From positions 1-44,174 of the forward strand of contig JYFJ02003281.1 in the NCBI GenBank assembly GCA_000934665.2: DNA of 44,174 bases, in the 5' to 3' direction. A program made the position numbers and the translations under genes. Source of the stretch: Catajapyx aquilonaris. Lineage: Eukaryota. Positions 1-44,174 of the stretch are shown piece by piece (position 1 is the first letter of the stretch; every line of letters starts with the position of its first letter). The notes beneath the pieces are model-generated. The model searched no databases, had not been told where the DNA came from, and saw nothing but the letters and a program-made list of their open reading frames with translations.

Positions 1-93
1 CGTTGCGACAGGACCTAGTGGAACCCCCTTTCGTCGGTCGCAAAGCGTCTGACCGCGCGATCGACGCTCATATCGTGAGGGCGTAAATAGGCC
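1..93. mobile_element. Probable right end of a Harbinger-like MITE, truncated by the window edge
   Basis: CpG-rich segment ending GCGTAAATAGGCC followed by TTTA. The partner end is not in the window. Confidence 0.3.
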
Positions 94-1589
94 TTTAGGG
101 TGCAACAGCCATGAGGATGTGCGACACACAAGGATACCGTATGTGATAGAGGAAGGATGCGAACAAAACATACATAAATACAACATAAAAACCTCGGTAT
201 GCGGTTTTATCAAAGAAGATCAATACTCTCCAGGAATACCAAAATGTGTCGCAGAAGTGCTGGACCAAACGTCTGATACACATGCTACTGCAGTCAATGC
301 TGTCAGAGGACTTCTACGTCGATTATTATTATAGCAAAATTTTTATAGCAGGTGTATCCGATATTTGGTCCAGAACGACCAGAAGTGAGACAAGTTCTCT
401 TTACGAGTGTATTAGAGTAATTAACATGTCCTCCAAGTCATTATTTCTCCTCATTTTCTTGCTCCTCCTTTCCCTATTGCTTATCCCTATGTGGCACACC
501 CCTTGTGATGGTTGGATAAGACGACGACCGTGTGGAGTTTTTCTCGGGAATATGATTTTGTCGGCTCTTTTCCCACTCTGATGTGAATCTTTAATCCACT
601 CTTAGATTATATTAATCCACAGCTGTAGAATATGTGTACCGGGGCGTATTCATAAATAAACTATGCCTACTGTACATTGTTTACTGGCTCGTCTTCATTT
701 GAATAAACCTTGTTCAGTATATAAAGTGTCAGAGCCGTAATGGGCCTCAACTTGGAACGCTAAATCTGCTTGATAAAAAGCCATAATACTTGTATTTGGT
801 GGCATGACTTCAACGCGTCTGACAGTAATAGAAGAAATAAAAAATTTCTCCTGCTGAACACACTCCAAAATTGCGACAAGTAAAAGGAATATTTCCTTTT
901 AAATACAGAATTGGTTTGGCTGACCTTAGGATATCAGCCACATGGTTATCTGCAATCTCATAGAAAACACAACATCAACCAACAACAACAGACTTCCTAG
1001 GTTAATGTTGCTTATTCATCACTTTTCCATTTTTCTGGCATCATTTTATATGATAATAACACATTCTACCTTTTTCTTTAAATTCGAGAAGGTCACGATC
1101 CAGTGAACTTGCATCTGTTCTATGTTCTGAGCGATTTTATTGTTTTTTTATTCAATATCTTTGTAAGTCTCAGTCAGTATTGAACCTAATATTGCTTCTA
1201 AAATATGCAAGAAGTGAGCCGCATGAGATCATTACGTAAATAGCAGGAAATGTTAGTTTTCTCTCATGCAAATCTAATCCGAACAGATATTGTAAAGCGT
1301 GTATTTTGATTGGTCATGTTTTCCATACCATACTGTACATAGAAATTTTCAGAGCAATATTTTGCTCCTCATATAGAAGACAAACTTAAAAAATCCTACA
1401 AAATTATGAGAATAATTTTTCAAAAACCTCGGTTAATAAATGACACGACTACTGGAAATAATATACTAGAGAGTATTATGGTAGAGAAACCAAATGTCTA
1501 CGAGAGTAAAAAGAGAAGAAATAGAGAAGTAAAAACAGAGCGAGAGCATTTAGGCAGGACGGCACTGCACAAACCACACAAGCACTAAC

Positions 1590-3807
1590 TGATCTCGCAC
1601 TGCCAGCGGCGGCTTCAAGTCTTTGGGTTGGATTTTTCGAGGATCACTCAGGTCCACAACCCACAGAGTCACTGATGGGTTGGTGGTACCAGGCTGAAAA
1701 AAGCGAGACTTTTTAGACAATGCAAAATATAGGAAGACAAATACAGAAGATGTGCATTGCTTACAAGATCTTAGATTACAAGATTTTAGCACAGAGCTAC
1801 AGTCCTCATTACTCCATGGCAGAATAATGTGTTTCTTACCTTCGGATAACGCAACTTCTGAACTTCGGGATAAAGCATTTGTTGCTCCAGGTTCCCATAC
1901 ACTAAATACTGATGCTCTTCCACCAAAGAATCATTGAAAGTGGCAAAAAGAAGCATCCTTCCATCCGCCGAGAACCATAACGCATGGTTGCTGTTAAGGA
2001 TTTCCTCTGAGAAGGAAAAACACATTACCATCATGCAATCAGACTTACTGTATATACTTACCTTCATAGACCCAGTCTGGAACGCCGTGACTGACTATCC
2101 CAGGAATGGCAGTGTCTGTGACTCTGTGTACGGTATCAGAATTGGCGGTTGATTTGTAGTAAATATCATAATCATGGACCATGATAAGGGAATTGCCTCG
2201 AGGGGCCCATCCTGCATAGAGTAACATAGTTTCGTCGTGTGTCGGGCTCAGTTCAGTCGTTTTACTGAAACAGTCAAATCTAGATTACCAAACCAGCATT
2301 GGATATTTTGCACTACGTTCTTTTTCAATTTCAAAGGGTAGCATACACTGCTTTTCTATAATTCAATGGATAGTTCAATTGATACAGAAATTGCAAAAAT
2401 AAAAGTTGAACCTAGGCTCGCGACCCATCGCACCAGTTGGAAACCACTGGCCATGGCCTAGGCCATTCCCTGCTGCACATAACCGGATTGTAAATTAAAA
2501 TTAAATTAATTGACCTAACCCTGAGCCAGGTCTCGACTGGAGTCTAAGCTGCCCAGGAGGGACTAACAGATCAACTCATTCCCGTACCCCCCTCCCCCCA
2601 TTCAGTTCTTCAACTTGGACAGACAAACAAACACCCTGTTTTCCACCCGGAACAACCCAAAACAATGCAAAGAATAGCGATTGAAAGCCTCGAAAAGATG
2701 AGGAGCTGTGATTCTTAGCTAGCTAGTAGCTACTTTCCAAGGTACGAACTACCTTATGTCAAATGCGGTCAAATTCATGGCATGTCAACTTCACGTCTTG
2801 GCGAGCATATGATCGCCCTGAGTTGTCCGCAGTGGAAGACTTTCAGATGAGGCCTTTAGTGTGGTGTCTACCGTTATAAGGTTAATTTGAGATGTAACAT
2901 TTACCCTAACTTGACCAAAATGCTTCATGGAGTAACGTCTAAAATACAGGTAGACGTTACCATTAGAGATTATCCGAGATTATCCTACTGCATTAAGAGT
3001 GTAGTTTAGTTTTGTCAGGTAAGTCGACTTGATGATTGCATAATCGAAAAATCAGTCGTTTTTCGGGCGTAGTTTACCCTCAATACCTTTACAAAACATT
3101 GTTAATGGAATATAATGGTCTTGAGGGAAGATTTTCTTACTGACAAGGGAAGGTCACGGGGTGATAATGACGGATCTTGATGAAATTTAACATGCTAATA
3201 CAGGACAATACTGTATATGATACCCAAAAATGAAATATTTCGTGCGGAGGCCCATATTTGCAAAAGTTATGACGTCTTAAAGTTTCAAAAATAATACATT
3301 TTCATTGATAATGGGATTACATTAGCGACCACATATAATGACATTGAAGTGTGTAATCAGTTTCTACCGGTTTCTACACTTTTTCTCATCGGAAAAAAGT
3401 CCTACAGTCTGTCTGTGGACAGGTATCAAGGCCTAAACCGTAAGAGATACAGAGCCGTTATGTAGGACTTTTTTCCGATGAGACAAAGTGTATGGAGGAA
3501 CTGATTACACACTTCAATGTGGTCTTATATGTGGTCGCTAATGTAATCTCATTATGAACTCAATTAAAATGTGTTTTTTAAAATTTTGAGACGTCATAAC
3601 TTTTGCAAATATGGGCCTCCGCATGAAATATTTCATTTTTGGGTATCATATATTGTCCTGTATTTGCATGTTAAATTTCATCAAGATCCGTCATTATCAC
3701 CCTGTGACCTTCCCTTGTGAGATAAAGTATAGAGACTATGAAAAAGCTACTTACTCTGCATCCACATCGTAGAGAAGATATTGAGCAAGAAAAGTGTGCC
3801 GGTAGAG
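1590..3807 (-). CDS. Dipeptidyl peptidase IV / DPP10 family (S9B) gene, internal beta-propeller exons only
   Basis: Phase-consistent GT-AG exons 3807-3755 (LYRHTFLAQYLLYDV), 2264-2062 (YAGWAPRGNSL...GVPDWVYE), 2006-1840 (EEILNSNHALWFSADG...ATFNDS...LRYPK) and 1693-1590 (PGTTNPSVTLWVVDL). DWVYEEE, ALWxSxDG and YPKPG are DPP4-family hallmarks. Start and catalytic domain are not seen. Confidence 0.92.
3144..3717. mobile_element. Tc4/Tc5-like fold-back MITE
   Basis: Long inverted arms (about 270 bp) beginning CAAGGGAAGGTCAC and ending GTGACCTTCCCTTG. TGA is duplicated at 3141-3143 and 3718-3720 within a C-TGA-G target, matching the CTNAG rule of Tc4/Tc5. Confidence 0.85.
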
Positions 3808-4349
3808 CTGTAAAAAAGGGCTTTAATTGAGCAAAATGGCTTATTCAAGGTTGTAGACTATGAATACATTGTATGTACAGTACTACAGGAGCAAAAGATA
3901 AACTCATAACTGCAAATGCCCAGGTGAACAATAATTATGCTATATACTAATGGCAACTTTTAAAAATCACTTTCGCAGTCAATCTGCATTATTTCAGGAA
4001 GTGCTTTCGTTAGTTTGTATTATTTAAAAAAGCGCTCTTTTGTCAGTAAGGGGATTATTATAAAGCGGTGATTTATGAAGAGTAACATCTCTAATGGTTA
4101 TAAAAAGTAGCCAATGAGCAGTTAATATGATGTAGAATTGAATATTCCATTCGAGATCTTAATTTAAATAAAATGATTAAGAATATTAGAACTTGTTGGC
4201 ATCGAAAGTCTATGATTGAACACATTCCTTAAGGTCAGACGCCCGAATCAGGCGTTAAAGCCCTGGCAACCTAATATTAGAAGCTAATACTTAAGATAAC
4301 CAATGGAAGTACCTATTCAAAAACGAGTACTTAAAAAGAAAAAGCTTAA

Positions 4350-5469
4350 GGTAGTTCTTGCGCTAGGAAACGGAGGGCAGGGGGTGGGGTGTTGAGCCTA
4401 TGTTTATACATGGGAAGAGCTGGCCAATACCAACTTCTGCGATTGTAAGACATTTCTTCTAGTATTTCTCTGAAACAGAGTTTTGAGTACGTGTTTCGCG
4501 TCGGATACGTTACGTGAACATTTATTTGGGGATAATAATTCCCTCGTGCACTTTTGTCCCGGAGAAGAGCAGAAATGTGGCTGTTCCAAATACCGGAAAA
4601 AGTGCGGGAAATCTGGCAACGTTGCATACGTTGGTACCCTTTGTCAACAAAGTATCGATGTTTCGATGTATCGCTATTTCCCCCCCCCCCCCAGCGATAT
4701 ATCGAGTTCTCGACCCCGATTATTACATCGATATTTTAATAAAATTACAGTGATTTGAGCTTATCAGACATCGATATTTTATAAGTAAACCATCGATATA
4801 TCGATATCAATACATCGATAGTCCCATCTCCCCCGCCCCATTCGAACGTGCCTCGTTTGCTGGTAACTTAGGTAACTGTCTAGTCGATCAATAACTTGAG
4901 ACCAGAGACCAATCTCACATACACAATCATACACATTCATACACAATCATACAGTACCGGACCGGCGGCGTTTCATTGAGAAACTCCACGGACAACACTT
5001 GCACTTCCCTTGTCAGTTACATGCCATTCTGAAACCTAGGCGGATCGGGATTTTCAAATCCCGAGCGAAGGCCGCCATGCCTATTGTCGCTTACAGCGTT
5101 GCCACTTCGACGCCAACTGTAGGGTCGGCTCCTCACAAAATGACGATTTGCGGGGGAAGGACCATGGTGACCACTATGAAAATCGCCACTAAATTAATCT
5201 CCCGACTTTCCCCCACATGAATATGGTTTTTTGTTAACATCTCAATGTTATTAAAGAAGCTAGGGACACTTTTCTCGCGGCCCGCAGACCGGCTCCCATA
5301 AGGCTCCATGCATAAGGGGCCGCCAGAAGCTCAACTTTGAAAATTATTATCTCGCAAACGAGATAGACGAACCTCTTGAAACTTCACAGGCGCATGTGCG
5401 ACATGCCCAGGAATGGATGGTGTGATTTTCACGAAATTGTCAATGAATGGACTTAGCGCAAGAACTACC
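4350..5469. mobile_element. Non-autonomous Kolobok-like DNA transposon with nested fragments
   Basis: 16-bp TIR GGTAGTTCTTGCGCTA / TAGCGCAAGAACTACC flanked by TTAA on both sides (4346-4349, 5470-5473). An ATCGAT-rich MITE fragment lies inside at about 4654-4830. Confidence 0.75.
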
Positions 5470-5833
5470 TTAATTGTGCTGCTCTCTGATTTCTGATTTC
5501 CCATAGTTAGATTAGCATGTGAAATGTTTTCATGGGTACCGGAGCAATGAAAATGCCCCGTTTGAACTTTTTATGCCGCAATAATTTTATTTGGGAGTAT
5601 TCGAAGGAAATCCATTTACATGGGTGGTTTCAAAAGCCATGGGATGAATTTTTGTATTCTAAAATGGTAACACATAGAGAGATGACCTTTTGCCTTAATT
5701 GCATTAAATTCAACAGCAATGTAGTCCTGGTAATTATCCTCGGTGTGTGTGGGTGTGTCTGTAGGATTTATAACCATCTTGAGCAATAATGGTGAAAGTG
5801 CTAAAAGGCTAACGGTATTGTTTTGTTGTGCAG

Positions 5834-8800
5834 AGCTTAAGAGCAATGCTTGAGCGCCTCGAGACCCAAATCAGGCAGCAGAGGGAACAGTTTGAGAGTA
5901 GAGCAGAGGCACCTACAGGTCCCAGTGCAGGAGATCCTCCGATGAGTCCGCAGTCACCAACTGCAGGCACACCTGACATCAGTGGAACTTCCTCACCTCC
6001 TGGGTCCAGTGGTGCAAATCCAGCAATGAATCGACAGTTTCGTTTTTTTCGCAGCCAGGCACAGGCTGATGATTCTGAGAGTGACAGTGGTGAGAATTGT
6101 ATTGTTTTAGTTTATAAATGGTTTACAATATTCTTGTGAGAAAGGTTAGAATATATTAATTAAAGAAATAATAAGTTATTTATGTGTATGACAATGTGCT
6201 GGAAATGCAGATGATGCAGTCACACATGATGTCACTATCGGCCCAACAGATGGTGACAGCAGTGAGGCTGACTGGGACGTCCCTGAGTGGCGTAATACCC
6301 GTCCTCGACGCCTAGCACACTTCAGTGAGTCTGGCGCTGGTAGAGGTGTTGGGAGCAGCACAGGAGACGGCAGCAGGGTTGGCCCTGTCAGAGCACGAGG
6401 AAGAGGGATGGCAGGTGCATTCAGGCGAGACCCAGGAGATGGTAGTGGTAGTGGCTTCCTTCGCCACAGGTGGTATCCAAACCTGTTCAACTACAGGGAT
6501 CGAGAGGAGATGCGAGAGGACCTGAGAGAACACTTCAGGGAGATAAGCCGGAGGCAGCGGGAGAGGGAGCGACAGCATGCCAGAGACATTGCCAGGAGAA
6601 GGGCCCATTACAGGTAAGATTTTTAAATTATTTAACTTTTTATTTTTTGCTACTGTAGGTCAATGCACTAATTTATTATTTTATCCAAAAGGGAAGTGCT
6701 GGCCACTATGGTGGAGAGCTTGACCAACTTCTTCGAGCAACATGGGCTTGTCAGTGACTCAGCACCACCAAACCTTGATGATAGGATGTACAGTAAGTGT
6801 GGTGGGCTGAGGAGTGTCTCATACAATAAGAGTGAAGAAGGCATTTGAATAAAATAATCATTGGTATTGTACTGTACAGTGCTTCTTAGCCAACGTCATG
6901 TTACTGTTGATACACAGGCAAAGAACATGTTATGTGGCATAATGGTAAATTTTGGTGTGATGTTGAACTTTTTAATATGTATAAATAGAACTATATATTG
7001 CTCTGTACAGGGTGTTATCAACCTTCCAGGGCATGGACGATTTGCTAGGTTGAACTGTGGCATCACCAAGAACTTAAACTCATACATGCGTAGTTAGGCC
7101 GGGCACAAACGGGCAACTTGGAGCGAGAACCAAGTGGCATGCTCCCCAGGGCAGGCATGTCGCTGCCATAAGGCCCATTCACACTGGCCTTTAGATGGTC
7201 TTGTCTATGGACGCGTTGGTGCCACCGACCAATCGGAAAGGGCCCCGAGGGTCCGCTCTGATTGGTCGGTGCGGCAATGCCCTTCTTTTGTCAGAAGTGG
7301 TAGTTTACACGTTTCAGGTAGTCCTGCATCAGTGCGCACACGCTCTGCCCAAGCGCGTTGTCCTATTGGCCAGTCGCAGTTTGAGATCAACTGATTGAGA
7401 CCACAACAAAAACAGATTCAACAGAATTTGTCCACGACCATTTTTGACTACCTCTTCGACCATCAGGGCCCTCTCTGATTGGTCGTCAGCGTCCATATGA
7501 CCGTAGACAAGACCGTTGATGACCAGCGTGAATGGGCCTTATGCATTCAGACTTCTCCCAAATTTTTTTGCAAGCAACTGGTGGGCGGAGCTCATTGGTG
7601 CATGACCTGTTTTCATCCCAGCAGTTTTGCTCAAGCAACAAATTCCTCCCGAGTTCCCCGTTTGCGCCTGGCCATAAATGCAGATGTTGCCTCTGTCCAG
7701 GTGGGTGACTCCTAGTGACACCCCCCACCCCCCCCAACTTGCATTACAGTAACTTTTGGGATAGGTCTCCATCTTCTTTGATAGTTCAAAGTTGCTTTAA
7801 TAACAGTGCCCAAGTGGAATTTACACACAGCACTGATATACTACAAGTACCCCTCCACCGCCATCCACTTTGACAGCAGTGGACTCATGAGTGTAACCAC
7901 TCAGCAAGCACAAGACAATAGTGATCGTACAGTTAGAAATATGTCAGCCTTGGTTACCTGATGTGGAATCAGGGTCTACTCTTTTGAAATGTTACAAAAG
8001 GAAGCTTAACATGTTCAAATATTGGAGCGTTGGCCCTTGTTTGCTTTCTGCTTTGCAGACTTGTTTTTACTACTACGAGTCGCCCTTCAGCTCACCAGTC
8101 TGATTCTTTCTGAGTTGCAATCTATCAGGTATGTACTGGTTTTTATAAGCACTGGTGTTGATAGAAAAGGCATCATCTGCTATTCATTTCAATAACTTTG
8201 TCACCTTTGAAATGGATAGTAGGTGATGCACTTTCTATGAACACCTGTGTACAGTACGTAGTGTGTTTGTGTGAGCATTGCATTAATGCCAGTTTTTCAC
8301 TCTTTACAGGGAAGCCCCAGAGGAGCGGACTATATCAAGGTTACCAAACCCATTTTCAGGGGCCAGTCGCAGTGGAGCAGTGCCTCAATCACCTGCAGGG
8401 GAGAGTTCTGGGGCTGCATCTGGGCCACCCCGAGTTGGGAGAGATCTAAGGCAGGGTTACTGGGAAAACCTCCGGACCTTCAGAGAGCAGCGTTCCACGG
8501 CAAGGGGTAGCAGTGAAAGTGGGAGTTCAGGTGCAAGGGGCGAGCCAGGTTCTGGGACAGCGCCAGGACAGCCAGCAGGGCGGCGGAGGGTTTATTTCTG
8601 CCCAGTGCTGGTTTCTCGCGGGGAATCACGCCGTCGACTGGGTGTCAATTGGGTGGTTGATCGTGGCTCACCAGGCAGAGCAAGCTCAAGTGCGAGTCCA
8701 GGGACGAGCCCAGAAAGCAATGAGAGCCCAACTACCCGTAGCCTGTCAGATACAATCAGTGAGTTGCAGTCAGTCCTTCGTGACTCACACAGCCATCTAT

Positions 8801-10593
8801 TAGATGGCTCTTCAGAAGACACGCCGGGTCAGTCTGGAACCCGTCCTCCTCCGCCTCCTCCCCCTCCCCCACCTCCTCCTCCATTATTACCAATGCCTGT
8901 GGCCGATGGCATTCCAGAAGTGTTGGTAAATGGGGAAGCTGTTCCAGAAGCAGAATTAGTTGAGCCTCAGCGAGAGGCTAACCCAGCTGCACCCACAGCC
9001 AGGAGTGGTTGGCCTGGTTGGAGTGTCCCATACACTTCACCTGCAGGCAGCGCGAGAGCTGAGCTGCCCCGGTACCTGGCACGACATGAGGGACGCCTGC
9101 TGGGATTCATCCACCCGTATGAAGGAAGGTGGGGAAGGACCGAGGGAGGTGCCAATGGAACAAATTCAAACAACGCAAGTGGCCCCAGGCCAGTACCGCC
9201 CCCATATCCTCCCCACCCACACCACTTCCTGGTTGGGTACAGGCCACCTCCTGGATTGCATCGCAGTGGTGGGGCCAGTGGTGCCAACAGTGGCGGAAGC
9301 TCTGGTGGAACTGGAGGCCTTCCTGGAAGGTACTCTGGGGAGTTCTCAGCTCTCCGGGCATTTGAGCACAGCCTTGCTGGTAATTGCCGGTTTTCTGCTG
9401 ATATATTTTTGCGTGCATCTGCGGGTGCGTCATCATTAAAGTGAGATTGCAAGATGACGATGTAATGGCATGGTGTGGTTGAGGATTCTCTCCAAGGTGT
9501 TCAGTTTTTTCTGGAATGATTGATGTTCTTATGAGTTAAATTCTGCACATGGTCCAAGGCTGACAGTTTCTCATGGGTGTTCATGGAAGTTGTCACAGTT
9601 CAAAACATGTGTTACTTTTCTCGATTTTGTAAGGCTGCATATATGCCCTGTTTGCATGTTAAGGCAAATGTGATTTTTAAATATACTTTTTTGGAATAAT
9701 TGGCTTTTAAAGCATTAGGCTGCCTTTAGGCTTTTTATCATTTGTAGAACATTTTTTGGCATTTTGCTGAACTAGATATTTTAAAATTGAATGATATCCT
9801 GGTATCACTTCATTTTAATTGTACCGAAGTAGTTGAGATCTTCATAGTTATTTTATTATGTGAGTAGTGTTGTGTCCTCAGTCTTATTGTGGTCTGTTGT
9901 CTCCCCCAGGGTCCTTCTTTCAAGAACCAGTGATGATCACCAATTCGTGCTTGTCGCTCACCCACAGGATTCAAGTATGGGACTTTATGCAGGGTGACAT
10001 TCCGGACATCACGGATCGTAAGTGCCACTGAATTGACTACATGCAATATTGGATGAACACTTGTGACTAAAGTGAAACATTATTTTGTTTAATTATTATT
10101 AGCGGAGAAGAATGTGGTGGTGAAGGAATGCAAGATCCACAATGATGCAAGTGTGTCAGTATCCCCCAATGGCAGCCTCTTGGCTACCCTCCTCCCTGGC
10201 CACTTCACAGGCACCACCACATTGGGAATTTACAGCCTTGCCTCTGGCACCCTGGGCCAATGCCTGTACACCTGGAGCTTCGAGCAGAATGCAGTTTCAG
10301 TAAGCCTGTCCCCTACTGGGAGGCACGTGGTGGTGGGACTGGCCTCTCGCCGTGCCTGCCTTTTGCCGACAGAGAAGCAGACCATAGCACAAGTTTTCCG
10401 TCTGGATCCACCACCTTCTTCCTCCTCCCCAATTCTGGCTGCCAATGGGAAGGGGAGATTGCGCCATGTGCGAGATCATGAGCAAAGTGGGGAGCACAGC
10501 TACGTGTCACTTAATTGCATCAGATGGGCACCGGTGCCGGGGCAGGGGACTGTCTTTGGGACCAATATGGGGCACTTGAAAATTCTCAGGTAG
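5834..10593 (+). CDS. AMBRA1: AMBRA1 (activating molecule in BECN1-regulated autophagy), 3' part
   Basis: Phase-consistent exons 5834-6089, 6211-6613, 6692-6792, 8059-8128, 8310-9379, 9910-10017 and 10103-10593. Motifs THRIQVWDF, CKIHNDASVSVSPNG, NAVSVSLSPTGRHVVVGLASRR and SLNCIRWAPVPGQGTVFGTNMG match the AMBRA1 C-terminal WD40 half. The N-terminal exons were not found. Confidence 0.92.
7097..7673. mobile_element. Harbinger/Tourist-like MITE (outer element)
   Basis: Imperfect TIRs GGCCGGGCACAAACGGGCAACT / AGTTCCCCGTTTGCGCCTGGCC, flanked by TTA and ATA. Confidence 0.65.
7171..7539. mobile_element. Harbinger/Tourist-like MITE nested in the previous element
   Basis: TIR AGGCCCATTCACACTGG / CCAGCGTGAATGGGCCT with TA on both sides. 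Subterminal inverted matches: GGTCTTGTCTA / TAGACAAGACC and GACCAATC / GATTGGTC. Confidence 0.75.
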
Positions 10594-12234
10594 TGTCCAG
10601 CTTGCTTGGGCACATGGGGTGGGGGTAATGATTGGCCTTTCTGTAGGAATGGAGACGCAGTTGGAATGGATTGGAGATGCTAACCACGTTGGAATGAAGC
10701 CTCAGTTATGTTGGTGGGATGGAGTTGACTGTTTGCCATAACCGCAATGGCGAACTTTTAGTGAAAGATTGTCTACAGCATAGATCGCTAATGTTGGGCC
10801 CCTTGAACAATTGGAAATCACTCACTATTTAGTGAAATAGTGGCCATCATTACAGTGCTGTCCACCTTTCTTGACAAAACGCAAACAATTTGCATGAACA
10901 CTTTGCAGTTATGACAGTTTCCCACCTTTGAAGTGGAATGTTGGCTGACTGAGATTGACAGTCAAAGTTGAATGGTTTGGTATCACAGACTATTTGACAG
11001 GAGCATCTTGGGTGATAATTTCTGCCATCTTGAGGGAGCATGTTCCCACCACCTCTTTTTTGCAGCCTATTCACACACACATACACAAAAAAAACCATGC
11101 ACCGTCTTCCATTGTTGCCAGGTAAATAACACTCCTGCTCTAATAATATTATTAATATTATTTTTTCTGTCACAGGGCAAGTTCCTACATGACGGTGTGC
11201 TTTGATTAAATTCTCTGTCCGGATAGTTTGTATATTAATTATTGCGTAATCCTGAGGGAGAGCCAAACAAATGAACCATGCCTGTTATAAACATGTGCAT
11301 TTATAAGTGCTGACTGAATTCCATTTGTGGTTTTGCTCACAGTTCTCTTTGTTTTTAATACCATTGCTGCAACATAAAAAGATTAACTCTCATTAGAAGC
11401 TGTGATAATCAACCTCATTATTTTTTTTTTTGTGAGGCACTAGTTTGGGGGTCCATGGCACATTTTCTTGGCTACCACTTGGTATTTTGTTGTTTATGAT
11501 GACGCTGACATTATCATGTTATGCTATACCTGTGTGTAATATCCTATCCCGCCCACCCACAAACCCAAGTGGTAATCATTAAGCTAGTCTGTAGGAATTA
11601 TGTAAAAAAAAAACACACATGTCAATTTCTCCCCCCAATAGCCCCCTTCTTTTGACTTGAATAAATAAAGCGAGTGATAGGCTCAATATTCTTACGAGTA
11701 TTATTGTGTGGCAGTGCTGGGGGGGGGGGGGNGGGTTAGGAGGTACAGTTTTCTCAGAAGTGTATGTATCATGTTACGTACATTATTGGTCCACCATTTC
11801 CTAAAAACCAATATGACAAGAGTTTGACCAACTTTAGGTCCGGTTGAATCCATCAGAGGAAAAAATAATGATTAGTTTGCAATATTGTAGTCTGGATTAT
11901 TGTACAGTATTGATGCTGCACTTTTGATCCTAGCTCATAACACCTAGATGCGATAAAATAGTACTTGCAAGCATAGAAGTGATGCGTAGACTATGGCCAG
12001 AGAGGTATGCCGAACAACACACTTTACTTTCATATGAGGCGCGTCGTAAATGGGGCGGTAACGATTGTGGTATCGGTAGGGTGCTACCCGCAAATATTTC
12101 TGGAGATGTCCAACCAGGAGCAGACTCTTACTGAGTGGCTGCTTCTGATTGGCCCTGGTCGCCATCACCCCCTGAGAGCTCCCATCCTATTGGTAGTAAG
12201 CGAAACACCGGCGTGCGTTGTGTTGTGCTGAGAC

Positions 12235-13546
12235 ATGCGGATGATGAACGGGCCTCCTCTCCGCCCCGGGATGGCCCCGGGGCCGCCCCACCACCGTCCC
12301 CGCGGGCCACACCCGCCCCGAGGCATGGGCGGACCACCGAGGGGACCGCCTCCTCCGGGCCACCCCATGCGAATGATGCACCCCCCACCCGGAGGCCCGC
12401 CGATGGGACCGCCCATGGGCTGCCCTCCTCGCGGCCCGCCCTTCCCGCCGGGGCCACCGGGCCCTCCCAGGGGCATGGGCCCTCCGCCGCCGCCCCCTCC
12501 GCCACACCTGCGCGGGATGCGGCCACCGGGGCCTCCCATGTTCCCGCCCGGTCCACCGCCACCGGGGCACGGGCTGGGCCCTCCTCCCCCGCACCCCAGG
12601 AACAGGATGGCCTTCAGGGGACGGCCTCGCATGATGGGGATGAGGCCCAGGAAGCCATATTACCCAACACCCAACAAGAAGAACCCATTCATACAGCCGG
12701 TGGTGAGACATTTATTATATCCTTTATGCCCCTGGTATACTAAACTTGGTTGCACTATCGGCTGGCAATAGATCAGGCTAGTTGTCATGCATTTCACTGC
12801 ATTTGTACATGTTGGCACATGTTGAGAGTTATGACTTGTGGATGCATTTGGTCTGCATAATGTTGTATAGATAAAAGGATGTCATGATGTTTATGGTAGA
12901 GAGTATCAGGGCTGAAGGGTGTCTATAACCTCCCAGGAACAGGAGCTCAATAAGCCATGGATTACTGAGGCTATGAAGGATGAGATCCTGAAGCGCCATC
13001 ACATGAACCAAAAGGCAAAGAAGACTGGGAATCCTGATGATTGGGAAGCGTTCAAGAGCCAGAGGAACAGGGTCAGCACCATGGTCCAGGAAGCCAAACT
13101 GGAGTACATTGGAAGCCATCCTGAAGAGGTCAGGGGACGTTTCATTTGCTGACATATTAACTTTTGCTTCCTGTATGTTTTATCCTCAACCCTATTGCTG
13201 TGTGATTGGTCCAAGTCACTTTGACACAAGCAAAAGGGTTGAATTCTTTCTTAATAGTTCCGTATTCATAGCACAGTCGCATCCTCTTGGGCAGCCATGT
13301 TGCTGTATATCTGTTGTGTGAATGAAATTTATAATCATTAACTTATTCAAAGGCAATTTTTAAACATAGTCCCAAGTAAGAAGTGATATATTTAGCTAGG
13401 CATATATCTTGAATCTTCACAATTTCCTATGTGTATTTCTTGATTACTGGAAGGTATTAATTAATCTGATGTCACATGGAATTCAATTGCAGGACATAGA
13501 TAAAATCATGGCTGAAGTGGAGACTAATTCTGGGCCGATGTTGTAA
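12235..13546 (+). CDS. Pro/Gly/Met-rich protein with a C-terminal helical domain, fs(1)K10-like (short isoform of the locus)
   Basis: Exons 12235-12702, 12937-13128 (NKPWITEAMKDEILKR...DWEAFKSQRNRVSTMVQEAKLEYIG) and 13493-13546 (DIDKIMAEVETNSGPML*), all phase 0. An AATAAA lies near 13998. The resemblance to the Drosophila K10 C-terminus is from memory. Confidence 0.7.
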
Positions 13547-16494
13547 GAGCTGCCATTCCCCAAATTTCTGAAAGGCTCGAGGCACAGCCTTTTTCATGCA
13601 CAGGATTCACAGACTGCTTCGATTTTTCTTTTATATTTACTTAATCTCAGAACACCAGTGTGACTTGTATTGTGTCTTTTGTACCCGTCATTAGTGACTT
13701 GTTAGCACCCAAGTAATTTTGATATGGGGATTTTGGTCCCAAATTTTAGAGGTAGATTGTTGCTCTGCATTGTGTACATCAAATGCATAGTGGCTGAAAA
13801 TGTGTTATTAATAACCTACAAGAAATGGATTAATTTCTGTCACACTGTGAAGTTAACGTATTCATTTGAAGTGTAATGTTTTGAGTCGAACTTATGGAAT
13901 ATTGTATTACGACATTAAGCAGGAGTTCGCTTAGGTTGCATACTATCAACAATTAGCACTGTTAAAAAAATTGTCAGAGCAGTGGTAAAAAGAGGCAAAT
14001 AAAGGTTTTGACAAAATTTGTTAGTTGATATTTGAAAATTCATTAGCTGTGCCTTTGAAGCTGCAAAAATTTGTATTTTGTGTAAATATTAGACTGCAAA
14101 GTTGATTAGTACAGTTTGTACTTAATGTAAATGCTGGCCAGTTTTATAGGTCACTGTGTACTGTGTGCTTATTCCTGTATGTGTAATTCATTTATTTATG
14201 ACATAAGTGTCCCACAGTGTGTGTGTGTGTGTGTAGTAGTTTAATGGGTACCATATTATGAGGCATCTATTCTGAAATTGCAGCAGAAATATGGGCAGAG
14301 TTAATGCATCAGAACCAGTCACAAATTGAAGCACTCTGCACTGCCTTTGTGTTGGTGGTTCTTGCAGAACTTCTGCCCCTGCTTCCACTGTAATCATGGA
14401 GCAGACACCCTCTAGATCAGAGATGGGAGGTCGTTTTCTTTTGTTAATGTACTCGTTGCAAATGTCAGCTGAGGAAAAGGCAAAGTAGCACGTTCTCCCT
14501 GCAATAATAATATAAGTAATGCTAAAGGAATTCAAAACTTGGTTTCTTTTCTCCTGTGAATTGTTAAAAGTAATTTTTACAAGAACAGCCTTGGATAAAT
14601 TTTAACATTTTCATTGTTGAAGAACCTATTGTAAGAAGAAAAATGCTGAACGTAGTCCATTTTTACATGAAACATTATCATACCATTGCAAAAAGTTGGT
14701 CTTAAATGCATTATATTAAAACTGATCAAAAGTTGCCCCAAACGAAGACAAATCCCTCAACCATTGTGTGAAGCATTGTCGACACCTGACAATCAGCGTT
14801 TGCTGTCAAAAGGGATTTGATCCTACTGTTAGTGGACAGGCCGCAAGAGTAAGTCTGCCATTTGCTTGTTGACATTTATATAACTGCCGACTTGAAGGGG
14901 AAATAAGTTTCTGGGGTTTGGGTGTTATAGGTGGTAACTGATAAGAATTGCATGGGACACACGCTTAATTGTTGCTTTCTATCCTCTGGTACATGAGCAG
15001 AAGGAAGGCACGTGGCAATTAAATGTCCTTTGGCAGCATGCTTATTGCAACACACAGAGATGGAAAATACGGTAAACCCTGTTTGGAGCAAACCATGTAT
15101 AGAGTAAGAACTTGTCCAAAGCAACATCATTAATTTTAGCTCATTTAAAAAAAAAAAATGTTGCATGTAATTAAAGTATGTAATTTTTAGTGATTCTGTC
15201 ACAGACAGGATTATCTGCAGACCACATCTATTCACATTTCATTTATACTTTATGTTGCCATGAACTTGTTTTCACACATGTATATTTTTTGGAAACTACT
15301 AAAATTGCCATGTGCCAACCATTTTCTCATTTTCAAAAACCAAGATCTTGCATGCATCTCGGTAAAAGGGGAAGGTTCAGCCATCTCTTGAGATATTGAA
15401 TGATATTCTTGTAGCAACCAGAAGAAAACTCTCAGTTGGCCGAACAGGGTATTTCCATTGTAATTTAACAACAGGCAAATTGGAGGTAAAAAATGCACCA
15501 TCATGTTTGTATTTTTGGAGAATGCTAATCAAAAGGATTTTTAGGCACAGGTTAATGCTGTGTGGAATCTCATGCAAGCTGTATACGTGTAATGAACACT
15601 GACCATTGCTTGAAGTACAGGTAAATGTAATGGTTTGTTCATGTTGCAATACTGAAAACAAGGGAAGCATTTTATTCACCCAAGTGACTATTAAGAAATT
15701 GGACCAATAGCGTGCCCTTCCCAGGTTGGAAATTCCAAGCCTTTTTAAGCCAGTCTGGTGCAATACAGTCCACAACTGCAGCATTATAAGTAAGAAACGG
15801 CAGATTCCCATTGCACTATATGTTGTCCTCAAGCTTAATGTGAGCTTGGGCAGCATATCCATATCTGAGGAATTGCCACTGCATATGAAAACTAACTGCA
15901 CTTACTCACCCCCAGAAAAAAATAATTCAATTATAACCTGTGCCTAAAAGATTTGACATATGATTCTTTCAATAAGTGAAAATTCAAAATCAATGGTACA
16001 TTTTGTGCAAAAATGGATTCTTATTGTGCTGATGTTCTAGTTGCACAAGAATATTTCAAAAATATAATATTTGATTTTTTAAATTTTTAAATTGTGCCCA
16101 CCTGAGCACAAGGTTAGCCGATGTTGATAGAGTAACTTTCCCATTCTTATGAAATTGTTGCCACACACCTTTTTACATTCACGTGCATACGGTATATGTT
16201 TCTATCAATTGCCATTCTGCGGGTGTCCAAAAAGTTTGCAATGATCAGGGAGTGTAATTGTTTTCTCAATTATTGTTTATGAACTTTTAATTAGCGACTT
16301 TTATGACACTCAGTATACACCCAAGCTCCTCGTTTTAAAAGACTTCACCTGCATGTACTTAAAGATGAGTCCACTATAATTTCACTGGCTTATCCAATGT
16401 GCAGTGGCATTGGACTCTTAGTGTAGTGTGTTTGTAAATCAGCCACCTTTTCAAGGAATATTACTGGTGTCTAATATCACATTGCTATTCACAG

Positions 16495-18797
16495 AGTCAT
16501 ATGTGGGAGGATGAAACTGGCAGTGAAGATTTTCATGGCCATGTAGCTCGTAACACGAAGCCTTTCCATTGCGACAACTGTGACAGAGATTTTGCAACTG
16601 AGGAGAAACTAGAAGAACACAATTCAGAGCATATTGTGTGCAATGTGGATGGTTGTGGGCTCAAGATGCATCCAAAGCTGATGGAAAAGCATTTCTTTAT
16701 GCAGCATCAGACAGGACTCTTTTCTAGGATAACAGGGATTGATCCGGAGAAGTGGAGAGAAGAACGGAGAAGGTAAATGTGATACACAGTGTTCCAACTG
16801 TCAGTCAGGAAGGTTGGCATGTACTGCATACATGCAAGTGGTCTTTACATTTAAGAAATCAAATGGGCTGTAATAATAATGTGCACAGGTTTTTTTTTTC
16901 TTTCAAATTTTCAAATGCAGCAACAAGTGATGTAAAACTGTCTATGCTAATACCTCCCTTGCACTTCTGCAGAAATGCCCTGCTGCTGCTTGACAATCAA
17001 CAGTAAAAGTCATTCAAGTATTGAAGTACCAGTTATAATATTTTTATATTAAGAAAATTTTTCGAGGCTTCTCTTGTGATTGTTGTGACATAGCGTATAT
17101 TGCCAGTGTATGTATTAGAGAGAGTTGTATTTTGCAGATGTTATCCAACGACTACTAATGTAGCCAGGAAAAAAGAAACTGGTGAAACTGAAAGATTAGG
17201 ACACTTCAATCGTAACACGAATTGGCAGCCTGTAAGGGGCAGGGGTAGAGGAAGGGGTCGAGGCTTTGCTTCACAACCCAGGCCAAGGATGGAGCCCAAG
17301 TTCATTTTTGTGGAGCCTCCTGAGCCACAGGAGAAAATTAGGGATGTTTTGCCATTTGGGGGAGCAAGTGAGTATATTTTTTACCTTCTCATAATTGCTC
17401 TTTAAGACTGGGTTTGTGACGTTTCTTCCCATTTCAGAAGACATTTTGTGTTCATACGACGGAAGTGCAACTGTGGCAGGAAGTGCGAATCCATTGGCAG
17501 AATCATTGGCTGGATTCAGTGACTCAGAAACAGAGGAAGGTGAAGAGAAGCCTGCTGTGATTACCTCAGCCCTAGGATTGTTGGCTGGAGCATATGGATC
17601 TGACAGTGAACTAGAAGGTGTGGCATTAGTGTTGGTAGTTGTATGCTAATTACTATCACTTAAATAATATTAGTATTTAAAAAAACAAGTGCCACCAAAG
17701 GGAAGTAGTGTGATGTGAGTTGTTTTCCAAATTTATTCTTTCACTTTTATAAGGAGAGAATTGTGAATATATTGCAAGCCTGATAGTCTTTTAAAATGTG
17801 CATTTGAAGGCTGTAAATTTCATTCTTGTAATTGTTGTGTTTGTTTAGAAGGAGAACTCGTGGAAGAAAAGGCAGTGATTCTACCTCCAAAACCACCTGA
17901 AAAACCAGTTGAAGAACCTTGCACTGTAACTGCACCAAAGGCATCTGTGACCACCAAAGGCACCGCTGACAACAAGCACAAAAGATACAAGAGAAAGAGA
18001 AAGAGGCCAGGACAATCAAAAATTGAAGTGACCCTGGAGAAGAAGAGGGTTGTTCCAAAACACGACTGGCTTAACACTCCTATAAGAAGGAAGATAACTC
18101 TCCTAGAAAATGTGAGTCATTGCCTTCATGTGAATGTTGGACTTCTCTGCTAATAAGAACTTAATTTCAGCTTCTTGCCAAGGACATAGAACATGAAAGG
18201 AATGTGGTTCTTCAGTGTGTTCAATATGTTGTGGAGAAGAAATTTTTTGGTGTTGGTAGTAAGGAACAGACACCACCTAGTGTTTCTGAAGTGAAGACTA
18301 CTGAAGCTTCTCCCTCTACTGATTCTTCCAATCATGTGCTTCAGTGCATCCATCATATTGTTAAGAGTAACTTTTTTGGAGTTGGGAGTGGAACACTAAA
18401 CTCATCCAAGAATACCAGTGAGCAAATTTCCACTGTAGAAGTTACTACCCCTTTTGCTGAAACAACAATTATTACTGAAACTCTGGAACCTTCCACTGGA
18501 GAAGGTACTACCTCTTTTGGTGAAACAACTACTACTGAAACTTCCACTGTAGAAGCTACTGCCTCCTTTTCTGAAACAACTACTTCTGAAACTTCAGATC
18601 CTTCCACTCTAGAAGTCCCTTTAGCTGAAACAACGACGACTGAAACTTCAGAACCTTCCACTGTAGAAGCTGCAGAAGCTCCCTTTGCTGAAACAACAAC
18701 AACTACTACTACTGAAAGTTTTGAACTGCATGGTGGAGGGGATGGTGTTGCAGATGGAATAGAAGTAGAACATGTAAATCATGAGTCTTTTGTATAA
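16495..18797 (+). CDS. NUFIP1: NUFIP1 (box C/D snoRNP assembly factor); 5' exons probably 12235-12702 with or without 12937-13128
   Basis: Exons 16495-16772 (zinc fingers CDNCDRDF...H, CNVDGC; KWREERRR), 17138-17367 (CYPTTTNVARKK), 17438-17617 (LLAGAYGSDSE), 17849-18111 and 18171-18797 (LLAKDIEHERNVVLQCVQYVVEKKFFG). All phases fit and the motifs are characteristic of NUFIP1. Confidence 0.92.
18427..18720 (+). repeat. Coding tandem repeat with a Thr/Glu-rich unit of about 17-21 aa
   Basis: About five copies of TCCACTGTAGAAG...TTTGCTGAAACAACTACTACTGAAAC, encoding STVExxxxFAETTTTET. Confidence 0.85.
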
Positions 18798-19448
18798 GGT
18801 AATTGTGCAGCAGAATTTAATAAACTGAAATTCTGATATTGTTGATTCAGCATGTTATTTCCATCATTATTATACTTAGGTACTGAAGATGCAGGAAGAT
18901 GAGGAAAGCAGTGAGGTAGGACCTGGTTGGGGATGATGTAGAAAAGCATGTCTGAATGAAAATTATTCAGTTGCTCAATCAAAGCCTATTGGGAGATTTT
19001 TTGTCATGTTGTGGTACACTGGACTCCCAATTATCTGTGAGTGGATTATCCTTACACTGTCAAAACTTTTTTTTATAATTATAATTATTTTATTTTAAAG
19101 TTGGAAGCCCACTTGACAGTGTGAACTTGAGTTTAACATAAAACTGTACTTGTAACAGACCTCAAGAATCTAGAGAAACTCAACTGAATTTGGACAATTG
19201 ACTGAAGCTATATTTTTAGGATTGGAAGGGTACCCACTACCTCCATGTTGAAAACATGGAAATATCTGAAATTAAATTGAGCATAAATGTCATTAAATTT
19301 AATGATTTTTGCCAGCATCCTTTCTTGCAGTCCACCAGGATACACTGCAGTATATTAAATTAAATATGCGATTACAAAAGTTTAAAGCACTTTTGGTGTT
19401 TCATTACTGCACGTGAAGCCTTACAGAAGCATTACTTCCTGCAGGCAG

Positions 19449-19990
19449 TCATTTTCTTCGTTTTCCTTGCTCAAGCAGGCACCATCGTCCATCTACCTTC
19501 TCCCACTTCAGACCCATCTCCTTTAGAACTATTCGCAGGCTGCTCACGCTTCCACTGAATCCACTCTCCTTGGCACGCAACTCAGCAAGGATTTCCCGCA
19601 AGGTGGGGTGATGGCCCCCCGACATCATTTCCCTCACAGTCCTCCTAATGCACAACTTGGTGGAGTCGTCCAGCCCCGTGACTGGTGAAGGCCTCTTATG
19701 CTTAAACTTCTCGGGAGTCTTGAGCGGCTCTCCTCTCGCTGCCTTTCTTGCTATCTCGCCCACCGTGGAGAACGAAATCTGGAAACCAACACAGGGAATT
19801 ACTCTCCTGCACACATCACTGCATACATGCAACTCATCCGGCTGACCTTAAGCATGGCAGCGACTCTGTCTCTGACCGCCTCGAAGGGAATGATGGGTCC
19901 TTTCACGTCCCTCTCAGCTTTGCAGAACTCTAGGACCGACAGCACCATCTGCTGCGCTTGGCCGGTGATGGCCTTCCCCTGGTGCGCCAT
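19449..19990 (-). CDS. Two-exon, 157-aa gene encoding only the N-terminal DNA-binding region of a rosa-like Tc1/mariner transposase
   Basis: Exon 19990-19847 (48 codons, MAHQGKAITGQAQQMVLSV...GPIIPFEAVRDRVAAMLK), a 68-bp GT-AG intron at 19846-19779, and exon 19778-19449 (ISFSTVGEI...LKTP...LDDSTKLCIRRTV...PTLREILAEL...FSGSVSSLRIVLKEMGLKW...). The stop codon comes before any DDE domain. Confidence 0.8.
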
Positions 19991-20202
19991 TGCCTCAAGC
20001 TATCCAGCAAACGAAGCTCACTCCAGCTCCAGACCACGCTCCAGACCCGTGCTCCAGACAGACTACTAAGGTCAAAGGCTGTGCCAGGCTTCCAGGCCGC
20101 GCCATTTCCCTGTTGGCAACCCTGAGCGAGGAAAGATGGCGTCCGCCACAACTCCTGATAGCATTTTGTTGTGAAGAACTGAGGAGACGCCGGTCGCTGA
20201 GT
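19991..20202. promoter_or_regulatory. Putative bidirectional promoter
   Basis: A 212-bp GC/CpG-rich interval between divergent ATGs at 19990 (-) and 20203 (+). It contains AAGATGGCG, a YY1/Pho-type core. Confidence 0.55.
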
Positions 20203-22271
20203 ATGGCCCACATATCGTTGAACCAGTACCTCCAGCAGGTGAGCGCGTCTGGGGTGGACGGGAGGAACCTGAGGGATTACATTCATTTGGATTGGGACAG
20301 GGAAAGACAGACGAAAAATATTGGAAAGTATGTGCAGTGTTATACAGTGCAACATTTCTTGATGCAGGTGGAGAGTGCATGGAATGATAAGGATGGGGTG
20401 GCCTTGGCAGAATGGCTGTCATTTGACCATGCCCACTCGCAGAATCCACGCTTGCAATTGAAGGAGCCTGAGGATGCTGTAGAAAGAGTCTTGGACCTGG
20501 TTGGGATGGAGGACGTTGTCTCTGCACATCTCAGGTAGCAATTGGCAATTGGAAACTTGCAGTGCATTTTGTTGTCGTGGCATCCTGGTGTCTGGAATAT
20601 CTCATCAAGTTCCTTACTGCGTGGTGTAGTAAATTTTACTTCTTAAAAATTCTTCCAGATGCCTTTGGGCAGTGAACGAACAAGACTTCATGGACGCTTA
20701 CCGTTGCCAGAGTGTTGTTGTGGCGGTTTTCACTAAGGGTTTCTCATCCATGAAGGACGAGAACTGGGCTCTGCCTGTGGTGGCTGCTATGAGCTTGGAT
20801 TTGCGCAGGTTTGCAGCTCGTGCGGACTGCCAGGCAGGACGTAAAGGGAAGACAGGGGACACACTGCAGAAGGCAGCGGAAGGTCTGATGGGCCTTTTTA
20901 GGGTGTGTGCTGCTGACAACCGATCCTCAGAGGAGGAGACCAAACGATGGGGAATGCTGGGGCTTGTCAACCAGCTTTTTAAGATTTACTTCAGAATCAA
21001 CAAGTTGCATTTGTGCAAACCCCTCGTCAGAGCCATCGAGTCGTCTCCACTGAAGGACCAGTTCTCACTTGGACAGCAAGTCACCTACAAGTATTATGTT
21101 GGGAGGAAAGCCATGTTCGACAGTGATTATAAAGAGTGTGAGTGACTCAGTTCAAATGATGTCTCGATAGTACAACTGATGTGCTAACAAGGGGTCGTGT
21201 TAATGTGTAGCTTGGTAGATTTTAGAAGAATTTTATTGCACAGTATCCATGTTTACTAGTTTGATATTATTCTGTAAGGATATTAACTAACCAAGACTTT
21301 ATTCTTTCAGCGGATGAGTACTTGACGTTTGCATTTGAACATTGCCACCACCAGTGCAAAAAGAACAAGCGGCTGATTCTAACCTATCTCATACCGGTCA
21401 AGATGCTCAGGGTATGTCCACCTACATTCCATTGCCTTGCATTGAACAGTGAGTAATGATGTGGTAAACTACTTGCAGGGCTACTTTCCAAGTCCGATGC
21501 TACTACAAAAATATGACCTACTTCAATTTCGAGATGTGGTGTCAGCCGTGAAGGAGGGGAATGTAGCATTGTTGAATGATGCCTTGCTTGAACATGAGGC
21601 TTTTTTCATCAAGTGTGGGATATACCTCATTCTGGAGAAGCTGAGGCCCATATCCTATCGCAACCTCTTCAAGGCAGTGTAAGTTCTTTTCAGTTGAAGA
21701 TACTTTTTAAAAATCCCATTGACGAATGAGACCTGACTTGAAATGTTGGTTGAAGAGAGGTTCACATATCAGTGAGTTTGTGTAGCCGTGCATTTTGTAT
21801 TCTGCCAAGTCGCTGATATGTAAATGCCTTTGCGTCTTGGTAATTGTGGCGACACAAAATCGTGGATGTGAACACCACGTAATTCTTTGGGGCTCATCGC
21901 ATAGGGATCAGTGCTTATGTGTCTATTCACCTTAGAATTAATCTAATTAGGGAGCTGGGAACTTGTGATAATGAGTTCGCATGTATTAATAATTACCCTC
22001 CCTTCATCAAAGAAGGTATGCAAGTGGTCACTTACACATGTACTTTTGCAGCCACACCATACTCGAGACACATCAGATACCAGTTGAAGCGTTTATGGCA
22101 GCATTGGAGACGGCAAAGGTACCGGATGTTACCATGAACGAAACTGCCTGCATTCTTGCCAACCTGATCTATGAAGGGAAGATCAAGGGTTACATTTCAC
22201 ACCAACATAAGAAGCTGGTTGTCAGCAAACAAATTCCATTTCCATCTTTGACGCAGCCTAATAATAATTGA
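20203..22271 (+). CDS. PCID2: PCI domain-containing protein 2 (TREX-2 subunit)
   Basis: Exons 20203-20238 ([12 protein letters not shown]), 20368-20534, 20659-21137 ([21 protein letters not shown]...[16 protein letters not shown]), 21311-21411, 21479-21678 and 22052-22271 ([32 protein letters not shown]). Confidence 0.96.
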
Positions 22272-22378
22272 TAATAATTGTCATGTGACTCACATTTAGG
22301 ATAAACTGTATTTTAATACCACAATATCTTCAAAAAATGTTTATTAATAAATAATTGTCACAAAAGAATACGGGTAAT

Positions 22379-23050
22379 TTAAGGATTGGTGGTTGAGTTT
22401 GATGGCTGGAAGGGCATCTGCTGTTGCTGCTGCTGTGTGGTTGTCGGCGGGGGTGCAGTTGGCGGAGGGGGTGGCGGCGGTGGAGGAGGAGGGGCACGCA
22501 TGAGGCCACGACTCTGCAGATGTTGGTTCTTGTTGCGCTCCAGCTCATTAACTCTGCTGCGAGCATGCTCCAGGCGGTGCCAGGCCATCTGAAGGACCTT
22601 CTGCGACGCATAGCTTGAGCCTTCATGAGGCTGGCCTGAAAAGAGCAATAAACCAACGTCATTCAGGTTTGCACAGGGCATTTGGAAGGAACACCCATAA
22701 ATGTTCCCACATCCCCGAGTTATTACCTGTGGACACCTGTGTAAGGTAGTTGATCTGCTTGGACAGTTCTCCCTCCACCTGCGACAGGGTCTTAAGAAAG
22801 GCAGTGGTCTGTCCATCCACATGCTTCATGCTTGGCTTATCCTTGCTCAGCTCCGTCAGGGCCTGACCTGCAACACATCATAAAACTGCTTGATACACAC
22901 GCTAGTTTATGGCCATCAAGCAGATGGTGGTGTACTCATGTCTCTTCGTTGGAAGCGATTGCGACGGCACTTACCTGCGTTGTGCAGGCATCCGATGATG
23001 TCCTTCTCGATGTTGTCGAGCGCCTGGAGGCGTTCCATGGGGGCCGTCAT
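22379..23050 (-). CDS. MED11: Mediator complex subunit 11
   Basis: Exons 23050-22975 (MTAPMERLQALDNIEKDIIGCLHNA), 22867-22727 (GQALTELSKDK...LSKQINYLTQVST) and 22635-22379 (GQPHEGSSYASQKVLQMAWHRLEHARSRVNEL plus a polyP/polyQ tail). Confidence 0.95.
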
Positions 23051-24733
23051 CTTCGTCGAGGAAGCAGGCGGCGGAGGGCAAGTTGCAGGGAACGACGACC
23101 CGAAGAACGACGGCCAGGAGATGACGCCACCTGCACAATTATTTTAAAAAAAAAGATTTTACTTAATATGCAAGTTAAATTGGCGTAATATTAACAACAG
23201 CAACATTTGGACACAATATGCGGACTTATAAAACTACTTTAAATTAGGCAATGACTGACTGGCAGAGCCATCTGTCCGCCACGGATAGGAAGTGTTCATG
23301 ACGGGCTGATCGGAAGGCTCGTTCGACGTCTGGCGAATGGTGTCCGTCTGGCAGCCGGAGACAGGCAGGCACCTTCCTCGGTCTGCTGGTGGGCCGGTCA
23401 GCGGATGACCAGTGGTGCGTATGGTGGAGAAGGGAGCGGTGTCGGTCGCCAACTGCGCCTCCGATGGACCAGAGATAAAAGGCCCTCTGGGGGTGCGCAG
23501 AAGGCAGCCTCTGCCCCTGATTTTAATCTGTTGAGAGGGGGACTAATCTTTATTGATGGACTTCAAGGTCCCTGCCACTTATGACCTACCTGACACTACC
23601 TCCCACTTTTTGTGGACCAAGTAGTGTGGGGCTCTCCCCTGAAGAAGCACTGCAAGCCGAGAAAGTATTCGTGTGGTTAGGGGATTTTCTGCTTCTGCAG
23701 TTAGCATTGATCAAACTCCTGGAATTAATCTGACATGAATCACATGGATAGAGCACATGGATTTAGTCACGTAACTTAGCCAATGGGTAGACTGGGTGTA
23801 GAGGGGTGGGAAGAGTTGCTACTTCCCAAGTCGTGATATGTTGTGATGTGACATGTGACAGCACATGAGTGGCATATTTGCCCAGTAATTGCAAAGCTGA
23901 AGCTTATGAACAATACTGTACTGGGAAAAATGTAGATTTCAGTGGCAGGTCCTAGAAAAACCCTTGCTAAGAACAATTTGTAAGATTGCAAAATGGAAAT
24001 ACGTTACAGTTATTCTCAAGGTAATTCTAGATCCAGGCAGTATACCTCCACACCCCCTACATCCTATGCATTTGACAATCATTGAATCTTCTAGACCTGT
24101 ACACAATGTTCCACTTCAAGTGCCCATTTCATTAGTTGCCCATTGGAATTGTTATCAACATGCTGCATCATCTGACATGTTGGGCAGCAAACAGGTTCTT
24201 TAGAGTAGCATTTTGTAGCAGCATGTCTTCTGTAAGGTTGCATTTACACTCAGCCATCAACTGCTGCAGTGTCTTGGAAATGGATATGGAAGTCACATTG
24301 CTGCAGGCTGGTTGAAAATTCTAAACAGTGCATGTCCAGCTCCTTTAGACGTTTCTGATATGCAGTTAAGTATGTGTAAATGCTGTCTAGACAATATTTC
24401 ATAAATGCTTTAGCAGCATGATACTGAGTATGAAAGTGACCTTAGGTATAGTTTGGCATTAAGCCACATATTATTATGAAATGGTGACTCTTGATAAATT
24501 GCTCTTAGGGATCGTCAAAAATGTTAGCATTGCATTTTTTCTCAATGCACCACAGTATGCAAAACTACTTGAAAGTCAGTCACATTTTGCTTTTGAAAAT
24601 GTAATGACCCCTTGGATTTTAAAAAATATGTGCAACATTAAACTGAGTGGTTTGAAAGTTTCTTTCTTTCATGAATATTAAAAGTTCCAAATCATGTATT
24701 CTTAAAAACTCACATCTCAGCATATATTTTAAC

Positions 24734-26178
24734 CAGAGGCGGAAATGGCTTATATGGCAAGGACTGAAATTGTGCCCCTGCCCACACATCTGAAACCCAT
24801 CTTCAGTTCAAATATACCAGTCAAGACTTCTTTAATATTTTTTTGGGACATATGACATGACTCATAAAAATTACAACGGCTCCTTCCTTGCTTTCACTGA
24901 TGCAATTTGGTCTATGATGTGGTCAAAGTCAGTTTTTGTCAGTTTCTTGTCTTCTCTTTCTACTCTCAGCAGAGCACTGGTCTCTCGAGTCTCTCGATGT
25001 CACAGAGTCTGGTGTGTTGATCCATGGAGCAACCATAACAAACACGATATTTGTCCATGGGACTTCATTTCCATTGTTCCTTAGGTCTCTTATAACTCAT
25101 ATAATGACGTTTCATTTTGTCTAACCTTTGTTTTTGACCTAGGGGCATTCAAAAACCTGAAGTCATCGAAATATTGGTGTCATTCCAAATCAAATGGGCT
25201 GAAATTCTGCTTTAGACCATGTCAGATTTTGGTGAAAAAAATCACAGTTGCAGTACACATCTATGCCAGCATGGTCAAAGTCCAATAAACATAATATAAT
25301 TATGTCAAATGAAAGAGAAAGCCGAGGGGAGAATGCGCCTATGGAATTAGTGACACATGTCCACGAATTTGGGCCCCCGAAAATTAGTGGGCAAATCTGC
25401 AAATATTATTTTTTCTTGCGAAGGTGCGAGACATGCATGAACCAGACTTAAAACGGAACATATTAAACCTTGTGTGGGTCACAACTCCTGGATCACCAAA
25501 ATAATATGGCTGCTCTTACCCAAGTATATCACTAATTGTTGGGGTCAAAATATTTGGACATTTGACTGAGCATGTGGCCAATGGAATGCCACACACATTT
25601 TTCTGGTTACATTTTTAGAGGGAAACAAATTCCAAAGGTGCATTCTCGTCGTCTTTCTCTTTCATTTGATGTAGATGTTGATTGAGTTTTGACAATTTCC
25701 ACTAACCTAAAAAATATCAAAAAAAGGCCTAATTTTCAGCCCCTTCCCAAATTTCGCGATTTCTTTTCTTCCCACGGTATTGCGCAATATGGCTGAAACT
25801 TGACACTTATGGTTACGTCATAGGTGTGTACAGCTGTGATTTCTTTTGGCAAAATCCGGTATGATCTAGCAACATTGATTCGGAAAGACCGGCTATATTT
25901 CGAGGACTTTGGTTTTATGACTGCCCCAAGAAAAAAAAAAGTTCAGACAACATGAATGGTGATTATGAGTTACTAGTGCCCTAAGGAACATGGAGATGCC
26001 ATGAATACCAGTGGACAAAAAGTTGATTTTTGTTACATAGTGTAAAGATCATCTAAAGAAAATTTTATTTTCACCGTCCGAAGATAGCTCATTGACTAAC
26101 AGAAAGTGCTCAGTGGCGCCCCCTTCAAGTGGCGCCAATGGCACCTGCCATACTTGCCATACCCTAGTTACCCCTCTG
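24734..26178. mobile_element. hAT-like non-autonomous element
   Basis: Termini CAGAGG...CCTCTG with a perfect 8-bp TSD ATTTTAAC at 24726-24733 and 26179-26186. Confidence 0.8.
25142..25926. mobile_element. Nested MITE with long imperfect inverted arms
   Basis: GGGGCATTCAAAAACCTGAAGTCATCGAAATAT pairs with ATATTTCGAGGACTTTGGTTTTATGACTGCCCC. A further inverted pair lies at 25304-25350 and 25625-25671. Confidence 0.65.
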
Positions 26179-26885
26179 ATTTTAACACCCACTTAAGAGT
26201 CACATTATTATCATTGCACTCATGTTATCTCTAAATCGATGCGTGATGGCCTTCACACACCTTTCTGCTAGCACATGAAGACAGTGAGTGGCCTAATTTT
26301 AGTGCACATAGAGATCAGATGAGAGATGAAAAGTAGGCCTGCAGATAAATAAGGATTTGCGTGTGGTGACGAAGGCTACATTTACATTTAGCAATGCTGT
26401 CCAGGCTGGTTCCACTGTGCAGCATACTCAGAGGGGACTCGAAGCAGTCCCTGGCCATTCCAATCTAGCCTTGTTAAATAATAATAATTGACCTGGTATC
26501 CAGTATTCAGCACTACTATTCACTCAGAACAAGTTGATAAGAGCTGCATTCTGGCTTCAAAATTTAAACAACCTGAGTACAGCTTATAAGACTCAATGTA
26601 TTTCTGAGATGCTGCAGGACTCTTTGAAGCAGCCTGCTGACCAGGGCCTTTCTCTGCTGCCAAATAGTTGGACTTAGTGTGATGTAACTGCATCCTTAAT
26701 TTTCACCCCTTAGCAGCAGGAGGGGTAGCCAGGCATCAGCTCTGCTTCAAATTACTTTTTACAAGGCCATAGGAGGAGACTTGGTCTTTCAATTCTTGAT
26801 TTGTAGACATTTTTGCAACCAGAGGAAGGGAAATCACATGTAACTGTAGTCAAATGCTGCAGTGAGGCACAATTATGTATTACTT

Positions 26886-27167
26886 AATAATAATAATAAT
26901 AATATAATAATGGATACCCCGTGATTGGCCCCTTGGGCCTCTTAGGGGATCATCTTTTGAATACCCGACTTTAATCATATTTGCCTGTAATGTGATGGAT
27001 TTTGATAGTGGGAGGAAACGGGAGAACCCCGAGAAAACCCACGCGAACACGGAGAGAACCCATCGAAACTCTATCCACATAAGTATCCTCCGTCCGACCC
27101 GGGGATCGAACTCGGGACCTTAGAGGTGGAAGGCTGCGGCGCTAACCGCTCGGCCACCGTGTCGCCC
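26886..27167 (-). mobile_element. Full-length tRNA-derived SINE with a V-domain-like core
   Basis: A box GTGGCCGAGCGG, B box GTTCGATCCC, core GTTCTCTCCGTGTTCGCGTGGGTTTTCTCGGGGTTCTCCCGTTTCCTCCCAC, an (ATT)n tail, and a 14-bp TSD ATTATGTATTACTT at 26872-26885 and 27168-27181. Confidence 0.92.
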
Positions 27168-28704
27168 ATTATGTATTACTTTTCAGGCCTATTCACTTGT
27201 CACATTTCAAGTCAGTGATGTAACAGGCTGCAAAGCCAGAAAAGATTGCACATGTTCAAACCTAGGCAGCAGGTGGCAGGGAGCATGCCACCCACTATAG
27301 GGTCCCTTTCGCATGATGACATTGATGGTATACTGCCAAATGCATAGTAGGAGTAGGCCTTTGTAAATGTGTGTTGAACATGTCGTGATGCGTTTCCCTC
27401 TCACAATACTGTAGTTTGAGCTATAGGCTGGGGACTCAGAGATTGCACACATTCACTGACCCCTTCTGATGATGGAGGAAGAACATTTTTAGGGAGTGTA
27501 CCAGGTGGGGTGAATATGATACAGTACGAAATAATGGAGTGGTGCAATGCAATAGGGTATCCATTTCACATGGTAACCCCACAGGTTTCCCTCCTACATC
27601 ATCAAAAGGAATGGCCTTATGTGTGGAATGTAAGGATACTTAGCTGTCTTGTAACTTTAATTGAAAATATCACAACAGATTATATTGAGAAAGGGCTAGC
27701 TTGGATCAAAAAGGCAAGCATAACGATTTTAGTGATGTGCTTCTTATAACATTGAAAAATTTTATTACACATTCTATCATTCGCTTGCACAGTCATTAAA
27801 TTCTTTCTGGATATTCTGCCCCATATGCAACTGCAGACTGTTGAGTAAGTGGCAAAGCGATTAACATTCCCATTGAATCAAGGTAAATTATAACAGCGAA
27901 TAAATTGCTTATATTTTGAACATGTTCGTCTAAAAGACTTGTCTGCACCACCACACACTTGTGCGAAGTTTCCAAACACCATTGGCGGTGACAAGAGGAT
28001 GATTAATTGTCCTATTTGCATGCCGCATACTTCCTCTCACTGACAGATGCTGATCTGTTTTTAGGGTCTTGGCCCAGAGCCATGTTTTGCGGTTTTGGCA
28101 AATGTGAGGAGCTGCCAGAGATTTGGGGAAAAGAGGGCAGATCCAAGATGGAGGCCAAACAACGTAGGGGAGAGGAAGGCATGAAAGGAATTGTTGCGTA
28201 GTGCAGGTTAAAAACAGTGACAACACCTTAAAAAAGAATGGTTGGGCCAAAGGAGCTTGTGTTTGCATGCTGATGGATATCGAGACTCCTTGGCTCTAGT
28301 AAGTGTGTGTTGTAGTGTTAGGGTGGATATGAATATTTTGCATGCCATGCAAGACACATGTGATTCATTGAGGTGGTGAGTGTGCCCTGGGGCTATTTTT
28401 GCATCGGGATGTGGAAATGTGCAGGGTTTTGGCCCCAATATTATTTCGCAATAGGGGTGGTGGTGGGAAAAGCATTTTGCTTATTCTACACAAGTTCAAG
28501 TGTGTGTATGTGGGTGTTGAAGTTACATAATTTGTGTTTATCACCATTGCTTTTTCCATTCTATTTCTGGACTCAGGAACTCTGCAATGCAAAGTCTATA
28601 TTAAGTCACATATGGCATCCAGATGTGAAACGCTAACTTTTTAATGTCTTTGCTTTCATGCTTGTAGCAGACTTGAGGCATGGTGAAAGAGACGTGTGGC
28701 AACA

Positions 28705-31700
28705 ATGGCCTCTGACAGCAGCCCATTCCTGGTTCAGGCAGCCTACTCTTTCAAAGGCACTAACAATGATGAGGTATATGGTAAAGTAGTTATACTTCTT
28801 CAAGATGGTGATATGTCTTTTTTCTCTCTGCAGTTATGTTTCAAGAAAGGCGACATTATAACTGTGACACAAGTAGAAGAAGGTGGATGGTGGGAAGGAA
28901 CTCTTAGTGGGAAAACAGGATGGTTTCCTTCAAATTATGTGAAAGAGTATAAGCCTACAGGTAAGTGGGTTATTGTGTTGTAATAAAACATGATGGAACT
29001 GTAGGAATTGCAGATTATGGAAGTCCAGTTGGTCCTGTTCCACCAAAATTGCCACCTGAAATTGTGGCACAGCAGAAAGCGTACCGGAACTTGGTTCTGA
29101 AGGATTTGGTGGACTCAGAGAGAGCTCATGTGACAGAGATGCAGAATCTGATGAAGAATTTTATACATCCACTGGGAAAATCTGATTTGTAAGTGTGCTC
29201 AGAATGTGACTAACAACTGCTGTATGTCATTGTAGAACTTATTCCAACTGCATTTTTTATGGAGCCTTTTTATTTAAGTTGACCACATTTTGTTGGTCTG
29301 TTTTTCATGACATTTGGTACTGTTGCATCACTGCCTGCAACAAAAGTTGCAATATTATGGTTGTAACATTTCTTATTGCCACACAGGTTGACAGATGCTG
29401 AGTTCCACCAATTAGTGGGAAATATTGAGGACATAGTTGACCTTCATCGAAAACTCCTTGCATCTCTGGATGACTGCTTGATGAAACCTGCCTTGGAGCA
29501 GAGGATGGGAAAGATATTCCTCACGACTGCCTCTCACCTGAAGCCCACTTATGTGTCATACTGCTCTAACCATCCGAAGGCTGTCTGCATAATTGAAAAA
29601 CATCGTGCTGCCCTTGAGTCCTTCATGGAATCTCAAGGTGCTCACTCCCCTGGAATAATGGCCCTAACAACAGGCCTCAGCAAGCCTTTCAGACGCCTGG
29701 AGAAATATGCAGGAATGCTTCAAGAATTGGAGCGTCACATGGCAGAGGACCATCCAGATCGAGGTGACACCCAGCGGTCAGTTCATGTGTATAAGGAGGT
29801 GTCTTCATCATGCTCAGCAGTCCGGCGCCAGAAAGAAATGGAGCTGGAAGTGCTGACTGGAACTGTGAGGGGATGGGAAGGAGAGGACATCCAGCACCTT
29901 GGGGATATTGTTCACATGGGATCAGTGGCTGTGGGGGCAGATCATTCTGACCGCCACCTGGTCCTCTTCCCATCCACATTGCTCCTTCTCAGTGTTAGTC
30001 CCAGGATGAGTGCTTTCATTTATGAGGGAAAGTTGCCACTCTCTGGGGTCAACGTCAATCGACTCGAGGACACCGAGCAGTACAAGAATGCCTTTGAGAT
30101 AGTCGGTCAGTGTATTGGAAGGGTGAAAGTGTTGATACTTCATGTAACTGGAGGTAGAACATTTAGCTATCACTTTCAAATGTGAGAAATCATGTTATCT
30201 TCAGTTAAAATCTTTCTGAACCACTTTTGCAGCAGTTGAATGCTGCAGAGATTGCTGTTGAAGCACCAATACATTAGTTTATAAATACAAACGTTATTAT
30301 TCTCTCCTAATTGGTGTGCCATTTGCATTACGTTTCAGGTCCAATGATTGATCGTATCCTAGCGGTGTGCCAGACACAAGAGGACCGAAACACATGGGTT
30401 GAGCTCCTTAGACAACAGATCCGTGCTTCAAGGGCTGTCTCTAGTGCATCCTCCCTCAGATCACCTGTGACGCCCTCTTATGTAAGTCCCTTCCCGCCTT
30501 ACTCCCAACTCACCTCATATGTAGCAATGTTGTGTCACACTGGTGTCCTTACACGAACAGTGCTTAAGCGTCTTCTGTATGAGCCTACCTCTAGTCACCA
30601 TTGGTGCTCAGTGTCACGAAGGAGACGGACTCATGTGGTTCAGTGTGTAATTTATCCCAAGTGTGAAATTGCACATGAGAGTGAAGGTTTTGTGAAGTAT
30701 TACGACCCAAATGAAAGTGACAATTTTGATGTTGGCCAGTGCAACATTGGGGATATCAAGGGCAGTGAATTTCATGCCGAACCTAATTTAGCGCCAGTGC
30801 GAGTGCATCATGAACAGTTTGTAATTGGAACCTACCCTAATCATGATCTTACTAATTGCGATATGTTACGTGTCAAGCCTCTCATTGTGCCATCTCGGCT
30901 CTCTTGTCGTGAGCAGTTTGTAGACAGTGCATTCCCAAAGATGGAGTCGCAGTCAATGCCGTCCCTTCTGACACCACAAGTATCTAGGCCACCTTCAAAA
31001 ACAACATGCTATGTCCAAGTTGTGCAGGACATTGATCCATGGTCTGATAGCCAGTCATCTGACTCTGGGCTGGCAGACCTCTCACAAATGACTATGAAGG
31101 ACAGCTGGACAGGACTGTCCAGCTCTGGACTCTCACCTCAGTCAATATCAACCAGTAGCCTCTTCCAATGGAAACCCAGTCCAGAGCTTCCTCCTAGAAC
31201 ATCGGCCCCACCACATTTCAGTTCGGTGACAGGATTAGAGTTCTCAGACTCCTCCACATCGTGTCAGGAGTTGCCCTTGACCTGGGGCGGCCCAGGAGCA
31301 GACCAGGGACAGATGTACAGGTCCTCACTCTACGCACACTGGTGGCTAAAAGCAAAACTAACACCTGATATGCTCCGGGAGGAGGCTCCCAAAACAGGCA
31401 AGGAGGCAACCACTCTTTCAGTGTATGCTACATGGTGTCATCTGTGGACCAGAATTGGCATCCAACTACCATGAACTTTAACCCTAGGCATGTTTAGTGT
31501 AGCTGTTTTGGAGTGTGGCCTCCTTGCCTGTTTTAACCCCATTAATGCTGTTTAACAGTGTTGTTCAAGGGCCACTGTCCTAAAAATTCAAACTTTAAAA
31601 TTTTAAACATCACATGACTTTCAAAAAGCATGCCAGTGAAATCTTTAAAAAGTGTGACATTCCAAATGGAAGAAATGAATTTTCAAGCTTGATGCTGGCA

Positions 31701-34700
31701 AGAGCACATGACAGCACATGGCAGCACATGACATGAGTAAGTCACTTCAACAATGGAAGCATCGTTCTTGTCTCCCTTCACATCCATATGTACTTCTTCG
31801 GTTACTGTTGGAAGTGACCAGATCCAGTGGAGAGGATCTGGCATTGCTTTTTCGTAGCATTTAAGAGTAGTGCAGCTCACGAAGCTCACATGAACTGAAA
31901 GTCGTGGTGGGTGAGGGCATAAGTGTCCAACCCAGGAGGACGGACCAAGGCAATGTTTAAAAAAAAACAATAGTGAGTGGTCACTCTAAGCCTGTACTGA
32001 GGCAGTGGCCCTTCCACACATCCTGAATGTTCTCACAGTGCAGTGGCTCAATTTAATGCTGAAATCCACCCACTTGCCATTGCCGAACCATAGGGTGATG
32101 ATTTACAAGTAATGGGCAGAGAAGCATATTTTTCCCTGCACTTTAACCAGGTGAAAGGCATTTTTATCATTACACGTGTCACTTTTTGAATGCTAGGGAC
32201 CTACTCCTGTGCTTCCATTCTGCACATCATCTCAAAAAATTGTAATTGGGAGACAGTGGTCCGTGAAAGTGACCTTACTCTGATTTGGTCTGCTATGATT
32301 AAAATAAAATAAGGATAAGGCAAATAGCATGGTAAACTGTTCATTATTTATGACCAGCTGGCATGTCTTGCTCTCCAACGTTGCCATTAACCCTGAGGCG
32401 TATTGGCTTTGTGACTTTCTATTTTCAGATCAACACCATGTGCTTCTGGCTGAAATGTAGGGATTGTCATTTTTTAAATAACAGAGGGCAGATGTCTGTA
32501 GACACTGGCTTTCCCTCTAACGAAGACTGTGGGCTACGCTAAATTTGGTCAAAATGCTTTCAAAACAATGTTTTTTTGTTTTTTTGTTAAAATCAGATGG
32601 CAGCGTGTGTCAGGTTTTGGCTTTCTGGCTTGCCATAATTTTGTTATATTTCTTGATTGCATTTGTAAATTAGGGTTATAGACTATCACTCAGAAAAATT
32701 TGGCTGAGTTTTGATGATTAGCTTGAGAAATACGAGTTTATGATTAGCATCCGTTAACACACAAGGGTTCGGGAGTAGAAGGTGATAACCCTCAAATGGG
32801 TCGTAATTGAGTTATCACCTTCTTCTCCCGAACCCTATTGTAATCCATATGTCCAAAAAAAGAATAGGGATAAGGAAGGCTTCGGGTGAAGGTGATAACT
32901 CAATTCCGACCCATTTGAGAGTTATCACCTTCTACTCCCGAACCCTTCTATTATAGATTCAGAATTGCCAACAGGGTCCCATGACCACCAAATTTACATA
33001 ATTTTAATTTTTTGAAGAGCCTCAAGTCTAAGCTAAGCATTAATGTACAACTTTCCTATATAATCTTTTATTGTAACATTGTTTTGGGGTCATACATAAT
33101 TTACTAAATATCTGTTTAAAAATTCAAATATAAGGACATAATGTGCAGTCCTCATCAACGAGACCAACTCTGTGGATGACATGTATGCTAACTATAATTT
33201 ATTAATTTATTTTGTTTCAGAGCAATGGACTGGGCATGACAGGGCTGAGAAGCAGCCCCACGCACCAGAAAAGTAAGCCATGGAGTGCATGCTGCCTGCG
33301 CCCTGCCCCACCTCTCCGCCCCTGCCTGGCCTTAGGGAGGGAGGAGGGGCAGCGTAAGGGCAGCCGTGCCATGGGAAGGAAAAGGGAGGAGCACAGCTTT
33401 GAGGATGATGCACAGATCCTGCAGGTGATCGAGGCTTACTGCACTAGTGCCAAGACCAGGCATATTGTCAATTCGTGTGAGTAACATAACTATACACATT
33501 ATCTTTCAATTCTATGGTCTTTGATGGTACAAAATAGTAATTACATCACATACACGGAAACTCTTAATTTACTATGCTTGTAACAAATGATGGGACAGAA
33601 AGATGCAATTTTGATTTTGGTTTCCCATTTACTTGTGGAGATTACCGTAACTTTTAACAAGATCACAAAGGATATGCTGATGTAATGGATTTGTCATGGT
33701 GAAACCAGCCCTCAACCTCTAAAAAATCTGTTAAAAGTTTTAAAATATATATTTTTAAAATGTAGGATCTAATATATCTGCTGTTACCCCTGGAAAAATT
33801 CAAATTGAGGAGAAAGTATTTTGTTGTTTTCAAACAAGGTGTCTTGTGAGGAATTTTATGTGTGTACATAATGGTTGTGTGTATGTGAAATTCATGAGGA
33901 GATTGTTGCATGATTTCTTTAAAACTGTACATAGATACTGAAAATGTGGAAGTTGAGAATGCAGCTCTTCTTTTATCTCTCTTTTCCATGCTGGTTTCCA
34001 ATTCCAATTGGGGATCTTATTAATTAAAAAATTATTGCCAATGACGGATGCAGTGGACCTTGGGCACCTGTCCCGTGGTAACGTATTGTTGCATGGGCCC
34101 TGCAGCAACCCTGCTTGCGTAGAGTGTAGGTGTGGAGGCGGAGATAAAGTGCGAGCTTCCACCTGGTGTTGTGGCAGCTTCGTCATTCGGACCATTCGGA
34201 AGGCTCACTTCGATTAGAGCATGACAATTATTTAGAGTCAAGTAGGGTGACTAACACTTTTGGTTTCTTCCTTGGTTGTCATTTTGTCCTTCATTTTTGC
34301 ATTGTACCCGTCTTTATTGTCCCCTTTTTTGGTATTAGCATGCTCATATGCACTCAAGTGACAATCAAATGCTGCTGTGCAGGGCTTAGCAACTGTAAAC
34401 TTGTATTCTGCCTTGACAGGTATATTCCAAATAATTCTTTTTGTGAGACAGTTCCTGTATTGTTGCACAATTGTGAAGTTTGTAGTATGGAAGAAGCTAT
34501 TTCAAGTCTTGAATCTCAATTGATAATTCTCAGGAAAGCAGTCATTGTTTACTCTGTAGGTTTCATTGTTACGGCTCAAGTAGTTCATTGTTGCCGATTT
34601 TTAGGTGCCGATGGCTGGTTTATGCAAATAATGAAAAACTAAAGGTGTTGATACCTGGAGTACAAACGAAACGATTCAGGGTGCTTGAAAATATCGCAAG

Positions 34701-35448
34701 TTTCATCTACTCTATCAACATTTGAGGGCTCATATTAATGCCAAAGAGAAATGAGTTTTAACCATATTTAACATGACTAACAATGTGAAATCAAGTGCCA
34801 AACATTGGGAGAGGAAGGAATGAATATGGAGGCTTGTCCGTAAGATATTATTTTTAAAGTAGGTGTAGCGGTATCATAATTGTGTGCCAAAAGAAGCATG
34901 TATTCTTTATACAAGTGGTTATTGTTAAAAATGCATACATTTCTTGCCAAAGTGGAACTGAAATAATAAAAAAGGAAGTGGTTTCCACAACTGCAGTATT
35001 TACTGAGTGTCTTTAATTTGTTTTTGTCTATTTAATGCACATGCAACAAGGCAACATATATCAGGTAACCAAAACATTACGAGTTTTATCAAATTGGTGA
35101 TTTGAAACCATTGTTTTCTTCTTTGCAGCCATGTTGGATAGTCCACAGGTTTTGATAGCTGAAGAAGAAAAGATAATTATTGAGAAGACGTCTGGTAATG
35201 AAACAATTGTTGAGGAAAAGTAAGGATTGTGCCTTTTTAACATCTGACAGGAATTTTATCTGACTTTACTTTTTAGGAGCTTGGTTGACACTGTATATGC
35301 CTTGAAAGATGAGGTAAAGGACCTCCGCGGGCAGCTCTCTACACTTGGGCAACGTTTAGAGGAAGAGAGGCGTGCAAGACTTGGACTGCACAATGCAGTT
35401 CGCACTCACCTGTTGCCTACTTTGGATCCTTTTCGTGGCGAAGAGTGA
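28705..35448 (+). CDS. ARHGEF7: Rho guanine nucleotide exchange factor 7 (beta-PIX / RtGEF)
   Basis: Exons 28705-28773 and 28834-28960 (SH3, GGWWEG...WFPSNYV), 29014-29188, 29387-30105 (DH-PH), 30339-30481, 33221-33476 ([26 protein letters not shown]-binding), 35129-35219 ([12 protein letters not shown]) and 35277-35448 ([13 protein letters not shown] coiled coil). All phases are consistent. Confidence 0.95.
32763..32947. repeat. Double-hairpin element: two self-palindromic units in inverted orientation
   Basis: 32764-32836 is a hairpin (AGGGTTCGGGAGTAGAAGGTGATAAC...GTTATCACCTTCTTCTCCCGAACCCT). 32877-32947 is close to its reverse complement, including the loop. Confidence 0.85.
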
Positions 35449-35595
35449 TGCATGCTTAGCCATACCAGTGATATTTAAGATATACTGTATAGGGTCGTCA
35501 GTAACTCCTACGCATTGGGCAGGTAGGGTGACTTCTTATTTTTCATAATAATCTTCACCAGGCAGGAGGTGTCACAACAGTATTCCTTTGTGGAA

Positions 35596-35760
35596 GCGGA
35601 ATGGTGGTGCAGTGGCTAATGTCACTTTGAGATGCAGAGCTCAATACTCAGGTTAGACAGAGGACACTTTCTCATGTGGAAAGAGTTTCGAGAGGTTGTC
35701 TCCGTGTTCAGTTGGGTTTTCTCAGGTTCTTCCGCTTCCTCCCACAGTCCAAAACTCTTT
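35596..35760 (+). mobile_element. Degenerate SINE related to 26886-27167, just downstream of the ARHGEF7 stop
   Basis: GGTGGTGCAGTGG head plus GAGTTTCGAGAGGTTGTCTCCGTGTTCAGTTGGGTTTTCTCAGGTTCTTCCGCTTCCTCCCAC core. Confidence 0.75.
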
Positions 35761-36789
35761 TCTCCCCTCTCATCATCCGCTATTCCAGATAGCCTCAATT
35801 GCTTTGGCTCCCCCAATCAACCAATGGGATTCCTTCGCCAACTCTTTATGCACATAAGAATTGAAGATGCACTAACCAGCAATGGTAGCCAGGTGGTCTG
35901 ATCATTCACAAGGGGATGGATGAAAATTTAAATTCTGCTGCACTCTACTATTACTTATCTTCCATTCCATCCCGAGTCTTAGAATAGGTAATGGAACTAC
36001 CCTGTCTGCCTCTTAGGCAGGAGTTACTACTCTGTATGGATCCTTCATGCTGAGTGGATTTGCACTTATTATAATAAAATAAGTCAAATCATCTTTGCAT
36101 AGTATTGTTGAATGATACAATTATTGTACCCAGTGACTGGGTTTTTTAAAATATTTAATATTGGCATTTTTGTGGTAGAATAGAATGTGAGGAGAAACAA
36201 GGGTACAGAAAATTCTTGCAGGGTGTGATAGAGAACCTGTAAAATCTTTTGGAAGGTCAAACTACTAGTGTCCCTAGGCTGGAATACTGGGGCTACAAAG
36301 ATTCTGTAGGTTGTGCAGCCTTGAAGGGGGATAAATGTTGGAGCCTTGGGAGAATTAGCATGTGGGATATATTTTTTAAGTGGAAGAGATATGCCCTGAT
36401 TTAAACAATGAATGTCTTTCCCATGTCACAGGCACTTGACCTGATCTCATCATTGCATTGTAGAGAGTCACATTAAATTTGTGCTATTCCTTTATGATGT
36501 TGAATGTAGGTTGCTCATTTCTCCCATTTTAAAAACTGGAGCGTGCCCTAAAATGCAGTGCTAGACTAAAATGCAACACTTTACTTTCTATTGTGAGGAA
36601 GTGAAAATAAAAGGAAGAGTAGTTTTCAATGATGACGTCTGATCTTTAGTCATCAACAACACTTGCCATTTTTCAGGAAGTACATTTTTTTTTTGCGTCA
36701 GATGCAGTAGTTATACTGTATTTTTATGAATAGTGCTAACTTAGAAAGTTTCAGGCGTTAGGCCACTAGTCCATCAAGCCTACTAGGCC

Positions 36790-37980
36790 ATCAAGGAAGA
36801 GGCAACAGAATGTTATCCCTCATCATCAATGTGCACTGGCACTGCGCAGCGTTAATTAGCTAACATTCCCTGAGCAATTGACCCTAAATCCTCCCCCGAA
36901 GTGAGTCAAGATATAAGAATGTGGCTCTACTTGTAAAATTACCAATTGGGTTTTTTTAAATGCTTCGTTCCAGTGGCCAATATTCATTCAGCCTGCCCAC
37001 CAGTCCTCCCTGTATAACTTGGGTGATATTACCGGAGATCTTCAGATTCCGATGCATACACTGAAGATACGTGGCACAAAGGATCATGAAGAGCGTTGGT
37101 TGCGTTGCAGGTCGGAACTAGAATTTCGGAAGGTGTGTGTACCACGGTCGGAACCGCGTACATCTTTTCTTGTAACTTAATCCTACACTGGTGAATCTCT
37201 CCCCATGCAAAGGTGGTTAGGGACACCCTGTATATTGTATACAGAGCGTCCGGTGTTATCAGCGGGACATTAACTGCAATGGCCACTACGTTTGGTGAAA
37301 TTAGGCACTCCGCCAATGCGAATTTGTAATAACTATTCAGATCATCAGTACCTATGACAATCTGATATCCCGCTTTCCTCACCCTTTGTTCCAAGCGAAT
37401 CAATACATAAGGTATTAACTCAATTTGGCAGTGAGTGACTGCATGCTGACGCAGCAAAAAGCGTTTGAGCTTGACTATCTCCCCAGCGATCCTCTGGTCA
37501 GACCGGAGTGTCGTCGGAGTCGGTAAAGATACCGGCGTCGGCATGAAGTCAAACTTCTGGCCAATTGTGGTTTGCAACAAAAGAGTTTAAAAGATTTGAG
37601 CTCGGCATCTGTGACAAAAAGAGACTTGACGTGACTATGAATCAAAAGGCAGCAATAATTTAACAAGGTCCCGTCGGAGGTTATCATCTGCCAATCCGTT
37701 TTCTGAGCCACCAGATGAGCCTCGTACCAAAACGCTTGGTACAATTGTCTGTCCATCCCTTCTCCCAGACGTGCTCCTGTACATTCCGTTGTATTGTCAT
37801 CGCATCTATGACTGCAGGTCATCTGTGTATCAGTCGATGCAATTTCGAAAATCAGTGGCACCGTAGTTGAGTGAACAACTGTTTCGGGTGACGTCTGAAA
37901 GTAAGTCCGGGTGTCACTCTCACCTTTGGGTCGGACCCCACCTGGCATACAAGAAGAAGTACAGCAAAGAGGGCAAGCAT
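36790..37980 (-). pseudogene. Frameshifted viral/LTR-retrotransposon envelope glycoprotein (baculovirus F / Gypsy env-like)
   Basis: A signal-peptide-like start at 37980 (MLALFAVLLLVCQVGS), then Cys-rich segments in shifting frames: VVHSTTVPLIFEI...CSHRCDDNTTEC; HCQIELIP...GYQIVIGTDDLNSYYKFALAECLISPNVVAIAVNVPLI...FAWGEIHQCRI; LVILQVEPHSYILTH...VNCSGNVS; QCQCTL. The family call is from pattern recall. Confidence 0.6.
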
Positions 37981-38809
37981 GGTTAGAAAAGTACGTACCT
38001 CGTACCTAACGTTCCAAGCAAGCCGAGATGAGACGCACTAAAGCAGAAGGTGACTTCCCTTTTATGCTTAATTTCCCCCCCCTTTTTCTTGTGGTATCCC
38101 TCCATGTTACCTTCCTGTTTATGGCTTTCATTTTGAACTTCGATTTATCGTTCTTCCCCTCCTTTCTGTTCCGGTTCCATTTGTGGTTGACCTCTTCCTC
38201 CACGTGGAACAAAGGGTCACCTTGCTAGGTATAGTTTGTCATGGTGGAAGTGACTCGTGGTAGAGTCATGATAGAATTAACGGCCTTCATGCTGTCTCGT
38301 CGTTATTCGTCTGCCATGCAAAGAGGTGCATTTTTTTTGGACTTCTGTTCTGTCTATGAACAATATCGAAATTCGAGATTATAACATCTGACTAGACTGT
38401 TCAACATCCTTGTCTAGGTCCTCTTATGAGTGATGCTTAATTTCCTAAATTAACCTATTATTACCTTACCGTTTATGTGATTTAGCTCTATATCCTATCG
38501 ATAAATGTTGCTAATTAGTTACAGCACATCCATCCTTGTGATTCCTAACGAGCTACATAGGAAGTCGTAATCATATCTAGTTTCCTGTAACGACTTCCTA
38601 TATGTCCGGTTGATATTTTTCAATTTTCTTCTTCTTCTTCTTATCCATGCCTTACTACAGCCAAGCATTAAACTCTTCTGCTGCAAGAATAATTTGATAC
38701 CTCTAGATACACAGTGAATGTACTTATTTTTGTGACAATAACAATGCCTTGAGCTTTATTCAGTCTTCTTGAAATAATTTACATCGAAATATGAATTTAT
38801 ATGAAGCAA

Positions 38810-40345
38810 CAATGCATAATTTATCTGAATATTTACTTGATGAGCACACTAGATTATTGCAGGTACCACAAAATATAGTATATCTTGCATGATGATTAAC
38901 TACGGCTACTTTCCTGTCCCACTATTAGCCATTGGTCCTTCTAATAAACAAACTTCCTCCGTAAGATTCCAACTTGGAGAAGGCCATTGCCAGCATCACT
39001 AACTAACAGTAGGATAAGAAAGTGTCGCCTAGGGGCTTGGATAAACTAGTCCACCAAGCATGTTCAGCAAGGCTGCTGTAGAACCACCATGCAATAATTT
39101 ATCTGCATAATTATCACACATGAGCAAACTAGACTTAGAGGTACCACCATTCACATTTCACTCATATGACACGTACCAGCTGCCTGCTTCATTTAGCAAT
39201 TTTTTGCAATCTGCTCACTTTGAGAGCTATAAAAATATAATTCGCTTCTAGCATGAGGTGGAATACGGTGTATATGTAAGAAGCACAGGCATGATGGAGG
39301 CTGTAAAATAATAAAGGTTGAAACATGTATAGATAAAAATGGATCAATTGCTGTATCTTGCATTCAGAAATTCATTGCAATTTAAGCATGAACTAATGCA
39401 TCTATTCAACTGGTAGTTAATATTTTGAGAACATCTAAGAGTAACTGTTGAGAAGTAAAGCTTAACAATTCAGTGCAAAAATTGCTTACTGAAACAGACA
39501 CCTCCGTAAACTCCTGAAAGAACTAACATATTTCATCTGTATTCCATACTTATGAGAAAACTATAACTTTTTCCAGGAACATATTTATCTGCATATCACA
39601 TATATCCTTAGCCAGGTATTCCTTCCCCAGCAACCATTAAGATTCATCCATATACTTTACATCACACAACACCATAATTTTTCAGGATCCGACACATTTC
39701 ATCTGTTTACAATTTGTAACAACGCCAGAATATTTCAGACACTGTTCCATGAGAATATCTGAAGCTCCTGCAAGAACTACAATTCGCATTTCATCTGTAT
39801 GCCATACCGTATGAGAAAACTAGATGATCTTGCAGAAACATGTGTCACAAATCCTTAGGCCAGTCCTCTCCAACTCCTCTGATATGGAAGGGTACTAAGA
39901 GTCTCCACCACCCTTGATATGGCGATGCAGGTGGTCTACTGTCCCCGAGCAGCTGGTGGGTGGGTCTGCTAACTGCTCCAGACTCAGCTGCAGCGGATAG
40001 AATGGTTTGGGTTGGTTCAGTGTCGTCCACCCAAACGTACTTGGGGACAGCAGAGCGGCTGCAGCGCCAAATCAAGGGTGGTGGAGACCGTCACCATAAG
40101 GCTAGGCTGGGAGTTGCAGGTGGCTGCCTTAGCCAACTATACTTTCCGTAACAAAAATTAATTTCCATTCGTATACTACGCAATAACTTTCATCCCTTTA
40201 CTCTATTCATGACAGTGCCAGAACATTTCAGGAACTGACATTAATATTTCATCTGCATATCAATATGGGCATTTCATACTTGCAAGTACTCTGCAACCAT
40301 TCACATTTTATCTGAATACAAACTAAACTTTGATGAGCATGTCTA
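38810..40345. repeat. Degenerate dispersed/tandem repeat array
   Basis: Recurrent ATTT(C)ATCTG(C/T/A)AT, often followed by ATGAG(A/C)AAACTAGA and TGCAGG(A/T)AC, near 38817, 39096, 39528, 39581, 39693, 39787, 40244 and 40302. Confidence 0.7.
39843..40153. mobile_element. GC-rich fold-back element with TGT...ACA termini (Ginger-like MITE or palindromic solo LTR)
   Basis: Ends TGTCAC / GTAACA. A core stem of about 60 bp (39901-39962 with 40027-40088) has weaker outer arms. No TSD is seen. Confidence 0.55.
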
Positions 40346-40363
40346 TGGCATGCATTCTGCTTT

Positions 40364-41800
40364 TTATTCAGCAAGATCAGTCTTCTTCTTAGCAGTCCAC
40401 TTGTCAACTTCGGCCTTAATTTCAGCAATATCTGCTGGTGTTGTCCGGCAGCAACCTCCTACATACCTCACCCCCAGATCCAGCCACTGGTTTACATATG
40501 AAGCAACAGGTTCCAGCCCTTCTCGGCCAGTCCATCCTTTTCCAGGGACCCAGTCTTCCCCTGCGTTTGGGTAGGCCACAAATGGGACTTCAGACTCCTG
40601 AGCAGACTTGAGGAGTGGTGACACAAGACAAGGTGGCGTGCAGTTGATTCCCAAGGCCACTATCTGCTCAGGATTCGTCTGGTAAGTTGACTTGACTGCC
40701 TCGGCAAACAAGTCACCTCCACAAGTGTGAGATTCATCCTGTACAACAAATTATTTCAAGTTAGTTGATGCCATTGCAACATAATTACACAGCAGGATTG
40801 CAGGAACATGCACTTGTACAGTGTTGGACAGTAATCGCGTCATACTGCCAGCGACATTTTCCGGAGCGGCAAAAGAACGAATCTTGCTCGCATGGCTTGG
40901 ACTATCCATTGCTTCGATTCGTTTTTCTGCACCTTCGGAAAATGTCGCTAGCAGTATGATGCGATTAATGTCCAACACTGGTGGGGAGGTGTAGATGGCC
41001 GAGATGGTAACGTCTTGGCTTGCTGAGTGAAAGGCCCCAGGTTCGATCCCCCCTGGGGAGTTTTCCTTTCACCTGCGTCAGGAAGGTTTCTGATCTGCAC
41101 TTTGGAGGTGTCTGATGGCAACCTAACCTCCTGGGGAACAGCACATGACCCCTTTACAGACCTTGCACTTGGACCTATGTTCCCTCCCCGAAAATCCCTA
41201 CCCTACATCCTTGACTCCTTGCAAGATTGATCAATATTCTCACGGCCTGTACTTCAGCCAAAATCTGCCAGTAGGATCCTTAGATGAAAGGCTAAGGCCT
41301 GGATGCATGTCAAGGATTTTATCAGTGTTAGGTTTATTGTTGCTAATCACTTATGGACAAAACCTCTGTCCACTGTCTACCTTCAGTGATGCAACCAAGC
41401 CTTAGAACTGTGACTTGCAACTTGACATGATATGTATGAAATGAGGCTCAATAATCAAGACAACAATTGGTGTGAGTAACATCAGTCACATGCTTTCTTC
41501 ATATGAAAGGAGTTGCCCAAGTTTTCCTTACTTTGCATGAGAACGACACCCATGCTTTTTGGTGTGGGAACTCCTTGAGAAGAGTGGCTACAGCCCGTGC
41601 CTCCTTAGCTGCAGGTAATGTCTCCACTGCCAGAAAGTCGACTCCAGCAGCTACTAAGGCAGCCATCCGTGGGCGGTGCCACTCGGCCAGTGTCTCCTCC
41701 GTAATGGCATCAATGTATGCACCATTGTATTCTGAGCCATCTCCTAAGGCTGCACCGTATGACCCAATGGATCCGGCCACCTTTAGTCCTGTGTGCTGGC
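40364..41800 (-). CDS. Homocysteine S-methyltransferase, last two exons
   Basis: Exon 41800-41532 (VAGSIGSYGAALGDGSEYNGAY...WHRPR...GVDFLAVETLP...AWVSFSCK) joins exon 40738-40364 (GINC...VAYPNAGE...VGGCCRTTPADI) in phase. The Zn-binding Cys motifs are present. Confidence 0.95.
40819..40980. mobile_element. 162-bp palindromic MITE (hAT-like CAGTGTTGG ends)
   Basis: CAGTGTTGGACAGTAATCGCGTCATACTGCCAGCGACATTTTCCG pairs with CGGAAAATGTCGCTAGCAGTATGATGCGATTAATGTCCAACACTG. Confidence 0.8.
40985..41060 (+). mobile_element. tRNA-derived SINE head (3' extent uncertain)
   Basis: A box ATGGCCGAGATGG and B box GGTTCGATCCC, without a convincing cloverleaf. Confidence 0.6.
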
Positions 41801-42187
41801 CTGTGGGTGATTGGAGTTGATGGTAGGTGAGTGAAAAATTGTGAAGTTTTTTACACAATGGTTTGGGCTGAGTTTAGCACAGTAAAATATGTCCGGAACA
41901 GATTGTGGATTCAGATTAACTAGTCCATTATGGAAACATTTGCATTACTTCTGGTGTGGAGAATTGAAACCTTTTTTCTACAAAAGGTTTTGTGGAACAG
42001 AGCAACTCTGATGCACATAGGTTTCATTGTATTGGATTTACCTGGTCCTCAAGCACTTGGAGGCAGGCAGGCAGGCGGGCGGGCAGGAGAGCAGGCATGC
42101 AGGCATAAAGATGGCGGGAAGAGAGGACTAGAGAACTTCAGCCGACATGGAGACAAGCACCAGAGGCGTTTTCTAATTCTAGTTGTA

Positions 42188-42913
42188 CAGGGTGGGGCAA
42201 AAGTCATGAGCGGATTAAAAGGACGCAGCATGGCATAAGTAACGAACAATGATATTTAAAAAAAATTACACTACACAGACAAAGATATGCCTTTATGGAT
42301 CAAGGTCCAAAAAAGTCACTTCTTGAAAACAACACCGGATAGATGTCCACCTTTACGGGCAACACATTATTTCTCCAAGTGGCGGACGAAACCCTTCATT
42401 ACGTGCTCCAGCATGTCCAGGGGAATGTTTCTCACGGCGTGTCTTATCTGATCCTTAAGATCAGCCAATGACTGAGGACATGTGGCAAACACCAAACTCT
42501 TCAGATACCCCCACAAGAAATCAGGGATGGTCAAATCCGGCGACCACGGAATGTCCCCAAATCTCGAAATGACCCGCCCAGGAAACATTTGACTTTTAAT
42601 TTGTTTGGTATTGGCCACACGTCCTCGGTCATTGGCTGATCTTAAGGATCAGATAAGACACGCTGTGAGAAACATTCCCCTGGACATGCTGGAGCTCGTT
42701 ATGAAGGGTTTCGTCTGGCACTTGAGGGAATAATGTGTTTCCCGCAAAGATGGACATCTATCCGGTGTTGTTTTCAAGAAGTGACTTTTTTGGACCTCGA
42801 TCCATAAATGGCATTTCTTTCTCTGTGTAGTGTAATTTAAAAGATATATATTATCGTTCGTTACTTACGCCATGCTGTCGTTTTAATCCGCCCATGACTT
42901 TTGCCCCACCCTG
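42188..42913. mobile_element. Fold-back Tc1/mariner derivative made of two inverted 3' ends
   Basis: TA-flanked CAGGGTGGGGCAAAAGTCATG termini with inverted arms of about 310 bp. The minus strand encodes a decayed transposase C-terminus (WSPDLTIPDFLWGYLKSLVF...LKDQIRHAVRNIP). Confidence 0.88.
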
Positions 42914-43368
42914 TATTTTCGACTGGCACAATTGCAACAGACAGTGGACACAAGTCCAAGTACATGGACAAGGGAAAAGCTTTTGATATTATTTTGACAA
43001 ATATTATGTTGTTTCAAGCAATTGAGTAAGCTGGTCTTTCAAGCTATTAAAGGCATCAAGAATGTTAGGCCTCTTTTATATGCAGGCTATGTCAGGCTGA
43101 ACATCGAAAATGCACATCAAGTGGAAAAACGACCACAACACATTGTGGTTGCATTGAAAATTGCCATGGCCCAAAATTACAGGTCATGGTCATTTTCAAA
43201 GCAGCTACAAGGTGCTCTGAACTAAACGAAAATGCCATGATGCGAATTTCGTTTCGTGGTCTCTTCAGAAAATGACCATTAACATGTTGTCAGTTTCTCG
43301 TTTCCCACTACACGATATGTATGCTGGTAATAAATCACCCCATTGTTGTTTGGAAAATGGTTGCAATA

Positions 43369-43937
43369 CAGAAAACTTCTATAAGTCGAATCTCCATGGG
43401 ACCGGAAAAAAAGTTATAGAAGATTCGAGTTAGAGAAGTTTGGATTTTTTAAAGCACGTAACTTTATGAGGAAGCCTACCTGTATATCCAGCAACGAAAG
43501 GTGTTCATAACTTAAAAATAACTGTTACTATCACACTTACAATGTTCGTCGTTGTTTTGTTGTACAAAAATCTCAGTTGTGGACATTTCCTACACTTAGA
43601 TGTAAGGATTCAATTGTCACAATTGAGTCAAACACTTCTTTCAGTACGTCTGGTAGACTGAGATCAGGTAATTGAGCCTTTCTGTACCTGTGGCCTACTC
43701 TCGACCCTTCGGCTGGGAAATGAGAAAATTTTCCGTACTCGCCAACATGAACTTCGACTTAGGGAGACTGAAATGCATTGATATCCCATGGTAAGGCCCT
43801 ACCTGCACTTCGAGTTATAGAAATTTGAGTTAGGGAAGTTTATTTCCTATTATTTTACATTGTGACCAACCAAGCTTGTCATTTTCTTCGACTTAGAACT
43901 TCGACTTAGGGAAGTTCGACTTATAGAAGTTTTACTG
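43369..43937. mobile_element. pogo/Tigger-like MITE
   Basis: TA-flanked TIRs CAGAAAACTTCTATAAGTCGAA / TTCGACTTATAGAAGTTTTACTG, with repeated subterminal TTCGA(C/G)TTA motifs. Confidence 0.8.
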
Positions 43938-44082
43938 TAACTATAAGGAAGCCTACGTTTATATCCACCAACGACAGGTGTTCAAAACTTAAAAATAACT
44001 CTCACTATCACACACAATGTTCCTCGTTGTTTTGTTGTAAAAAAAAAACTCTGTTATGTACATTTGCCTATTCAATTATCTA

Positions 44083-44174
44083 CAGGGTTGGGCAAAATGT
44101 ATGGCCTGATTTGAATCACGTGGTACGGTGGTGCTGTTTGAGCATGCAAGGGATATGGGCATGTGCTGGAGTAA
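44083..44174. mobile_element. End of another Tc1/mariner element, truncated by the window edge
   Basis: TA followed by CAGGGTTGGGCAAAA, similar to the TIR at 42188. Confidence 0.55.

Follow-up and report, generated by a model that had tools for sequence, protein, structure and literature searches.

How does a gene that appears to encode only the DNA-binding part of a transposase come to stand intact, and interrupted by an intron, between two host genes, and does it serve the host that carries it? A locus on the minus strand of the 44,174-nt stretch of DNA analysed here (hereafter, the window) raises this question. Its anatomy is secure: the fragment of a Sailor transposase that it carries comprises the DNA-binding module only, is immobile and apparently single-copy, and is transcribed and spliced. 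Domesticated status is put forward here as a hypothesis, with co-option and an unselected remnant about equally probable.

The structure of the gene is as the first-pass annotation drew it from the letters alone (Table 1). Two open pieces join across a 68-nt GT–AG intron into a frame of 157 codons (471 nt) with no internal stops, and the motif series listed in that annotation is really present in the spliced protein. The translation of exon 2 closes with five codons without homology, which end in the expected KRRK tail and are followed by TGA. The first ATG lies in a strong context (G at both −3 and +4), and an in-frame TAG stands three codons 5′ of it. The 157-aa product is counted from this predicted start, and 143 codons would be translated if Met15 were used instead. 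The intron begins with GTCAGC and ends with TTTCCAG, a pyrimidine-rich CAG acceptor, and its retention would lead to a stop after 15 further codons. When the alignment was mapped onto the model of a relative (P0007, below), the intron fell within the first helix-turn-helix (HTH), at the turn that links helix 2 to helix 3. A search for an origin of the intron in local duplication returned only a 10-nt triple repeat. Beyond the stop codon, a candidate polyA-like AATGAA lies at about 19405–19400 by manual count, and a search for the two hexamers AATAAA and ATTAAA gave matches at 19303 and 19094.

Table 1 Features of the locus and of its upstream region, in window coordinates
Feature	Position	Strand	Description
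Coding exon 1	19990–19847	minus	48 aa; predicted N-terminal arm and helices 1–2 of the first HTH
Predicted start codon ATG	19990–19988	minus	exon 1
Second in-frame ATG (Met15)	19948–19946	minus	exon 1
Intron, spliceosomal GT..AG	19846–19779	minus	68 nt; joint 19778/19847 seen in the X5 contig
Coding exon 2	19778–19449	minus	109 aa (19778–19452) plus TGA (19451–19449)
Helix 3 of the first HTH	19737–19772	minus	predicted, within exon 2
Basic linker	19668–19736	minus	P.K.K.KRP type, within exon 2
Winged HTH	about 19470–19667	minus	predicted, within exon 2
3′ untranslated stretch, transcribed	19396–19448	minus	minimum extent, from the reach of the spliced X5 contig
Divergent promoter interval	19991–20135	.	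common to the gene and PCID2; in a GC/CpG-rich island at about 19400–20300
Three direct GTCTGGAGC copies	20026–20059	minus	exact or near-exact; spacing 12–13 nt; 36–69 nt upstream of the ATG

The spliced form of the gene exists, almost certainly as RNA. Five sequencing runs were considered in all, four of them possibly from the source sample and none recorded as RNA. Run X1 is DNA and possibly the window's source, and run X5 comes from the same organism in another sample and study, its library type being unrecorded. A 504-nt X5 contig covers 19396–19778 and 19847–19967 and omits exactly the 68 nt between them (CT..AC on the plus strand), with 121 nt on the shorter side of the joint. Because this contig joins 19778 to 19847 exactly, the splice junction across 19779–19846, for which reads had been called for at the outset, is directly visible. 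The X1 DNA keeps the intron and lacks the joint: a 13,134-nt contig spans the locus unbroken with no differences from the window, and X1 and X5 both match the window over the gene without a single base difference. We infer that X5 is RNA-derived, because its contigs look transcript-like: one of 1,452 nt begins at 20136 and continues into PCID2, and the intron and 19968–20135 are uncovered. The missing cover at these two places and at 19314–19395 is consistent with RNA, rather than being evidence for it. The spliced contig reaches no further upstream than 19967, which leaves 23 nt to the first ATG, and contigs cannot reveal the true 3′ end of a transcript. Together, these data establish, for one run from one study, that the frame is intact, transcribed and correctly processed. 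A separate X5 contig of 389 nt covers 18926–19313, where the two genes converge; compared with the window it has an additional A after 19294, and it ends near plus-strand ATTAAA hexamers (19271 and 19292) and may represent the 3′ untranslated region of NUFIP1.

The protein was placed by its distant relatives. An exhaustive phmmer search with exon 2 collected 82 of them (E = 3.2e-10 to 1e-3; identity 31–47%, none closer). From 81 of these a profile was built, with the window sequence left out and exon 1 unused in collecting relatives. Residues 3–152 of the spliced protein aligned colinearly to profile positions 12–160 (171.6 bits) without a gap where the exons join, and exon 1 alone scored 34.6 bits, against 2.5 for the best of 500 shuffles. 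Because exon 1 had played no part in gathering the relatives, this score points to homology far beyond chance. In pairwise comparisons, the nearest relatives were 37–39% identical over 137–146 residues (best, 37% over 146 aa, E = 1e-28), and their open reading frames pass uninterrupted across the junction position. Against a profile of the binding region alone, the window protein scored 157.4 bits and ranked 38th of 61 as the sole sequence from outside the training set, ahead of a full-length DD83E transposase, which scored 130.8 bits. By these scores its binding region is well preserved and typical of the family.

The relatives also tell which part of a transposase has been kept. DDE_3 was found at E ≤ 0.01 in 15 of the 30 relatives scanned (7 over the Pfam cut-off), always downstream of the region that matches the window. 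The window protein is colinear with the first ~150 residues of the relatives, and its stop falls ~20–25 columns before the first catalytic D. This bears out the original proposal that the gene holds nothing of an IS630–Tc1–mariner-type transposase but its N-terminal DNA-binding region. Many of the 82 relatives are similarly short open-reading-frame fragments (86–300 aa).

Searches that relied on named families or on words recovered less. Pfam gave no match for exon 2 and only a sub-threshold chance match for exon 1 (Acyl-CoA_dh_1, E = 0.031). A word-based protein search with exon 2 yielded 4 candidates of similar length and 459 longer ones, none at E ≤ 0.01. That no orthologue appeared in the protein searches carries no weight, because the databases lack proteins of the host or of its close relatives.

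Some relatives may carry an intron at the same place, as one of them hints. The truncated relatives begin at scattered profile positions (41–65), and only P0003 begins at the exon 2 boundary. This 111-aa protein, from a 992-nt ENA contig, is the best exon 2 match; it reads Met-Gln and then aligns from exon 2 residue 1. The window's genomic frame likewise reads Gln, from the CAG acceptor, directly ahead of exon 2. A search of the ESM Atlas with exon 2 gave, as leads rather than evidence, winged-HTH and IS630-type clusters at 0.90–0.92. One cluster at 0.92 (134 members, mostly arthropod) is only a lead; its representative has no Pfam match and, at 157 aa, equals the window protein in length.

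The catalytic cores of the relatives indicate the transposon family. In the 6 of the 82 relatives in which it was measurable, the spacing from the second D to the E was 82, 82, 82, 82, 83 and 68, the third residue being E throughout. Ten relatives are at least 390 aa long; the four left unmeasured (P0017, P0019, P0042 and P0055) lack one or both motifs under the patterns used, and in P0042 a K replaces the E, the spacing being about 84 by manual count. Sailor is defined in PMC8533490 by DD82E (range DD78E–DD111E), with transposases of 323–676 aa, terminal inverted repeats (TIRs) of mostly 23–57 bp, usually beginning with GT or CC, and TATA target-site duplications. The relatives show the same motifs as the published Sailor alignments (YLDETW, DYH.EMN, MDNA.YH and LRLPPYH..LNPIE), and the Sailor binding regions in Fig. 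S4 of PMC8533490 have the IRR, PTL and LGFK pattern seen in the window protein. On the strength of the DD82/83E spacings and of the motifs that match the PMC8533490 alignments, the data say that the relatives are DD82E/Sailor transposases, rather than rosa/DD41D ones. No DD41D/rosa-type protein was present among the 82 phmmer relatives, and none of the Pfam transposase families of Tc1 or mariner type reached its cut-off in the 30 relatives scanned.

The window gene resembles Sailor transposases in its colinear, homologous two-part N-terminal DNA-binding region, with motifs of the D.F..AIRR, PTL and L..LGFK type, and its nearest relatives have the DD82/83E core and PPYH..LNPIE. It differs from Sailor elements in having no catalytic domain, TIRs or TATA duplication and in being a locus, single-copy in the assembly, on a host promoter island; it differs from Sailor transposases in the spliceosomal intron inside its first HTH.

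Structure prediction agrees with a DNA-binding module. An AlphaFold2 model of exon 2, built with an 82-row alignment, had a mean pLDDT of 90.6, with helices at residues 3–14, 38–53, 60–69 and 78–87, strands at 90–95 and 98–103 (a hairpin spanning 90–103) and an extended basic linker after the first helix. In this model a helix and a linker precede a winged HTH made of three helices and a β-hairpin wing. Its structural matches were middling (VIA Z 7.8–5.8; Foldseek E of at least 0.09), the best being DNA-binding winged-helix domains such as those of ArgR, SAMD1-DNA and Fur. As a stand-in for the spliced window protein we modelled the relative P0007 (38% identical; pLDDT 91.9), whose predicted fold opens with a three-helix HTH and continues through a linker and a winged helix to a long helix running toward the catalytic domain. 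The Foldseek matches of this model were weak (E = 0.0056–0.31); they included DNA-binding portions of TnsB, IstA and Mos1 as well as the Pax6 paired domain. Neither model, of exon 2 or of P0007, had a Foldseek match at E ≤ 0.001. The matches support the predicted fold class, not a function. On the models, the window frame would end just past the wing, at a domain boundary ahead of the P0007-type long helix.

The rest of a transposon was sought in the window. A tblastn search with 11 relatives (8 of them 341–470 aa long) matched only 19452–19829, apart from two other matches at E 0.59–0.66, and no catalytic part was matched at E ≤ 1. No second copy of either exon was found within the 44-kb window. 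None of the 11 inverted-repeat pairs in 17800–21500, all short or imperfect, brackets the gene as TIRs would, and 19980–20210 contains no inverted repeat. The absence of TIRs and of a DDE remnant that had been remarked on by eye is thereby upheld. The same cannot be said of the decayed transposable-element fragments that the first-pass annotation placed elsewhere in the window: Pfam, run on 70 of the 163 window open reading frames of at least 70 aa, gave host domains only and no transposase family.

A k-mer assembly would break at a young multi-copy repeat. The X1 contig crosses the locus unbroken over 13,134 nt, which indicates single-copy behaviour and speaks, indirectly, against the many near-identical copies that had been named as a possible objection. 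The locus appears to be immobile and is single-copy in the assembly, with neither ends nor catalytic capacity detectable in its sequence.

What surrounds the gene is of host origin, and the proposed setting between NUFIP1 and PCID2 is supported by structure-database matches for both neighbours. PCID2 starts at 20204 on the plus strand (match 8r7j_B, E = 9.6e-67), head-to-head with the window gene and with 213 bp between the two ATGs. The NUFIP1 C-terminal motif lies in the plus-strand open reading frame 18165–18794 (match 5l85_B, E = 1.2e-06), the last exon ending at 18797. Farther along, the window holds a Pix/RhoGEF6-7-like gene at ~28–34 kb and a homocysteine S-methyltransferase gene at ~40–42 kb. 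PCID2 is a component of the mRNA-export complex TREX-2. The GC content is 52–60% in the promoter interval versus 33–40% in the flanks, and the observed/expected CpG ratio is 0.65 in the promoter interval and 0.65–0.68 in both exons versus 0.08–0.10 in the flanks. On the 3′ side of the gene, GC falls from 54–59% to 34.5% and the CpG ratio from 0.65–0.68 to 0.10. The gene, with a GC3 of 0.67, sits inside the CpG-rich PCID2 promoter island.

The promoter interval also contains a direct repeat. GTCTGGAGC has four exact matches in the window, three at 20026–20059 and a fourth at 39975–39983, versus 0.31 expected, and none of 100 shuffles reached four. The triplet may be a relic of an element end, a set of promoter elements or binding sites, or a product of chance, and its link to the gene is putative. 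Separately, an 11-nt repeat, GCGCCATTGCC / GCGCCATTTCC, occurs at 19984–19994 and 20099–20109, where it spans the ATG of the gene and a minus-strand ATG at 20105; the latter would open a short upstream open reading frame if the transcript begins further upstream. The window gene and PCID2 both start Met-Ala-His, with nearly identical nine bases.

These observations allow us to propose what the locus may be, and two explanations fit them. One, to which we give a little under an even chance, is that it is a co-opted, DNA-binding-only gene at a host locus, derived from a Sailor (DD82E) transposon. On this account, a Sailor element of the IS630–Tc1–mariner group would have lost its catalytic domain and both ends and retained the three-helix HTH, the basic linker and the winged HTH. 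Minus-strand transcription from the CpG-rich divergent promoter that it has in common with PCID2, followed by removal of the 68-nt intron, would give an mRNA with the intact 157-codon frame. The small basic protein would then enter the nucleus and occupy Sailor-type terminal repeats, or relics of them, without cutting. The outcome would be either a competitor or repressor of the cognate transposase or a co-opted sequence-specific DNA-binding factor, with the GTCTGGAGC triplet just upstream as possible targets. The data bear directly on the anatomy, the homology, the fold, the splicing and the behaviour as a single copy in the assembly; that the protein is translated, binds DNA at such targets and is kept by selection is what we infer. 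That truncated transposases may poison or repress transposition is an idea discussed for Tc1-mariner elements (PMC4120734).

The other explanation, which we regard as having a nearly even claim, is that a young truncated Sailor copy without selected function landed beside the PCID2 promoter, and that one deletion took its 3′ two-thirds and its ends. Here the element would possibly have been intron-bearing already, transcription and splicing would be a by-product of the divergent promoter, and what is left would simply have had too little time to decay. Divergent promoters commonly yield spliced non-coding upstream transcripts, which counts for this explanation.

Much of the evidence can be turned either way. 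Homology stops five codons ahead of the stop codon, and a single deletion could have made that stop by accident; against this, the end of the frame coincides with the predicted structural domain boundary. The abrupt change of GC and CpG where homology ends looks like a deletion breakpoint or the edge of a foreign insert, and high GC, GC3 and retained CpG are as compatible with a recent insertion as with a promoter island. The structural matches, all of them weak (VIA Z below 8, Foldseek E no lower than 0.0056), weigh against co-option. The intact 471-nt frame would be expected of a young copy too, since by a rough estimate from assumed rates about half of neutral copies are still open at 1% divergence, but here the frame needs the exact removal of 68 nt, and that removal is observed. 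The intron, for its part, was perhaps inherited from the parent element, and the uninterrupted open reading frames of the relatives could be transcript assemblies. DNA-binding-only fragments are common debris, as the many short relatives attest, and a lone copy is not unusual for Sailor, which is usually low-copy in invertebrates (PMC8533490). Set against a remnant are the want of any second copy or fragment in 44 kb, a DNA contig unbroken by repeat branching, a strong start context with no 5′ TIR, and a binding-region score within the range of intact transposases.

Two further explanations fare far worse. The first-pass annotation, taken literally, makes the protein a domesticated rosa-type (DD41D Tc1/mariner) DNA-binding domain. 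The motifs it listed are truly in the protein, and DD41D and DD82E belong to the same IS630–Tc1–mariner group with similar paired-type binding regions (PMC8533490, introduction), but all 6 measurable relatives are DD82E, DD83E or a shortened DD68E and none is DD41D, the motifs of both the catalytic core and the binding region match those of named Sailor elements, and no Tc1/mariner Pfam family passed the cut-off in the relatives scanned; by this comparison, drawn from the relatives collected with exon 2, the rosa assignment is very improbable. Hardly any credence is left for a still-mobile element with parts outside the stretch, or for an assembly artefact: Sailor elements do reach 7 kb, with TIRs up to 1362 bp (PMC8533490), but host genes adjoin the locus on both sides (the NUFIP1 stop at ~650 bp, the PCID2 ATG at 213 bp), the window is without DDE homology and TIRs, and two independent data sets agree over the gene with no base differences.

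Genes for DNA-binding proteins that descend from transposases are well known as a kind, and so are truncated repressors. Among the latter, the 66-kDa and KP proteins of the P element are self-encoded truncated transposase repressors. Processed Bari transcripts have been proposed to encode a truncated, poisoning transposase (PMC4120734). Like these products, the window gene would supply the DNA-binding part of a transposase without catalysis, which could compete for transposon ends; unlike them, it is an immobile locus on a host promoter, whereas they are encoded by mobile elements.

SETMAR, CENP-B and the TIGD genes are domesticated host genes derived from IS630-Tc1-mariner or pogo elements. 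They share with the window gene a transposase-derived DNA-binding domain kept at a fixed locus of the host from which transposon ends are absent. They differ from it in having orthologues under purifying selection and in mostly keeping, or fusing, larger parts of the transposase, whereas the source here would be Sailor and the product the binding domain alone. No report of a Sailor-derived host gene was found in the literature searched, which was mostly judged by title, and the parts of PMC8533490 drawn on here speak of domestication only generically. It is possible, though on balance doubtful, that the locus is the first host gene co-opted from Sailor (DD82E), with the binding domain alone, an intron acquired or kept, wiring to the PCID2 divergent promoter and, maybe, recognition of the GTCTGGAGC triplet.

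On that reading, an under-sampled invertebrate lineage would have gained from a transposon a small regulator or a factor of genome defence. Transposase DNA-binding domains are recurrent raw material for new regulators and transposon repressors, and this locus would be an early, legible capture: a fragment trimmed to its binding module, on a housekeeping divergent promoter and correctly spliced. Should comparative data find it conserved, it would be a clean case of a transposase head turning into a host factor; should they not, it would exemplify how convincing a young remnant can look.

The lineage of the host was read from the PCID2 exon at 20633–21142. It had 868 protein matches, none above 71% identity. 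The best matches, at 59–71%, were led by a centipede, with oysters, a cockroach and an orthopteran at 68–69% and fishes, mammals and a lamprey at 61–65%. The host is an invertebrate and probably a protostome, by these identities, from a lineage essentially unsampled in protein collections. A vertebrate host, first suggested by the PCID2, NUFIP1 and RhoGEF6/7-like neighbours, was ruled out by the PCID2 exon identities, the centipede being best. In the parts of PMC8533490 drawn on here (Shi et al. 2021), Sailor is recorded from 206 invertebrate species and none is reported in vertebrates; a Sailor derivative in this host is taxonomically unsurprising given that spread.

Elsewhere in the window, a scan for bacterial promoters and terminators returned nothing and is irrelevant for an animal. 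The interval 12131–12768 contains ~600 nt in which several frames, on both strands, lack stops, with open reading frames of 160–200 aa that have no Pfam match, and a single N stands just upstream of it, at 11732. The last exon of NUFIP1 (18165–18797) encodes a Thr/Glu/Ser-rich tail after the conserved C-terminal motif, and within this tail 18486–18595 is a tandem repeat with a 51-nt unit (2.2 copies, 86% matches). With an observed/expected CpG ratio of 0.08 and a GC3 of 0.21, that exon stands in sharp contrast to the neighbouring gene.
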